Shown here: positions 1 through 64,000 of the stretch, in pieces | How positions within the stretch are numbered: position 1 is the first letter of the stretch | Layout of the letters: every line of letters begins with the position of its first letter | Origin: an uncultured Alphaproteobacteria bacterium | Lineage (GTDB): Bacteria; Pseudomonadota; Alphaproteobacteria; Rhizobiales; Hyphomicrobiaceae | Direction: 5' to 3' | Length of the DNA: 64,000 bases | Assembly: GCA_963759735.1 (NCBI GenBank) | Contig: CAVXAF010000002.1 | Span: forward strand, 58,255-122,254 | The notes under the pieces: model-generated | Told to the model about the DNA's origin: nothing | What the model saw: the letters and a program-made list of their open reading frames with translations, nothing else | Database searches by the model: none | Made by a program: the position numbers and the translations under genes

Positions 1-2
1 GC

Positions 3-416
3 GACGTGCAGGCAGGCCTGTGCGATATCGCCATCGGCAACACCTATTATATGCGCGCCATGCTGAAAAACCCGGACCAGAAGGCCTGGGCCGACGCCGT
101 GCGCATCATCTTCCCGAACGCCGCCGACCGCGGTACGCACGTCAACGTGTCGGGCATCGCCATGACCGCCAACGCGCCCAACAAGGCCAATGCGCTGCGC
201 CTGATGGAATTCCTCGCCTCTCCCGAGGCGCAGCACATCTACGCCGAGGCCAACGGCGAGTATCCCGTTTCCGAAGGCATTGCCGCATCCGACCTCGTGC
301 AGAGCTGGGGGCCGCTGAAGCCCGATCCGCTGCCGATCACTGAGGTTGCCGCGTTGCGCAAAAAAGCTTCTGAACTCATCGACCGTGTGCAATTCGATCA
401 GGGGGCAACAAACTAA
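3..416 (+). CDS. Fe3+ ABC transporter substrate-binding protein (FutA/AfuA type), 5'-truncated by window edge
   Basis: C-terminal motifs CDIAIGNTYY, GTHVNVSG and NGEYPV are typical of Fe3+ binding proteins; an FbpB-type permease follows. Confidence 0.9.
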   Translation, partial: DVQAGLCDIAIGNTYYMRAMLKNPDQKAWADAVRIIFPNAADRGTHVNVSGIAMTANAPNKANALRLMEFLASPEAQHIYAEANGEYPVSEGIAASDLVQSWGPLKPDPLPITEVAALRKKASELIDRVQFDQGATN

Positions 417-940
417 TGTCTGAGATCGACAGGTTCCAAAGAAGCCGCCCGTCCCGCGATGCCGCGATACCGGCAGCCGCTATGCTCCCCGCCGCCGAGC
501 GGCTGGTCGGCGTCGGCTTCCGCTGCTGGCTGCAAGGCTTCCAGACCAGCGACATCGGCTGCTGGGAAGTCGCCTGGCACGAGATCTCGCGCGCCGTCGG
601 CCCGCGCGCTGCCAAGCCGCTGATGACCGAACTCGCCTGCTGGGTCCGCGCCGTGCAGGACTCCGCTGAGCGCCGCATCGAAGTATTCCCGGCACAGTGC
701 CGGCGTTTCTGTCGCGACGAGTGTCTGGCCATCTCCATGGTCGCTGCCTGCCAGCACAGCACCTGCCCCGCCTTCCGTGCCTGCGCCGTAGCGCTGCTCG
801 GCTGCGACGAGGTGGACGAGGCGATCGAAGGCGCCGACAACTTTGCGCGCTGCCTGCGGGAAGCGGGTCAAATCCTGTCGCCCGGCACGGCCTTTATGGG
901 AGCGGGTCTTGTGACCCCGAGCCCGCGCAGCCTCTGCTGA
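416..940 (+). CDS. Cys-rich hypothetical protein (174 aa, 12 Cys)
   Basis: ATG overlaps the upstream stop (TAATG at 414-418); coding-like composition; motifs GFRCW, GCWE, ACWVR, CRRFCRDEC. Confidence 0.75.
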   Translation: MSEIDRFQRSRPSRDAAIPAAAMLPAAERLVGVGFRCWLQGFQTSDIGCWEVAWHEISRAVGPRAAKPLMTELACWVRAVQDSAERRIEVFPAQCRRFCRDECLAISMVAACQHSTCPAFRACAVALLGCDEVDEAIEGADNFARCLREAGQILSPGTAFMGAGLVTPSPRSLC

Positions 941-986
941 GCGTGCCTCGCGCACGCCGACGGGACTACGGAAAGCGGCACGTCCG

Positions 987-2711
987 ATGATGGTGCAAGG
1001 TCCCGAGCCGGCATTGCCGCCTGCGAGCTTTGCGCGTTTCTCCGTCGCGACGTGGAGAGCGCACCGGCAGGGAGTGTCGCCTGCCTGGACCCTGATCACC
1101 GCAGTCATCGTCCTCGTCGGCGCGCTCCCCATCGCGACCGTCATCGTGCTGGCACTCTCTCCAGGCGACAATATCTGGCCGCACCTTGCCTCGACGGTGC
1201 TTCCTGGATCGTTGGCCCGCACGCTGCTGCTGTCGGGCGGCGTTGCCGTAGTCACCTTCGTCGTCGGCACGGCGACCGCGTGGCTCGTCACCATGTACCG
1301 CTTTCCGGCCCGCGAGGTGCTGGATCGACTGCTGGTGCTGCCGCTGGCCGTGCCGACCTACATCATCGCCTACTGCTACGTTGATCTCCTCGATTATGCC
1401 GGTCCGGTGCAGACGCAGCTGCGCGCCACCTTCGGCTTTGTGCGGCCCGGCGATTATTTGTTCCCGGATATTCGCTCGCTGGGCGGAGGCATCTTCGTGA
1501 TGTCGGCGGTGCTCTACCCGTATGTCTATCTGACCGCGCGTGCGAGTTTTGCGCAGCAGTCGGTGTGCGTGCTCGAAGTTGCGCGCACGCTCGGCCGCTC
1601 GCCGCTCGCCACATTCGCCCACGTCGCACTGCCAATGGCACGGCCGGCCATCGCGGCCGGCGTCGCGCTGGTCATCATGGAATGCCTCAACGACCTCGGC
1701 GCCGTGCAGTATCTCGGTATCGACACGCTCTCGGCGGCCATCTTCGCCACCTGGATGCAACGTTCCAGCATCGGCGGGGCAGCGCAACTCGCCACCGTGA
1801 TGCTGTTCCTCATCGTCGCGCTGTTCGCCATCGAACGTGTCGCGCGCGGCGGCGCCCGCAGTCACAACACGACCGGCCGCTACCGCGCCATCCCTTTCCA
1901 GGAGCTTCCCGGCTGGAGGGGCTGGCTTGCGACGGCGCTGGCGGCATTGCCTTTCGTGCTCGGCTTCATAGTGCCGCTGCTGGTGATCGTGCCCGATGCC
2001 GCCACGCATCTCAGCGGCGCGCTGTCGAGCGGCTTTCTCTCCGCGGCCGGCAACAGCCTGCTTCTCTCCGCCATCGCGGCCGCCGTGGCCATCGCCGTGG
2101 CCCTGACACTCGCTTACGCACGACGCATCGACGGCAATAGCTTCATCCGGTTTGCGGGACGCTTCGCGACGCTCGGCTATGCGGTGCCTGGAACTGTGCT
2201 TGCCATCGGTCTGCTCATCCCGCTGGCCGGCCTCGACAACCACATCGATGCCCTCGCACGATCGACGTTCGGCATCTCGACCGGCCTGCTGCTGTCGGGC
2301 TCGTTGTTCGCCATCACCCTCGCCTACGTCATCCGCTTTCTCGCCGTCGCCATGGCGACCATCGAGGCCGGCCTCGACCGGGTGTCTCCCAACCTTGACG
2401 CCGCCGCCCGCACGCTCGGCGAAAGCGCGCTGTCGGTGCTGTGGCGGGTGCATCTGCCGTTGCTCGTCCCGCCGTTGGGGGCCGCTATCCTTTTGGTATT
2501 CGTCGACTGCATGAAGGAGCTGTCCGCCACGCTGCTGCTGCGCCCCTTCAACTTCGAGACGCTGGCGACGCACGTCTACGGACTGGCTTCGATCGAGCAG
2601 CTCGAGCAGGCATCGCTCGGCGCGCTGACCATCGTCATCGCCGGGCTCATTCCCGTTCTGCTGCTGCACGAAGCGATTGCCGGCGGGCGCGCCGGTGGCG
2701 GCGGCCGCTAG
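987..2711 (+). CDS. Fe3+ ABC transporter permease (FbpB/FutB type)
   Basis: 574 aa, highly hydrophobic, two BPD_transp_1 halves (EVARTLG and DAAARTLG loops). Confidence 0.92.
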   Translation: MMVQGPEPALPPASFARFSVATWRAHRQGVSPAWTLITAVIVLVGALPIATVIVLALSPGDNIWPHLASTVLPGSLARTLLLSGGVAVVTFVVGTATAWLVTMYRFPAREVLDRLLVLPLAVPTYIIAYCYVDLLDYAGPVQTQLRATFGFVRPGDYLFPDIRSLGGGIFVMSAVLYPYVYLTARASFAQQSVCVLEVARTLGRSPLATFAHVALPMARPAIAAGVALVIMECLNDLGAVQYLGIDTLSAAIFATWMQRSSIGGAAQLATVMLFLIVALFAIERVARGGARSHNTTGRYRAIPFQELPGWRGWLATALAALPFVLGFIVPLLVIVPDAATHLSGALSSGFLSAAGNSLLLSAIAAAVAIAVALTLAYARRIDGNSFIRFAGRFATLGYAVPGTVLAIGLLIPLAGLDNHIDALARSTFGISTGLLLSGSLFAITLAYVIRFLAVAMATIEAGLDRVSPNLDAAARTLGESALSVLWRVHLPLLVPPLGAAILLVFVDCMKELSATLLLRPFNFETLATHVYGLASIEQLEQASLGALTIVIAGLIPVLLLHEAIAGGRAGGGGR

Positions 2712-2713
2712 CG

Positions 2714-3751
2714 CTATTCGACGGCCTCATCCTCATCGAACGGCTCATCGAGTATCTCGCGTTCCGGCGAGGATCGATCGGCGAACTCCTCCGACCAGCC
2801 GATGTTGAGCAAAGCGTCACCCATGTTGACGATGGGCAGCGTCGTACGCCCGATGATGATGCCGCGGCGCGGCGATCGGACTTCCACCGCCACATCCTCG
2901 TAAGGGTTGGCGACGTGGCCCACCACCTCGTCAACGCTGACCCCATCGCCGATACGCTTGGTGGTGCGGAACACTCCGCCCTCGGGCGAGCGCAGCCAGC
3001 TCGATGCGTTGATCTGCACCGGCGCCTGTCGCTCGACGACCGGATCCACCCCTTCAGCCACGTCGAGCATCTTGATCTTGAACATCACGCCGGTGATACC
3101 GTCGACGCCGGCGCGGATGGCGAACTCGTCGAAGCGCAGCCCCTCGCCGCCCTCATAGCTCAGCACGTCGACACCGGCCGCGCGCGCCGCCTCGCGCAGC
3201 GACCCGGGACGCTCGGGACTTTCAAGCATCACCTCGGCGCCGAAGGCGCGTCCCAGCTCCTGTACCCGCGGACGCTTGCGGAACACGCAGCGGATCTGCG
3301 GCAGGTTGATGCGGTGGATCGGAGCCGTATGCAGGTCGATGCCGACCTGCGAGCGATTGACGATCTCGGTCAGGAACAGATGCGCCAGTCGCGCGGCGAG
3401 CGAACCGTTCGCCGAACCTGGAAACGACCGGTTGAGGTCGCGCCGGTCCGGCAGGTAGCGCGAGCGGCTGATGAAGCCGAAGACATTGACCACCGGCACG
3501 CACAACAACGTGCCGTTGATGCTCTGCGGATTGAGTGTTCGCAGCAGCCGGCGGATGATCTCGACGCCATTGAGTTCATCGCCATGAATGGCTGCCGACA
3601 CGAACATGGTCGGCCCAGGCTGGGCCCCGTGCAGCACATGCACCGGGAGCGTGACGGGCGCGTGATTGGAAAGCTTCGAAATCGGCAGGTCGACCAGCCG
3701 ACGCTCGCCGGGTTCGACGGCCAAGCCTCCCACGACGAACGGCTGCCTCAC
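2714..3751 (-). CDS. Succinylglutamate desuccinylase/aspartoacylase family (M14-like) protein
   Basis: AAIHGDELNG, RRDLNRSFPG and IDLHT Zn-binding motifs; start placed at GTG 3751. Confidence 0.88.
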   Translation of the reverse strand: MRQPFVVGGLAVEPGERRLVDLPISKLSNHAPVTLPVHVLHGAQPGPTMFVSAAIHGDELNGVEIIRRLLRTLNPQSINGTLLCVPVVNVFGFISRSRYLPDRRDLNRSFPGSANGSLAARLAHLFLTEIVNRSQVGIDLHTAPIHRINLPQIRCVFRKRPRVQELGRAFGAEVMLESPERPGSLREAARAAGVDVLSYEGGEGLRFDEFAIRAGVDGITGVMFKIKMLDVAEGVDPVVERQAPVQINASSWLRSPEGGVFRTTKRIGDGVSVDEVVGHVANPYEDVAVEVRSPRRGIIIGRTTLPIVNMGDALLNIGWSEEFADRSSPEREILDEPFDEDEAVE

Positions 3752-4124
3752 GGCGTCGCTCCGATGACGGTGCTCCTTGTGATACGGCGGGGAAGGTGCA
3801 CGAGCGGGCTCACCGACGCAAGCTGCTCGGCGCTCCGCACGACGCAACGAACACAGATGAATTTTTACCGCCCGAAACAGGCGCTTTCAGTGTCCACACG
3901 AAACCTGGTGCAGCTTGTGAATAGCGTGGGCAGTTCGGGACAGACGCCTCGCCATCGCCGTGCGGGAGGTATAGAAATTCGCTGGGGCGTTAAGAAAACT
4001 CCGTGCTTAGCGTCGCTGACGCCAGCTCGCTGCTTGCACCTCGGCAAGGGCGCCTTTATGACTACGATATCCTCTGAGGGATCAAGGTCTACCGCGCGAG
4101 CAGGGATCTAATTCTGGTTCCTTT

Positions 4125-5993
4125 GTGAGCAGAAACCGGGTGGCGCGGCTGAGGCGGCAGAAGTTCATGAAGCGCCAGAAGCAATCGATGCGACGCTACA
4201 CCTGGGCGCTCGCGATCTCTTGCTTCCTTGTCATCCTGCTGGCGGCGCCTCTCCTGGTCAGCGATCGCTATAATCGTCTCGCTCTGCAGAGCGGGGCGGT
4301 CTTTGCCGCTTCGAGCAACAGCTACAGCCTCACCTCGCCTGTGCGGCTGATGAGCGGGCCGAACATCGAGCTCGAGAGCGGAACCTTGTCGGTGCCGCCG
4401 AGCCGTACCGGTCTGGCGCGCGGTGGCCAGATGATCGCCATGCTCATCACCGGCAGCGGCCCGCCAATGACGCTGGAGCACGCCACGTTCACCACGGACT
4501 TCTCAACCCGCGTGCCGACCTTCTCCCAGGATTCCCCGGCCGAAGAAATTGCGCCGCTCGTCAAGGCGCTGCAGCGCATGCAGTTCGACGGTCTGATCGT
4601 GCGCAACAGCATCGTGCGCATAAAGATGTCGGATGGCGCCACGATCGACCTGACCAGCGTGGAAGCATCGATCTCCTCCAAACCCAATGGCACCATCGAA
4701 GCAGCGGGCTCGTTCGACTATCGCGGCGAGAAGGTCGCCTTCGACACGACGCTCGGCGCCAGCCTGGACGCGCAAGGCATGTCGCGCCCGCTGAACACGT
4801 CGTTCACCGGCGCGCTGCTCACCGCCACCCTCGACGGCAGTCTGATGCTCGGCGAGAACCCGCAGCTCCTTTCCCCGCAGAGCGAGCTAAAGGCTCCCGA
4901 CCTGCGAGCGGCAGCGAGCTGGCTCGGCGTCAACTGGCCAACCGGTGGCAAAGGGTTTGGCGCTTTCCGCGCCAAGGGCCAACTGGAATGGATCGAGCGA
5001 ACGATTGCTTTTCAGAATGCTGCTCTTGAGCTCGACGGCAACAGCGCCTCGGGAACGTTGTCGCTGAATTACGCCGGCGAACGGCCGACGGTCGAAGGCA
5101 CCGTTGGCCTCAAGACGCTGGATCTGACGCAATACCTGAAGATCGACGACCCCGAGGCTCAGCAGAAGAGCCTGCTTACATCCGTGCGCGGCACGAGCGG
5201 CCTGGAGTTCCCGCTCATCCGGGCCATCGATGCCGACTTCCGCATCTCGTCCGACAGCGTCACGCTGCCATCAGTCACGATCGGACGCAGCGCGGCAACG
5301 GTTTCACTGCGCGAAGGCAAGATGCTGGCCGACATTGCCGAGCTGGAGTTCGACGACGGAACGCGTGGCGGTGGCCAGATCCGTATCGACATGAGCGGCG
5401 TCAACCCCAACTACAGCGCCCAGGCAAAGTTCGAAGCGGCCGATGTCGGTCGTTCGGTCGAGGCCGTGTTCGGGCACCCGACAGTACAGGGTCGCGGCTC
5501 CATCACCGTCGATCTCAACGCCAGCGGCAATTCCGGCGAGAGCCTGCTTAGCTCCCTCGACGGGAAGCTCAGCGTCTCGCTGGCAGAAGGTGGTCGCGTC
5601 GGACTCGATATCAACAAGCTGGCGGCCGCCGACAGCGAGCCTTTGGCCGCCGCAGCCTGGAACGAGGTCAGCACCGGGGCGATTACGGTCGACAAGCTCG
5701 ACGCGCGTTTCGCCGTCGCCAACGGCGTCGTCAGCATGCAATCGGCTGAGGCGGTGTCCGGCGAGCGCACCTTGAAAGCCGGCGGTACGATCAGCCTGCC
5801 GGAGCGCACGCTGGACCTGCTGCTCGCCGTCAGCAACGTCGCTAAGCCCGCGGCCGAAACCACCGAGACCGGTTCCCTACCGCAGAAACCGCGCGAGTTC
5901 ATCCGCATGCGCGGGACATGGTCGTCGCCGACGATCAGCTCAGGCGGACCGGAACACGGGGCGCCGGTATATGGTCCCCCCAATCCTGGCTGA
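4125..5993 (+). CDS. AsmA family protein
   Basis: N-terminal TM anchor, beta-rich body and AsmA-like C-terminus (LDARFAVANGVV...GGTISLPERTLDL). Confidence 0.8.
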   Translation: MSRNRVARLRRQKFMKRQKQSMRRYTWALAISCFLVILLAAPLLVSDRYNRLALQSGAVFAASSNSYSLTSPVRLMSGPNIELESGTLSVPPSRTGLARGGQMIAMLITGSGPPMTLEHATFTTDFSTRVPTFSQDSPAEEIAPLVKALQRMQFDGLIVRNSIVRIKMSDGATIDLTSVEASISSKPNGTIEAAGSFDYRGEKVAFDTTLGASLDAQGMSRPLNTSFTGALLTATLDGSLMLGENPQLLSPQSELKAPDLRAAASWLGVNWPTGGKGFGAFRAKGQLEWIERTIAFQNAALELDGNSASGTLSLNYAGERPTVEGTVGLKTLDLTQYLKIDDPEAQQKSLLTSVRGTSGLEFPLIRAIDADFRISSDSVTLPSVTIGRSAATVSLREGKMLADIAELEFDDGTRGGGQIRIDMSGVNPNYSAQAKFEAADVGRSVEAVFGHPTVQGRGSITVDLNASGNSGESLLSSLDGKLSVSLAEGGRVGLDINKLAAADSEPLAAAAWNEVSTGAITVDKLDARFAVANGVVSMQSAEAVSGERTLKAGGTISLPERTLDLLLAVSNVAKPAAETTETGSLPQKPREFIRMRGTWSSPTISSGGPEHGAPVYGPPNPG

Positions 5994-7478
5994 TTAGAGC
6001 AAGCGCGAGATGGCCGCCGCGGCCTCGATGCGCTGCTCTCCCGTCATATGCAGCCCACATTTCGTCCGGCGCCACAGAACGTCGTCCGGCTGGCGCGCCC
6101 ATTCGCGATCGCGCAGGTAGATGACCTCCCGCTCCGTGAGACCACCGCCCAGCGAAAGGCCGAGATCGGCCGCGTTACGCGCTTCGCCGAGTACATCGTC
6201 CACGCAGGTGCCGTAGCGGCGCGCCAGGCGTCCGAGATAGGCGGCCTCGAAACCGCGATGACGCCGGCAGAGGTCTTTGATGAGGCCGGCCAGACCACCC
6301 GCGCCGAGGTCGCCGCCCGGCAACGGGCTTTTCGCCGTCCATGCCGGCTTCATCGCGGGGAAATACGGCTCCAGCTTCGTCAGCGCCGCTTCCGCGAGCC
6401 TTCGGTAGGTCGTCAACTTGCCGCCCAGTACCGTCAGCAACGGCGCTCCTGCCGCATCGTCGAGCTCGAAGCGGTAATCGCGCGTCACCGCCGATGCGTT
6501 GGCGGTAGGATCGCTCTCGTAGAGCGGGCGCACGCCGGAATAGGACCACGCGATATCGCCACGCGCGGGCGGATGAGCGAAGAATTCAGCCGCCACACCG
6601 AGCAGGTAGTCTTCTTCCTCATCACCGATCGTGGCGCGCGCGGGATCGCCGTCAAAGGCAACCTCGGTCGTACCGATGAGCGTAAATCGCTCCTCATAGG
6701 GAATGGCGAAAACGACGCGACCGTCGGCGCTCTGGCACAGGTAGGCGTCGTTGGCGCCGGCTATGCGCGGGACAACGACATGACTACCTTTGACGAGCCG
6801 AACCGGTGCTGTCTGCTGCTCAGCGGCACCTGTCATCAGGCTGACATCGCGCACCCAGGGTCCGGCAGCGTTGATCAGGGCGCGACCGTGCACAGTACGC
6901 CTGCCGCCGTCATCCAGCTCCACCTGCCACAGCCCGTCTTGCACGCGCGCCGATGACAGCCGAGTGCGAGTTGCGATGGCCGCACCCCGATCGGCGGCAG
7001 CCCTCGCGTTGAGGACGACGAGCCGCGCATCGTCGACCCGGCAATCCCAGTAGGCGAAACCATGCGTCAGCTCGCGCTGCAGCGCGTAGCCGGCCGGGTC
7101 GCGGCGGAGATCGAGCGAGGCCGAGCCGGGGATAGCGTGGCGCTGGCCAAGGTGGTCGTAGAGAAACAGTCCCGCGCGCAGCATGATCGACGGGCGACCG
7201 CCCGCCACCTGCGGCAGCACAAAGCGCTGCGGCCAGATGATGTGCCCGGCATTGGCGAGCAGCACCTCGCGCTCCTGCAGCGCTTCACGCACCAGACGAA
7301 ATTCGAAATTCTCAAGATAGCGCAGGCCGCCGTGAATGAGCTTGGAACTGGCCCATGACGTCGCCCCGCCGAGATCGCCCTTCTCGACCAGCAGCACCGT
7401 TAGCCCGCGCCCCGCGGCGTCGGCGGCAATGCCGGCGCCGTTGATGCCGCCGCCCACAACGACGAGATCATAGATCAT
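5994..7478 (-). CDS. glpD: Glycerol-3-phosphate dehydrogenase (FAD)
   Basis: VVGGGING, SSKLIHGGLRYLE, GGKLTTYR, DVLWRRTK. Confidence 0.95.
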   Translation of the reverse strand: MIYDLVVVGGGINGAGIAADAAGRGLTVLLVEKGDLGGATSWASSKLIHGGLRYLENFEFRLVREALQEREVLLANAGHIIWPQRFVLPQVAGGRPSIMLRAGLFLYDHLGQRHAIPGSASLDLRRDPAGYALQRELTHGFAYWDCRVDDARLVVLNARAAADRGAAIATRTRLSSARVQDGLWQVELDDGGRRTVHGRALINAAGPWVRDVSLMTGAAEQQTAPVRLVKGSHVVVPRIAGANDAYLCQSADGRVVFAIPYEERFTLIGTTEVAFDGDPARATIGDEEEDYLLGVAAEFFAHPPARGDIAWSYSGVRPLYESDPTANASAVTRDYRFELDDAAGAPLLTVLGGKLTTYRRLAEAALTKLEPYFPAMKPAWTAKSPLPGGDLGAGGLAGLIKDLCRRHRGFEAAYLGRLARRYGTCVDDVLGEARNAADLGLSLGGGLTEREVIYLRDREWARQPDDVLWRRTKCGLHMTGEQRIEAAAAISRLL

Positions 7479-7503
7479 GCCGGCCAGCCTAGCATGGGCC
7501 GTA

Positions 7504-9459
7504 TTACGGCGTCGTTGCGCTGCCGCGCGGTGGCGCTCGCGTCACCAGCGAAACGACCACCAGCGCGACGATGCCCGCCGGCAGGGCCAGCAGCGCGACT
7601 GCTAGGTTGCTGATGCCCCACCAGTCGGCGACCGATCGAGCATGCGCATCCAGCGCCGTCCAAGCCGCGTCCTTGGCGGCGCCTGGCGCGGCTGCGAGCC
7701 AAGCGTCCTTCAGTTCGGCGAAATATTCCTGGGCCGATTGCCCGCCACCTGAGAGGGCCGATGTGGCTTCGAAAAACGGCACGGCGAAATAGTGCGGCCC
7801 GAGGAGGTAGATCAACGTCACGGCGAAACCGGCGAGCATCGCGGCAGCGGCGCCCGCAGATGTCGCGCGCGGCCACCATAGAGCCGCCAACAGCGATGGA
7901 AACAATCCACCCGCTACTAGCACGAAGCTCCATGTTGCAAGCTCGATGATGCCGGCTGGACGCGCCTGTGCGACGAACGCCGCCGCAACCAGCGCGACCG
8001 CGGCCACGCCGTATGACAGCAGGCGGGGCACGCGCGGCAAACGTCCGCCAGGGGCGAAGCTTCCGCCACCGCTCAACGCGCCCACGACGGCGCGCAGCGG
8101 TCCATGTGCCGTCGCCAGCGCCGTCGCCAGACCCGCGGCAGCGATAAACCCGAACGCTGGACCATTGAGTCCCGTGATCTCCGGCAACGCGAGGGTGACG
8201 ATGTCAGGATCGAGCGTGACGTCCTGCAGGCGTAGGCCTGGGGCGGCGTCCGGCAGTGACGCGCAGGCCTGCGCAATTGCGGCCGCATCTGTCGCCGCCT
8301 GGCCGCAGACGTGTACCAGCCCCAGCTTGCCGTAGGCGAAGATCCAGGCCGGGAGTTCGGCGATCGGCGTCCGCTCGGCAATCAGCGTCACCACCGACAG
8401 CTTGGCGTAGGCAGCGACCGCCGGCACGAGCGTCAGCAGCAGGACGACAAAGATCAGCATCCACACGGCCGACCAGCGTGCCGCGGGCACCGACCGGACC
8501 GCACCAAGCTGCCCGGCGATGAGGCTCGGCAGCGCCGCGATGCCGGCGGCAAGTCCCAGCACGATGCCGAGGAAATTGGTCGGCGTCAGCGACAAGAACG
8601 CCGTCAGCATGGGCCGCATGAATGCAGGGTCGGCGAGTTCCTGGTCGAGCAGCGTTTCTTCCAGGCCCTGCAGCTGCCACAACGCATTGGCATAGGCCAG
8701 CTGGGGCACGGGCAAACCGTACCAGGCGGCGGAGAGCTGCACGAGTGGCACGAGCAGGGAGATAATGAGCAGCGGAAAGAGAAGACCGTTCACCCATGAG
8801 GCGCCACCGGCGCCACGCACGATGAAGCAGGCGAACACCGCACAGGCGGCGACCGTCGTTGCCATCCCATAGTCGACGCCGAGCAGGCGCGAGCCGATGA
8901 CGCCGGCGGCCATCAGTTCGGCCGTCAGCAACGCCAACATGGATACGATGACGATGCCTGCGCAGGCGAGGCGCGGGCCGATGCCGGGATAACGAGCACT
9001 GAACAGCTCGGGCAGCGAGGTCGCCCCCGTCTGCGCCCCCATCTCTGCGAGGCGCGGCGCAATCGTCAGTTGCAGCAGCAGGCAACCGGCGCCGAGGCCG
9101 AGGGCAACGGCGAGGCCGTCGTGGCCGTCGGCAAAAATCGCCCCGGCGATCCCGAGGAAGAATGCGGCGGAGACGACACTCGTCGCCCCGGCAAGACCGC
9201 CGAACACCGGCCCTGCAAACCCCGGGCGCCTCGCTGACGCCAGCGCCAGCGCCGCCGCGAGGGCGATGCCCAGCGCCCAGAAGCCACCATCTACCCACGC
9301 TTGCGGCGTGCCGAGAAGCGGCAGCATCGCGAGCCCGCCGATGCCTAATCCGACCGCCAGCGCAAAGGCGGCAACGACGGGTACAGTCCGCGCATGTACC
9401 GGACATGTCGCGGGTTCATGCACCGACATTTCAGCGGTCCTTGGTGTTGCGCGCGGCAC
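7504..9459 (-). CDS. Sodium:solute symporter family transporter (ActP-like)
   Basis: Multi-TM protein with APRLAEMG..SLPELFSARY and GLFPSLLAALWWPRATSAGA; paired with DUF4212. Confidence 0.85.
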   Translation of the reverse strand: MPRATPRTAEMSVHEPATCPVHARTVPVVAAFALAVGLGIGGLAMLPLLGTPQAWVDGGFWALGIALAAALALASARRPGFAGPVFGGLAGATSVVSAAFFLGIAGAIFADGHDGLAVALGLGAGCLLLQLTIAPRLAEMGAQTGATSLPELFSARYPGIGPRLACAGIVIVSMLALLTAELMAAGVIGSRLLGVDYGMATTVAACAVFACFIVRGAGGASWVNGLLFPLLIISLLVPLVQLSAAWYGLPVPQLAYANALWQLQGLEETLLDQELADPAFMRPMLTAFLSLTPTNFLGIVLGLAAGIAALPSLIAGQLGAVRSVPAARWSAVWMLIFVVLLLTLVPAVAAYAKLSVVTLIAERTPIAELPAWIFAYGKLGLVHVCGQAATDAAAIAQACASLPDAAPGLRLQDVTLDPDIVTLALPEITGLNGPAFGFIAAAGLATALATAHGPLRAVVGALSGGGSFAPGGRLPRVPRLLSYGVAAVALVAAAFVAQARPAGIIELATWSFVLVAGGLFPSLLAALWWPRATSAGAAAAMLAGFAVTLIYLLGPHYFAVPFFEATSALSGGGQSAQEYFAELKDAWLAAAPGAAKDAAWTALDAHARSVADWWGISNLAVALLALPAGIVALVVVSLVTRAPPRGSATTP

Positions 9460-9718
9460 GACCGTTCTGCCACCAAGCCGACAGCAAGCCGATGGCTACG
9501 AAGGTCAACAGGATGCCTTGCGCGGCCATGAAGTAGCCGAGCGGAAAAGCCAGCACATCAACGAGATTGAGCGCCTGCACGAAGCTCGGCACCCCAAATG
9601 CGAACAACGCCCAGGCCAGCAGCGCGAAGATGGGTAGCCGCCCGGATAGGCGCGCACCGTCAGATGCCTGTGAAACCTCGCGCACCACGCCCCCCGTCGT
9701 CTGCCGCGGTGTGCGCAC
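9431..9718 (-). CDS. DUF4212 small membrane subunit of the SSS transporter
   Basis: FPLGYFMAAQG signature; overlaps the start of the SSS gene. Confidence 0.85.
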   Translation of the reverse strand: MRTPRQTTGGVVREVSQASDGARLSGRLPIFALLAWALFAFGVPSFVQALNLVDVLAFPLGYFMAAQGILLTFVAIGLLSAWWQNGRAARNTKDR

Positions 9719-9804
9719 CGCTATGCCGCGAAGTTCGCCGCCGTTTGCGACGCCCTCATGGCGGGCGCCGATGCATCGACACTTGCTGCGGGCCGCGCGG
9801 CGCA

Positions 9805-9847
9805 GAAAGATAAAAGGCGGGGCGATACGTCCCCGTATCCCCCCGCC
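9805..9847 (-). terminator. Rho-independent terminator
   Basis: Stem GGCGGGG-C-GATACG / CGTATC-C-CCCCGCC (13 bp, one mismatch, 4-nt loop) followed on the minus strand by TTTTATCTTT. Confidence 0.75.
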
Positions 9848-9917
9848 CTTGGGATCCTCTCCCTAGACTTGGACCTTATTGTTTTTAGGGCCGACTGAGC
9901 AGTCCAAGACTCGCCGG
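9805..9917 (-). ncRNA. Candidate ~110-nt sRNA or attenuated leader with an alpha-r8/suhB-complementary motif
   Basis: Bounded by a promoter at 9924-9952 and a terminator; internal stem CTTGGAC/GTCCAAG; contains AAGTCTAGGGAGAGGA; TSS position is estimated. Confidence 0.5.
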
Positions 9918-9923
9918 CCCCGC

Positions 9924-9952
9924 ACCATGTGCGAGGGGCGAGTTGGCGTCAA
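9924..9952 (-). promoter_or_regulatory. Sigma70-type promoter
   Basis: Minus strand TTGACG (9952-9947), 17-nt spacer, CATGGT (9929-9924). Confidence 0.55.
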
Positions 9953-10026
9953 GCGCTCGCAAGTGGACAAAATTCTGATGCAGCGCAGCGATTTACGGGC
10001 GGCCGCAGCGTCGAGGCGCTAAGACC

Positions 10027-10671
10027 TCAGGATACTTCGGGGCGGCATTCGGAATCGGCCGGCAGGGGATCGCATTGGCGATTGCCGGTGCAGCTGCGCA
10101 TGGCCTGCTGCACGCTGCTCGAATAGAGCCCATCGATGGCGCCGAAATAGAGCCCCTGCGAGCGCAGCCCGCATTGATACATTTTCACGATGCGCGCCCC
10201 GCCCGTCTGCATCGCCAGTTCGTAATCTTCCAGCGCCGCCTTCGCCTCACCCAGCGACTGGCGAATATGGGCGCGCGTATCGAGGGCAAAGGGACTGCCG
10301 GGTGACAGCTGCAGCGCTTTCTCTACATCGGCGATGCCGTCGCGCGGGCGGCCGAGCTTGTAGTACGACCAGGCGCGGTTGTTCAGCGCCAGCGGAAAGT
10401 CGGGCGTAATGGTCAGCGCGGAATCATAGTCGGCCAGCGCCTTGTCGAACATGCCGAGCAGGGAATAGGCGAGCGCCCGGTTACCGTAGGCGAGGCTCTT
10501 TTGATCATCGGGCAGCCCCGGCGTATCGATGAGCGTCGAGCAACCGCTGATGCGCCGCTCGTTATCGTCGCTGAGGCAGTCGAGCGTCGGGTCATCGACG
10601 GTCGCCAGCGCAGCGGCCGCCCCGAAGGCGAGCGCTGCCAAGGTAGCGGCGATGGTCTTGGCGTAAGCCAT
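10027..10671 (-). CDS. Secreted tetratricopeptide repeat protein
   Basis: Signal peptide, TPRs (AYGNRALAY, ALNNRAWSYY, ALDTRAHI) and a C-terminal GLYFGAIDGLY segment. Confidence 0.85.
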   Translation of the reverse strand: MAYAKTIAATLAALAFGAAAALATVDDPTLDCLSDDNERRISGCSTLIDTPGLPDDQKSLAYGNRALAYSLLGMFDKALADYDSALTITPDFPLALNNRAWSYYKLGRPRDGIADVEKALQLSPGSPFALDTRAHIRQSLGEAKAALEDYELAMQTGGARIVKMYQCGLRSQGLYFGAIDGLYSSSVQQAMRSCTGNRQCDPLPADSECRPEVS

Positions 10672-10866
10672 GTCGTCCCCTGTGAACCCTGAACCGGCTA
10701 TGACACTGACTGCACCCCTTGAAACCACAACAAACGGGGCCTAATCGAGGCAATCGCGCGGGGTGTCTAACATCGAGCGGGACGTCCGATGCCTCTGGCG
10801 CCGCTTAACCCCTTCCGTCCGGCATTTATGCTAGCTTCCGCCGATTGCAGACCATGAGCGTCCCAC

Positions 10867-12111
10867 GTGAAACAACAGCGCATCCTGCTCATCATCGGCG
10901 GCGGCATCGCCGCCTACAAGTGCCTCGACCTCATCCGCCGCTTGCGCGAGGCGGGCGCCTCGGTGCGCGCCGTCATGACGCGGGCCGCCGGCGAGTTCGT
11001 GACGCCGCTGTCGGTCGGAGCCCTCACCGCGGAGCGCGTCTTCACCGATCTGTTCGACCTCAACGATGAGCAGGAGATCGGCCACATTCGCCTGTCGCGC
11101 GACGCGGATCTGCTGATCGTTGCGCCGGCCACCGCCGACCTCATCGCCAAGATGGCCGGCGGACACGCCGACGACCTCGCCTCCACCGTTCTTTTAGCCA
11201 CCGACAAGCCGGTGCTGATCGCGCCGTCGATGAACCCGCGCATGTGGCTGCACCCGGCGACCCAGCGCAACGTTGCGCAACTGCGCGCCGACGGCATCCG
11301 CATCGTCGGCCCCAACACCGGTGAGATGGCCGAGCGCGACGAAGCGGGCCCAGGACGGCTCGCCGAAGTCCCGCAGATCATCGAGGAGGCGGCCAAGATT
11401 CTCGCCGAGCGGGGCAGCGATGCGCCCGCACGGCTCGGCGGACATCCGCTCACTGGGCGCCATGTGCTCGTCACGTCCGGCCCGACGCACGAGCCGATCG
11501 ATCCGGTGCGCTACATTGCCAACCGTTCGTCCGGCAAACAGGGGCATGCCATCGCCCGCGCTGCGGCGATCCTCGGCGCGCGAGTAACGCTTGTTACCGG
11601 ACCGGTGTCGCTCGCCGATCCGCCCGGCGCCGATGTCGTGCGCGTCGAGACCGCCGCTGAGATGCTGCGCGCCGTCAAGGCAGCGTTGCCGGCCGATATC
11701 GCCGTATTCGCCGCCGCCGTCGCCGACTGGCGCAGCGCGTCGGCGCCAGCCGAGAAGATCAAGAAATCCAGCGCCAAGCCGAGCCTCGATCTGGTCGAGA
11801 ACGCCGACATCCTGGCCAGCGTCGGCAAGTTGGGTGCGGAGCGTCCGAGCCTCGTCATCGGCTTTGCCGCGGAAACGCAAAGCGTGACCAGCGAAGCCGG
11901 CAAGAAGCGCGCAGCCAAAGGCGCCGACTGGATCGTCGCCAACGACGTCTCGCCGGCTCGCGGCGTCTTCGGCGGCGACGGCAACACCGTGCATCTCGTA
12001 ACCGCGAGCGGCACCGAGGATTGGCCGACGCTGACCAAAGACGAGGTCGCGCGGCGCCTCATGCAGCGCGCGGCCGAGCATCTGGGTCGCAGCGCCGCGG
12101 CCGCCGAATGA
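10867..12111 (+). CDS. coaBC: Bifunctional phosphopantothenoylcysteine decarboxylase/ligase
   Basis: [43 protein letters not shown]. Confidence 0.96.
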
Positions 12112-12710
12112 CATCGACGCGCCGAACGGCTGACAAGCAGGCGCGCGCGCGCGTCAAGGTCGTGCGTCTGGCACACGGCAACGGCCTGCCGCTTCCCGCC
12201 TATCAGACGCCGGGGGCCGCGGGTCTGGACCTCGTTGCCGCCCTCGACACGCGCCATCCGTTGACGCTGGCCCCTGGTGCGCGTGCGCTGGTGCCGACCG
12301 GCCTCGTCATCGAGCTCCCTGAGGGATATGAGGCGCAGGTGCGGCCACGCTCTGGCCTCGCGCTCAAGAACGGCGTGACCGTCCTCAACAGTCCCGGCAC
12401 CATCGATTGCGACTATCGCGGCGAAGTCTGCGTCATCCTGGCCAACCTGGGGCAGGCACCTTTCGATATCCGCCGCGGCGATCGCATCGCACAGATCGTT
12501 ATCAGCCCGGTGACGCACGCCGAACTGATCGAGGTCGAGGGCGTCTCAGATACGGCCCGCGGAAAGGGCGGATTTGGCTCGACCGGGAAGACCGGCGCCA
12601 ATGAAAACGCCCGATCCCGCCGAAAGGCATTGGCAAAGAAATCCATCCCAACGCCCGCCGCGGCGCCAAAAAAAACCGGTTCAGCAAAGCCGCGCACCCG
12701 CAATCGATGA
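12108..12710 (+). CDS. dut: dUTP diphosphatase with basic C-terminal tail
   Basis: [35 protein letters not shown]; ATGA overlap with coaBC. Confidence 0.96.
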
Positions 12711-12817
12711 GCGGGACGGCGCCTTGACAGCCTCGGCCATTCGCCCAACGTGCGCCTGAACGCTGAACCCTGGACGGCGACAACGACGCCACTCGATCGC
12801 ACAAGAGGCTTCTTCCG

Positions 12818-13819
12818 ATGAACGACACCCCTGAGATCAAGACTCTTGCCGCCACCAAGACGTGGGGCCGCGGCCGCGTCTACGATTCGATTGCCGAGAC
12901 CATCGGACACACGCCGCTCGTGCGCCTGTCGAAGATCACCGCCGCCGCCAAAGTCCGCGCCGACATCCTGCTCAAGCTCGAATTCTTCAATCCGCTTTCA
13001 TCGGTCAAGGACCGCATCGGCGTCGCCATGATCGACGTCCTCGAGGCGCAGGGGCGCATTACGCCTGGACGCACTGTGCTTATCGAGCCGACCTCCGGCA
13101 ACACCGGCATCGGCCTCGCCTTCGTCGCCGCCTCGCGCGGCTATCGCCTGATCCTCGTCATGCCGGAGACGATGTCGATTGAGCGCCGCAAGATCCTCAC
13201 CCACCTCGGCGCCGAGCTCGAGCTGACCCCAGGCCCCGGCGGCATGCCGGCCGCTGTCGAGCGCGCCGCCGAGCTGGCCAAGACCATCCCCGGCGCTGTC
13301 ATCCCGGGCCAGTTCGACAATCCCGCCAATCCACTCGTGCACGAGAAGACGACCGCCGAGGAAATCTGGAACGATACCGGCGGCAAGGTCGATGCAATCG
13401 TCATCGGCGTGGGCACTGGCGGTACTCTGACCGGCGTTGGCCGCGCGCTTAAGAAGCGCAAGCCCGACCTCAAGTTGATCGCCGTCGAGCCGACGACCAG
13501 TCCTGTCCTGTCCGGTAAACCGCGTGGTCCGCACAAGATCCAAGGCATCGGCGCCGGCTTCATTCCCTCCATCCTCGACACAAGCCTGATCGACGAGATC
13601 GTCACGGTGTCGAGCGAGCAGGCGTTCGAAGTCTCGCGCCTCGTCGCCAAGGTGGAAGGCATTCCCGGCGGCATATCGACGGGCGCCAACGTCGCCGCGG
13701 CGCTCTCCATTGCCGAGCGCCCCGAGTACGCCGGCAAGACGATCGTGACCTTCGCGCCGTCGTCGGCCGAGCGCTATTACACCAGCGATCTGTTTCTCGA
13801 TCCCAGCAAGCCGGCCTGA
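12818..13819 (+). CDS. cysK: Cysteine synthase A
   Basis: KLEFFNPLSSVKDRIG, EPTSGNTG, GVGTGGT, HKIQGIGAGF. Confidence 0.96.
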   Translation: MNDTPEIKTLAATKTWGRGRVYDSIAETIGHTPLVRLSKITAAAKVRADILLKLEFFNPLSSVKDRIGVAMIDVLEAQGRITPGRTVLIEPTSGNTGIGLAFVAASRGYRLILVMPETMSIERRKILTHLGAELELTPGPGGMPAAVERAAELAKTIPGAVIPGQFDNPANPLVHEKTTAEEIWNDTGGKVDAIVIGVGTGGTLTGVGRALKKRKPDLKLIAVEPTTSPVLSGKPRGPHKIQGIGAGFIPSILDTSLIDEIVTVSSEQAFEVSRLVAKVEGIPGGISTGANVAAALSIAERPEYAGKTIVTFAPSSAERYYTSDLFLDPSKPA

Positions 13820-13957
13820 GGGCGCAGCGCCTTGTCGCTCCAGGCCCTTATTTTTTGCCGACTGTCGTAACTATCTTGGTGGATTGCAGGGGGTTGCGCG
13901 CCGCGCCAGCGGGCCGCCCCCTGACGCACCCGGAGCGTTTGCGATAAGGTGTCGGGC

Positions 13958-14809
13958 ATGCAGGACAGAGCATCATCGCCGCTGACCGCGCAGGAGATCG
14001 AGCGTTACAAGCGCCATCTCGTGCTGAAGGAGGTGGGCGGCCAGGGCCAGCAGACGTTAAAGAACGCCCGCGTGCTCGTGGTCGGCGCCGGCGGGCTTGG
14101 CTCGCCGGTGGCCCTTTATCTCGCTGCGGCCGGCGTAGGCACCATCGGCATCGTCGACGACGACAGCGTCTCGCTCGACAATCTGCAGCGCCAGATCGCT
14201 CACGGTACCCAAGACATCGGAACGCCCAAAGTGGCGAGCGCCGGCCGCGCCATCGGGAAGCTCAACCCGCACGTCGTCGTGGAGCCGATCGAAGCCAGGC
14301 TCGACGCCGCCAACGCCGCCTCGATCATCGCCGGCTACGACATCATTGCCGACGGCTCGGACAATGCCGAAACCCGCTACCTCGTCTCCGACGCCTGCTA
14401 CTTCGCGGCGCGCACCCTGGTTTTCGGCGCCGTCGGTCCGTTCGACGGCTACGTGTCGACCTTCAAGCCGCATATGCGCGGCCCGGACGGGGCACCCTTT
14501 CCGACCTACCGGTGCCTTTTCCCCGAGGCCCCGCCGCCGGGGACGCTGCCCAACTGCGCCGAAGCGGGCGTGCTAGGCGCCGTCGTCGGCGTCATCGGCA
14601 CGTTGCAGGCGACGGAGGTGCTGAAGGAGATACTCGGGATCGGAGCCAGCCTCGCGGGGCGGCTACTCATGTACGACGCCTTGGCGGCGCGCTTTGAGAC
14701 CCTGTCGATCGCCTGGGATGCTGACAATCCGCTCAGCGGTAGAAACCCGACGATAACCGACCTTTCAATCCACGCGTCGACCAATCACAACTCGACATGC
14801 GCGGCATGA
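13958..14809 (+). CDS. moeB: Molybdopterin-synthase adenylyltransferase (MoeB/ThiF)
   Basis: VGAGGLGSP, LDNLQRQ, PNCAEAGVLG. Confidence 0.88.
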   Translation: MQDRASSPLTAQEIERYKRHLVLKEVGGQGQQTLKNARVLVVGAGGLGSPVALYLAAAGVGTIGIVDDDSVSLDNLQRQIAHGTQDIGTPKVASAGRAIGKLNPHVVVEPIEARLDAANAASIIAGYDIIADGSDNAETRYLVSDACYFAARTLVFGAVGPFDGYVSTFKPHMRGPDGAPFPTYRCLFPEAPPPGTLPNCAEAGVLGAVVGVIGTLQATEVLKEILGIGASLAGRLLMYDALAARFETLSIAWDADNPLSGRNPTITDLSIHASTNHNSTCAA

Positions 14810-14824
14810 GAGGATAGCGCTTCA

Positions 14825-15328
14825 ATGTTGCCTCTTCGGACGCTGCGCCCCGTGCTCATTGCCATCATCTTCGCCGCCCTCCTTCCGCTGCCCCATTTCG
14901 ACGCCGAGGCACAGGCCCAGGCGGAGCAACCGCAATTGTCGATCGCGCCGGCGCCGCTGCCGGAAAAGCGGTCCGAGTACGGCGCCATCGCCTTCACGCC
15001 CGACGGCTCATTCTTCTCCGTATGGAAGATCGGCTCCCGCCTAGAGGCGGAGGAGAAGGTGCGCGCCGAATGCGCCGAACTTGGGCGCGGAAACTGCGAG
15101 GCGGTTAGTTTTCGCGGAGAGGTATGCGCCGCCATCGCGTCCGGCCGCATCGCCAAGGAGCGCCAAGTCACCTATTCCGGCGGTGGGTTGACGCCAAGCG
15201 ACGCCGAGCGTCTGGCGCTCGGCCGCTGCAACGCCGACCGACGTGCGCGCGGGACCTGCCAGCTACGCACCACGGTGTGCGGCGACGGCCGCCTCGATTC
15301 TACGACCGCCAGCGCGCCGGCACCCTGA
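14825..15328 (+). CDS. DUF4189 domain secreted protein
   Basis: Signal peptide, YGAIAF motif and six-Cys pattern (AEC..GNC..VCAAIA..RC..TC..VC). Confidence 0.75.
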   Translation: MLPLRTLRPVLIAIIFAALLPLPHFDAEAQAQAEQPQLSIAPAPLPEKRSEYGAIAFTPDGSFFSVWKIGSRLEAEEKVRAECAELGRGNCEAVSFRGEVCAAIASGRIAKERQVTYSGGGLTPSDAERLALGRCNADRRARGTCQLRTTVCGDGRLDSTTASAPAP

Positions 15329-15369
15329 GAACGCCTCGGGACGCTGATCCGTCCCGCTGCGCATCGCCC

Positions 15370-16368
15370 TCAGAACATCGCCGGATGCACGCGGTCGGGT
15401 GGGGCGTGGCCATCCAAGAACGTCTTGATATTGATGATGACCTTTTCGCCCATGTCGATGCGGCCTTCGATGGTCGCCGAACTCATGTGCGGCAGCGCCA
15501 CCACCCGATCCGAGTGGAGGATCTTGGGATTGACCGCGGGTTCGTGCTCGAACACGTCGAGCCCGGCGCCGGCGATGGCACCCGCTTCAATGAGACGCGC
15601 CAGCTCGTTCTCGTCGATCACCTCGCCACGCGCCGTGTTGACGATGTAGGCCGACGGCTTCAGCAGCCGCAGTCGGCGCGCCGACAAAAGGTGATAGGTG
15701 CCGGGCGTATGCGGGCAGTTGACAGAGACAATGTCGACCCGCGTGAGCATCTGGTCGAGGCTTTCCCAGTACGTTGCCTCGAGCTCCTTCTCGACGTCCT
15801 GCCCGACGCGGCGGCGGTTGTGGTAGTGGATCTGCAGGCCGAACGCCTTGGCACGGCGGGCCACAGCCTGGCCGATGCGCCCCATGCCGATGATGCCGAG
15901 ACGCTTGCCGGAGATACGGTGGCCGAGCATCCAGGTCGGTGACCAGCCGCCCCAGCTGTTCTTCTGGTCGCGGAGGTAGGCGGCGCCTTCCACCAGGCGG
16001 CGCGGGGCGGCGAGGATCAGCGCCATGGTCATATCGGCGGTATCTTCGGTCAGGACGCCCGGAGTATTGGTGACCGTGATGCCGCGGTTGCGGGCGGTAT
16101 CGAGGTCGATATTGTCGACACCGGTGCCGAAATTGGCGATGAGACGAAGTTGCGGGCCCGCCTGGGAAATCACCGCTCGGTCGATGCGATCGGTGACCGT
16201 CGGGACGAGCACGTCGGCGATCTTCAGGGCCTCGGTGATCTGGCTCTGTGTCAGAGGGGCATCGTCGACGTTAAGACGCGCGTCGAACAGCTCGCGCATG
16301 CGGGTCTCGACGACGTCCGGCAGCTTGCGTGTGACAATGACGATTGGCTTTCGGGCGCTGTTCGGCAT
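15370..16368 (-). CDS. D-glycerate dehydrogenase / 2-hydroxyacid dehydrogenase
   Basis: TNTPGVLTEDTAD, GIIGMGRIG, VNTARGEVIDE, LDVFEHEP. Confidence 0.92.
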   Translation of the reverse strand: MPNSARKPIVIVTRKLPDVVETRMRELFDARLNVDDAPLTQSQITEALKIADVLVPTVTDRIDRAVISQAGPQLRLIANFGTGVDNIDLDTARNRGITVTNTPGVLTEDTADMTMALILAAPRRLVEGAAYLRDQKNSWGGWSPTWMLGHRISGKRLGIIGMGRIGQAVARRAKAFGLQIHYHNRRRVGQDVEKELEATYWESLDQMLTRVDIVSVNCPHTPGTYHLLSARRLRLLKPSAYIVNTARGEVIDENELARLIEAGAIAGAGLDVFEHEPAVNPKILHSDRVVALPHMSSATIEGRIDMGEKVIINIKTFLDGHAPPDRVHPAMF

Positions 16369-16567
16369 CGGGGTTCGCTGTGTCTCTGGGATGGCAGGCG
16401 GGGGAGGGGCTGGTCGGCTAAGCTTTCGTTCAGGCAGGTCTAACAGAACGCCATTGCGATGACAAAGTGCGGGATTTTCTCTCCGCATCGGCACCAGCAC
16501 ATTGGTCCGGCGGCTACTTAAGCATTGATCTATCGATTCTGGGTACTGGCTAGCGACGAGGCGAGGG

Positions 16568-17134
16568 ATGGGAATGCGGCCGATCGGGGCGCTTAGGCAG
16601 TTACCGGTAATATTGGCGATGACGGCGCTTTTCGCCGCGACGTCGCTCGCCGCGGCTCAACCGGCTGGAACGGGTTCCAGCCTACCCGGCGGCAGCGGGT
16701 TGCCGGTGCCGCGCTTCGTCAGCCTCAAGTCCGATCGCGTCAATATGCGCAACGGACCCGGCACCGATTACCCGACCGCCTGGGTCTATCGCCGTGCCGG
16801 TCTACCGCTTGAGGTGATCAAGGAGTTCGAAGGCTGGCGCCAGGTACGCGACGCTGACGGCGCGGCCGGCTGGGTGCTGCAGTCGTTCCTCTCAGGGCGC
16901 CGCACGGCGCTCGTTCTGCCGTGGGAGATAAAGTCAGGTAAGGCGGTGCCGAACGTTGCGCTGCGCCATGACGACAGCGAGCGCGCCCGCGCGGTGGCGA
17001 TGATCGAGGCTGGCGTCATCGCCAACCTGCTTGCTTGCGACGGACGCTGGTGCCGCGTCAGCATCGACAAGTTTCAAGGCTACATCCAGCAGAACAAATT
17101 GTGGGGCGTCTACGAAGGCGAGGCCATCCGCTAG
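16568..17134 (+). CDS. SH3 domain-containing secreted protein
   Basis: SGLPVPRFVSLK, VNMRNGPG, WRQVRDADG; two bacterial SH3 domains. Confidence 0.88.
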   Translation: MGMRPIGALRQLPVILAMTALFAATSLAAAQPAGTGSSLPGGSGLPVPRFVSLKSDRVNMRNGPGTDYPTAWVYRRAGLPLEVIKEFEGWRQVRDADGAAGWVLQSFLSGRRTALVLPWEIKSGKAVPNVALRHDDSERARAVAMIEAGVIANLLACDGRWCRVSIDKFQGYIQQNKLWGVYEGEAIR

Positions 17135-17150
17135 GAGAGGGCGCCTGCCA

Positions 17151-17603
17151 TCAGTCCTTTTTCAGGCGCACGACCACGTCGATGTGGGTGATGCTCATGC
17201 CTTCGGGCGGCTCGGGCAAGCCATCGACGCGGATGGCGTGGCCGGGGATGTCGCGCAGCTCGCCCTCTTCCTCGACAAAGAAGTGGTTGTGGTTCGAGGT
17301 ATTGGTGTCGAAGTAGGCCTTGGCGCCGTTGATCGCCAGCTCGCGCAGCAGCCCTGCCCGCTTGAACTGGTGCAGCGTGTTGTAGACCGTCGCCAAAGAC
17401 ACGTGCTGGCCAACGGACGTCGCCTCGGCGTGCAGCGACTCGGCAGTAATGTGACGGTCCTCGCCCTCGAACAGCAGAGTGCCAAGCGCCAGGCGCTGGC
17501 GCGTCGGGCGCAATCCAGCCTTGCGCAGGAGCTGGGAAACTCCCCGCGAGGCTTTGCCGTCTTTTTGCGTTCCCGTCGTGCTGTCGGTCATTCGCTCGCG
17601 CAT
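17151..17603 (-). CDS. irr: Iron response regulator (Fur family)
   Basis: GLRPTRQRLAL, VSLATVYNTLHQF, YFDTNTSNHNHFF; divergent from fabA as usual in Rhizobiales. Confidence 0.9.
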   Translation of the reverse strand: MRERMTDSTTGTQKDGKASRGVSQLLRKAGLRPTRQRLALGTLLFEGEDRHITAESLHAEATSVGQHVSLATVYNTLHQFKRAGLLRELAINGAKAYFDTNTSNHNHFFVEEEGELRDIPGHAIRVDGLPEPPEGMSITHIDVVVRLKKD

Positions 17604-17867
17604 CGCGCCATGGTGCCTAAGTGCAGCCTGGAGCCGGCCCACAGGACCCTAAGCGGGGCGGCCAATCAAGCTGACACCAGAAATATACTATAGGCAGGCG
17701 CTCGACTGCCTGCAACACGCGGCCTCACTTCGCCCGGTCATCTAGGCCAGTCATCCTCGGGCGTGCTGGTGGTTACCCTTTTGAACGCCAATTGACTGTG
17801 TTAGGAACCCCCGGCCGCAGCTGAACTGCCAGGGGCGCTCACAAGCGAGGGACTGGGCAAAGGAACC

Positions 17868-18410
17868 ATGACAGAACGCCGCACGAGCTTCGAATACGAT
17901 GAACTTCTTGCGTGTGGCCGCGGTGAGCTCTTCGGCCCAGGCAATGCGCAACTCCCGCTGCCGCCGATGCTCATGTTCGACCGCATCTCCTCCGTCTCCG
18001 AGACCGGCGGCCAGTACGGCAAGGGCCAGATCGCAGCCGAGTTCGCGGTGGCCGGCAGTAGCCGGACGGACTGGTTCTTCCGCTGCCATTTCGAGGGCGA
18101 TCCGGTCATGCCGGGCTGCCTCGGCCTCGACGCGTTGTGGCAGATGACCGGGTTCTTTCTCGGCTGGCTGGGAGCCCCCGGACGGGGTCGCGCCCTCGGC
18201 GTCGGCGAGGTCAAGTTTACCGGCATGGTGGTGCCCACGGTCCGCCGCGTCGAGTACATCGTCGACATGAAGCGGGTCATCCTGCGCAAGCTGAAATTGG
18301 CCATCGCCGACGGCGTCATGAAGGCCGACGGCGAAGTGATCTATACCGCCACCGATCTGCGCGTCGGACTGTTCGAGACCGGCGAGACAACAGCAGTCGT
18401 CGGTTCTTGA
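17868..18410 (+). CDS. fabA: 3-hydroxyacyl-ACP dehydratase/isomerase
   Basis: [29 protein letters not shown]. Confidence 0.96.
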
Positions 18411-18492
18411 TCTTGATGGGTTTTCGTGCTCGCTTCCGCCGGAGCAGTACTAAAAGAACAGCCGCGAGCACCGGGTACCAGAGGATGGGCGG

Positions 18493-19728
18493 ATGAGACG
18501 AGTGGTCGTCACGGGCATGGGCATTGTTTCCTCGATAGGGAACAACTCCCAGGAAGTGCTCGCGTCCCTCCGCGAAGCCAAATCCGGCATCGTACGTGCC
18601 GAAAAGTATGCCGAGCTCGGTTTCCGCTGCCAGGTGCATGGCGCCCCCAACATCGATTGGGAGGCACAGGTGCCGCGCAAGCCGCGCCGCTTCATGGGCG
18701 ATGGCGTGGGCTGGAATTATGTCGCCATGGATCAGGCGATCCGCGACGCGGGCCTTGAAGAAAAAGACGTCATCAACGAGCGCACCGGCATCATCATGGG
18801 CTCGGGTGGCCCATCGACGCGTGCCATCGTCGCCGCCGCCGACGTGACGCGCGAGAAAGATCCCAAGAAGGTCGGCCCGTTCGAGGTGCCCAAGGCGATG
18901 TGCTCGGGCCCCTCGGCCGCGCTCGCCACCAGTTTCCAGATCAAGGGCGTCAACTACTCGATCGCGTCTGCCTGCTCGACCTCGGCGCACTGCATCGGCA
19001 ATGCCGCCGAGATGATCCAGTGGGGCAAGCAGGACGTGATGTTCGCCGGCGGCTGCGAGGAGCTGGACTGGACCCTGTCGGTGCTGTTCGACGCCATGGG
19101 CGCCATGTCATCTCGGTTCAACGACACGCCGAGCAAGGCAAGCCGCGCCTACGACAAGAGCCGCGACGGCTTTGTCATCGCCGGCGGCGCCGGTGTGGTC
19201 GTGCTGGAAGAGCTCGAGCGCGCCAAGGCACGCGGCGCCCGCATCTACGGTGAGATCGTCGGCTACGGCGCCACCTCTGACGGCTACGACATGGTCGCCC
19301 CGTCCGGCGAAGGCGCGGTGCGCTGCATGCAGCTCGCCCTCAAGGGTTTCGACGGCAAGGGCGTCGGCCACAAGGTCGACTACATCAACCCGCACGGCAC
19401 CGGCACGCCCATCGGCGACCTGCGCGAGATCGAAGCCATCCGCAAGGTGTTCGCCGGCGAAGAGGTGCCGAAGATCGCCGCCACCAAGTCGCTGACCGGC
19501 CATTCGCTGGGCGCCGTCGGCGTGCAGGAGGCCATCTTCTCGCTGCTCATGATGAACAACGGATTCATCTGCGAGAGCGCGAACATAGAAGAGCTCGACC
19601 CCGAACTCGCCGATATGCCGATCGTGCGTGAGCGGATCGACAATGTTAGCCTTAACTGCGTCATGTCGAACAGCTTCGGTTTTGGCGGCACTAATGCCAC
19701 GCTCGTTTTCCGACGACTGGCGAGCTAA
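18493..19728 (+). CDS. fabB: Beta-ketoacyl-ACP synthase I
   Basis: [28 protein letters not shown]. Confidence 0.96.
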
Positions 19729-19844
19729 AAACGCCGCTGGCTGTCGGTGTCATGCCGGGAACAGCGGGTTGGCGCGGAACCATTATGTAACCGCGGGGCC
19801 GCCGATTTGGGCCGGTCTATAATTCAGGAACCACAGGAACTCCC

Positions 19845-20714
19845 ATGACTGAAATCGACCTCGCCAAACCTGGCCCGATCATGGCAGGCAAGCGCGGCCT
19901 TATCATGGGCGTTGCCAACGAACGCTCGATCGCCTGGGGTATTGCCCGCATCCTCGCCGGGCAGGGCGCCGAGCTTGCCTTCACCTATCAGGACGGCGCC
20001 TTCGGCCGCCGCGCCCAGCCGCTCGCCAAGACCCTCGGCGCCGAGATCATCGAGCCGGTCAACGTGCTCGACCTCGACAGCGTCGACCGCGTCTTCGCGC
20101 GCATCAAGGAAGCCTGGGGCAATCTCGACTTCGTGGTGCACGCGCTCGCCTATTCGGACCCGCGCGAACTCTCCGGCCGTTACGTGAACACGACGCGCGA
20201 GAACTTCACCAACACGATGGTGATCTCATGCTTCTCCTTCACCGAGGTCGCTAAGCGCGCCGTGCCGCTGATGACCAACGGCGGATCGATGATCACGCTC
20301 AGCTACGGCGGAGCCACCAAGTCGGTGCCCTCCTATAATGTCATGGGCGTCGCCAAGGCCGCGCTTGAAGCTTCCGTCCGCTATCTCGCGGCCGACCTCG
20401 GCCCGCAGGGTATCCGCGTTAACGCGCTGTCGGCCGGCCCGATGCGCACGCTGTCCGGCGCAGGCGTTTCCGACGCGCGCGTCATCTTCAACTTCCAAAA
20501 GGAAAATGCGCCTCTGAAGCGCACGCCGACCCTCAATGAAGTGGGAGGCTCGGCGCTCTACCTTCTGTCCGACATGTCGGGCGCCGTGACCGGCGAGGTG
20601 CACTTCGTCGATTGCGGATATTCGACCGTCGCCATGCCGAACCTCGAAGCGCTGAAGCGCATCGACAGCGAGGCCGGGCCGAGCGGGCGTTCTCCTTCCG
20701 AAGCCGCCGAGTAG
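19845..20714 (+). CDS. fabI: Enoyl-ACP reductase
   Basis: GVANERSIAWGIA, YNVMGVAKAALE. Confidence 0.95.
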   Translation: MTEIDLAKPGPIMAGKRGLIMGVANERSIAWGIARILAGQGAELAFTYQDGAFGRRAQPLAKTLGAEIIEPVNVLDLDSVDRVFARIKEAWGNLDFVVHALAYSDPRELSGRYVNTTRENFTNTMVISCFSFTEVAKRAVPLMTNGGSMITLSYGGATKSVPSYNVMGVAKAALEASVRYLAADLGPQGIRVNALSAGPMRTLSGAGVSDARVIFNFQKENAPLKRTPTLNEVGGSALYLLSDMSGAVTGEVHFVDCGYSTVAMPNLEALKRIDSEAGPSGRSPSEAAE

Positions 20715-20754
20715 ATGATCTTGACGACCTGACGATGCGGGCCCAAACACGCGC

Positions 20755-21603
20755 ATGATCGGCGTCTTCGACTCAGGCCTGGGCGGATTGACGGTGCTGC
20801 GCGCGCTTGTCGATCGCTTTCCCAACAGCCCTTTTCTATACCTCGGCGATCACGCCCACGTTCCCTACGGCGACCGGTCGTCCGCCGAGATCATCGACCT
20901 GACGCGCGCCTGCGTGGAAGCGCTGTTCGGTCAGGGCTGCAAACTCGTCCTGCTCGGCTGCAATACGGCGACTGCGGTTGCGGCTCGCCACCTGCAGCAG
21001 AACTGGCTGCCGACCAGCGAATGGCGCGGCCGCAACGTGCTCGGCATCGTGGCGCCGACCGTCGAGGCCGCCACGCAGACGCCGTGGGCCGTTTCAGGCC
21101 CGCAGTATCCCCAGAAGTACAACACCGATCTCATCGGCGTGTTCGGGACGACGCGTACCATCACCTCCGGCGTCTATCCCGAGGAGATCCGCAAGCGCTG
21201 TCCGCGCGTCACCGTCGTGCAGCAGATCTGCTCGCGGCTGGCGGGCGCGATCGAGGAGGAAGCTCCCGAGGCGGAACTCGAGGCCCTGGTCGAGGAAGGC
21301 ATCAGCGGGCTGATGACGCAGACCAACGGCGTGCCGCCGCACCGCGCCATTCTCGGCTGCACGCACTTCCCCCTGGTGGAGCACCTCTTCCGCCGCCACC
21401 TGCCGCCGTTCACGCGCATTCTTTCACAGCCCGACGTCGTCGCCGACAGTCTCGAGGACTATCTGGCGCGCCATCAGCATTACCTTGCTGGCGACAGCGG
21501 GCCGTCGTTGACCCTCATGACGACCGGCAACCCGCACGAGATCAGTGCCCGCGCTCGCGTCTTCTGGCCCGAGGTCGGGTCGTTTGAGCTGCCGGCGGCC
21601 TGA
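20755..21603 (+). CDS. murI: Glutamate racemase
   Basis: MIGVFDSGLGG, PYG, GCNT and GCTHFP catalytic Cys motifs. Confidence 0.92.
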   Translation: MIGVFDSGLGGLTVLRALVDRFPNSPFLYLGDHAHVPYGDRSSAEIIDLTRACVEALFGQGCKLVLLGCNTATAVAARHLQQNWLPTSEWRGRNVLGIVAPTVEAATQTPWAVSGPQYPQKYNTDLIGVFGTTRTITSGVYPEEIRKRCPRVTVVQQICSRLAGAIEEEAPEAELEALVEEGISGLMTQTNGVPPHRAILGCTHFPLVEHLFRRHLPPFTRILSQPDVVADSLEDYLARHQHYLAGDSGPSLTLMTTGNPHEISARARVFWPEVGSFELPAA

Positions 21604-21609
21604 GCTGCC

Positions 21610-21885
21610 TCAACGCTCGGCGCGCGCAAACACGTCCATCAACTCGGCCACCTTGCGGCGTTGCTCATCGCCATCGCCGCTGGCGATGGCGTGCTCGACG
21701 CAATGGGCAACGTGATCGCGCAGCACCTCGTCCTCGACGCGGCGCAGGGCGGCGCGAATGGCCGATATCTGCGTCAACACATCAATGCAGTAACGATCCT
21801 CGGCGACCATGCGGGCAACGCCGCGGACTTGGCCTTCGATGCGGCCGAGACGCTTCTGACATGAGGTTTTTGCTGCAGGCTGCAT
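21610..21885 (-). CDS. csoR: Copper-sensing repressor, CsoR family
   Basis: RLGRIEGQVRG, YCIDVLTQ and H-x3-C (HVAHC) Cu(I) ligand set; divergent from a Cu ATPase. Confidence 0.9.
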   Translation of the reverse strand: MQPAAKTSCQKRLGRIEGQVRGVARMVAEDRYCIDVLTQISAIRAALRRVEDEVLRDHVAHCVEHAIASGDGDEQRRKVAELMDVFARAER

Positions 21886-21893
21886 GTTTGACC

Positions 21894-21912
21894 TATACCC
21901 CCCAGGGGTATA
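21894..21912. promoter_or_regulatory. CsoR operator
   Basis: Perfect inverted repeat TATACCCC-CCA-GGGGTATA between csoR and copA; matches the C-tract/G-tract architecture of CsoR operators. Confidence 0.85.
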
Positions 21913-21953
21913 CATAGTCAATCACACCTCCGCTTCCGCCCATGGAGCATTCC

Positions 21954-24344
21954 ATGACCGACCACACTCATCATCAACCGCCCGGCCACGATGCAAAGCA
22001 CGCCGGCTGCTGCTCGGGCACGCCAAAGGCGCCCGCGGCTGAGCACGCCATGGCCAAGGATCCGGTGTGTGGGATGAACGTCGACCCGCACGACGCCAAG
22101 CACCGCGCCGAGCATGGCGGGCGCACCTATTACTTCTGCTCCGCCGGCTGCCGCACCAAATTCATCGCCGACCCAGGCAAGTACCTGAGCAAGGACGAGC
22201 GGCCGGTCGATCCCGTGCCCGAGGGCGCGATCTACACCTGTCCGATGCATCCGCAGATCCAGCAGATCGGACCCGGTTCGTGCCCCATCTGCGGCATGGC
22301 GCTGGAGCCCGAGCTGATAACCGCCGGCGATCATGGCCCGCACCCCGAACTCGTCGACATGCAGCGCCGCTTCTGGATCGGCCTGGCGCTGGCGCTGCCG
22401 GTGTTCGTTCTCGAGATGGGCAGCCATCTGCTTGGCTGGCACCACTACCTCGCCCCGTCGCTTTCCAACTGGCTGCAGCTGCTGCTCGCGACGCCAGTCG
22501 TGCTGTGGGCCGGGTGGCCGTTCTTCGAGCGCGCCTGGCAATCGCTGCAGACGCGCAACCTCAACATGTTCACCCTCATCGCCATGGGCACGGGTGTTGC
22601 CTGGACGTACAGCGTCGTCGCGACGCTCGCTCCCGGTATTTTCCCGGCGGCGTTCCGCGGTCACGACGGCGCTGTTGCCGTCTATTTCGAGGCCGCCGCG
22701 GTCATCACGGTCCTGGTGTTGCTTGGGCAAGTTCTGGAGCTGCGGGCACGCGAGCAGACGTCGGGTGCCATTCGCGCCCTTCTCGACCTGGCGCCAAAGA
22801 CGGCTCGCCGCGTTATGGCCGACGGCGCGGACGAGGATGTGCCGCTCGATGCTGTGCGCGTCGGCGACCTGTTGCGCGTGCGCCCGGGCGAGAAGGTCCC
22901 GGTCGATGGAGCCCTGACAGAGGGCCGGTCCTCGCTCGATGAGTCGTTGGTCACCGGCGAATCCATGCCCGTCACCAAGGGGCCGGGCGACAAGCTGATT
23001 GCGGGGACGCTCAACCAGTCTGGCTCTTTCGTCATGCGCGCCCAGAAGGTGGGTCGCGATACGATGCTGTCGCAGATCGTGCAGATGGTGGCGCAGGCGC
23101 AGCGCTCACGGGCGCCCATCCAACGTCTCGCCGATCAGGTCTCCGGCTGGTTCGTGCCACTGGTGATCGCCGTCGCGATCCTCGCTTTTATCGCCTGGGC
23201 GATGTTCGGTCCCGAACCGCGCTTCGCCTACGGTCTCATCGCCGCCGTCTCGGTCCTGATTATCGCTTGTCCCTGCGCGCTCGGCCTCGCCACGCCGATG
23301 TCGATCATGGTGGGAGTCGGGCGCGGCGCCCAGGTCGGCGTGTTGATCAAGAACGCCGAAGCGCTGGAGCGCATGGAGAAGGTCGATACGCTCGTCGTCG
23401 ACAAGACGGGCACCCTGACCGAGGGCAAACCCAAGGTCGTGGGCGTCGTTGCTGCCGATGGGTTCGATGAAGCGAACGTGCTCAGGCTCGCCGCCAGCGT
23501 CGAGGTGGCCAGCGAGCATCCGCTGGCTACGGCGATCGTCGCCGCTGCCAAGGGCCGCAACATCGAACTCGTCCCCGTCACGGACTTTGACTCCCCGACC
23601 GGCAAAGGCGCCGTCGGCACGGTCGAGCGCCAGCGCGTGGCGCTCGGCAATCCACGGTTCCTGGCCGAACTCAACATCGCGACGCAAGCTCTGGAGCCGC
23701 AGGCAGAGACGTTCCGCAGCGACGGCGCGACGTCGATATTCATAGCGGTCGACGGCAAGCTGGCCGGCGTCATTGCCATCGCTGATCCGATCAAGGCCTC
23801 GACACTGGCGGCGCTCGAGGCGCTGCGTGCCGAAGGCCTGCGCATCGTCATGCTGACGGGCGACAATCGCACGACGGCGGAGGCCATCGCTCGGCGGCTG
23901 GGGATCGAGGAGATCGCGGCCGAGGTGCTCCCCGATCAGAAGAGTGCCGTGGTCGAGAAGCTGCAAAAGGAAGGACGCGTCGTCGCCATGGCCGGTGACG
24001 GCGTCAATGACGCGCCCGCGCTCGCCGCCGCCGATGTCGGCATCGCCATGGGTACGGGCACGGACGTCGCGATCGAGAGTGCCGGAATAACGCTGCTACA
24101 GGGCGATTTGCAGGGCATCGTGCGGGCGCGCCGGCTATCGGAAGCGGTGATGCGCAACATTCGCCAGAACCTGTTCTTCGCCTTCATCTATAACGGCGCG
24201 GGCGTGCCGATCGCGGCCGGTATCCTCTACCCCGCTTTCGGCATACTGCTGTCGCCGATCGTTGCTGCTGCGGCGATGGCACTGTCTTCGGTGAGCGTCA
24301 TCGCCAATGCCCTGCGCCTGCGCGCCGTGAAGCTCGGCGCTTAG
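21954..24344 (+). CDS. copA: Copper-translocating P1B-type ATPase with YHS and heavy-metal-binding domains
   Basis: KDPVCGM..YFCS (YHS), YTCPMHP..CPICGM, IACPCAL, DKTGT, GDGVND, YN and MALSS; GGAG RBS before ATG 21954. Confidence 0.95.
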
Positions 24345-24686
24345 CGTCGCTTCGCGTGTGGCAGCGTCCGCAAAAGGACAGCGAACTAATCCCCGCCCCC
24401 TCACCGCTAGGGCACACTCTCCCCATCCCGCCCCGCTGAGGGGTCGATCTCGAGACGTACCTGTATCGAGGGCGGGCTGCAGTGTCGGGTACTGGCACCA
24501 TAACGTGTGGGGCCACTGCCTGAGGCTCGCCGCGCCCACCGACTGCAATGTCGGAGGAGGAAACTCCTGAAACGCCGCGGGTATGCCTTAAATCCTGCCG
24601 CGGGGCGGCAAGGTGCCGCTCAAAAAAACAAAATGCTTCGCGGCCCTCCCGCCCCGCAGCCCCTCTTTAGTTGCGCCAACCGACTT

Positions 24687-24875
24687 GCACTCCGGCGAGC
24701 CGGCCGGTTGGCGCGTGGAAGTTGGCGAGCCGACCGGTGCATGCCGAGCATGGCAAGGATCGCGAGGCGCGTGGGCACTTCGGCGAGCCGGCCGGTCCAT
24801 GCGGAGCATTGCAGGGATCGAGCCGCGTGCGCACTCCGGCGATCCGGCCGGTCCGTGCGGAGCATGGCAGGGATC
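24687..24875. repeat. Degenerate tandem repeat: 3 full and 1 partial copy of a ~38-bp core
   Basis: Core GGCGA(G/T)CCG(G/A)CCGGT(C/G)C(A/G)TGC(G/C)GAGCAT(G/T)GCA(G/A)GGATC starts at 24724, 24782 and 24838; a partial copy starts at 24694. Confidence 0.9.
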
Positions 24876-24990
24876 CCGGACGCACGGAGCTCTTTGAATG
24901 CCTCGGGGCGGACGCTCGCAGGACCATCGGCATATCAATCGGCCGGCGATGCGCGCTGCCATCGCCGGCCTTTTCGTGCAGTGCCGGAGC

Positions 24991-26499
24991 TTACTGGCTC
25001 GGCATGGTGTTGAAGCGGGCCTTCTGCTCGTCGGTGAGCGAGTTGTAGAAGCCGGACAGTGCCGGCCGCACTTCGTTCATCGCAGTCACCGTCGCCTTGA
25101 GACGCTTGTCCATGGCGTCGAGGCGAGCCTCGGTCGTCGATGGGATCTGGCCCGGGCACGTCGCCTGCAGCATAGCAGCCGCCTTGGCCGATGCGCTGTC
25201 CAGCGCATCAAGAGCTGCCTTCTGCTTATCGTCCGGATCGACCGTCGCGATGATCTCCTGCGTCGGTACGTTGACGAACTCCTCGTTCTGCGTCGAGCAC
25301 AAGCCGGCGGTGCTGGCCGCCTTGCCACCGCCGAGCGCATCGAGCTGCTGGCGCTGCTCGTCCGACAGCGAACCGTCGAACTTGGTCAGCGGCGCGCGCA
25401 CGAGATCGATGCCCTGGACCATGGCGTCGAGTCGCTTCTGCAGCGCATCCAGGCGACCGACTGGCGTCAAAGGCGGGGCGCTCGGGCACGATGCCTTGAG
25501 AATGTCCTCGGCCTTGCCGGATGCAGCTTGCAACTGCTTCAGGTCGGCGAGCTGCTCGCCCGTCGGCTTGACGCTGGATTGGATCTTGTCGATCGGCAGG
25601 CTGGAGACGCCCGGAGCAAAGCCGCTGCAGGTGGCAAGGTCCTGGCCCTGGCTGTCGTCGGAGGCGGCGGCTTGCTTCTGGCTGTCGCTGCCATCGGCTG
25701 GGCCGGCACTGTAGACGTCCTGATGCGACTGACGCGCGTAGGTGTAGTTGTTGTCGGACTGCGTCCACGCCGTAGCGCCGTAGCCGCCCGACGGCCAGGC
25801 GTAGGCGCCGTTCGGCCAGAACAGCCCGCCCATGATGTAGTCGACGTTGTAGTTCCAGAACGGCGCGGTATCAGCGTAGGGCCACCAGGCGAAGGACCAC
25901 ATGTCGCCCCAGGCGAACGGCCAGAAGACCGGGCCGACCCAGCCGAAGCGGCAGTTGTAGCAGTTGAAATTCCGCGCGTTCCAGCGGTCGTTCCAGAACG
26001 CATTGTGGTCCCAGCGACCGGCATTCACCGGCTGATGCCAGTTGTTCCAGTGTTGGGCGAGGTCGTCGCGATGGTCGGCGTTGCGATCATCGGCGTTGCG
26101 GTGATCGTCCGCGGCGCGATCTGCGGCAGGATGGTCGGCATGATCGTCGGCGCGATGATCATCGGCACGATGGTCGTCGTCGGCGCGGTGGTCGTCGGCG
26201 CGGGCGCGATCATCGCCATGGTCGGCAGGACGTTGATCGTCGGCGCGATGATCCTCGGCAGGGCGGCGATCGTCCATGCGCGGCTCGCGCATTTCCGGAC
26301 GGAAATCGCGCATGCCGCCACCGAAGTCACGGCCGCCGCCGAAGTCGCGCATCCCGCCGCCGAAATGACCGCCGCCAAAGCCTCCGCCAAAGTGACCGCC
26401 GCCCCCGAACCCGCCGCCGCGCGCGAACGCGTCGCTGGACAGTCCAAGAGCGCTAGCCGCAATGCCTGCGACCAAAGCCAGAGCCGAGGTGCGAATCAT
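24991..26499 (-). CDS. Spy/CpxP-family (LTXXQ) periplasmic chaperone with Gly-rich and His/Asp-rich N-terminal repeats
   Basis: GGAGG RBS, signal peptide, FGWVGPVFWP segment, repeated LTPVGRLD / LSDEQRQQL / LTDEQKARF helical modules. Confidence 0.8.
   Translation of the reverse strand: MIRTSALALVAGIAASALGLSSDAFARGGGFGGGGHFGGGFGGGHFGGGMRDFGGGRDFGGGMRDFRPEMREPRMDDRRPAEDHRADDQRPADHGDDRARADDHRADDDHRADDHRADDHADHPAADRAADDHRNADDRNADHRDDLAQHWNNWHQPVNAGRWDHNAFWNDRWNARNFNCYNCRFGWVGPVFWPFAWGDMWSFAWWPYADTAPFWNYNVDYIMGGLFWPNGAYAWPSGGYGATAWTQSDNNYTYARQSHQDVYSAGPADGSDSQKQAAASDDSQGQDLATCSGFAPGVSSLPIDKIQSSVKPTGEQLADLKQLQAASGKAEDILKASCPSAPPLTPVGRLDALQKRLDAMVQGIDLVRAPLTKFDGSLSDEQRQQLDALGGGKAASTAGLCSTQNEEFVNVPTQEIIATVDPDDKQKAALDALDSASAKAAAMLQATCPGQIPSTTEARLDAMDKRLKATVTAMNEVRPALSGFYNSLTDEQKARFNTMPSQ
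26062..26265 (-). repeat. Coding low-complexity (R)ADDH repeat
   Basis: 68 codons containing 9 His and about 24 Asp. Confidence 0.85.
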
Positions 26500-26871
26500 G
26501 TTGTTCCTCCGGAGTACGCCTGTCGCTGCGGCCGTGGCCGGCGACTTATCGATTGGATACCCGGCAAGGTATGACGAGAGCCTCAGCGCCACGGGGCGAC
26601 CTCGGACCAGGGAAAACAAAACCTTCATGGGGAGGCCGCAAATATCTTCGCAGCGGCAAGACCTCTTCAACGGGTGCGCAATGGGCCTTCAAGAGGGTTC
26701 AAGCGCGGTTTACGGCCGCTGCAACGGGGTTCATGCACTCTGGTTTGCCCATTTCCAGCCCGCGGTGCCATTTACCACTGGTGCCGGGGGGCCTGGGGCA
26801 CGATATGAGGCTGCCGGCGGGGATGACTTCCCGCCATATGATCTGCCGAACGCGCGCAACCGAGAGCCAAG

Positions 26872-27895
26872 ATGCTGCCTGACGTGACCAAAACGACGAT
26901 CACCGTTCCGCCCGAGTGGGCGCTGCTGAAGGCGGTGTGGACGGCGTGGCCGGCCGCAGCGGACGAGTGGAACGGCGACCTCGAGGCGCCGCGCCGCGAC
27001 GTGGCCGCGCTGGTGCGCGCGCTCGCCGAGGCAACGAAGGTGCATCTGCTGGTCAACGGCGCGGAGGCCGAAGCATCGGCGCGCGCGGCCCTCGGCGGCG
27101 CCGCCGAGCTGGTGCCGGCCCGCTACGGCGACATCTGGCTGCGCGACACCGGACCCATATTTGCGCGCACGCACCTGGGGCCCGTGGCCCTGCGCTTTGC
27201 CACCAACAGCTGGGGCGGCAAGTACGACCTGCCCGATGACGCCACGGTCGGCGATGAGATCGCGCGCGTCGCCGAGACGGCGATCCGCCGCTTCGATTTC
27301 GTGCTGGAGGGCGGCGCTGTCGACCACGACGGCGAAGGCACCATCCTCACCACGCGGCAGACGCTGCTCAATCCCAACCGCAACGGCTGGACGAAGGAGC
27401 ATGGCCGAGGCGGCGCTTATCGAAGCTTTCGGCGCCAAGAAGGTCATCTGGATCGATGAGGGCCTGAAGAACGATCACACCGACGGGCACATCGACAACA
27501 TCGCGCGCTTCGTCGGACCCGGGCGCGTCGTTTGCCAGGCGCCGGCCGGCGATGACGATCCCAACGCCCCGACGCTCAATGCCATCGCGGCAACTCTTGA
27601 AGCAGCCACGGACGCTTCGGGGCGCAAGCTGGAGGTGACGCGCATCCCCGGCGTCGGACTTTATCGCAACGCGCTCGGCGATATCTCGCCGGCCTCGCAC
27701 ATGAACTTCGTCATCGCCAACGGCGTCGTCGTCGTGCCGGTCTACGGCACGCCGAGCGAGGAAGCAGCGCTCGCCGGCTTGCAGGCGGTGTTCCCCGACC
27801 ACAACGTTATTGGAGTCCCTTCGCAGGGCCTGCTCGGCTGCGGTACCGCGGGCGGCGGCTCATTCCACTGCATCACCCAGCAGGAACCGCGCTAA
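26872..27895 (+). CDS. aguA: Agmatine deiminase, split by a +1 frameshift at ~27400
   Basis: DIWLRDTGP, EGGAVDHDG, DHTDGHIDN, GGSFHCITQQ; removing C27400 restores the frame. Confidence 0.9.
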
Positions 27896-27896
27896 G

Positions 27897-28757
27897 ATGC
27901 CCAACCGCACGCTGACCGTCGCCGCCATCCAGACCTGGTACGGCCACGACCTGCGCGACAACATCGCCCGGACGGAAGCATTCGTGCGCGAAGCGGCCAA
28001 GGCCGGCGCGCAAGTTGTGCTGCCTTCGGAACTGTTCCAGGGGATTTATTTCTGCTCGCAGCAGGATCCCAAGTGGTTCACCACGGCCTATTCCGTGGCC
28101 GAGCACCCGTGCGTCGTTGCCTTGGCCAAGCTCGCCGCCGAGCTGCGCATCGTTATTCCGATCTCGTTCTTCGAAAAGGACGGACCGCGCTTTTACAACA
28201 GCGTCGCCGTCGCCGACACGGACGGCAGCATCTTGGGTGTCTACCGCAAGAGCCACATCCCCGACGGCCCGGGTTATCAGGAGAAGTATTATTTCCGTCC
28301 CGGCGACACCGGCTTCAAGGCGTGGAAAACCCAGGCCGGCACAATCGGCGTCGGCATCTGCTGGGACCAGTGGTTCCCCGAGTGCGCGCGCGCCATGGCG
28401 CTGGCCGGCGCCGAGGTGCTCTTTTATCCGACCGCCATCGGCTCTGAGCCCTACGATGCAGCCCTCGATACGCACCTGCAGTGGCAGCGCGCGATGCAGG
28501 GCCATGCGGTCGCCAATGCCATGCCCGTCGTTGCCGCCAATCGTATCGGGCTGGAAGACAACGACGGCGTCAAGCAGCGGTTCTACGGCCACTCGTTCAT
28601 TGCCGATCATCGCGGCGAGATCGTCGAGGCGTTCGGCGCTCACGAGGAAGGCGTGCTGGCCCACACGTTCGATCTCGACGAGATCGAGAGCTATCGCGCC
28701 GACTGGGGGTTCTTCCGCGACCGCCGGGCCGACCTCTACGCCAAGAGCATCGTCTGA
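27897..28757 (+). CDS. aguB: N-carbamoylputrescine amidase
   Basis: ELFQG, YRKSHIPDGPGYQEKYYF, GICWDQWFPE (E-K-C triad). Confidence 0.95.
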   Translation: MPNRTLTVAAIQTWYGHDLRDNIARTEAFVREAAKAGAQVVLPSELFQGIYFCSQQDPKWFTTAYSVAEHPCVVALAKLAAELRIVIPISFFEKDGPRFYNSVAVADTDGSILGVYRKSHIPDGPGYQEKYYFRPGDTGFKAWKTQAGTIGVGICWDQWFPECARAMALAGAEVLFYPTAIGSEPYDAALDTHLQWQRAMQGHAVANAMPVVAANRIGLEDNDGVKQRFYGHSFIADHRGEIVEAFGAHEEGVLAHTFDLDEIESYRADWGFFRDRRADLYAKSIV

Positions 28758-30249
28758 TCAGACGGCTGCGGCGCTGCTGAGCAACTTCGCGAAGTAGCTG
28801 GACAGCAGGCGATTGCCGGGATCGCGCGCCGCCCGCGCCCGCGCGAACTCGTTCCAGCGGTCGCCGAAGGCCTTGGCGACTTGATCGGGCGTTAGATGCT
28901 TCGTCTGATTGAACAACGGATGGCCGTTGTGGGCGCTGGAGAATTCGTTGAACGCCTTGAGAAATTCGTCCCAGCCAGGGCCGCCCGTCGACACCGGATC
29001 GATACTGATGCCCGGCGCATCGTGCGTGAACGACAGCAGTGCATTCTTGTCGGCGACCATGCGATAGCCGACCGCCGGTAGGTCGCAGCGAAAGCCGGTA
29101 CGCTCGGCGTGCTCGTGGCAGAAGCGGGTGTAGGCGGCCAGCGTCTCGAAAAATTGCGTCTCGTCAAACGACCACATCGAGAACACGAACTTGTAGGCGC
29201 CGGGCTTCTCCTGATGGCGAATGATCTGCCGCTGCGGCAGCGTTGCCTTGCCGCCGACGAGCAGGCACGTCCAGCGCCTGATCGACTGATCAAGGATGGC
29301 GCGCACGCGGTGCTCGACCGCGCGACTGGGTGCGGCGCGCGCGATCATGATCGTCAACATCGGTCCCGAGCCGCCGCCAGAAGGCGTTGCGCAGCCACCA
29401 GAACCCGGACGAGGTCGGCTTCACGCCCCGCAGCTCGCGCCGCTCCTCGACCATCACCTTTTCGGCGAACGGGTAGATGTACATCATCAAGGCGTTGCGC
29501 TCAGCGACGAGTGCCGGCATGGCGGCGCGGAAAGCGTCAAACGTATAGGTGCGATGGCGCGCGTAGAGGGAGGTAAGCGGCTTGGTGCGCAGGGTTACCT
29601 CGACGATGACGCCGAGCAGCCCGTAGCTGGAACGCAGCAGTCGCATCTCATCGCCGTGCTCTCTCTCGTTGTAGGTGGTGACCGTGCCGTCGGGTCTCAC
29701 CAGCTTGAGGGCGGAGACGAACGAGCTGATCTGGCCCCAGTGCGAGGTGCCGATCAGCGAGCTGTCCTTGGTTGCGGCGCAGGCGACGGCCCCGAGCGTG
29801 ACCGTCCCGATCTCGGTGTTGATATGAAATTGCCGGTCGTGGCGCGCCAGCTCGTCGGCGACATCGATGTAAAGGGCGCCCGCCTCGGCGGTGACGAAGT
29901 CGTGCCCGATCTCGATGATGCGCGTCATGCCCGTCATGTCGAGCATGGTGCCGCCATCGTCGGCCGAGCATGGCGCGGGCGAATGCAACTTGCCGACCGC
30001 CCGCACGGGCGATGGATAGCGCACCGCGTCGGTCACCACCTGCACCACCTCATCGATGGTTTGCGGGCGCACGACGACGGCTGGACGATAGGTGACGCCG
30101 CCCTCCCAGTTGGTGATCGCATCGGAGGTGGCGAGGGAGACCGGTGCGGCCGAGGCTGTGCGGCTGGCGACAAAAGTGCTGTGCGTGGCGAGCTTCAGCA
30201 GCATCGCGACGTGCGGCGCCATCGCCAACTGCGGCACCAAGGATTTCAT
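28758..30249 (-). CDS. FAD-linked oxidase (ALO/gulonolactone oxidase-like), frameshift at ~29366
   Basis: TNWEGGVTYRP..VVRPQT, RAVGKLHS, AEAGA, GTVTLGAVAC, SYGLLGVIVEVTL; C-terminal DPGNRLLSSY; the two ORFs join if one base of CCC 29365-29367 is removed; start uncertain. Confidence 0.75.
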
Positions 30250-30349
30250 GCAGGCCCCCACCGCGACGCCATCATGCGCGGCTTTTAATGGCACAGCTTA
30301 GCGCGGGTAATTGCAGATGCCGACCTGCGCGGCGGCCTATTGGACGTTC

Positions 30350-31514
30350 TCAGTGACCTGACTTCGCCATCCGCTGACCAATGACGATCAGCCGAGCGGC
30401 GCGCTCGGCGGCATCCTGCAGATACTGGCGCGATTTCTTGATCGCCACATCGAGCGGCATCGCGTTGGGAGTGGCGGTCTCCAGCCCGTCGATGCCGTGG
30501 GCGAACACACCGCCGGCGTCATCGGCGAGGCCGCCGCCGATGGCGACGACCGGCACGCCGTGCTTGCGCGCCGCCATGGCGACGCCGGATGGGGTCTTGC
30601 CGAAGGCAGTCTGCGACGTCGACGCGCCCTTCGCCGGTGAAGGCCAGCGCGGCCCCCTGCATGTGGTCCTCAAGCCGCGTCGCGGCGACGACGAGTTCGA
30701 CGCCGCGCTTCAAGGTCGAGTTGGTGAAGGCCATGAGCCCGGCGCCGATGCCGCCGCCCGCACCCGCACCCGGCCGGTCAATGACGTCGGCGCCGATGCT
30801 GCGTTTGATGACATGGGCGAAGTGGGCGAGATTCTTGTCGAGCCGCTCGATCATCTCGGGCGTTGCGCCCTTCTGCGGGACCATAGACGCGCGAAGCGCC
30901 CTTCTCTCCGCACAGCGGATTGGTCACGTCGCAGGCGACGCTGATGTGGATGCCGGCGAGCCCGGGATTGACCGAGCGACATATCGACGGCCTGCACGTC
31001 GTCGAGATCGCCGCCGGAAATGAGGTCGCGGATCGGCGCGCCGCCGAAATTCAAGAAAGCGCACGCCGAGCGCCTGGGCGAGGCCGGCGCCCGCGTCGTT
31101 GGTCGCCGATCCGCCGATGCCGAGGATGATCTCCTTGACGCCGCGCTTGATGGCGTCGTCGATCAGCTCACCGGTTCCGTAGGTGGTGGCAACGAGCGGG
31201 TCGCGCTCCTCTTTGGGGACGAGCGGCAGGCCGGAAGCCTCGGCCATCTCGATCACCGCCGTCTTGCCGTCGCCGAGCAGCCCATAGGAGGCCAGGACGC
31301 GCTTGCCCATGGGGCCAGAGACTTCGACCTTGACGATCTGGCCGCCGGTGGCGTCGACGAGCGATTGCACCGTGCCCTCGCCGCCGTCGGCCATGGGCAC
31401 CTTGACGTAGGTCGCGTCCGGCCAGACCCGCTTGAGGCCCGTCTCGATCTCGCCCGCAACTTCCAGGGACGTCAGGTTCTCTTTGAAGGAATCAGGGGCG
31501 ATGACGATCTTCAT
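30350..31514 (-). CDS. Glycerate kinase (GlxK/GarK type), four +1 frameshifts
   Basis: [61 protein letters not shown] spread over several frames; either a pseudogene or an assembly error. Confidence 0.88.
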
Positions 31515-31751
31515 TGGGCACTTCTTCTCACGGACGCTCGCGCGCCAACGGCTAATCGGCGTTAGGTTACGGGGAAAGGCTGCACTGTGTCGCGCGCCTG
31601 CTTAAAGTTGCTTTCTTTTGGCGGGGGTTGCCCGAAAGCCATTGTGGCTCATGGTTAAGGATAGCCAAGAAGTCGTTCGCCGCAGGGCAGTTCACGAGTG
31701 CCAGGCCTATTTCGAGGGGCGCCGGATGGTCCCGGCCGGAGCGGTCATATC

Positions 31752-32417
31752 CTAGGCGCCCAGATCCTGGATGGCATCGGATTCAACGATGTGGACGCCG
31801 GGCAGCGCCGCCTCGGCGCAGACGCGCATCGCCTTGGCGACAGTTTTTGTGTGCACCGCCATATACTTGCGGAGCGGGCCCTGCATCAGCGGCGCAACCA
31901 CGGCCAGGGCGCGATTGGCGATGCGTTCCGCCAGCCGGTACTCCTCGCGCTCGCCGGCCAGTACTGAGGGACGCAGGATGTAGGTGGAGCGCAGGCCAGC
32001 GCCAGCGACGCCTTGCTCCATTTCGCCCTTGGTTCTGAGGTAGACGCTGCGGGCCGTCGCCCGCGCATCGACGGAACTGATGACCACAAAGGCGGTGGCG
32101 TTGTTGGCGGCTCCCCACCGGGCCAGGGCGACGGGGATGTCACGGTCGACCTTCTGGAAGGCCTCGGTGGAACCGGCCTTTTTTTGCGTCGTCCCGATGC
32201 AGCAGAATATGAACTCCACGTCCTCGCCGGCCGGCGCCGGGGAAAGGGATGAAAAGTCGACGATGCGCTCTTCCACCTTATCCTGGCGGGCGTAACCGGT
32301 CGGGCGGTGGTGCAGAATGACGATGCGGTCAAGGCGCGGGGAGGCGACCAAGAGCGGCACGAGCTGCCGCCCGATCGCGCCCGTCGATCCGGCGACTATC
32401 GCCGTTCGCTTTCCCAT
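31752..32417 (-). CDS. NAD(P)H-binding Rossmann-fold oxidoreductase (YraR/HIM1-like)
   Basis: VAGSTGAIG, FCCIGTTQKKAGS, YLRTKGEME, ILRPSVLAG. Confidence 0.85.
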   Translation of the reverse strand: MGKRTAIVAGSTGAIGRQLVPLLVASPRLDRIVILHHRPTGYARQDKVEERIVDFSSLSPAPAGEDVEFIFCCIGTTQKKAGSTEAFQKVDRDIPVALARWGAANNATAFVVISSVDARATARSVYLRTKGEMEQGVAGAGLRSTYILRPSVLAGEREEYRLAERIANRALAVVAPLMQGPLRKYMAVHTKTVAKAMRVCAEAALPGVHIVESDAIQDLGA

Positions 32418-32545
32418 GCTGCCCTCTCCCGTCATCTGGCTCGCACAGTAGTGACCGACCCAAGGCTCGTCCACGGGTGCCCATTACGTGGCAAGATGCA
32501 CGCTGATCTGCCTGTGTCAGCAACGTTAAACTTCAGGAGGCGTAA

Positions 32546-32785
32546 TTGAGTACCTTCACCGTCAAGCGCGGCCGGCGCTACCAAGCCAAGATCTCGCTCG
32601 GGCTGTTGGAGAGCCTGGCCGGCAACGATGTCATCGCCGGCCGGCTGCAGACGGCGGGATTTACCGATGTGTCCGTGAAGGGGTCCGGCAGCACCCGGTA
32701 CGCCGAAGGGATATGGCCGCGCGAGGATGCGAGCGCCGAGATGCCTGCTCAGGTAAGCGCTGTAACCGAAATTGAAGAAGCGTGA
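32546..32785 (+). CDS. Small hypothetical protein (79 aa)
   Basis: AGGAGG RBS directly upstream of a TTG start; coding-like composition. Confidence 0.7.
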   Translation: MSTFTVKRGRRYQAKISLGLLESLAGNDVIAGRLQTAGFTDVSVKGSGSTRYAEGIWPREDASAEMPAQVSAVTEIEEA

Positions 32786-33184
32786 GCGCGCAGCCGCAGC
32801 GGTCGCGAGGCGTTACAGCACGGGCCTGCGGCAACCAATGGCCGGGCCGGCGAGGGCCGATCTTCAAGGTCAGGATGCTTTGCTGTCCAAGAATTGGGCA
32901 TCGCCAAATGCTCCGGTGTTCATCCTAACGAAAGCACCATGACTGGCCGATTTTGTCCGCTCACTGACTTTCAACACACGTAGGACTTGTGTTGCTTACT
33001 CAAATTGGCAAAATGTGGAGTCTAGGGCCGAAGAATTGCGCAACCGGGACTATCGCTCGCGTTCGATCTTCAAGCCGCTCCGCGCAGCCCACGCACTGTC
33101 CGATCTCATCATCGGCTGTCGTCCGTGGAACAAGGTGCGCCTGAGTAGGCTCGGAAGCGTGAGGCGACTGTCGGCGGAGGGACG

Positions 33185-33637
33185 GTGGAGATGCAGTTGG
33201 ACGAGCACGGAGCCAGGATGATCCTGGATTCTTCGCACGCCGCCTGGAGCGGCGGTGACGTCGAAGGGGTGCTGAGTAACTACGTCGAGGATCTCGAGTA
33301 CTACTGCAACACCGGCGGTCCCGACGGAGGACCGCTGCGGGTGGTCGGAAAGGCGGCCCTGCGGGAGATGCTGCAGGCGATCGTCAAGGTCGCCGAGAGC
33401 GTCTCGGTGTCGGAATACTTCCGCTACAGCGACGGCGTCGGGCGCGCCAAGATCGAATGCTACATTCGTCACAAGACGACGAACCACACGATGGTGGGTT
33501 CCTATCGTCAGCTCATCACCTATCGCGGCGACAAGATCGCGCGCATGGAAGAATTCCATGATGCGGCGAAGATGATCGCCTTCTGGCAGATGATCTCCGG
33601 CGAGGACGCCATCGAGAAGGCGCTGCTGGCCGAGTAG
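33185..33637 (+). CDS. NTF2-like / SnoaL-like protein
   Basis: AAWSGGDVEGVL, VVGKAALREML, YRGDKIARMEEFHD. Confidence 0.8.
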   Translation: MEMQLDEHGARMILDSSHAAWSGGDVEGVLSNYVEDLEYYCNTGGPDGGPLRVVGKAALREMLQAIVKVAESVSVSEYFRYSDGVGRAKIECYIRHKTTNHTMVGSYRQLITYRGDKIARMEEFHDAAKMIAFWQMISGEDAIEKALLAE

Positions 33638-33770
33638 CCGAACGCCGGTACTCGCGCGCCAGCCGACGCTCTGGGCCATTCAGGCCGGCAAGGGAAGCGC
33701 GGCGGCACCGCTAGCCGGCCGCGCAACCATCGGCCTTCAGACCTTCAGGCCTCAATTCGCCAGGCCGTCA

Positions 33771-33977
33771 TCACCAGCGGCGCCAGCGCCACCACCAATT
33801 GCGATGACCACGCCAACGGCGCCATCCGGCTTGGTCGACGATTGAGGCCGCGTGGGCCGAGTTGCCCGGTACGGCGCTGAGGCCGGCTACCGGCGCCGCC
33901 AGGGCGGGGGTGCCGAACGCGACAGCGCCGAGCGCCAGCGCGCCCGCCATGGCGCTGATTGCGAGTTGACGATGCAT
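33771..33977 (-). CDS. Small secreted protein with Trp/Arg-rich C-terminus (68 aa)
   Basis: GGAGGA RBS, signal peptide ending ALA, C-terminus GWRRWRGHRNWWWRWRRW. Confidence 0.75.
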   Translation of the reverse strand: MHRQLAISAMAGALALGAVAFGTPALAAPVAGLSAVPGNSAHAASIVDQAGWRRWRGHRNWWWRWRRW

Positions 33978-34052
33978 GGTGTTCCTCCAGGACTTGCGTC
34001 CTGAAGGAGTAACCGCGAAGCGGCCAAGGCCGGCTTAGCCTGCACTATGCAA

Positions 34053-34069
34053 GTTGCGTCAAACGCAAC
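34053..34069. promoter_or_regulatory. Palindromic operator candidate overlapping a putative -35
   Basis: GTTGCGT-CAA-ACGCAAC; the minus strand reads TTGACG-N17-GCTAAG toward the 68-aa gene. Confidence 0.45.
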
Positions 34070-34135
34070 CGATCGCGAGGGCCACTTGCTGCTTGGCGGA
34101 GGGCGCGGGGCGCGGTTTACGGCGCTAAGCTTCCC

Positions 34136-35173
34136 CTACAGGGCGAACTGCAGCATGGCGCGGGTGCCGCGCTCGACTGGCTCGTAGGTGAGCTCGGCAC
34201 CGAGCCGCGTCGACATGCTGCGGATGACGCGCGTACCAAGGCCGGTGCCGACGGGCGCGGCGGGAGACAGCGACAGTCCGACGCCATCGTCCTCGACCGA
34301 CAGGTGCCCCTCATCGCCATGACGCATCATCTTGACGCGGATGTCGCCGCTCTGGTCGTCGACGTAGGCGTACTTATAGGCGTTGGTGACGAGCTCGGTG
34401 ACGATGATGCCGAGCGACACCGCCTTGTCAGTCGGTAGCCGGATCGGATCGGCGATAAGCGAGATATCGTGATCGGTGCCCCAGGCGAGCATAGAAGCGC
34501 GCAGCTCTTCGACGAGGCCGCCCAGGTAGGATTGGATGTCGACCGACTGCACGTCATCGGAGGTGTAGAGGCGGCGGTGAACGCCGGCGATGGCCAGAAT
34601 TCGCGCCTGCATTTCATCGAGTGCGCGCAACGCCGAGGCGTCGGTCACCGTCGAGCGCTGCATGTTGGTGAGCGCCGCCACGATGGCCAGCGAGTTGGAC
34701 ACGCGATGATTGACTTCGCGCAATAACAGCTCGGCGCGGTCGCGGGCAGCGATGACTTCGCGGTCGGCCGCTTCCTTGTCGCGCCGCAGGCGTTCCTTCT
34801 CCAGGGCCGTGACGATGGCCTCGGCGAGAAGGTCGCGGAAATGTCCCTGCACGTCCTTCCACACATAGTCGACGGCGCCGGCCTTGAGGGCGGCCACGGC
34901 GATGCGGCTGTCCTCCGACCCCGTCACGTAGATGATGGGCGGAGCGGCGGCCAAATCGCGCAGGCGCGGAAGAACCTCCAGGCCCGTCTGGCCCGGCATG
35001 TGGTGGTCGAGAGCGACGATATCGAACTGCTCGCCACCAAGCCGGACGAGCGCCGTTTCGCCGGATAGCTCCAGCACGACGTCGAACCCGCGCGACTCCA
35101 GGGTCTTTTGAACAAGCCGTCCAATCCCCGCGTCGTCGTCGATATAGAGCACTCTGGCCCTGCGGTCGGTCAC
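34136..35173 (-). CDS. Receiver-domain / HisKA_2 (HWE-like) histidine kinase hybrid
   Basis: N-terminal REC (IDDD, LDHHMP) plus EVNHRVSNSL, ELVTNAYKYA, VEDDGVG. Confidence 0.9.
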   Translation of the reverse strand: MTDRRARVLYIDDDAGIGRLVQKTLESRGFDVVLELSGETALVRLGGEQFDIVALDHHMPGQTGLEVLPRLRDLAAAPPIIYVTGSEDSRIAVAALKAGAVDYVWKDVQGHFRDLLAEAIVTALEKERLRRDKEAADREVIAARDRAELLLREVNHRVSNSLAIVAALTNMQRSTVTDASALRALDEMQARILAIAGVHRRLYTSDDVQSVDIQSYLGGLVEELRASMLAWGTDHDISLIADPIRLPTDKAVSLGIIVTELVTNAYKYAYVDDQSGDIRVKMMRHGDEGHLSVEDDGVGLSLSPAAPVGTGLGTRVIRSMSTRLGAELTYEPVERGTRAMLQFAL

Positions 35174-35616
35174 TGTGTCTCCGGAACCTGCATCACAGCG
35201 AAGAATAGACCGAGCTGACGGATGGCATTGGCGAAGTTGTCATAGTCGACGGGCTTGGTGATGTAGACGTTGGCGCCGAGATCGTAGCAGCGCTGAATTT
35301 CCCGCGCGTCGTCGGTCGTCGTCAACACGATGACCGGAGACCGCTTGGTATGCTGGTTGGCCTTGATTTTCTCAAGGATGGTAATGCCGGTCATGTCGGG
35401 GAGATTCAAGTCGAGCAACACCAGCAGCAGCTTCTTAGAGCTCACTTCGCCCGATTGATCGGGCCCAAGCAGGAATTCGAGGGCTTCCGTGCCGTTGGTG
35501 AAGGCGATCAGCTCGTTGTGTACGCCGGCGCGGCGGATGTTGCGCTCAATCAGTCGTGCGTGTCCCTCATCGTCCTCGATCATGACGATGGAGACTGGTC
35601 TACCCTCTAAGCTCAC
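35170..35616 (-). CDS. Single-domain response regulator (Rcp1-like)
   Basis: IEDDEGH, LLDLNLP, VIVLTTT, YDLGANVYITKP. Confidence 0.92.
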   Translation of the reverse strand: MSLEGRPVSIVMIEDDEGHARLIERNIRRAGVHNELIAFTNGTEALEFLLGPDQSGEVSSKKLLLVLLDLNLPDMTGITILEKIKANQHTKRSPVIVLTTTDDAREIQRCYDLGANVYITKPVDYDNFANAIRQLGLFFAVMQVPETQ

Positions 35617-37102
35617 CGAGATGCTCCGATTTTAGACGCAGGTTGCGGGGGAGTTTTACCTGAAAAGTGGTTCCTGATCCAACTTCGGAGGTCAGAGTGA
35701 TCTGACCTCCCAGGCGCCGGACAAGGGCCCTGACGTGGGCAAGGCCAATGCCTTCACCCGGCTGATCCTGGACGCCGGCGCGTCGGAACAGGTCGAAGAC
35801 GCGTTCGTGATCCTGCTCGCCGATGCCGCGACCATTATCCTCAATCTCTATCAAAATCGAGCCATCGCGTTGCGACCGGGCGCGCACCTGAATGAGCGGC
35901 GCCCTCCCTGGGGCACGATATTTCACAGCGTTGTCGACCAGGTTGCCGAACACCTGCTCCAATGCCAGGCGATCGCTGGTAATGACGGGAAGCGGTTTTT
36001 CGATAGCGAGCGAGCCGCCAGCTTCGGTGAGACGATGCTGGACGCTGTCGGAGATGCCCTCGAACAGGGTGACGAGGTTGACCGCTTCGGGATTGATGTT
36101 CCGCCGGCCTTCGCGCGACAGCTTGAGAATCGCGTTGATCAGCGAATCCATCTTCTTGGTCGAGCTCTGGATAAACGAGATGGCCTCGGGGATTTCCTCT
36201 TTCACCGCGGTCTTCGCAGCCGGGGCGGAGGCCAATGCATCGAGGCCCGGATCGTCGGTGAGGGTCTGCAACGCCTCAAGAGATGTTTTCAGCTCGGCCG
36301 TGAAGCCCATCACGTTGACCAGAGGCGCGCGCAGGTCGTGGCTGACGATGTAAGCGAAGCGCTGGATCTCATCGTTGGCGCGCTGCAGGTCGATCGTGCG
36401 CTCCTTGACGCGCAAATCGAGGCCGGCATTCAGCGCCTCGACCTCGGTCCGCGCGCGCACAATCTCGCGGGTGTAGTTGACCAGCGCCCAAGCGACGCCA
36501 CCGCCTGCAAGCAGCACCAGGACGCCGCCAACGATGGTCGACAGACGCAGATAGCCGGCGTTTTCGCGCTGCTCCTCAATGGCCAGGACAAGCCGCCTCT
36601 CGACGTCATTGCGCTCCGCAACGATACGGTCGCGCACACTGTCCATCAGCTCTTTGCCGCGGTCGGCAAGCACGATGGCCAATGCTTCCTGGTCCTTGCC
36701 GGCGCGCTTCAGCTCCACCGTTTGCCTAAGCTCATCGAGCTTGTCCTTGATGAGCGGACGGAGCCCGGTGACGAATTCCTGCGCCTCGCCGCGCGTCCCA
36801 ATGACCCGGGTCAACGTCTGCATGGCAGGCTCGATGTTTGACACGGCCTGTTGGTACGGCTGCAGGTACCGCTCCTCTCCCGTCAGGAGATAACCGCGCT
36901 GGCCGGTTTCGGCATCCTGCATAAGCGAGAGCAGATCGGCGAGCGCGCTGCGCATTTCGCGCGTCGCCAAGACCTCTTCGGTCGAGGCGTTGGTGCGCTG
37001 CATCGTCCACACCGACAACCCGACCATCACCAGCAGGGCGGCAAGCCCGATGGCGGTGAACAGCGCGGTGGCGCGCATCAGCGTATACTTGGATACCGGC
37101 AC
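35600..37102 (-). CDS. CHASE3-domain sensor histidine kinase
   Basis: DAETGQRGYLLTG (CHASE3), two TM segments, SHDLRAPL, NLVDNAVKY, EDNGRGI, GIGLA. Confidence 0.92.
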   Translation of the reverse strand: MPVSKYTLMRATALFTAIGLAALLVMVGLSVWTMQRTNASTEEVLATREMRSALADLLSLMQDAETGQRGYLLTGEERYLQPYQQAVSNIEPAMQTLTRVIGTRGEAQEFVTGLRPLIKDKLDELRQTVELKRAGKDQEALAIVLADRGKELMDSVRDRIVAERNDVERRLVLAIEEQRENAGYLRLSTIVGGVLVLLAGGGVAWALVNYTREIVRARTEVEALNAGLDLRVKERTIDLQRANDEIQRFAYIVSHDLRAPLVNVMGFTAELKTSLEALQTLTDDPGLDALASAPAAKTAVKEEIPEAISFIQSSTKKMDSLINAILKLSREGRRNINPEAVNLVTLFEGISDSVQHRLTEAGGSLAIEKPLPVITSDRLALEQVFGNLVDNAVKYRAPGRAPLIQVRARSQRDGSILIEIEDNGRGIGEQDHERVFDLFRRAGVQDQPGEGIGLAHVRALVRRLGGQITLTSEVGSGTTFQVKLPRNLRLKSEHLGELRG

Positions 37103-37187
37103 TCTATTCTTTCTTCGCTCTTCCCTCAGCCAGAAGCCGCCAGCTTGCGCCGGCGGCTTCCTGAGTTTGTTATGTTAAAACAGAGAC

Positions 37188-39399
37188 TTAGCTAGCCTCC
37201 CGACGCGGCGGCCGGCGATCTCGTCCGCCACCACCGCCCTCGCGGCGCGGGGGACGCGAAGCACTGAACTCCTGTTCCGGCTCCTCACCCTCGGCGCGCG
37301 GAATTTCCTGGCCGGTCGTCTGATCGATGATCTTCATCGACAGGCGTGTCTTGCCGCGCTCGTCGAAGCCCAGGAGCTTGACGTAGACCTCCTGGCCTTC
37401 CTTGACCACCTCGCCGACCGTCGCCGGACGCCCGGGTGCCAGCTGCGAGATGTGCACGAGGCCGTCCTTGGCGCCGAAGAAGTTCACGAAGGCGCCGAAG
37501 TCCATGATCTTGACGACCTTGCCCTTGTAGATCGTGCCGACCTCGGGCTCAGACGTGATCTCGCGAATGCGCCGCAGCGCCTCGTCGATCGACTCCCGCT
37601 TGGAAGCGGCAACCTTCACCGTGCCATCGTCGTCGATATCGATCTTGGCACCGGACTTAGCGACGATCTCGCGGATTACCGAGCCGCCCGAGCCGATCAC
37701 TTCACGAATCTTGTCGGTCGGGATCTTGATGGTCTCGATGCGCGGAGCGTGCTCGCCAAGCTCAGTGCGGGCGGTGCCCAGAGCCTTCGACATCTCCCCG
37801 AGGATGTGCAAGCGGCCATCGCGAGCCTGATCAAGCGCGATGCGCATGATCTCTTCGGTGATGCCCGTGATCTTGATGTCCATCTGCAGCGAGGTGACGC
37901 CGTTCTCGGTGCCGGCCACCTTGAAGTCCATGTCGCCGAGATGGTCCTCATCGCCAAGGATGTCGGAGAGGACTGCGAAGTCCTCGCCTTCCTTGATGAG
38001 GCCCATGGCAATACCTGCCACCGGAGCCTTCAAAGGCACGCCGGCGTCCATCAGTGCGAGCGAGGTGCCGCACACCGTCGCCATCGACGAAGAGCCGTTC
38101 GACTCGGTGATCTCCGAGACGATGCGGATGGTGTAGGGAAACTCCTCGTGCGAGGGCATCACCGGATGCACGGCGCGCCAAGCGAGCTTGCCGTGACCGA
38201 TCTCGCGACGCCCGGGCGAGCCCATGCGGCCCGTCTCACCGACCGAGTAGGGCGGGAAGTTGTAGTGCAGCATGAAGCGCTCTTTGCGAGTGCCTTCGAG
38301 CGCGTCGATGAACTGCTCGTCCTCACCGGTGCCGAGCGTGGCGACGACGATCGCCTGCGTCTCTCCGCGAGTGAACAGCGCCGAGCCGTGGGTGCGCGGC
38401 AGCACGTGCACTTCCGATACGATGGGGCGCACGGTCTTCAGGTCGCGTCCGTCGATACGACGGCCGGTCTTGACCACGTCGCCGCGCACGATCTCGCTCT
38501 TGAGAGCCTTGATGGTGTCGGAGAGCAGCACCTTCTCGGTCGCATCATCAGGGATCGTGATGCCTGCCTTGACCTTGCCCTCGGCAGCCTTGACGAGGTC
38601 GTAGCGCTTGGCCTTTTCCTTGGTGGAGAAAGCGGCGCGCAGATCGGCTTCGGCGATTTCCTTGACCTGGGCGGTGTACTTGCCGGTGTCGGGAAGCTTG
38701 ATGTCCCACGGCTCCTTGGCAGCCTTCTCGGCGAGCTTGATGATCGCCTGGATGACCGGCTGGAAGTGCTCGATGGCCGAACATCACGCCTTCGAGCATC
38801 TGCTTCTCGGACAGCTCCTTGGCCTCCGATTCCACCATCATCACGGCATCGGTCGTGCCGGCGATGACGAGGTCGAGATCACTGTTGGCCATCTCATCGA
38901 GCAGCGGGTTGAGCACGTACTCGCCACCGATAAGACCAACGCGGGCAGCCCCGATCGGTCCCAGGAACGGCACGCCCGACAGCGTCAGGGCGGCGGACGA
39001 GGCAACGAGGGCGAGGATGTCGGGGTCGTTCTCCATGTCGTGCGACAGCACGGTGATGACGACCTGGGTCTCGTTCTTGAAGCCCTCAACGAACAGCGGA
39101 CGGATCGGCCGGTCGATGAGGCGTGAGGTGAGCGTCTCCTTCTCGGAGGGACGGCCTTCGCGCTTGAAGAAGCCGCCGGGGATCTTGCCGGCCGCGAAGG
39201 TCTTTTCCTGGTAGTTCACGGTGAGGGGGAAGAAGTCGACGCCAGGCTTCGGGCTCTTGGCGGCGACGACGGTGGCGAGGACACTGGTCTCGCCGTACGA
39301 GGCGTAGACGGCGGCGTCGGCCTGGCGCGCCATGCGTCCAGTCTCGAGCGTCAGCTTGCGTCCACCCCAGTCAATTTCCACTCTATGGATGTCGAACAT
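37188..39399 (-). CDS. pnp: Polyribonucleotide nucleotidyltransferase, frameshift at ~38772
   Basis: [46 protein letters not shown]; KH and S1 domains. Confidence 0.96.
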
Positions 39400-39504
39400 G
39401 TTGGTTCTTTCTTTCTCTTAGCGATGCGCAGCGGCCGGATTGCCGGTTGCGCTAGCCTTCGGTTGGGACCGAGGCGCGAGGCGATTGGCCTCGAGGGATG
39501 CGGA

Positions 39505-39540
39505 CGGAGGGCCGTACGGGATTGCGTTGACGGCCCTCCG
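39505..39540. other. Perfect 11-bp stem-loop between rpsO and pnp
   Basis: CGGAGGGCCGT (39505-39515) pairs with ACGGCCCTCCG (39530-39540); a terminator or processing role is inferred. Confidence 0.7.
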
Positions 39541-39551
39541 TGCGCTTGTCG

Positions 39552-39821
39552 TCAGCGACGGATGCCGAGCTTCTCGATGATACCCTGGTAGCGCTGTTCG
39601 TTCTTGCGCTTCACGTAGTCGAGGAGCTGGCGGCGCTGGCTCACCATCTTGAGGAGGCCGCGGCGCGAATGGTTGTCTTTCTTGTGCATCTTGAAGTGGT
39701 CGGTGAGATGATTGATGCGCTCGGTGAGAATGGCGATCTGCACCTCCGGCGAACCGGTATCGTTGGGCTTGGTCGCATTGTCTTTGATGAGCGCAGTTTT
39801 GCGCTCAGCGGAAATCGACAT
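39552..39821 (-). CDS. rpsO: 30S ribosomal protein S15
   Basis: [25 protein letters not shown]. Confidence 0.97.
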
Positions 39822-39900
39822 CGGGCATCCTTTCTGTGAGATGTGGGAGGGCAAAGCCCTCAAGCGGCGGCCACGGCCGGGATGTCGTCCAGCAGGGTCG
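39822..39900 (-). promoter_or_regulatory. Probable alphaproteobacterial S15 autoregulatory leader
   Basis: CTGGACGACATCCCGGCCGTGGCC...AGAAAGGAT immediately upstream of rpsO; resemblance to the alphaproteobacterial rpsO leader is recalled from memory and not checked with a covariance model. Confidence 0.5.
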
Positions 39901-40009
39901 CAAGTGATGGCGTCTTATACACGAGGCTGGCGCGCTCGCGAGCATAAATGCAGCCCTTATGGCGGCGATGATGTTAACCAGCAGCTCCACGCTGGGCCGG
40001 TCTGCGGCG

Positions 40010-40922
40010 TCAGCCGAAATTGAACACGCGAGTTGGACGGAAGGCGCCTTTTTCCAGCTCTCCGAGGGCCAGAATGCGGCCCTTGAAGTGGGCATATGCC
40101 GCGCCGTTGAGGATGGGGGCGTCGCGGCCGCGCACCAGCACGGCCTGGCCGCGGGACAGGCTGGCGGCATCTCCCGGACCGACACTGACCCCGGGAATGT
40201 CATCAAGCGCCGCCTCGACCGCCAAGCAGGTGGCGGCCGATGCTGCCCGCTTCGGCCATTTCCTGCAGGTTGCCGAGTTGCACAGCCGTCTGCTCATCGA
40301 AGCCGCCGACGCGTGTGCGGCGCAGGGCGATGACGTGGGCGGCGCTGCCCAGCATGCGGCCCATGTCGCGCGCCAGGGCCCGCACGTAGGTGCCCTTGCC
40401 GCAGTCGGCTTCGAGCACGGCGGTGGCGCTGTCGGGCATGTCGATGAGGCGCAGTTCGTCGACGACGATCCAGCGCGGCTCCAGCACGACCACCTCGCCG
40501 GCGCGCGCGAGGTCATAGGCGCGGTTGCCGTCGACCTTGATGGCGGAGAACGCCGGCGGCACCTGGCTGATCTCGCCGATGAAATTGGCGAGGACGCTTT
40601 GGATGTCGGCGAAGGACGGCAGCACGTCCGACGTCCGCACGACCTTGCCTTCGGCGTCGTCTGTGTCTGTCTCGGCGCCGAAGCGGACAGTGAAGCGGTA
40701 GGCCTTCTCGCCATCGACGGCGAAGGGCACCGTTTTCGTCGCCTCACCGAGAGCGATGGGCAGGATGCCGGTGGCCAACGGATCAAGCGTGCCGGCGTGG
40801 CCGGCCTTCTGGGCCTCGAACAGGCGGCGCACGGCGCCGACGGCCTGCGTCGACGTCATGCCGATGGGCTTGTCGAGCACGACCCACCCGTGCACCGGGT
40901 TTCCCTTTTTACGCCGCGCCAT
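40010..40922 (-). CDS. truB: tRNA pseudouridine(55) synthase, frameshift at ~40223
   Basis: [34 protein letters not shown]; the C-terminus FRPTRVFN lies in another frame. Confidence 0.95.
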
Positions 40923-40930
40923 CTGGCCGC

Positions 40931-41332
40931 TCAGTCCTTGTCCAGGTCCTGACGGACCTTGGGGCTCGCCAGCAGCGCATCGATGCGGCTTGCTTCCTCG
41001 AACGTCTCGTCGCGCACAAAGCGGATGTCGGGGGCGAACTTCAGGTTCACCGCTTGCGCCACCTCGGCGCGGATGAAGCGCTTGTTGCGGGTGAGAGCGT
41101 CGATGACTTCCTTGATGTCGGTATCGCCGAGCGTGACGACGTAGGCGGTCGCCAGCTTGAGGTCGGGCGACAGACGCACCTCCGGCACGGTGATGACGTG
41201 CGAGGCGATGGTGTCATCGTGGATGTCGCCGCGCGCCAGCATCTCAGCGAGCTTGTGGCGGATGACTTCGCCGATGCGAAGCTGCCGCTGCGTTGGCGCC
41301 GCCGAGTGCGCCGATTTCTTGGATCTGGTCAC
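40931..41332 (-). CDS. rbfA: 30S ribosome-binding factor
   Basis: [32 protein letters not shown]. Confidence 0.95.
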
Positions 41333-41448
41333 TGGATTTCGTCTGTTGGATCCGCTGCGGGATTGGACCGCGAACGGGCGCCTGAACGAGGTGCCGGACA
41401 AGATGTCCGACACCTGACTGGGTAGCTGGAGATGGTTGGCGTGGCCCG

Positions 41449-44130
<2,682 letters not shown>

Positions 44131-44168
44131 GCTCTTCTCGTTAACTCCGAAAACGCGCGATCCTGCCT

Positions 44169-44843
44169 TCAGGATGCGCTAAGGCCCGACCGATAGCGCC
44201 TCAAGCGCTCGGCCTGGCTGAGAAACCGTGTCGTGGCTCCGCCTTGTATGAGGCCAGCATGTACCACATTTGACCGCCCCATGGCCAAGCTCAATTGTTC
44301 GATGGTGAGCCAATCAACAATAGGTGCAGCCTTGCCTTTATCCCGTTGAATTGCCGTGAACTTGGCGTCCGACTTACGGCGGCCCTCGGCAGTTCCTTCC
44401 GTCCCGTGCAGCAGCGCCGCACCACGTCCGCCGTCGAGCATCTTCTCGACCTTCTCGGCTCCGGTGCAGACGAGGCCGGCCTTATTGGCCAGCGAAAGGG
44501 CGTTGAGGAGACGGTCTACAAATAATGCGTCGATCGTCTCCGGCAAGTCCGGTGGCGCGCTTACCTGCCGCTTGAGGCTCTTGGCAAAAGCGTTCGCCTT
44601 GATCGCCGCTTCGACCATCGGACGCTCCGCCGTGACCCAGACGCCACGACCGGGCAGCTTGCGGGCGACATCGGGTACGATCACGCCGGAAGGGTCGGCG
44701 ACGAAGCGGATCAGGTCCTCGGGCGGCAGCTCCGCGGCGCGTGACAATGCAACGGCGGAGCGAGCCCCGCACGTCTCCATCGTCTGCGTCGTCCAGCGTC
44801 TCAGCGCCCAATCCGAAATTCCTCTCGACGTGAACATTTCCAA
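44169..44843 (-). CDS. YlxR (DUF448) / L7Ae-like RNA-binding protein, frameshift at ~44737
   Basis: RRCIVTR lies in one frame and [19 protein letters not shown] in another; position between nusA and infB. Confidence 0.85.
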
Positions 44844-46504
44844 CTAGCCTTCGACGGTGGCGTCTTTGCCACCCTCGACGGGCTCGTCGCCCTCGCCAGC
44901 ATCCTCGGCGACCTCTTCAGCCGCCGGCTCGAGATCCTCGGCCTTGATCCAGCCGGCGAGCACGCGCGCCGACATGATCATTTCCTCGGCCTCCTTGCGG
45001 CCAATCTCGAAGCCTTCGAGCACGCCCTTGTGACGCACCGGCTCGGCGTCCTTTTCCTTCTTGCGCTCCGTCCAGCCGATCAGATCGTCGGTGGCGCAGT
45101 CGGCGAGGTCCTCGAGCGTCTTGATGCCGTTCTCGCCCATCGCCACCATCATCGCGGTGGTGACGCCCTGCACCTTGGCAATCTCGTCGGCAACGCCGAG
45201 TTCGCGCCGCTTGGCGTCGCGGTCGGCTTCCTGCTTCTCGAGATATTCGCGCGCACGCGTCTGGATCTCGTTGGCGGTGTGCTCGTCGAAGCCTTCGATG
45301 TGGGCGATCTCGCCGAGGTCGACGTAAGCCACCTCCTCGATCGAGGCGAAGCCCTCGGTCACCAGCAGCTGGGCGATCACCTCGTCGACGTCGAGCGCCT
45401 CCATGAGCATGTTGCGAGCGCTCGGAGAATTCCTTCTGGCGGCGCTCGGACTCTTCCTGCTCGGTGAGGATGTCGATGTCCCAGCCGGTGAGCTGCGAGG
45501 CGAGGCGCACGTTCTGGCCGCGACGGCCGATGGCCAGCGACAGCTGGCTCTCGGGCACAACGACCTCGATGCGGTTGGAATCTTCGTCGAGCACGACCTT
45601 GGTCACCTCGGCGGGCGCCAGCGCGTTGACGATGAAGCTCGCCGCATCCGGGTTCCACTGGATGATGTCGACCTTCTCGCCCTGCAGCTCGTTGACGACG
45701 GCCTGCACGCGGCTGCCGCGCATGCCGACGCAGGCGCCGACCGGATCGATCGATGAATCCTTGGAGATGACGGCAATCTTGGCGCGGCTGCCCGGATCGC
45801 GGGCGACCGACTTGATCTCGACGACGCCGTCGTAGATCTCCGGCACTTCCTGCGCGAACAGCTTCGACATGAACTCGGGCCGGGCGCGCGACAGGAAGAT
45901 CTGCGGGCCGCGCGGCTCGCGGGAGACGTCGTAGATGTAGGCGCGGATGCGGTCGCCGTAGCGCACGTTCTCGCGCGGGATCATCTCGTCGCGGCGGATG
46001 ATGCCCTCGGCGCGGCCCGAGGTCGACGATGACGTTGCCGTACTCGACCCGCTTCACGGTGCCGTTGACGATCTCGCCGATGCGGTCCTTGTATTCGCTG
46101 TAGTGGCGCTCACGCTCGGCCTCGCGCACCTTCTGCACGATGACCTGCTTGGCGTTCTGCGCGGCGACGCGGCCGAAATCCAGCGGCGGCAGCGGCTCGG
46201 CGATGAGGTCGCCGACCTTGGCCTCGGCGTTGCGGCGCTGCGCGTCGGCGAGGTGATCTGCGTCGAGTCGTTCTCGACCGTGCTCGACGACGGCGAGCAC
46301 GCGCGACAGCCGCGTCTCGCCCGTCTTGGGGTCGATCTCGCAGCGGATGTCGTTCTCGGCGCCGTAGCGCGACTTGGCCGCCTTCTGGATGGCGTCTTCC
46401 ATCGCCTCGATGACGATCTTGCGGTCGATCGACTTCTCGCGCGCGACCGCGTCGGCGATCTGCAGGAGCTCCAGCCTGTTGGCGCTGATGCCGGCCATTG
46501 CCAT
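44844..46504 (-). CDS. nusA: Transcription termination/antitermination factor, several frameshifts
   Basis: [50 protein letters not shown]. Confidence 0.96.
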
Positions 46505-46508
46505 GGTC

Positions 46509-47122
46509 TTAGTCCTCCTCGCGATCCGCGCTTGGCTCTACGGCCTCGTCGGATGCTGATGCGTTACCCTTCTTTGCGCGGCGCAAGGCCTCGCGGATCA
46601 GTTCGTCGGTCAGCACGAGCCGCGCTTCGCGAAACGAGCCCAACCGGTATGCCGATCACGTTCTTGTCCGGCTGCACCGAGATCGACCTCGATACGCACC
46701 TCACCGTCCTCGAAGCCCTCGAGCATGCCGCGGAAACGCTTGCGACCGTCGATCGGCTCCTTCACCTCGATCTTCGCCTCGTGGCCGGCCCAGTCCTCGA
46801 AGTCGGAGGGCCGCACCAGCGGCCGGTCGATGCCGGGCGAGGAAACCTCGAGACGATAGCGCGCCGGAAAGCGGCTCGTGCACGTCGAGCAGCGGCGAAA
46901 TCTCCTTCGAGATGATCTCGCAGTCCTCGATCGTCATCGTGCCGTCGGGCCGCTCGGCCATGATCTGCAACGTCCTGGCCTTCGCGGCCCGGACACGCCG
47001 ACGCGCACAAGTCGGAAGCCGCGATCGCTGAGCGCCGGCTCGATCAGCTCGGCAACCCGCGCAGCGGCGCCACTCTCCACGATGAACCGGTCGCCCAGGG
47101 CGCCGTCGTCGCCAGCGTGCAT
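46509..47122 (-). CDS. rimP: Ribosome maturation factor, several frameshifts
   Basis: [34 protein letters not shown] across frames. Confidence 0.92.
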
Positions 47123-47170
47123 GCTCGAATGTATTACCGGTCAGCTTTGCCCGATCCCTTACGCCAATAC

Positions 47171-47198
47171 AAAAAGAGCGGACCCAGAGGGCCCACTC
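47171..47198 (-). terminator. Terminator-like hairpin in the rimP leader
   Basis: Minus strand GAGTGGGCCC-TCT-GGGTCCGCTC-TTTTT about 50 nt upstream of rimP. Confidence 0.7.
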
Positions 47199-47231
47199 CT
47201 GATAGTTGAGATGATCATGAGCAGCAGAATA

Positions 47232-48026
47232 TTACGGGATCGTGACCCGGCTTGCAAGGGGATGGGTCCGCCGATATGCCGCGGCCTCGCGGCGCAGGAA
47301 CCGTAGGAAATAGCGTGCGACGGCCCTCCCGGCCGGCCTTCGCCTCATAGCGTGTCGGCGGCCAATCGGGCCGCCTCTGCGCGCCAATCCTGCGGGCCCA
47401 GCGACCTGCCAGGCGAAGTCGGCGTGCGCCATGCAAGGCGAGCAGGATGGTGCGCAGGTAGTCGCCGATATCGGTGGCGATGCGCAGTTCTCGCACCGGG
47501 GCGCATGACGCGGGCCAGCGCGTCGACCAGCGCGGGATTGATGAGCCGGCGCTTGACGTGGCGCTTCTTGGGCCAGGGGTCGGGAAACAGGATGAACACC
47601 CGGTCGAGGCAGCCTGCGGGCAGCAGCGCGCAACACCTCGCGCGCATCCTCGGTGCTGATGCGGACGTTGCCGAGGGCGCCCTCATCGATGGCCGACAGC
47701 GCCTTGACGACGCCGTCCTCGAACACCTCGCAGCCGATCAGCCCGACCTCAGGATTGGCCCGCGCCTGCCAGATCAGGTGCTCGCCGCCGCCAAAGCCGA
47801 TCTCCAGCCACAAGCCCGCAACGGGCGCTGGAAACTGCGCCGCAGGCGATTGCGCCGATAGAGCCGGCGCCAGCGCCACGCGCGGCAGCACGACGTCGAG
47901 CAGGTGCTGCTGACGCGCACTCAGGCGCCGCCCGCGCCGACGTCCAAACGATCGCAGCTCGTCGCGGTGCGCGGGATCGGTCGCGGCTGCCGGCTCGGCG
48001 CCCAGCTGAACGCCCGCCTCAGCCAA
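47232..48026 (-). CDS. trmB: tRNA (guanine-N7) methyltransferase, several frameshifts
   Basis: [39 protein letters not shown] across frames; exact 3' end uncertain. Confidence 0.9.
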
Positions 48027-49227
48027 TGGCCTTCTTGATCGCATCGGCAAGGTCGGTCCTCTCCCAGGAGAAGCCGCCGTCCGCATCGGGCGCGCGTCCG
48101 AAGTGGCCGTAGGCCGCGGTGCGCGCGTAGATCGGCTTGTTGAGATCGAGGTGCTCGCGGATGCCGCGCGGCGACAGATCCATCACCTCGCCCAGCGCCT
48201 GCTCGAGCTTAGCCTCGTCGACCTTGCCGGTGCCGTGCGTGTCGACGTAGATCGACAGCGGCTTGGCGACGCCGATGGCGTAGGAGAGCTGGATGGTGCA
48301 GCGGTCGGCAAGACCGGCCGCGACAACGTTCTTGGCGAGGTAGCGGGCGGCGTAGGCGGCCGAGCGATCGACCTTCGTCGGGTCCTTGCCGGAGAAGGCG
48401 CCGCCGCCGTGCGGGGCCGCGCCGCCGTAGGTGTCGACGATGATCTTGCGGCCGGTGAGGCCGGTGTCGCCGTCGGGGCCGCCGATGAAGAACTTACCCG
48501 TCGGGTTGATGTGCCAGATGGTGTCCTTGCCGATCCAGCCGTCGGGGAGCGTCTTGCGCACGTAGGGTTCGATGATGTCGCGCACCTGCCGCGAGGACAG
48601 ATCCTCGACGATGTGCTGGTGCGAGACGACGATCTGGGTAACGCCGACGGGCTTGCCGTCCTCGTAGCGCACCGTGACCTGGCTCTTGGAGTCGGGGCCG
48701 AGCATGGCCGCATCGCCGGTCTTGTTTTTGCGCGCGTGGGCGAGGTTCTCGAGGATCTTGTGGCTGTAGTAGATCGGTGCCGGCATCAGTTCGGGCGTCT
48801 CGCTGCAGGCGTAGCCGAACATGATGCCCTGATCGCCGGCGCCTTCCTCCTTGTTGGTCGGCTGCTTGGCGTCGACGCCGGCGGCGATGTCGGCCGACTG
48901 CCCGTGCAGGAGCACCTCGATGTTGCAGTTGGCCCAGTGGAAGCCGTCCTGCTCGTAGCCGATGTCCTTGATCGCCTTGCGCGTGACGTCCTGGATCATG
49001 GCGACGGTCACGGACTTGGGCGTGTTGGAATATTCACCGGCGATCACGACGCGCTGCGTCGTCGCCATGGTCTCGCAGGCGGCGCGGATGGCCCACGGGT
49101 CGAGGCCGGCGCTGAGGCTCTCGCGGTAGAACGCATCGACGACTTCATCGGAGATGCGGTCGCAGACCTTGTCGGGGTGGCCCTCGGAAACCGACTCGCT
49201 GGTGAATAGGTATGACTTGCGTGCCAC
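48019..49227 (-). CDS. metK: S-adenosylmethionine synthetase
   Basis: [39 protein letters not shown]. Confidence 0.97.
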
Positions 49228-49371
49228 TCGGGCCCCCGTGCGCTAGGCGTCGCTTGAAAACGCCGGGTTTGTCTCAGGCTTTGCCTACCGGGTCAAGGAT
49301 TGAGGCCGCTGCGCGCACGCCTGTCCCCGTCGCCGTTAGGCAACGCAAGAGCCTGTCGTTCTGCTGATTTC

Positions 49372-49827
49372 TTATTCGCTGGCGACGACTTCGCCGGCGA
49401 AGGCGCGCACCAGGTCGACGATTGATCGGCGCACGCGCGGATCGGTGATGCGCGCGAAGGCCTTGTTGAGTTCCAGGCCCTCGCGGCTGCCAAGGAATTC
49501 GACGGCGTAGTTCTCGGCCGGGCGCTCGGCAAACCCGGCGGCGGAGGCCGTCTGGCCCACCGGCAGCTCCTCGTAGAAGAACTGTACCGGCACGCTGAGA
49601 ACCTGGGAGAGATCGAACAGGCGGCTGGCGCCGATCCGGTTGATGCCTTTTTCGTATTTCTGGATCTGCTGGAAAGTCAGGCCGAGATGCTCGCCGAGCT
49701 TTTCCTGGCTCATCCCCAGGAGCATGCGGCGCAACCGCACCCGGGCTCCCACATGAACATCGACCGGGTTGGCACGCCTGGAGCCACGCTCTTCTACTTC
49801 AGAGTCGAGCCCGTTTTCTTTCGCCAT
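49372..49827 (-). CDS. XRE-family HTH transcriptional regulator
   Basis: NPVDVHVGARVR, LTFQQIQKYEKGINRIGASRL. Confidence 0.9.
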   Translation of the reverse strand: MAKENGLDSEVEERGSRRANPVDVHVGARVRLRRMLLGMSQEKLGEHLGLTFQQIQKYEKGINRIGASRLFDLSQVLSVPVQFFYEELPVGQTASAAGFAERPAENYAVEFLGSREGLELNKAFARITDPRVRRSIVDLVRAFAGEVVASE

Positions 49828-49983
49828 TCTTGCTTACCCTAATCCCGCTATTGTTTGTGCACGCTGTGATTGCGGGCGCTCACCCCATCTAACTTGGGGT
49901 GCTCTACGGGCCGGGAAGATTTCCGGCCGACGAGGTGCGCTTTATGACCGTTGCCCCCCTTGGAAACAACAAGCAAATTGTCA

Positions 49984-51690
49984 CTAATGACGTTCACGAG
50001 ACCGAAGCGCAAATGCGGCGACCAAGAAGAACAGCGCTAGTGCTACGAAAGTACAATCACCCCACCGGGCATAAACGGGCGCAGATATAGACGCGGGAAT
50101 TCCACTATCCAGAATGCCGCGGGCATTAAGGTTCAGCATTGCGACAACTCGACCTTGCCCGTCTACGACCGCAGAGATGCCGTTGTTTGCCGCCCGAACA
50201 ATGGGCAACCCCTCCTCGACGGCCCGCACGCGCGTCTGGTGGAAGTGCTGACGCGGCCCGGTCGTATCGCCGAACCAGCCGTCGTTGGTGATATTGATCA
50301 GCAATCCCGGACGCTCAGCACCCTGAACAATAGCGGCTGGGAAGATGACCTCGTAGCAAATCAACCCGGCGACAGGCGGCAGGCCCGCGATCCTTAGGAG
50401 CGGGCGCGGCACGGTACCGCTGGAGAAGCCGCCGCGCCATCGGGTGAGCTGCTCCAGGCCGATGCTTTCCAGCAGCGCCTGCATAGGCAGGTATTCACCG
50501 AACGGGACGAGGTGGTTCTTGTCGTAGGTCTGCGCCAAGCCGCCGTTATCGCCGAACACCATGAGACTGTTGTAGCCCCGGCGTGCGCTGCCAGACTCGC
50601 CGGGCGTTGGATGCTTGAGGCGCAGCGCGCCCGACAGCAATTGCGTACCGTCGGGGAGCGTCGCACCGATGGCCGCCAGCGCCTCTGGATGCTCGAGCGG
50701 CAGGAAGGGCATCGCCGCCTCCGGCCATACGAGGTGGGTGATGCCGGCCAGATCGTCGACGCGGCCCGAGGCGTCGCGCCGCGACAGCGCCAACTGATCT
50801 TCGAATATCTCGCGCTGCTTTTCGGGGCGCCACTTGTCGCGCTGCGGCACGCTCGCCTGCACGATGCGCATGCGTACCCCATCGAGCATGGTCGCCATGT
50901 CCGCCGACAGCCGCCAAGCACCGAGCCCGTAAAGCGTCAGCAGCGGAACGACGGCGAGCACGACTGCGCGCTGTACGGCGCCAAGGCGTGTGGTCGGCTC
51001 GGCGCCGGCAATGATGACCAGCGGCCCGGCGAAGATGGCAACGCACAGCAGCGTCAAGCCGTAGATGCCAAACACCGATGCCGACTGCATCAGCGCCAGT
51101 GGCCACGTCAGCGCATAGCCGAGCACGTTCCAGGGAAAGCCGGTCAGCACGTGCCCGCGCAGCCATTCCGAAGATGCCAGCGTCAGCGCCAACACCAGGA
51201 CGCGGGCGGCGCCCGGAGACCAAAATAAGCGCGCCACTGCGGCTGCCAGCCCCGTGAATAGCGCCAGCCCCGCCGGCAGCATCAGCACGGCAAACGGCAT
51301 CAGCCATGCGAACTTATCGGCTTCGACCAGAAAGGCCTCGCCGATCCAGAACAGGCCGAACAGAAAATAGCCAAAGCCAAACCACCAGCCGGCGCCTGCT
51401 GCACGCAGCAGCACCCGTCGCCGACTTAAAACGGAGAGGCCGGCGCCGGAGATGCTGGCGCCGTCGATCAGCCAGACGAGGATCGGCAGGGTCAGGAACA
51501 GCACCGGCGAGAGAAAGACGGGCGCCAAGGCGAGGGCAGATGCGGCGCCAGCCGCAAAGGCGGTCGCCGCGCGGCGCCAGCCGGTTAGTTGCGTGACGCG
51601 AAGGGAGTAGCGCTGAACCAAATCCGTCAAGCGCAGGGCAACCGCAGAGCTGCTGCGGCCCTGCCGCGCGGATGCCGGCGCGAGCGTCAC
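49984..51690 (-). CDS. lnt: Apolipoprotein N-acyltransferase
   Basis: LTGFPWN, VWPEAA, KNHLVPFGEY, ICYE, NDGWFG, RAVEEG. Confidence 0.95.
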   Translation of the reverse strand: MTLAPASARQGRSSSAVALRLTDLVQRYSLRVTQLTGWRRAATAFAAGAASALALAPVFLSPVLFLTLPILVWLIDGASISGAGLSVLSRRRVLLRAAGAGWWFGFGYFLFGLFWIGEAFLVEADKFAWLMPFAVLMLPAGLALFTGLAAAVARLFWSPGAARVLVLALTLASSEWLRGHVLTGFPWNVLGYALTWPLALMQSASVFGIYGLTLLCVAIFAGPLVIIAGAEPTTRLGAVQRAVVLAVVPLLTLYGLGAWRLSADMATMLDGVRMRIVQASVPQRDKWRPEKQREIFEDQLALSRRDASGRVDDLAGITHLVWPEAAMPFLPLEHPEALAAIGATLPDGTQLLSGALRLKHPTPGESGSARRGYNSLMVFGDNGGLAQTYDKNHLVPFGEYLPMQALLESIGLEQLTRWRGGFSSGTVPRPLLRIAGLPPVAGLICYEVIFPAAIVQGAERPGLLINITNDGWFGDTTGPRQHFHQTRVRAVEEGLPIVRAANNGISAVVDGQGRVVAMLNLNARGILDSGIPASISAPVYARWGDCTFVALALFFLVAAFALRSRERH

Positions 51691-52745
51691 GCGTTGCCCG
51701 CGTCAGTGGGCGGCGTTTTCACGGCGCGCGGCTGATGGATCTTCACTTTCTTGAGACGGCGCGCGTCGGCGTCGAGAACTTCCAACTCCAATCCGCTCGG
51801 ATGACGGACAAGTTCGCCGCGCACGGGCACGCGGCCCAGCAGGGAGAACATCAGTCCGCCAAGTGTATCGATGTCCTCTTCCTCCTCCGGCTTCAAGAGT
51901 TTGATGCCGAGATGCTCTTCGAGCTGTTTGATCGGCGTGCGGGCAGAAGCGACGAGGCCGACTTTGGGTTCATCGACGATATACGCGGCTTCGGCCACGT
52001 CGTGTTCGTCCTCGATATCGCCGACGATCTGCTCGACGAGGTCCTCGATGGTGACGAGACCGTCGGTGCCGCCGTACTCATCGACGACGAGCGCCATGTG
52101 GATGCGCGTCGCCTGCATGCGGATGAGCAGGTTGGTTGCCGGCATCGACGGGGGAACATAGAGGACGGGACGGCGGATCTTGGCGGACGTGATGGGGCGC
52201 GAGAGGTCGACGCGGCCAAAATCGAGCTGCGAGGGCCCGGTCGACTTCGACTCCTCCAAGACGTCTTCATCGGCCGGCGGAGCGACGGCGATGCGTGTGC
52301 TCACGACATCGTCGGCCGCTTCTCGCGTCAGCCAGCGAAACAGATCCTTGACGTGGATCATGCCGCGCGGATCGTCGAGCGTCTCGTTGAACAGCGGAAT
52401 GCGCGAAACCCCGGCGTCGCCGAAGGTGCGCAGGAGTTCAGCAAGCGTGTCGCTCTCCTCGAGCGCGATGATGTCGGCGCGCGGCACCATGATGTCCTCG
52501 ACGCGAAGACCCCCGAAGCGCAATAGCCGGCGCAGCATCTCGCGCTCTTCGGTCGAGAATGCGGCGGCGTCGGCCTCGGCTTCGCTCTTGAGATCGGCCT
52601 CCAGCATCTCGCGCAGGCTCGGCGAGCGCAGCCCGATGCGGCTGAGCAGGGCATTGAGCAGGCTCTGCGTTCCGGTGGCAAGCTGCTCGCCGCCCGCCGT
52701 ACTGGCAGGTTCAGCCGGCGCCTTGGGTAAGTGTGCGTTGCTCAT
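51687..52745 (-). CDS. CBS-domain hemolysin family protein (CorC/YbeX-like)
   Basis: VEDIMVPRADI, GVSRIP, VVDEYGGTDGLVTIEDLVE, DTLGG. Confidence 0.9.
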   Translation of the reverse strand: MSNAHLPKAPAEPASTAGGEQLATGTQSLLNALLSRIGLRSPSLREMLEADLKSEAEADAAAFSTEEREMLRRLLRFGGLRVEDIMVPRADIIALEESDTLAELLRTFGDAGVSRIPLFNETLDDPRGMIHVKDLFRWLTREAADDVVSTRIAVAPPADEDVLEESKSTGPSQLDFGRVDLSRPITSAKIRRPVLYVPPSMPATNLLIRMQATRIHMALVVDEYGGTDGLVTIEDLVEQIVGDIEDEHDVAEAAYIVDEPKVGLVASARTPIKQLEEHLGIKLLKPEEEEDIDTLGGLMFSLLGRVPVRGELVRHPSGLELEVLDADARRLKKVKIHQPRAVKTPPTDAGNA

Positions 52746-53329
52746 GGTGTCGTACGTCGGCTCCCGTAGTCGAGCGGAACTATCGGCTCGCCCGCCGCCG
52801 CATAGGGATCGGCGATGCCAAGGCGCGCCAGAATGCGCACCTCGAGGCTTTCCATGGCCTCAGCTTCTTCGTCCGTCTGATGGTCATACCCGAGAAGGTG
52901 CAGCATTCCGTGCACGACCAAATGTTGCATGTGATGCTCGAGCGGCAGCTGCAGGTCAGCCGCCTCGCGCTGCACGGTCTCGCTGGCAAGAATTATGTCG
53001 CCCAGAAATGGCGGCTCGCCGTCGACCGGCAGCATGGGCACGGCGGGAAAGGACAGCACGTTGGTGGGGGCCGCCTTGCCGCGATAGCTGGCATTGAGTT
53101 CGGCGACCTGTTCATCGCTCGACAAGGCGACGCAAACTTCGCCACGGGTGATGGCGAGTTCGACGGCGAGCGCTGTTGCAGCATTGCGCACAAGACCATC
53201 GGCGTCGGTGACCGTGGCCCAGTCGCCGCCCTCGTGCACGACATCGATGTCGAGACTTCGGGGGTCCGGGTCGGCTGGCGCATCATCCGTACTAACGGGA
53301 GCGCTGGTCACTGGGGCATCAGGGGGCAT
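52742..53329 (-). CDS. ybeY: rRNA maturation endoribonuclease
   Basis: TNVLSFP, LGDII, HGMLHLLGYDH. Confidence 0.95.
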   Translation of the reverse strand: MPPDAPVTSAPVSTDDAPADPDPRSLDIDVVHEGGDWATVTDADGLVRNAATALAVELAITRGEVCVALSSDEQVAELNASYRGKAAPTNVLSFPAVPMLPVDGEPPFLGDIILASETVQREAADLQLPLEHHMQHLVVHGMLHLLGYDHQTDEEAEAMESLEVRILARLGIADPYAAAGEPIVPLDYGSRRTTP

Positions 53330-53339
53330 GGGAGCGAGC

Positions 53340-54407
53340 TTACTTCTGTCGGTCGTAAGCTTCAACAATGCGCGCAACCAGGTCCCGCCGGACCACGTCA
53401 GCACCGGTAAAGCGGATGGGCTCGATGCCAGGCACGCCGTCGAGCAGGGCGATCGCCTCCTCAAGGCCAGACTTCATGCCGCCCGGCAAATCGATCTGAC
53501 TCGGGTCGCCGGTCACCACCATTTTGGCGTTCTCGCCCAGTCGGGTCAGGAACATCTTCATCTGCATGCTGGTCGTGTTCTGCGCCTCATCGAGAATGAC
53601 GAAGGCGTTGGCCAGCGTGCGTCCGCGCATGAATGCGAGGGGAGCGATCTCGATGACGCCGGTTTCCAGATCGCGCTCCACCTTCTCGGGAGGAAGCACG
53701 TCATAGAGCGCGTCGTAGAGTGGACGCAGATAGGGATCGACCTTTTCGCGCATGTCACCCGGCAGGAAGCCGAGGCGCTCGCCGGCTTCGACGGCCGGGC
53801 GTGAAAGGATGATGCGTTCGACGAGGCCGCGCTCCAGGCAATGGGCGGCGTAGGCGACGGCGATATAGGTCTTGCCGGTACCGGCCGGGCCGACACCGAA
53901 CACGAGATCGGATTTTTCCAGCGCACGGATGTAGGCGCTCTGCATCGTCGTGCGCGCCTTGACGACGCGGCGGCGCGTGGCGACCTGCGCCTGCCCGTCC
54001 CCGGGCACGGAGGCTTCGCGCGCATGGCGGATTAGACCGTCGAAATCTCCCGGACCGATCGGCTCGCCAGTGCTGGCGCGCTTGTAGAGATCTTCCAGCA
54101 CGTTGCGGGCGATGTCGCACGCCGCTTCGGGGCCGCTGAGGGTGACGACGTTGCCATGGGCATGGGCTTCGATGCCGAGGCGGTCTTCGATGAGTGCCAA
54201 GTTACTATCGTACTCCCCGAGGAGCCGAGTGAGATGGCGGTTATCCTCGAAGGGCACCACCAAGCGCTTGTTAGCGACCTGAGGTTTAGGAGGCCGTCCC
54301 GGTCCAGCGACCGTATTCCCGCGAGATCCTGCCAATGGCGCTCCAGTCGTCGTTCGCTTCGAATCGGCACTCTTGCAGATCGACCTTATCACAAGGTCGG
54401 CGCCCAC
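53340..54407 (-). CDS. PhoH family protein (YbeZ-like)
   Basis: GPAGTGKT, RPAVEAGERLGFLPG, DEAQN; start uncertain. Confidence 0.92.
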   Translation of the reverse strand: MGADLVIRSICKSADSKRTTTGAPLAGSRGNTVAGPGRPPKPQVANKRLVVPFEDNRHLTRLLGEYDSNLALIEDRLGIEAHAHGNVVTLSGPEAACDIARNVLEDLYKRASTGEPIGPGDFDGLIRHAREASVPGDGQAQVATRRRVVKARTTMQSAYIRALEKSDLVFGVGPAGTGKTYIAVAYAAHCLERGLVERIILSRPAVEAGERLGFLPGDMREKVDPYLRPLYDALYDVLPPEKVERDLETGVIEIAPLAFMRGRTLANAFVILDEAQNTTSMQMKMFLTRLGENAKMVVTGDPSQIDLPGGMKSGLEEAIALLDGVPGIEPIRFTGADVVRRDLVARIVEAYDRQK

Positions 54408-54451
54408 TGCACCGCAGGCTAGGGATAACGCCGGTAGGCGTTACCCGATCA

Positions 54452-55876
<1,425 letters not shown>

Positions 55877-55955
55877 GCTCTCGCGCACTTGCCTCCATGC
55901 CGTGCAACGCAGCCTTATCGCAGCGGCATTGTCCAGTCCCCAGAAGGGCTATTGT

Positions 55956-56837
55956 TTACGTCCACTTTTGCCCAGGCTCCGCGGCGAGGCGCGTGCGCAG
56001 CCCCGCAGGTGCCGGGTCAGACTCTGCGAGTTCCACCGGTTCCTCGGCCGGACGGGCGCGCAGGATGCGGACGACGTGCTCGCGCACCTGTGCTTCGCTA
56101 TGCCGCGCCAGCTGCTTGCGGTCGGCGAAGCTGGTCAGCGGGACTGGATCCCCTACCCGGATCTCGACATCGAGAGGTCCGGCCTTGAGAAGCTCCCAGG
56201 CGTGACTGCGCATTTCCATGTCGCCGTACCAAGCGACGCCGGGACGGTCGGCACGGCCGAGCGGCATCCCGTGCAGACGCGTGTAGACGACGGACAGCGG
56301 CTGCACGACGGCGTCGGGGGCGGCGTTGGCCTCTCCTGGCTGCGGCTTGGCGGCCGCGAACAGCGAGGTCATGAAAGGCAGCACGCGGTTGCCGTCGCTC
56401 GAGGTGCCTTCGGCGAACAGCACGATGGCATCTCCTTGAGTAAGCCGCTGCATGATCTCGCCGGCGGCCTGACCGACGGCGGTACGCCGCGCACGGTCGA
56501 CGAAGACGGAGCGCTGCAGGCGTGCGAGGGAGGCGACGAACGGCCAGGTGGCGACCTCCTTCTTGGCGATGAAGGATACCGGCGCCACGGCGGACAGCAC
56601 TGGGATGTCGAGCCAGGTGGTGTGGTTGGCGACCAGCAGCACCGGTCGATTACGCACGACCTCGCCACGCAGGGCGATGCGTATGCCGAGCAGGCGGCAG
56701 ACTTGGCGGTGATACCAATGCGGGAAGGCGCGCGCCGATCTGGAACTGGTGCGCAGGAGCACGGCCTGCACCGGCATCAGCGGCACGGTGAGCGCGAAGA
56801 AGCCCGCCAGAACTGCTGCACCGCGGATCGCACCCAT
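55956..56837 (-). CDS. Lysophospholipid acyltransferase (PlsC/OlsA-like)
   Basis: NHTTWLD, FIAKKEV, FAEGTSSDG. Confidence 0.9.
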   Translation of the reverse strand: MGAIRGAAVLAGFFALTVPLMPVQAVLLRTSSRSARAFPHWYHRQVCRLLGIRIALRGEVVRNRPVLLVANHTTWLDIPVLSAVAPVSFIAKKEVATWPFVASLARLQRSVFVDRARRTAVGQAAGEIMQRLTQGDAIVLFAEGTSSDGNRVLPFMTSLFAAAKPQPGEANAAPDAVVQPLSVVYTRLHGMPLGRADRPGVAWYGDMEMRSHAWELLKAGPLDVEIRVGDPVPLTSFADRKQLARHSEAQVREHVVRILRARPAEEPVELAESDPAPAGLRTRLAAEPGQKWT

Positions 56838-56857
56838 GTTGGCTCCCCGCTGAGGCC

Positions 56858-57334
56858 CTAAGACTTCTTGGCCGGTTTCATGCGCACACCGTAGAGCTCG
56901 AGACGATGGCCGACGAGCTTGAAACCCAATTCGCGCGCGATGCGGTCCTGCAGCGCCTCGATGGCTTCGTTGCGGAACTCGATGACGCGCCCGGTGTCCA
57001 CGTCAATGAGATGATCGTGGTGGCCGCGCGCCGCGTCCTCGTAGCGCCCGCGCTTGTGGCCGAAGTCATGCCGCTCGAGAATACCCTTTTCGGCGAACAG
57101 CTTCAGCGTGCGATAAACGGTGGATAGCGAGATGCGCGGATCGACCTCGTTGGCGCGCTGGTAGACCTCCTCGACATCGGGATGATCCTTGGCGCTCGAC
57201 AATACGCGCGCGATGACGCGCCGCTGACCGGTCATGCGCAAACCCTGGTCGGCGCACAGCAGTTCGATGCGGCTCAGCGTCTGGTGTGCAGAATCGGGCA
57301 TGCGGCGGTGATCGCTCCGCTCTCGCTCGGTCAA
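56858..57334 (-). CDS. Fur-family transcriptional regulator (Fur/Mur)
   Basis: GLRMTGQRR, HPDVEE, SLSTVYRTLKLF, HHDHLID. Confidence 0.92.
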   Translation of the reverse strand: MTERERSDHRRMPDSAHQTLSRIELLCADQGLRMTGQRRVIARVLSSAKDHPDVEEVYQRANEVDPRISLSTVYRTLKLFAEKGILERHDFGHKRGRYEDAARGHHDHLIDVDTGRVIEFRNEAIEALQDRIARELGFKLVGHRLELYGVRMKPAKKS

Positions 57335-57389
57335 CGCTTATAGGAAAGCGGCTGCGGGCCGTCCACCGCCGCCACCCATGCCGATTGAT

Positions 57390-57881
57390 CTACAGGTCGA
57401 GCGCCAGGATGACGGCATCGACGTTCTCGCCGCCGGCGCGCTTGTAATAGTCCTTGCGCCCGCCGGCCGGCTTGAACCCGAGGCTTAGATAGAGAGCGCC
57501 GGCAGCCACATTATCGCCCGCCACCTCGAGGAAGAGGCGCGATACTTCGGCCCGGCGCGCGGCCCGCACCAGCCCGCCGACCATCTGCCGACCGATGCCG
57601 CGGCGCTGCCATTCTGGCGCGACACCGATCGATAGAATCTCGGCCTCATCGGCGGCGATGCGACCGATAACGAAACCGGCCAGCAACCGCGGGTCGCGGA
57701 TCTGCGCAATGAACGAAGCGGATGCGGGATGCTCGATCGCCTCCACGATGCTGGCGGCATTCCATGGCGGATCGAAAAGCTGGGCGTGCAGGGCCGCGAT
57801 CTCGTCGGCGCGGTCTGGGCTCGCCCATAGCAAGCTGAGGTTTTTCGGGTCGAGAGGCGTGGCGGCGGCACACATGTTCAA
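57390..57881 (-). CDS. RimI-like GNAT acetyltransferase
   Basis: ADEAEILSIGV, RRGIG, FLEVAGDN..A..LY, RKDYY. Confidence 0.85.
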   Translation of the reverse strand: MNMCAAATPLDPKNLSLLWASPDRADEIAALHAQLFDPPWNAASIVEAIEHPASASFIAQIRDPRLLAGFVIGRIAADEAEILSIGVAPEWQRRGIGRQMVGGLVRAARRAEVSRLFLEVAGDNVAAGALYLSLGFKPAGGRKDYYKRAGGENVDAVILALDL

Positions 57882-58576
57882 GCTCTCGCGATCGCCTTGC
57901 CGCTTTGCGGCTTGGCATCGGGGGGCCGCAGATAGAACGGCACCAGCGGCGCGTCGGATGGTTCCAGCGTCGCCGCTATCTGGGCCACGGCAACCGCATC
58001 GGGCAGCAGGTCGGGGAGCATCGCCGCAGCGGTGCGACCCAGACCAGCGGCGATCGCTGCCACCTCCGCGCCGGCCGAGCCGACAAATACGATGGACCCA
58101 GTACCGCCCAGAACGGCCGCGTCGGCAAGTGACAGCAGTTGCGGTGGCGAGGCAGGATCGCGACCGCCTCCTTCAGCGCCGAATAGCTGCGCGTAAACTT
58201 CCCCGCGCCGCGCATCGACGACAACCGCCAGTGCCTTCGATTTGATCTGGCGGCGCGCCACCTCGGCCATGGCTGCCAAGCTCGAAACTCCGCTGGTGCG
58301 CGCTCCGATGGCCAGCGCCACCGCGCGCGCTGCGGCGACGCCGATGCGCGTTCCGGTGAACGTGCCGGGTCCAACGGTGACGGCAATCTGGGTGAGGTCG
58401 TCAAAACTCAAACGCGCCTCCTCCATGGCTTCGCCGATCATGGGAATGAGGCGCTCGGCGTGACCGGTCTCGAAGCGCTCCATCCTGGAGCTCAGCTCGA
58501 CGAGGGCGCGTCCGTGCCGCTCGGCAACGCAAACCGAGCAGCCATCGAAGCACGTATCGAAGGCAAGTATGTTCAT
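57878..58576 (-). CDS. tsaB: tRNA t6A modification protein TsaB
   Basis: ILAFDTC, GHAERL, GPGTFTGTRIG, DARRGEVY. Confidence 0.94.
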   Translation of the reverse strand: MNILAFDTCFDGCSVCVAERHGRALVELSSRMERFETGHAERLIPMIGEAMEEARLSFDDLTQIAVTVGPGTFTGTRIGVAAARAVALAIGARTSGVSSLAAMAEVARRQIKSKALAVVVDARRGEVYAQLFGAEGGGRDPASPPQLLSLADAAVLGGTGSIVFVGSAGAEVAAIAAGLGRTAAAMLPDLLPDAVAVAQIAATLEPSDAPLVPFYLRPPDAKPQSGKAIARA

Positions 58577-58645
58577 GCGCCGCACCCTATACGCAGAGCA
58601 CAGCAGTTTCACCACTTGAAAATGCAATTCTCGGTAGCCGGCCGC

Positions 58646-59230
58646 TCAGACGACGGTCGCAATCTCGCCGAACGCAAACCGCGGCAACCGCGCCTGGACC
58701 GCCGCAGGATCGCCGTATCCGAGGTTGCAGAGGAAATTCGAGCGGACGCTTGTGCCGGCAAAGAATTCCTTGTCGACAGCGGCGCTGTCGAAGCCGGACA
58801 TCGGCCCGCAATCAAGTCCCAAAAGCCGCGCTGCAATAATGAGATAGGCGCCCTGCAGCGTGCCGTTGCGGAATGCCGTTTCGTGAATCTTTTCCGGCTT
58901 GCCGACGAATGAGGCCATCATGTCCTTGTGCGGAAACAGCTGCGGCAGGTGCTGATAGAATTCCAGGTCGTAGCCGATGATGGCGCAGACCGGCGCCTGC
59001 ATGGTCTTGGCGCGATTGCCTTCGCTGAGCAACGGCTGCAGCTTTGCTTTCGCTTCCTTGGATTTCACGAATATGAAACGCGCCGGCTCGCAGTTGGCGC
59101 TGGTCGGCCCCAGCACGACAGCGTCGACGAGCTGCTTCAACAGGCTGTCGGGCACGTCCTTGGGCAGCCAAGCATTTTGCGTGCGCGCGTCGAGAAAGGC
59201 TTGGCGAAGGGCTGCTTCTGCGGCTGGCAT
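58646..59230 (-). CDS. Malonic semialdehyde reductase / RutE-like nitroreductase
   Basis: ARTQNAW, GPTSANCEPARF, RNGTLQGAY, LGLDCGPMSGFD. Confidence 0.88.
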   Translation of the reverse strand: MPAAEAALRQAFLDARTQNAWLPKDVPDSLLKQLVDAVVLGPTSANCEPARFIFVKSKEAKAKLQPLLSEGNRAKTMQAPVCAIIGYDLEFYQHLPQLFPHKDMMASFVGKPEKIHETAFRNGTLQGAYLIIAARLLGLDCGPMSGFDSAAVDKEFFAGTSVRSNFLCNLGYGDPAAVQARLPRFAFGEIATVV

Positions 59231-59254
59231 GATGGCTCTCCCGTGGGCCGGCTG

Positions 59255-59288
59255 AAAAACAAAAACCCCGCCACAGGGGGCGGGGTTT
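59255..59288 (-). terminator. Rho-independent terminator after nfuA
   Basis: AAACCCCGCC / GGCGGGGTTT stem with an A-tract on the plus strand (U-tract on the minus strand). Confidence 0.8.
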
Positions 59289-59309
59289 CGCGTGCGCACT
59301 CTTTCAGGC

Positions 59310-59864
59310 TTATACGGCCTGCACCTCTTGCACTTCCGGGCAGAAGTGGCGGAGCAAGTTCTCGATGCCGTGGCGCAGCGTGGCGGTTGAGCTGGGGCAG
59401 CCAGAGCAGGCGCCGCGCATGTGCAGGTAGACGATGCCGTCGCGGAAGGCGGAGAAGGTGATGTCGCCGCCATCCTGGGCGACGGCCGGGCGCACGCGCG
59501 TTTCCAGCAGCTCCCTGATGGTGGCGACGATAGCCTCGTCCTTGGGGTCGTACGATGTCGCACCGGTGTCGTCGTTGGCGGTCTCCGCCACGACGGGTGC
59601 GCCCGACATGAAGTGCTCCATGATGGCGCCGAGGATCATCGGCTTTAAGTGCTGCCACTCCTCCTCGCCCTTGGTCACGGAGATGAAGTCGGAGCCGAGA
59701 AACACACCGCGCACGCCCTTGATGTCGAAGAGGCGCGAGGCAAGCGGGGAAGCCAGGGCTTCGCCCTTGTCGGTGAAGTCGGCGGTGCCGTCGGCGAGCA
59801 CCGACTTGCCGGGAATGAACTTCAGCGTCGCCGGGTTGGGGGTCGCTTCGGTCTGGATGAACAT
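59310..59864 (-). CDS. nfuA: NifU/Nfu family Fe-S carrier protein
   Basis: MFIQTEATPNPATLKF, VRPAVAQDGGDI, GACSGCPSS. Confidence 0.92.
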   Translation of the reverse strand: MFIQTEATPNPATLKFIPGKSVLADGTADFTDKGEALASPLASRLFDIKGVRGVFLGSDFISVTKGEEEWQHLKPMILGAIMEHFMSGAPVVAETANDDTGATSYDPKDEAIVATIRELLETRVRPAVAQDGGDITFSAFRDGIVYLHMRGACSGCPSSTATLRHGIENLLRHFCPEVQEVQAV

Positions 59865-59919
59865 CGGCCTCGCCTTTCCGCATCTGCCATCGCCGGATCA
59901 ACCGGCGGTCGAACACTTG

Positions 59920-59936
59920 TTTAGAATTGCTCTAAT
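59920..59936. promoter_or_regulatory. Irr-binding iron control element (ICE) candidate
   Basis: TTTAGAA-TTG-CTCTAAT matches TTTRGAAYNRTTCYAAA at 15/17 positions; 55 nt upstream of nfuA. Confidence 0.65.
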
Positions 59937-59978
59937 ATAGGCAATTCCGGGGACGATTTCGAGTGCCTTTGAGGCCTT

Positions 59979-60485
59979 TTAGTCCAGGCTGCGGACTTCC
60001 TCCAGCTCAAGCGAGCCGGGTACGATGGTAATTGGGATCGGAAAGCTGCCCATGGCGCCACTTGCGGCAAGGGATGAGACCAGCGGCCCTGGTCCCGCGG
60101 CGTCCGTCGAGGCGCCGAGCACCAGAACCGCGATGTCCTCGTCCTCGTCGATGAGCTTGCGAATTTCCCCGCCCTTGCTGCCTTCGCGGATGATTTCCTC
60201 GCAGGCGACGTTCTCATAGCCAGCGTTGTTCAGCTTGCGGCGCATAAGACGAAACAACGCCTTGGCCTTCGTCGTCTCTTCCTCGATCTGCTGCTGGCGT
60301 ACGTTGATCCAGTGCTGGAACTCCTGCGGCACGATTACGTACAGCATGACGAGCGCGCCGGACGACCGCTGCATGCGGCTCGCCGCGTAATACAGCGCGG
60401 TGTCGACCTCCGGAGTTTCATCGATGACGATGAGGAACTTCCGGAAGTGGTCGGCCTCGAAGGATCGGCGCTTCTTGATCGTCAT
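59979..60485 (-). CDS. Universal stress protein
   Basis: RKFLIVIDETPE, LVLGAS, GPGPLVS, PITIVPG. Confidence 0.88.
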   Translation of the reverse strand: MTIKKRRSFEADHFRKFLIVIDETPEVDTALYYAASRMQRSSGALVMLYVIVPQEFQHWINVRQQQIEEETTKAKALFRLMRRKLNNAGYENVACEEIIREGSKGGEIRKLIDEDEDIAVLVLGASTDAAGPGPLVSSLAASGAMGSFPIPITIVPGSLELEEVRSLD

Positions 60486-60531
60486 GAGCGCATGCTGCCA
60501 CGAGGTCCGAGGACTAACAACCGCGCGCCCA

Positions 60532-61590
60532 TCATGAGCGCACGAACCCGACGATATCCTTGACCTGGGCCATGACCGGCGCGGCGATGGCGCGGGCACG
60601 CTGGGAGCCATCGGCGAGGATGCGATCGATCTCGGCCGGGTCGGCAGTGAGCCGCAGGATCTCGGCGCGGATCGGGCCCAGCTTTTCCACGGCGGCCGCG
60701 GTAAGCAGCCGCTTGAGGCCGGTGAAAATGCTTGGTCCCTCCCCCGAAGTGGTGATCAGCTCGCCGAGAGCGGCTTCCTTGGTGATATCGGCCAGAGCCG
60801 CGTAGATGCCGACAAGGTTGTCGATCTCGGGACGCGCCTTCAGCTCCTCCAGATTGCCCGGAGGCGCCGGCTCCATGTCGGTCTTGGCGCGCTTGATCTT
60901 GTCGGCGATGGTGTCGGTATCGTCCATCAGGTTGATGCGCGACATGTCCGAAGGCTCGGACTTCGACATCTTCCTGGTCCCATCGCGCAGGCTCATGACG
61001 CGTGTTGCAGGTCCGGTGATCACCGGCTCGGGCTGCGGGAAGAAGATCCCGTCGGTGTATCCTGCGGCGATTATGCGGTCGCGGAAGTCGCCGTTGAACT
61101 TCTGGGCGATGTCGCGCGCCAGCTCGAGGTGCTGCTTCTGGTCCTCGCCGACCGGCACATGCGTCGCCTGGTAGGCGAGGATGTCGGCAGCCATGAGGTT
61201 TGGATAGGCGTAGAGGCCGACCGAGGCGTTCTCGCGGTCCTTGCCGGCCTTCTCCTTGAACTGCGTCATGCGGTTGAGCCACCCGAGACGGGCAACGCAG
61301 TTGAACACCCAGGCGAGCTCGGCGTGCTCGGCAACCTGGCTCTGGTTGAAGAGGATGCTGCGCTTGGGGTCAAGGCCGGAGGCGATATAGGCAGCGGTCA
61401 CCTGCCGGATGGCATTCTTCAGCTCCTGCGGATCCTGCCAGACCGTGATCGCGTGCAGATCGACGACGCAGTAGATGCACTCGTGCGTCTCCTGCATGCG
61501 GATCCAATTCACCATCGCCCCTAGGTAATTCCCAAGGTGCAGGCTGCCGGTCGGCTGCATGCCGGAGAACACGCGCTCTTTGAAAGTCAT
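60532..61590 (-). CDS. trpS: Tryptophanyl-tRNA synthetase
   Basis: [28 protein letters not shown]. Confidence 0.97.
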
Positions 61591-61675
61591 TGGAGCCCCT
61601 TGAAGCGATAGGCGCGGGTTTATGGCGCGGCACCGGTAGCAGCGCAAGGCCGCCTCGATGCGAGGGTCGTCGGCC

Positions 61676-63274
61676 TCAGACCGGCCCGGGGGGCGGCGTG
61701 CGGCGCGACAGGAAGCGACGCAACTGCCGGGCGTCGAGAGCCCCCGTCGCGAATATGGCCGCGGCGTAGGCGATAAACCCGGATCCGACCAGCACGGTCA
61801 GCGCGAAGGCTCGCGTCAATTCGGGCGTCGGGGCGCGGAACATGCCGGCCAACATCTGCGCCACGAGCCAAAGGACGACGCCCATGATGGCGCTGGCCAG
61901 CACGATGCGCGGCAGGTTGTGCTTCAATCGCTGGTCAGCGATGAAGAAACCGCGCTTGGCCAGCGTTGCATAGAGCAGCCCAGCGTTGAGGATGCCGCCC
62001 AGCGTCGTCGCCACGGCGATGCCGAGATGCGGCATCCATCCGTAGGCACGGAAAACGAAGAACAGCGCGATGGAGCCGATCGTGTTCGCCGTCAGGCTGA
62101 TCGTTGCATAGATCATCGGCGTCTTGGTGTCTTCGCGCGCGAAGTAGGCCGGCGAGAACACTTTGATCAGCACGAAGCTGGGCAGCCCGATGGCGAAAAT
62201 GCCCAACGCCCAGGCGGTGGCCGGCGTGTCGACGGCCGTGAAGGCCCCGCGCTCGAAAAGCGCCGCCACGATCTGCGTTGGCACCACGGCGAGCGCGACC
62301 GCCGCCGGCATGGTCAACAGGGCGGCGAATTCCAAGGAGCGGTTCTGGCTGTCCATCACCGCTTCGTGGTTCTCGGCGCGCAGGTGGCGCGCCACATCCG
62401 GCAACAGCACGACGCCGATGGCGATGCCGACGATGGCGAGCGGGAGCTCATACAGCCGATCGGCATAATAAAGGTAGGAGACGGCACCGTTCTGCATCGA
62501 GGCGATGACGGTGCCGATGACGATGTTGATCTGCGTTACGCCACCGGCAATGACGCCGGGAATGCCGAGCCGGATGAGCCGGCGCATGCCGTCCGTCATG
62601 CGCGGCCGGCGTAGCTTCAGCCAGATGTTGTTGCGGCGCAGACCGTCGATGAGAACCACCAACTGCAGAATGCCGGCGACGAACACGCCCCATGCCTGGA
62701 TGACGCCGGCCATCGGCTCGTTCTGGTAGCCGAGCCACATGCCGATCAGCGTCGCCAGCATCATCACGCCGTTGAGGACGATGGAGACGGAGGAACTCTC
62801 GACGAACTTGCCGAACGAGTTGAGCACCCCCGACATCAGGGCGACGATCGACATGCACAGCAAGTAGGGCATCGTGATGCGTGTCAGCAGCACCGCCAGG
62901 TCGAACTTCTCCGGGTTTTCGCTGAACCCGGGAGCCAAACCGTACATCAGGAATGGCATGGTGATTTCGGCGACGACGATGAGGATGAGAAGGATAAAGA
63001 CGAGCCCCGACATCGCCTCCTCGGCGAAGGCACGTGCCGCTTCACGCCCGTCGCCCTCAAGCCGCTTGGCGAATAGCGGCACGAACGCCGCGTTGAAGGC
63101 GCCTTCGCCGAACAAGCGACGGAACAGATTGGGGAATCTGAAGGCGACGAAGAATGCGTCGGCCACGGCGCCCGAGCCCAGCACGGCGGCTATGAGGATA
63201 TCGCGCAGAAAGCCGAAGACGCGGCTCAACATGGTGAGGCCGCCGACGGTCGCGAAGGAGCGGTAGAGCTTCAT
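61676..63274 (-). CDS. murJ: Lipid II flippase
   Basis: [47 protein letters not shown]-like motif. Confidence 0.95.
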
Positions 63275-63420
63275 GGGCGCTGAGCGGTAGCGGAGCCCTG
63301 GCCGAAGGGCAAGCGGCCAGATGCGCACGGGCTGAGCCGGGCGCCGGCAGTCGGGCGCACCGTTGACATCGCCATGCCTATTGCCGACAAGTTTTTGACG
63401 ACAGGTGGGAGGACTGAGAG

Positions 63421-64000
63421 ATGTTTCCGCTCGGCGACGACAATTCCCAGCGGCGCTCTACGCCGTACGTCACCTACATCCTCATTATCATCAATGTCCT
63501 CGTCTTCCTGCTCGAATTGCAGAACGGCGACGCCTTCATCCAGGAGTGGGCGTTCGTTCCTGGGCGCTTCACCGACGCCCCTCTCGCCAATATGGCCACC
63601 GTGTTCACCGCAATGTTCATGCACGGCGGCTGGATGCACCTGGGTGGCAACATGCTCTACCTGTGGATCTTCGGCGACAACGTCGAGGACCGCTTCGGGC
63701 ACTTGAAGTTCCTGCTGTTCTATCTGCTGGCCGGCATCGCCGCGACGTTCGCCCAGTACTACGTGAGCAGCACTTCGATGATCCCAAACGTCGGCGCCTC
63801 CGGCGCCATTGCCGGCGTTCTCGGTGCGTATCTGCTGATGTTCCCGCAGGCGAAGGTCAAAGTGCTGGTCGGCAACCAGATGGTGGCAATGCCGGCGCTT
63901 GTCGTGCTCGGCCTGTGGATCGCCCTGCAGATGTTCAGCGGCGTCGGCTCCATCGCCTATACCGACGAGACGACCAAGGATGTCGGCGGCATCGCCTACA
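63421..64000 (+). CDS. Rhomboid family intramembrane serine protease, 3'-truncated (absent from the ORF track)
   Basis: Translated by hand from ATG 63421: MFPLGDDN..MFMHGGWMHLGGNMLYLWIFGDNVEDRFG..VGASGAIAG; open to the window end. Confidence 0.92.
   Translation, partial: MFPLGDDNSQRRSTPYVTYILIIINVLVFLLELQNGDAFIQEWAFVPGRFTDAPLANMATVFTAMFMHGGWMHLGGNMLYLWIFGDNVEDRFGHLKFLLFYLLAGIAATFAQYYVSSTSMIPNVGASGAIAGVLGAYLLMFPQAKVKVLVGNQMVAMPALVVLGLWIALQMFSGVGSIAYTDETTKDVGGIAY

Follow-up and report, generated by a model that had tools for sequence, protein, structure and literature searches.

The alpha-r8 (MmgR/SisA) sRNAs are among the most widespread sRNA families of the Alphaproteobacteria and govern carbon storage and nutrient uptake. 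To our knowledge, CrfA is the only alpha-r8 antagonist described. In Caulobacter crescentus, CrfA (RF01527) sponges the alphaR8 sRNAs SisA-D (Vogt et al. 2025, PMC12559287), as the original prediction for the locus described here had correctly stated. Pairing occurs through a hairpin loop, GGGGAGGAAAC, with GUUUCCUCCC in the target. CrfA is found in 2 of 401 sampled alphaproteobacterial genomes, belonging to one genus. A comparable arrangement, cited in PMC12559287, is that of Vibrio, where the dedicated sRNA QrrX antagonises its sibling sRNAs via a shared seed, although its sequence is unrelated to that of the element presented below and both the organism and the regulon are different. The ar9 RNAs (RF02343; Smr9C/SmelC289/Sra32 of Sinorhizobium meliloti), which carry in a hairpin loop a sequence motif close to that of the element, form an Hfq-bound, experimentally detected sRNA family for which the literature that we found gives no function.

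We describe a locus, conserved in Hyphomicrobium (family Hyphomicrobiaceae), that probably encodes a second, independently evolved alpha-r8 sponge beside CrfA. A literature search for sRNA studies in Hyphomicrobium found none.

Anatomy of the locus

The element lies on the minus strand of the window (the whole stretch of DNA analysed, 64,000 nt), and its features are given in coordinates of that stretch. The originally predicted promoter was found in place: a promoter-like element at 9924-9952 consists of a −35 hexamer TTGACG (9952-9947), a 17-nt spacer and a −10-like hexamer CATGGT (9929-9924). CATGGT is a poor match to σ70, and a sigma-70 promoter scanner made no call at 9952-9924. The pattern CTTGAC(G/A)-N17(±1)-CAT(G/T)(G/T)T is kept in 25/25 aligned Hyphomicrobium loci and in homologues of other genera, and the element is assigned as a promoter because its hexamers are invariant and their spacing is fixed across homologues, not because it matches the consensus. 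With the start set ~7 nt past the −10 hexamer and the end set inside the terminator U-tract, the primary transcript would be ~107 nt long (9811-9917).

In the genus alignment, conservation upstream of the promoter is highest in the box AAATCGCTGCGCTGCATCAGAA (9973-9994), a candidate transcription-factor site. The palindrome TGCGCTGCA (9987-9979) within this box has its centre ~68 nt before the putative transcription start, fits the PhaR/AniA core YGCRNYGCR and scores 19/21 against the full motif as defined in PMC12542648. A phaR gene is present in the genome. The conserved TGCNNNGCA box hints at PhaR/AniA control of the RNA gene; since the 9-nt core occurs at 4568 sites in this GC-rich genome, the name PhaR is used only as a lead. 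The TGCCACGAGG..TCGCA block does not have the right spacing for a sigma-54 promoter, and that reading was dismissed on visual inspection.

The whole RNA is predicted to fold with a minimum free energy of −59.4 kcal/mol (z = −4.7 relative to shuffled sequences). At its 5' end is a stem-loop, SL1 (9890-9918), in which GGCCGGC pairs with GUCGGCC in the RNAalifold consensus; in this genome the stem reaches 9921-9887 and carries a 17-nt loop that includes GGACU (9905-9901). Pairing in SL1 is kept in 94% of alignment cells, with changes on both sides in two of its six pairs (CG/UA; AU/GC/CG), and an unrelated hairpin occupies its position in other genera. The stem CTTGGAC (9908-9902)/GTCCAAG (9874-9868) of the original prediction is likewise present on the minus strand; the loop that it encloses is 27 nt, longer than the part that had been quoted.

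The A-rich, single-stranded stretch AAAAACAAUAA (9876-9886) reads as (A-A-N)4 when the next G is counted and may serve as an Hfq distal-face (ARN) site. Such a stretch stands directly 5' of the core in 34/34 homologues, with a mean A fraction of 0.44 (the genome is 64% GC) and a longest ARN run that averages 2.9 triplets over homologues. The core region after the CTTGGAC/GTCCAAG stem reads TCTAGGGAGAGGATCCCAAGGG and holds the site complementary to the alpha-r8 core, GGUCCAAGUCUAGGGAG (9859-9875), with the 13-mer CCAAGUCUAGGGA at 9872-9860. The core is predicted to be unpaired with a probability of 0.52, and its first 9 nt with one of 0.65, compared with 0.41 for the whole RNA. Two pairings can hide part of the site internally. 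One is a small hairpin, GGGA-loop GAGGA-UCCC (9851-9863), which overlaps part of the 3' end of the site; within the genus its stem is kept while the loop varies (96% of cells paired), and in the homologue comparison it is not kept in other genera. The other is a GGACC/GGUCC pseudoknot, pairable in 100% of sequences but almost invariant, with one compensatory case in a homologue from another genus (L198).

The RNA would end at an intrinsic terminator (9804-9848), called by a terminator scanner in agreement with the original prediction and formed by the hairpin GGGCGGGGGGAUACG-GGGA-CGUAUCGCCCCGCC (9848-9816) followed by UUUU-A-UCUUUCU (in the DNA, TTTT at 9815-9812, then A-TCTTTCT). The hairpin is paired in 98.7% of cells; unrelated GC hairpins with U-tracts take its position in other genera, and several Hyphomicrobium species have a weak U-tract. 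A small ORF driven by GGGAG was considered and rejected, as no start codon follows and homologue indels are not multiples of three.

Conservation and distribution

A covariance model of the element (R1) scores 123 bits at this locus and finds one copy each, at 74-135 bits, in 39/39 Hyphomicrobium genomes; the cultured strains Hyphomicrobium sulfonivorans S1 and Hyphomicrobium sp. NDB2Meth4 are among the carriers. At least seven more genera in the family have diverged copies that keep the order of promoter, hairpin, A-rich stretch, core and terminator. Between genera, strong constraint is confined to the promoter hexamers and the 13-mer CCAAGUCUAGGGA; both hairpins change sequence entirely. The 17-mer GGUCCAAGUCUAGGGAG is identical in 25/25 Hyphomicrobium loci, and the 13-mer is almost unchanged in the homologues L192-L199, with one substitution (L194). 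Failure of the motif to be conserved in orthologous regions had been named in advance as a ground for abandoning the original prediction; the motif AAGUCUAGGGA does not vary in any orthologous locus. When the exact 17-mer was searched in 185k species genomes, 119 loci were recovered, of which 75 are the antisense of ordinary alpha-r8 genes whose terminator starts with GGACC, and the 17-mer alone is therefore no marker of the element.

Complementarity to the alpha-r8 sRNAs

The genome carries two tandem, bona fide alpha-r8 genes at the canonical locus between suhB and the FGase gene (73.5 and 63.5 bits), so that the other anticipated ground for refutation, a genome without an alpha-r8 sRNA of complementary core, does not apply. 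Two to three tandem copies are present in 37/39 Hyphomicrobium genomes and in 8/8 tested sister-genus genomes. The 13-mer CCAAGUCUAGGGA is exactly complementary to the core in both sRNAs, and the site GGUCCAAGUCUAGGGAG is complementary to CUCCCUAGACUUGGGCC in both genes over 17 contiguous pairs, one of them G-U. This complementarity is unique in the genome: CTCCCTAGACTT occurs only three times in 3.64 Mb, in the two alpha-r8 genes and at this site, where base composition leads one to expect ~0.26 occurrences for the 12-mer and ~0.03 for the shared 14-mer, and the next-best complementary sites show 4 or more mismatches over 17 positions. As a side observation, a second, ar9-like anti-alpha-r8 unit lies at C1:80.6 kb.

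RNAduplex applied to the whole molecules ignored intramolecular structure and returned over-extended duplexes of −54 to −82 kcal/mol; it was discarded and replaced by cofolding with a core-shuffle control. The cofold ΔΔG is −17.0 and −19.6 kcal/mol for the two alpha-r8 copies, versus −7.1 ± 3.0 kcal/mol with the core shuffled, and the intermolecular helix forms with all hairpins retained. The alpha-r8 core never varies, and the element and alpha-r8 therefore show no covariation that could demonstrate the predicted pairing.

These features point to a mechanism in which the minus-strand gene at 9952-9804, with its own promoter and intrinsic terminator, would produce a non-coding RNA of ~107 nt whose largely exposed site GGUCCAAGUCUAGGGAG would pair with the conserved single-stranded alpha-r8 core CUCCCUAGACUUGG. 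The pairing would cover half of the alpha-r8 anti-Shine-Dalgarno seed and the start of the alpha-r8 terminator stem; alpha-r8 would most likely be sequestered, perhaps destabilised, and the messages that it represses would then be released, as with CrfA in Caulobacter. The analysis itself shows the anatomy, the pattern of conservation, a complementarity unique in the genome, the partner sRNAs and independence of the downstream gene; we infer in this scheme the transcription of the element, its Hfq dependence, which of the two RNAs regulates the other and the inducing signal.

Comparison with CrfA and ar9

The element and CrfA are both standalone sRNAs of ~100-130 nt whose G/A-rich site complements the conserved alpha-r8 core, both belong to genomes with several alpha-r8 paralogues, and in both the predicted effect is a masked anti-Shine-Dalgarno seed and de-repression of alpha-r8 targets. 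For the element, the pairing of the G/A-rich site with the alphaR8 core that marks a CrfA-type RNA is found in silico, together with the attributes of an sRNA sponge, namely a conserved promoter and terminator, from which transcription is presumed, and a genome-unique complement of the alpha-r8 seed. The two RNAs have no detectable homology, and their genomic contexts and promoters differ: RF01527 (cut-off 38 bits) gave no match at the locus at E ≤ 10, its best match in the genome being 16.9 bits at C7:829712. The site of the element, CCAAGUCUAGGGAG, also differs from that of CrfA in that it pairs with CUCCCUAGACUUGG, which comprises the 3' half of the seed and the base of the terminator. Moreover, the sponge role of CrfA is experimental, whereas that of the element is deduced from sequence and in silico pairing. 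Among the options of the original prediction, that of a CrfA-like sponge RNA is thus the one favoured, on the strength of two complementary alpha-r8 genes and the invariant motif AAGUCUAGGGA, but without the kinship to CrfA.

With ar9 the element appears to share the core GGUC(C)AAGUCU(A/U)GGGAG..GAUC, and it has the same arrangement of 5' hairpin, A/U-rich linker and intrinsic terminator; some ar9 members (L108, L127) contain the identical 17-mer. Even so, RF02343 (cut-off 45 bits) gave no match at the locus at E ≤ 10 (genome best 19.5 bits, at another locus), and R1 finds local matches in ar9 loci at the motif only, at 7-16 bits, and a match of 22.4 bits in L144. The conserved ar9 motif, GGUC(N)AAGUCUUGGGAGGAU with GGGA in the loop of a small hairpin, has a possible counterpart in the element, GGUCCAAGUCUAGGGAGAGGAUC, with a 2-nt insertion; most ar9 RNAs have U where the element has the A that perfects the alpha-r8 match. 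The ar9 RNAs are ~150-200 nt long, with a central multi-hairpin domain that a CGCG...CGCG helix closes, whereas the element, at ~107 nt, is devoid of such a domain and its terminator lies within ~10 nt of the core. The promoter hexamers differ, and no synteny of ar9 loci with this locus was found. In the sample examined the distributions are complementary, ar9 being present in 79/301 Rhizobiales genomes and 0/9 of this family, and the element in this family only.

Alternative explanations

That the element is a standalone sRNA of ~107 nt which pairs with alpha-r8 and acts against it in the manner of CrfA seems to us fairly probable, and three other readings were weighed against it. The element could instead be an ar9-related, trans-acting sRNA whose main partners are mRNAs, other anti-Shine-Dalgarno sRNAs or a protein; its alpha-r8 match would then be a by-product of ancestry rather than its function. 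This we consider unlikely. The resemblance of the core to the conserved ar9 motif GUC(N)AAGUCUUGGGAGGAU, the lack of any ar9 function in the literature found and the likeness of the opposite strand to a decayed alpha-r8 all speak for it, but no other genomic site is complementary to the core beyond chance, the A of the core perfects an alpha-r8 match that extends into GGYCC, and a relic would not remain almost unchanged amid changing surroundings. A further reading, also offered in the original prediction, takes the RNA as a 5' leader or attenuator of a transporter operon, with the U-tract hairpin as a conditional terminator possibly opened by alpha-r8 pairing. The neighbours are as first described, Pfam confirming a DUF4212 small-subunit gene (PF13937; 9431-9718, minus strand) followed by an SSS symporter gene (PF00474; 7504-9459), and ~93 nt separate the U-tract from the first possible DUF4212 start (9718) further downstream, compared with the ~87 nt first given. 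In every Hyphomicrobium locus, as in L194 and L195, the element precedes DUF4212-SSS by 90-170 nt in the same orientation, and where the U-tract is weak read-through is conceivable. This neighbour is shared within the genus but not by the family as a whole, however: the downstream gene is convergent and MFS-type in L192, L193 and L196 (three genera), glpD takes this place in L199, and L197 and L198 have an aldolase gene in between, so that the co-oriented gene that an attenuator would regulate is not always there. Given these convergent neighbours, and the absence of the upstream TPR gene in two species, the element is a standalone sRNA gene and no obligate DUF4212-SSS leader. No conserved alternative, anti-terminator pairing was found, the conserved alpha-r8 pairing ends before the element's terminator stem, and a separate conserved block between the terminator and DUF4212 suggests that the operon has a control region of its own. 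We regard the leader as very improbable, and a sponge fused to a transporter leader, the novelty originally proposed, finds no support as a general feature.

The least credible reading, to which we give hardly any weight, places a divergent or decayed alpha-r8 gene on the plus strand, or an untranscribed relic. The plus strand reads CCCTTGGGATCCTCTCCCTAGACTTGG and contains the alpha-r8 core CUCCCUAGACUUGG. Rfam gave no match in the whole 64,000-nt window at gathering thresholds, and a permissive search of 9600-10150 gave only a sub-threshold suhB match on the plus strand and P31 matches at the terminator palindrome, the latter rejected as hairpin noise. In the covariance-model check originally put forward, neither family was recovered: CrfA did not match, and the plus-strand match to suhB/RF00519 scored 19.6 bits (E = 0.13, with 551 nt searched), far under the gathering cut-off of 41, and ranks 10th in the genome. 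What favours the reading is that such weak opposite-strand matches (19.6-21.3 bits) span the full model; in them the terminator hairpin is deleted, the covariance-model alignment cutting the 23-nt hairpin to 7-9 nt. Against it, the single-stranded alpha-r8 10-mer UUUCCUCCCU, which in that family follows a weak hairpin, is not kept on the plus strand, which has AUCCUCUCCCU here; at this position the homologues differ in the 5' half (AUCUUC, AUAGUC, GCUAUC) and have CUCCCU alone in common. No hairpin precedes the T-rich run of the plus strand, which hence lacks a rho-independent terminator, and all conserved signals, from the −35/−10 hexamers to the hairpin and then T-tract, are oriented on the minus strand. 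The strict single copy in 39/39 genomes argues against a relic. The option of a plus-strand alpha-r8 copy was accordingly dropped: the conserved signals put transcription of the element on the opposite strand, making it the complement of alpha-r8/suhB/MmgR (RF00519) and no member of that family. The element may nonetheless descend from an inverted alpha-r8 copy without the terminator hairpin. In that regard, its alpha-r8 complementarity may partly be a relic of such a copy, a point that counts against the sponge reading.

Implications

A second, unrelated antagonist in the Hyphomicrobiaceae would, if confirmed, mean that alpha-r8 sponging arose more than once, as a general design feature. The origin of sponge genes would likewise gain a clean example, possibly that of a duplicated sRNA transcribed from its other strand. 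As the anti-alpha-r8 motif is found in the widespread ar9 as well, a directly testable role would emerge for ar9/Smr9C, which has been without a function since 2007-2012. More tentatively, and we hold this wider proposal as possible rather than expected, the element and ar9 (Smr9C) might together form an alpha-r8/MmgR antagonist arm across the Rhizobiales, arising from or converging on the antisense of the core and wired, like alpha-r8 itself, to the carbon-storage sensor PhaR/AniA through TGCNNNGCA boxes, in an ancestral, order-wide sRNA-sponge pair. On this view, the coupling of an sRNA with its sponge would belong to the ancestral carbon control of the Alphaproteobacteria instead of being peculiar to Caulobacter.

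Boxes of the TGCNNNGCA type were observed upstream of the element, of alpha-r8-1 and of Rhizobiaceae ar9.

Conservation of the element and its promoter

Reading both strands recovered, on the minus strand, every component of the original prediction: a −35-like TTGACG (9952-9947) separated by a 17-nt spacer from a −10-like CATGGT (9929-9924), a stem pairing CTTGGAC (9908-9902) with GTCCAAG (9874-9868) and followed by the string GGTCCAAGTCTAGGGAGAGGATCCCAAGGG, and a GC hairpin (9848-9816) running into TTTT-A-TCTTTCT, which was also called by a terminator scanner. A sigma-70 scanner did not call the promoter at TTGACG-N17-CATGGT, because CATGGT agrees with TATAAT at three positions only. According to Pfam, the neighboring co-oriented genes encode a TPR protein upstream (10728-10027), beyond which coaBC lies in divergent orientation, and a DUF4212 protein (9718-9431) and a sodium:solute symporter (9459-7504) downstream.

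In a DNA search, 24 of 24 congeneric genomes carried this intergenic unit (72-85% identity), with conservation running from just 5' of the −35 hexamer to the terminator. In the genus alignment, CTTGACGC is invariant and is followed by N17 and CAT[G/T]GT, the 5' hairpin carries compensatory changes, the A-rich stretch differs in length through indels that are not multiples of three, the 17-mer GGTCCAAGTCTAGGGAG is invariant, and a small GGGA-loop-TCCC hairpin is present along with a strongly conserved GC hairpin. The named structure paired 97.6% of cells, dropping to 37-52% in slid controls, and both-sided changes occur at two pairs of the 5' hairpin (SL1).

With a covariance model built from 25 Hyphomicrobium sequences (R1), 38 of the 39 genomes in the genus showed one copy and the remaining genome showed two, at scores of 74-135 bits. 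The sole two-copy genome, G050 (C25:2204-2324 and C10:44606-44728; 135 and 118 bits), may be a mixed MAG or may carry a true duplication. No match to R1 was found in 292 genomes from other families of the order; at least seven other genera of the same family gave weaker matches (31-43 bits). Of all results, these homologues tell the most: they retain CTTGAC[A/G]-N17-CAT[G/T]GT, the 5' hairpin, the A-rich run and CCAAGTCTAGGGA, as well as a GC hairpin that has a good T-tract, while the sequences of both hairpins are completely different from those in Hyphomicrobium. Selection has therefore preserved the overall layout together with the promoter and a single-stranded core of 13 nt, a pattern that is, as read from these alignments, the signature of a base-pairing sRNA. 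The element is a real, conserved and previously undescribed predicted sRNA gene, for which we infer transcription, RNA ends, abundance and conditions.

Predicted pairing with the alpha-r8 sRNAs

The host genome (3.64 Mb, 64% GC) contains two genuine tandem alpha-r8 genes (C7:1089538-1089612, 63.5 bits; C7:1089730-1089806, 73.5 bits), flanked by a suhB-type inositol-monophosphatase gene and a gene for N-formylglutamate amidohydrolase, the canonical setting of alpha-r8 (PMC12559287). The genome has three occurrences of the 12-mer CTCCCTAGACTT, one in each alpha-r8 gene and one in the element, against ~0.26 expected from composition. Apart from a unit at C1:80647-80851, every other genomic site differs at four or more of 17 positions from the complement of the single-stranded region of alpha-r8. 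Alpha-r8 was found in all element-bearing genomes. Within the genus, 37 of 39 genomes have exactly two tandem copies, the remaining two being highly fragmented assemblies, and 8 of 8 tested genomes of sister genera have 2-3 copies.

The alpha-r8 sequence CUCCCUAGACUUGGGCC is complementary to the 17-mer of the element with one G-U pair, and in several sister genera complementarity extends deeper into the terminator stem of alpha-r8 (ACGG[U/C]CCAAGUCUAGGGA). When the predicted RNA was cofolded with either alpha-r8, an intermolecular helix formed and all intramolecular hairpins were kept, with ddG values of −17.0 and −19.6 kcal/mol; controls with a shuffled 17-mer (n=100) gave −7.1 ± 3.0 kcal/mol, with a minimum of −15.2. 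Predicted accessibility was 0.52 for the core, 0.65 for CCAAGUCUA and 0.41 for the whole RNA. An A-rich, ARN-like stretch always lies 5' of the core. In enterobacterial models such stretches mark RNAs as ligands of the Hfq distal face, and by analogy the element RNA may be one as well.

CrfA of Caulobacter crescentus is a carbon-starvation sponge of four alphaR8 sRNAs, SisA-D (Vogt et al. 2025, PMC12559287); the original prediction was right that CrfA sponges alpha-r8 sRNAs, and it gave a CrfA-like sponge as one of its options. The element RNA would pair with the alpha-r8 core and antagonize alpha-r8 in the same manner. With alpha-r8 genes bearing the complementary core present, the pairing core invariant in the genus, and the complement of that core being the only strongly constrained sequence of the predicted RNA, we consider this the best explanation and a reasonably probable one. 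Homology to CrfA itself was rejected, as the CrfA model (RF01527) gave no match at the locus, its best genome-wide match (16.9 bits) lying elsewhere; CrfA turned up in a single genus among 401 sampled alphaproteobacterial genomes. CrfA homologues display GGGGAGGAAAC, the complement of GUUUCCUCCC, in a hairpin loop, whereas the element is complementary to CUCCCUAGACUUGG, so that the two would overlap on CUCCC only. A literature search found no description of an alpha-r8 sponge in Rhizobiales or of a Hyphomicrobium sRNA of this kind.

Standalone gene, leader or inverted alpha-r8 copy

The alternative that the RNA is a leader attenuating the symporter operon was addressed by surveying flanking genes across family loci with tblastn and ORF maps. 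DUF4212-SSS lies downstream of the element in every Hyphomicrobium locus, where the core is invariant, and in two loci of other genera (L194, L195). Across the family the locus beside coaBC is syntenic, yet the gene downstream is not fixed, being a convergent MFS-type transporter gene in L192, L193 and L196, an HpcH-type aldolase gene in L197 and L198, and glpD in L199, which rules out an obligate attenuator. Hyphomicrobium loci often have a weak U-tract, and some read-through into the downstream genes may occur there. L034 and L035 have no upstream TPR gene, and the RNA therefore cannot be just the 3' UTR of that gene. Between the terminator and the DUF4212 start, nearly all Hyphomicrobium loci carry a block, TGCCA[C/T]GAGG[C/G][C/T]GTCGCAAA (~9750-9772, minus strand), which is probably the promoter or an operator of the operon; a sigma-54 reading was rejected on spacing.

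At curated thresholds, no Rfam family matched anywhere in the window. A permissive search aligned the plus strand (9835-9894) to suhB/alpha-r8 (RF00519) at 19.6 bits (cut-off 41), with CUCCCUAGACUU perfect and 7 nt left of the 23-nt terminator hairpin. In two genera the opposite strand of the element aligns weakly to the alpha-r8 model over its full length, except that the terminator hairpin is missing and the A-rich run takes the place of the U-tract, and in sister genera the antisense match extends to GAACGG[U/C]CC directly 3' of the A-run. These alignments would fit an origin in an inverted duplicate of alpha-r8 from which half of the terminator was lost, at scores too low for proof.

Relationship to ar9

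Outside Hyphomicrobium, the 17-mer also stands at some loci that represent neither the antisense strand of alpha-r8 nor the element, and two of them match ar9 (RF02343): L108 (1896-2062, 48.4 bits) and L127 (6818-6986, 43.4 bits). The ar9 sRNA of S. meliloti (Smr9C/SmelC289) is expressed and bound by Hfq; the literature found assigns it no function. The ar9 consensus includes CGCGGUcAAgUCuUGGGAgGAu, whose GGGA lies in a hairpin loop and which has 14 of 15 positions complementary to the alpha-r8 core; the conserved motif, GGUC(N)AAGUCUUGGGAGGAU, is fully complementary to the alpha-r8/MmgR core in some MAG members and is visible in most ar9 loci fetched from other Rhizobiales (L223-L251). In rhizobia, the sponge of alpha-r8 may be ar9, a role that no paper found in our literature search proposes.

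Sampled Rhizobiales genomes carry ar9 in 79 of 301 cases, including none of nine from the family of the element, the reverse of the element's distribution. Because the ar9 model does not recognize the element, which lacks the ar9 central domain, shares no synteny with ar9 and has a different promoter, and because R1 matches ar9 loci at the core only, we treat the element as a separate family that shares the functional motif and may be distantly related.

The unit at C1:80647-80851 (plus strand; L256:448-652) is a second carrier of the 13-mer CCAAGTCTAGGGA in the same genome. It comprises gTGACA-N17-TAAACG, a 5' end ATAAGGG, a hairpin GCCGUGAAAACAGACGGC, GUCU-AGGGA-AGAU whose loop contains GGGA, a long middle domain and a terminator GAGCAAGGUUCGAUGGACCUUGCUC with a U-rich tail (~205 nt; fold z = −5.2), an architecture like that of ar9, yet without Rfam detection. 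The exact 17-mer also occurs in non-alpha-r8 RNAs of Xanthobacteraceae MAGs (L088, L144) and an Aestuariivirgaceae MAG (L072, L135), all with a terminal GCA(A/G)GGC...GCC(C/T)TGC hairpin and T-tract ~130-170 nt past it; L144 keeps a GGGAG-loop-AUCCC hairpin and scores 22.4 bits with R1. These four RNAs may represent intermediate forms between the Hyphomicrobium element and ar9. Two ar9-like loci, L127 and L145, contain two extra GGTCCAA-type partial repeats (GGCGGTCCAAATCTGC, GCGGTCCAAGCCGC) 5' of the perfect site, which could constitute a multi-site decoy.

A candidate PhaR site

In S. meliloti, the PhaR/AniA core YGCRNYGCR has been defined and mmgR is repressed by PhaR (PMC12542648). The sequence TGCGCTGCA at 9987-9979 (minus strand; TGCANTGCA in most of the genus), within the most conserved block 5' of the promoter, matches this core. 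With 4568 occurrences of the 9-nt core in this GC-rich genome, PhaR control of the element is offered as a lead only. Similar palindromes lie ~45 nt upstream of the first alpha-r8 gene (TGCGACGCA, C7:1089679-1089687) and ~70 nt 5' of the ar9 genes of Rhizobiaceae (TGCAGTGCA, L225-L229), and the genome encodes phaR at C7:277587-277766.

What the first reader, a model, noticed from the sequence alone, without database searches (positions are those of the whole stretch)
33771..34069. Secreted prepro-peptide ending in an 18-mer with 7 Trp and 7 Arg
Seen: GGAGGA RBS, a putative promoter overlapped by a perfect palindrome (34053-34069), a signal peptide ending ALA, an Ala/Ser-rich spacer ending IVDQA, then GWRRWRGHRNWWWRWRRW and a stop. 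Known: short Trp/Arg-rich peptides (indolicidin and tritrpticin class) are membrane-active, and Rhizobiales encode many small secreted proteins with aromatic/basic tails of unknown role. Inference: a signal-pro-mature layout for a cationic antimicrobial or envelope-modulating peptide. No modifying enzyme, dedicated exporter or obvious immunity gene is adjacent; the convergent SnoaL-like protein is only a speculative partner.
Basis: partly seen in the sequence, partly recalled or inferred. Interest (0 to 1): 0.62.

Follow-up and report, generated by a model that had tools for sequence, protein, structure and literature searches.

The report
Exported tryptophan/arginine-tailed small protein, Hyphomicrobium
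This is a real, strongly conserved gene of some Hyphomicrobium species for a tiny exported protein whose last 18 residues are almost only tryptophan and arginine; it belongs to a large, uncatalogued family of small exported proteins with very basic, aromatic tails in Rhizobiales, and its role (probably sticking to negatively charged cell-envelope surfaces) is untested.

Summary
The ORF is real: window 33771-33977 (-), 68 aa, SD GGAGGA, signal peptide ending ALA, neutral spacer, then GWRRWRGHRNWWWRWRRW and a double stop. Orthologues sit at the same chromosomal site in 16 of 39 species of the genus. The tail is nearly invariant despite synonymous codon changes (dN/dS 0.065, against 0.20 for the spacer and 0.29 for the signal peptide), so it is translated and selected as protein.

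It is one branch of an uncatalogued multigene family, with no Pfam or NCBIfam model. The shared layout is signal peptide, a roughly 20-residue uncharged spacer, a V-(D/E)-(K/Q)-(A/V)-G junction, and a polycationic aromatic tail (Trp/Arg, His-rich or Cys-containing). The window's genome has six copies. A broad profile hits 52 of 129 genera of the order. Tails with Cys always carry an even number (14 of 14), which fits export to an oxidising compartment.

There is no exporter, immunity gene or maturase nearby, and no plasmid or phage copies. Distant relatives have unrelated neighbours, and the SnoaL neighbour reflects synteny only. The "perfect palindrome" is a chance-level 7+3+7 inverted repeat that is not conserved, but a promoter-like TTGA-N20-CTAAG-N6-TTGGC motif is.

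Best reading: a Sec-exported envelope- or polyanion-binding peptide acting in the producer's own envelope. An antimicrobial role is possible but unsupported.

The parts
33771..33977 (-). Whole coding sequence of the 68-aa precursor, including the TGA stop at 33773-33771. A second in-frame TGA follows at 33770-33768.
   Evidence: Orthologues. Coding-frame selection.
33897..33977 (-). Signal peptide, residues 1-27 (MHR / hydrophobic core / A25-L26-A27). Predicted signal peptidase I cut is between A27 and A28.
   Evidence: Read from the sequence. A27 and P29 are invariant and the -3/-1 positions are A/V-x-A in all 28 sequences. Predicted as a helix, residues 3-25. No SignalP tool was available; the cut site follows the -3/-1 rule.
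33828..33896 (-). Uncharged Ala/Ser/Gly/Pro spacer, residues 28-50 (APVAGLSAVPGNSAHAASIVDQA). It holds the family motifs AP(V)xGL and (I/V)V(D/E)(K/Q)A.
   Evidence: Net charge is about 0 across 60 family members. dN/dS 0.20.
33774..33827 (-). Trp/Arg tail, residues 51-68 (GWRRWRGHRNWWWRWRRW), net charge +7. Only position 57 varies among orthologues.
   Evidence: dN/dS 0.065, or 0.03 without position 57. Not more amphipathic than shuffled versions.
33983..33988 (-). Shine-Dalgarno sequence GGAGGA, 5 nt upstream of the ATG.
   Evidence: A purine-rich block sits at the same place in the orthologues.
34023..34062 (-). Conserved promoter-like block: TTGACG (34062-34057), GCTAAG (34039-34034), TTGGC (34027-34023).
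   Evidence: Conserved in the alignment of 14 loci. Spacing from TTGA to CTAAG is a fixed 24 nt in 12 of 14. The motif occurs only once in the window's genome. It is not a canonical sigma-70 match and carries no EcfG motif.
34053..34069 (.). 7+3+7 inverted repeat GTTGCGT-TTG-ACGCAAC overlapping the -35-like TTGACG. Judged to be a chance feature.
   Evidence: 81 comparable repeats in the window. Not conserved in orthologous loci.

Best explanation
The gene encodes a small protein that Sec exports to the periplasm. Signal peptidase I is predicted to cut after A27, leaving a 41-residue product.

The product has two parts. The first is an uncharged spacer of about 23 residues. The second is an 18-residue polycationic, Trp-rich tail.

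The spacer's likely job is to keep positive charges away from the signal peptide so that translocation can start. The tail is the working part. Arg and Trp side chains make it bind anionic surfaces: the interfacial region of phospholipid or LPS leaflets, or another envelope polyanion.

It acts in or on the producer's own envelope, as the Trp/Arg branch of a multigene Rhizobiales family of exported 'basic-aromatic tail' proteins. It is not a dedicated, exported bacteriocin.

Shown: the gene is real, it is under protein-level selection that is strongest on the tail, its family membership and architecture are as described, it is a stand-alone gene, and it is chromosomally inherited.

Inferred: export, the cut site, binding to anionic envelope components, and action on the producer's own envelope.
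For: Gene and selection:
- Reality of the ORF and protein-level selection concentrated on the tail.

Export:
- The signal peptide has an invariant A-x-A|A-P cut site.
- Cys-bearing tails in the family always carry 2 or 4 Cys (14 even, 0 odd). This is expected for peptides oxidised outside the cytoplasm.

Family:
- The same layout (signal peptide, neutral spacer, junction, tail of +5 to +18) appears in all relatives found among 1.84 billion representatives.
- The window's genome has 6 copies.
- 37 of 39 species of the genus have at least one copy, and up to 7.
- A broad profile hits 111 of 301 genomes and 52 of 129 genera of the order.

Arguments for own-envelope use rather than a weapon:
- The gene is single, with its own promoter-like motif, and several orthologues have a hairpin plus T-run just after the stop.
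- It lies in a syntenic chromosomal position between housekeeping genes.
- It has no plasmid or phage copies.
- No exporter, immunity gene or maturase is nearby.
- One paralogue type carries a canonical EcfG general-stress promoter, GGAAC-N16-CGTT, 26-30 nt upstream of the ATG in 5 species including this genome. This links the family to stress physiology.

The affinity of Arg/Trp-rich sequences for anionic membrane interfaces is established knowledge from the indolicidin, tritrpticin, lactoferricin and puroindoline literature.
Against: - There are no expression, localisation or binding data.
- The exact residue order of the tail is conserved, not just its composition. The order is not explained by helical or strand amphipathicity: 14-52% of shuffles score as high at the helical and flat-strand angles tested. 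This hints at a specific partner rather than generic membrane binding.
- A peptide at +7 free in the periplasm could be toxic to its producer.
- The WR68 promoter has no EcfG motif, so the stress link applies to a paralogue only.
- The gene was lost or decayed in at least one related species, so it is dispensable.
- AlphaFold2 confidence is only moderate (mean pLDDT 67).
Confidence: 0.45

Rival explanations
1. One reading: a prepro-antimicrobial peptide. After Sec export, a second protease cuts at DQA|G and frees the 18-mer, which leaves the cell and permeabilises competitors' membranes.
For: - The tail composition (7 W, 7 R, +7) closely mimics Trp/Arg antimicrobial peptides; this is established knowledge.
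- Paralogues look like other host-defence peptide types: His-rich histatin-like tails, and C-x8-C loops such as CWWRHGRRHC.
- The junction motif V(D/E)(K/Q)(A/V)G is conserved across the family and could be a processing site.
Against: - There is no route across the outer membrane, no immunity gene and no dedicated exporter within the surveyed neighbourhood.
- Inheritance is vertical and syntenic, with no plasmid or phage copies.
- The tail is frozen rather than diversifying.
- AlphaFold2 predicts a continuous helix across the proposed cut.
- The spacer is not acidic, so it would not mask the tail as typical AMP pro-pieces do.
Confidence: 0.2
2. A specific periplasmic ligand. The invariant tail binds one defined partner, for example the periplasmic domain of a sensor, a PDZ protease recognising the C-terminal Trp, or a transporter. 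It would act as a small regulatory or adaptor peptide.
For: - Residue order is conserved at 17 of 18 positions over dS of about 0.6.
- Amphipathicity is no better than in shuffled sequences.
- Single copy per genome at a fixed locus.
Against: - No gene co-varies with it except the SnoaL-like neighbour, which has no signal-peptide evidence and also exists without it.
- Paralogue tails differ wildly in length and sequence, which fits composition-driven function better.
- The adjacent two-component genes are present in only 5 of 13 related loci.
Confidence: 0.15
3. A cis-acting regulatory ORF. The Trp/Arg stretch would stall ribosomes, either as a secretion-monitoring arrest peptide or as a Trp-supply sensor. 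This would control transcription running into the convergent SnoaL-like gene.
For: - The layout of an N-terminal signal peptide plus an invariant C-terminal motif ending at the stop codon superficially resembles SecM, VemP and TnaC-type peptides (own knowledge).
- There are seven UGG codons in 18.
Against: - No gene lies downstream on the same strand; the next gene is convergent.
- Several orthologues have a terminator-like hairpin plus T-run directly after the stop.
- Paralogues and distant relatives with different tails sit in unrelated contexts.
- No Rfam element was found.
- The even number of Cys in relatives points to a function for the mature exported peptide.
Confidence: 0.05
4. A spurious ORF in GC-rich DNA, with no protein product.
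For: The genome is 65% G+C and full of long accidental ORFs. No family model matches.
Against: - 27 homologues of the same length exist.
- Substitutions show third-codon-position wobble in this frame, with dN/dS of 0.03-0.29.
- The SD sequence and a promoter-like motif are conserved.
Confidence: 0.02

Closest known systems
Trp/Arg-rich cationic antimicrobial peptides: indolicidin, tritrpticin, lactoferricin core RRWQWR, the puroindoline-a Trp-rich domain, and synthetic (RW)n peptides
   Same: A short stretch dominated by Trp and Arg with a high net positive charge. It is made as the C-terminal end of a precursor that begins with a signal peptide. The expected physical behaviour is binding to anionic membrane interfaces.
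   Different: - Those peptides are eukaryotic (or synthetic) and unrelated in sequence and precursor type; no Pfam hit was found.
- Their release by processing and their activity are demonstrated; here neither is.
- This is a Gram-negative bacterial gene whose product would first land in the producer's own periplasm.
Sec-dependent unmodified (class II) bacteriocins of Gram-positive bacteria, e.g. enterocin P
   Same: A ribosomal, apparently unmodified small cationic peptide with an ordinary Sec signal peptide instead of a double-glycine leader.
   Different: - No adjacent immunity gene.
- A Gram-negative producer with an outer membrane to cross.
- A core chromosomal, syntenic gene rather than a strain-variable or plasmid gene.
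- No sequence similarity.
Asr, the acid-shock periplasmic repetitive basic protein of Enterobacteria (NCBIfam NF033636)
   Same: A small Sec-exported, low-complexity, strongly basic periplasmic protein. It serves as a precedent for basic disordered proteins that act in the producer's own envelope under stress. One paralogue type here has a general-stress (EcfG) promoter.
   Different: - No homology: the only trace is E = 0.48 over the signal peptide of one distant relative.
- Asr is Lys/His/Ala/Gln-rich without Trp.
- Regulation of WR68 is unknown.
The unnamed paralogues in the same genus: His-rich type (…VEKAGYRHHRRWHHRKWWKKRYYKRHHH…), four-Cys type (…VDKVGWRRCARWNYICRDRWGWGWRYRRCMRNHGC) and the …RRPGFG(I/V)YLGF type
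   Same: True homologues. They share the signal peptide, the AP(V/A)SG start, a neutral spacer of about 20 residues, the V(D/E)(K/Q)(A/V)(G/H)(W/Y)R junction and a basic-aromatic tail.
   Different: - Tail sequence, length (17-111 residues) and chemistry differ.
- WR68 is the only branch with an almost pure Trp/Arg tail and no Cys.
- All are annotated 'hypothetical protein' or not annotated at all.

Membership tests
Trp/Arg-rich cationic antimicrobial peptides (indolicidin / tritrpticin class) | Short peptide segment dominated by Trp and Arg with a net positive charge | tested here: met
   18-mer with 7 W, 7 R and net charge +7.
Trp/Arg-rich cationic antimicrobial peptides (indolicidin / tritrpticin class) | Homology to the known precursors (cathelicidin or other AMP precursor domains) | tested here: not met
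   No Pfam or NCBIfam hit. No PDB sequence relative.
Trp/Arg-rich cationic antimicrobial peptides (indolicidin / tritrpticin class) | Proteolytic release of the short active peptide, and membrane-permeabilising or antimicrobial activity | not testable with these tools
   Needs peptidomics and MIC or leakage assays.
Sec-dependent class II bacteriocins | N-terminal Sec signal peptide on a small unmodified peptide | tested here: met
   n/h/c regions with an A-x-A cut site conserved in 28 sequences. This is a rule-based call, not SignalP.
Sec-dependent class II bacteriocins | Cognate immunity gene next to the structural gene | tested here: not met
   The neighbours are a SnoaL-like protein, an HWE/HisKA_2 kinase set (in 5 of 13 relatives), PNPase and an NAD-epimerase-like protein. 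Distant relatives have unrelated neighbours.
Sec-dependent class II bacteriocins | Patchy, strain-variable or mobile distribution | tested here: not met
   Same syntenic chromosomal site in 16 species. No plasmid or phage hits.
Secretion-monitoring ribosome arrest peptides (SecM, VemP, MifM, ApdP) | ORF lies upstream of, and in the same operon as, a gene for a protein-export component | tested here: not met
   The downstream gene is convergent (SnoaL-like), and several orthologues have a terminator-like hairpin after the stop.
Secretion-monitoring ribosome arrest peptides (SecM, VemP, MifM, ApdP) | Translation arrest at the conserved C-terminal motif | not testable with these tools
   Needs toeprinting or Ribo-seq.
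Trp-codon leader peptides (trpL-type attenuators) | Short leader ORF directly upstream of Trp biosynthesis genes, with alternative terminator and antiterminator hairpins | tested here: not met
   No trp genes downstream, the ORF carries a signal peptide, and Rfam finds nothing.
RiPP precursors with Trp-containing cores (darobactin / triceptide type) | Adjacent radical-SAM or other maturase, and a leader without a Sec signal | tested here: not met
   No maturase among the neighbours surveyed, about 29.3-39.4 kb. The N-terminus is a classical signal peptide.
Asr acid-shock basic periplasmic protein (NF033636) | Match to the NCBIfam model above its cut-off | tested here: not met
   No hit for WR68. 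E = 0.48 and 11 bits, against a cut-off of 50, for one distant relative.
Unnamed Rhizobiales 'signal peptide, neutral spacer, basic-aromatic tail' small-protein family (defined here) | Signal peptide with an AQA|AP-type cut, an uncharged spacer of about 20 residues, a V(D/E)(K/Q)(A/V)(G/H)(W/Y)R junction and a tail of net charge +5 or more. Significant profile similarity is also required. | tested here: met
   Profile search E-values of 1e-4 to 1e-30, alignment A2 and charge statistics.

The most novel reading that the evidence does not exclude
Hyphomicrobium and other Rhizobiales may carry an unrecognised, gene-encoded arsenal of unmodified, Sec-exported peptides that resemble animal and plant host-defence peptides. 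These come in three flavours that arose from one ancestral scaffold: Trp/Arg type (this gene), histatin-like His-rich type, and disulfide-stapled C-x8-C hairpin type. They would be genuinely membrane-active, either as a new class of Gram-negative antimicrobial peptides or as endogenous modulators of outer-membrane and LPS charge and permeability.
Probability: 0.2. Interest if true: 0.75.

Novelty: new variant of a known kind. Interest (0 to 1): 0.5.

Why it matters
If the tail is membrane-active, this would be a natural bacterial counterpart of the Trp/Arg peptides that are otherwise known from animals, from plants and from peptide design. Its sequence has been fixed by strong purifying selection, which provides a ready-made, evolution-tested 18-mer.

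More broadly, the family it belongs to is present in dozens of Rhizobiales genera, often in several copies per genome, yet it has no Pfam or NCBIfam model and no known function. At least one branch appears to be wired to the alphaproteobacterial general stress response.

Defining what these exported polycationic tails do would fill a visible gap in envelope biology of a major soil, water and plant-associated order. The candidate roles are envelope stabilisation, polyanion or metal binding, and competition.

Tried and rejected
- Pfam and NCBIfam scans of WR68, three paralogue types and ten distant relatives found no family.
- A PDB sequence search gave only noise: ribosomal protein L2 at E of about 0.6.
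- Rfam on 33000-34500 found nothing relevant.
- The sigma-70 promoter and intrinsic terminator scan of 33400-34300 found nothing. The RNA fold of the 3' region in the window is not significant (z = -1.15), although several orthologues show a hairpin plus T-run.
- The amphipathic helix or hairpin idea for the tail was rejected: the hydrophobic moment is not above shuffled sequences.
- A shared regulon through the upstream motif was rejected: the motif is unique in the genome.
- The EcfG motif upstream of WR68 is absent in all 14 loci.
- The two-component cluster (34136-37102) as a partner was rejected: it is present in only 5 of 13 related loci.
- SnoaL as a partner is not supported beyond synteny.
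- Short metagenome contigs carrying P0007 and P0012 were examined as possible transcripts and were uninformative.
- Literature searches for a described family or for Hyphomicrobium Trp-rich peptides found nothing relevant.
- The earlier-findings index had no look-alike by sequence, only unrelated Trp/Arg-rich exported proteins from other phyla.
- Fold search was not run, because a model consisting of two helices at pLDDT 67 would give meaningless matches.

Full report
**1. Observation**

- The ORF exists exactly as described. It occupies window 33977->33771 on the minus strand and encodes 68 aa: MHRQLAISAMAGALALGAVAFGTPALAAPVAGLSAVPGNSAHAASIVDQAGWRRWRGHRNWWWRWRRW. Two TGA codons follow it.
- GGAGGA (33988-33983) lies 5 nt before the ATG.
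- The tail holds 7 Trp and 7 Arg in 18 residues.
- The window is 65% G+C and contains many accidental ORFs, so conservation is the critical test.

**2. It is a real, translated gene**

- A search of 5.8 billion proteins found 27 homologues of 54-82 aa, all unnamed.
- In the alignment the tail AGWRRWRxHRNWWWRWRR(W) is nearly invariant, while the signal peptide and spacer vary.
- Thirteen genomic loci were retrieved, all from Hyphomicrobium or unnamed alphaproteobacterial MAGs.
- The tail amino acids are fixed while the codons wobble: Arg uses CGC, CGT, CGG and AGA; His uses CAT and CAC; Asn uses AAT and AAC; Gly uses GGA, GGC and GGT.
- Nei-Gojobori estimates over 14 orthologues:

| Segment | dN/dS |
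|---|---|
| Signal peptide | 0.29 |
| Spacer | 0.20 |
| Tail | 0.065 |
| Tail without position 57 | 0.03 |

- dS across these segments is 0.6-1.2.
- Selection therefore acts on the protein, and most strongly on the tail.

**3. Signals around it**

- The '17-nt perfect palindrome' is a 7-bp inverted repeat with a 3-nt loop. The window contains 81 comparable repeats, and the orthologous loci lack this one. It is best regarded as chance.
- The consensus scan finds no sigma-70 promoter.
- The 14-locus alignment nevertheless shows a conserved block, TTGA(a/c)GCAA...GCTAAG-N6-TTGGC, about 60-85 nt upstream of the ATG. The TTGA-to-CTAAG distance is a fixed 24 nt in 12 of 14 loci.
- This motif occurs only once in the window's genome. 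It is not the EcfG general-stress motif.
- The -35 part resembles the alphaproteobacterial housekeeping TTGAC (own knowledge). The -10 part is atypical, so the sigma factor is unknown.
- Several orthologues have a GC hairpin plus T-run right after the stop. In the window itself the 3' fold is not significant.
- The gene thus looks monocistronic.

**4. Context**

- All 13 loci keep the convergent SnoaL-like gene (33185-33637). They also keep a conserved 79-aa ORF, an NAD-epimerase-like gene, glycerate kinase and PNPase, so the whole region is syntenic.
- The HWE/HisKA_2 two-component cluster directly upstream (34136-37102) is present in only 5 of 13 loci.
- In the genus, 16 of 39 species have a true orthologue, and all 16 have the SnoaL neighbour.
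- Three further species keep SnoaL without the peptide. One of them retains a decayed relic of the tail-coding DNA.
- More distant relatives (P0029, P0031) lie next to SspB or a DEAD-box helicase.
- No homologue occurs on plasmids or phages.
- There is therefore no conserved partner, exporter, immunity gene or maturase.

**5. A wider family**

- A profile search over 1.84 billion representative proteins returned only 28 hits.
- Apart from two long repetitive proteins (P0034, P0035; low-complexity matches to the spacer) and three truncated or frameshifted copies (P0026, P0028, P0030), the hits are small proteins with the same plan:
  - a signal peptide ending in an AQA|AP-type cut;
  - an uncharged spacer of about 20 residues;
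  - a junction V-(D/E)-(K/Q)-(A/V)-(G/H)-(W/Y)-R;
  - a tail rich in Arg, His, Trp and Tyr, sometimes with Cys or Gly.
- Within the genus several types coexist:
  - the Trp/Arg type (this gene);
  - a His-rich type (VEKAGYRHHRRWHHRKWWKKRYYKRHHH…);
  - a four-Cys type (VDKVGWRRCARWNYICRDRWGWGWRYRRCMRNHGC);
  - C-x8-C types (…HHCWWRHGRRHCRRGW);
  - a type ending …RRPGFG(I/V)YLGF.
- The window's genome has six members.
- 37 of 39 species of the genus have at least one member.
- A broad profile hits 111 of 301 genomes and 52 of 129 genera of the order. This profile is low-complexity, so the figure is indicative only.
- Across 60 members the spacer is about neutral (-2 to +2) and the tail carries +5 to +18.
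- Where tails contain Cys, the number is always even: 14 even, 0 odd, about 11 of them independent. This fits disulfide formation after export.

**6. Structure**

- AlphaFold2 on the orthologue alignment gives mean pLDDT 67. It predicts a signal-peptide helix (residues 3-25) and a second helix (residues 40-67, pLDDT about 80) that runs through the proposed DQA|G cut.
- The tail is not more amphipathic than shuffled versions, either as helix or as strand.
- The strict conservation of residue order therefore remains unexplained.

**7. Interpretation**

Shown:
- a genuine gene;
- selection focused on the tail;
- the family architecture;
- stand-alone, chromosomal, vertical inheritance.

Inferred:
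- Sec export with cleavage after A27, giving a 41-mer;
- the neutral spacer serves to keep positive charge away from the signal peptide, a known requirement for Sec export in Gram-negative bacteria (own knowledge);
- the tail binds anionic envelope surfaces;
- the protein acts on the producer's own envelope.

One paralogue type carries a textbook EcfG promoter, GGAAC-N16-CGTT, 26-30 nt upstream of its ATG in five species including this genome. About 0.0015 such matches are expected per upstream region by chance. This ties the family, though not this member, to stress physiology.

I put 0.45 on this reading. The rivals are the following:

| Reading | Confidence |
|---|---|
| Prepro-antimicrobial peptide | 0.20 |
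| Specific periplasmic ligand | 0.15 |
| cis-regulatory stalling ORF | 0.05 |
| Spurious ORF | 0.02 |

**8. Comparison with known systems**

- In composition the tail is closest to Trp/Arg antimicrobial peptides. In export mode it resembles Sec-dependent class II bacteriocins. In physiology it may parallel the basic periplasmic protein Asr.
- It fails the membership tests that could be run for all three. It shows no homology, has no immunity gene and has no mobile distribution.
- It is not an arrest peptide, a trp leader or a RiPP precursor by context.
- It is best filed as a member of a new, unnamed family. That makes it a new bacterial variant of the known kind 'gene-encoded cationic aromatic peptides'.

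**9. Limits**

- No signal-peptide predictor was available; the cleavage site follows the -3/-1 rule.
- The genus-level sample is shallow.
- The assembly around the gene shows probable indel errors, although this ORF is intact and matches its orthologues.

Noticed in passing
G000 contig C12:215112-215360 (+), locus L049; related loci L051, L053, L063, L066: A paralogue of the family (MKNKLTLAVV…RRPGFGVYLGF) has a canonical alphaproteobacterial general-stress (EcfG) promoter, GGAAC-N16-CGTT, 26-30 nt upstream of its ATG. This holds in 5 species including this genome. The other 11 or so orthologues lack a strict match.
   Followed up: partly
G000 contig C11:21479-21655 (+), locus L003: The His-rich paralogue of this genome reads MT*FLPLAAV…, with TGA at codon 3 where relatives have Arg or Gln (MTRFLPL / MTQFLPL). 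It is either a pseudogene or a base error.
   Followed up: partly
window 37188-39399 (-): Polynucleotide phosphorylase (pnp) is split into two ORFs, 38548-39399 and 37188-38531. Relatives align across the break in a different frame, so this is a frameshift or assembly indel. Some related MAG loci show similar breaks.
   Followed up: partly
window 30381-31514 (-): The glycerate kinase ORF 30924-31514 covers only Pfam positions 1-154 of 372. The rest appears to lie in other frames downstream, another probable indel.
   Followed up: no
window 34136-37102 (-): A three-gene signalling cluster consists of a 500-aa histidine kinase, a CheY-like single-domain receiver and a receiver-HisKA_2/HWE kinase hybrid. 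The hybrid's best NCBIfam hit is PhyK, below the cut-off. The cluster is present at this site in only 5 of 13 related loci, so it is an insertion or deletion polymorphism.
   Followed up: partly
window 32546-32785 (+): A 79-aa ORF (MSTFTVKRGRRYQAKISLGLLESLAGNDVIAGRLQTAGFTD…) is conserved at 65-78% identity in all 13 related loci. It has no Pfam or NCBIfam match.
   Followed up: no
locus L079 (G012:C31) positions about 1174-1203: A species that keeps the SnoaL-like gene but lacks the peptide gene retains a short relic of the tail-coding DNA: TGGCGCGGCTGGCGGACTCATCGCAGTTG, reading …WRGWRTHRS… and then a stop. This indicates gene decay in that lineage.
   Followed up: partly
proteins P0028 and P0030 (metagenome homologues): Two database homologues have normal N-terminal halves, but their tails are replaced by unrelated sequence (…AGWRRCGACIAIGGGAGVVGDGQ). 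This is what a frameshift within the TGG/CGC-rich tail DNA would give, so it is probably a sequencing error or a pseudogene.
   Followed up: no
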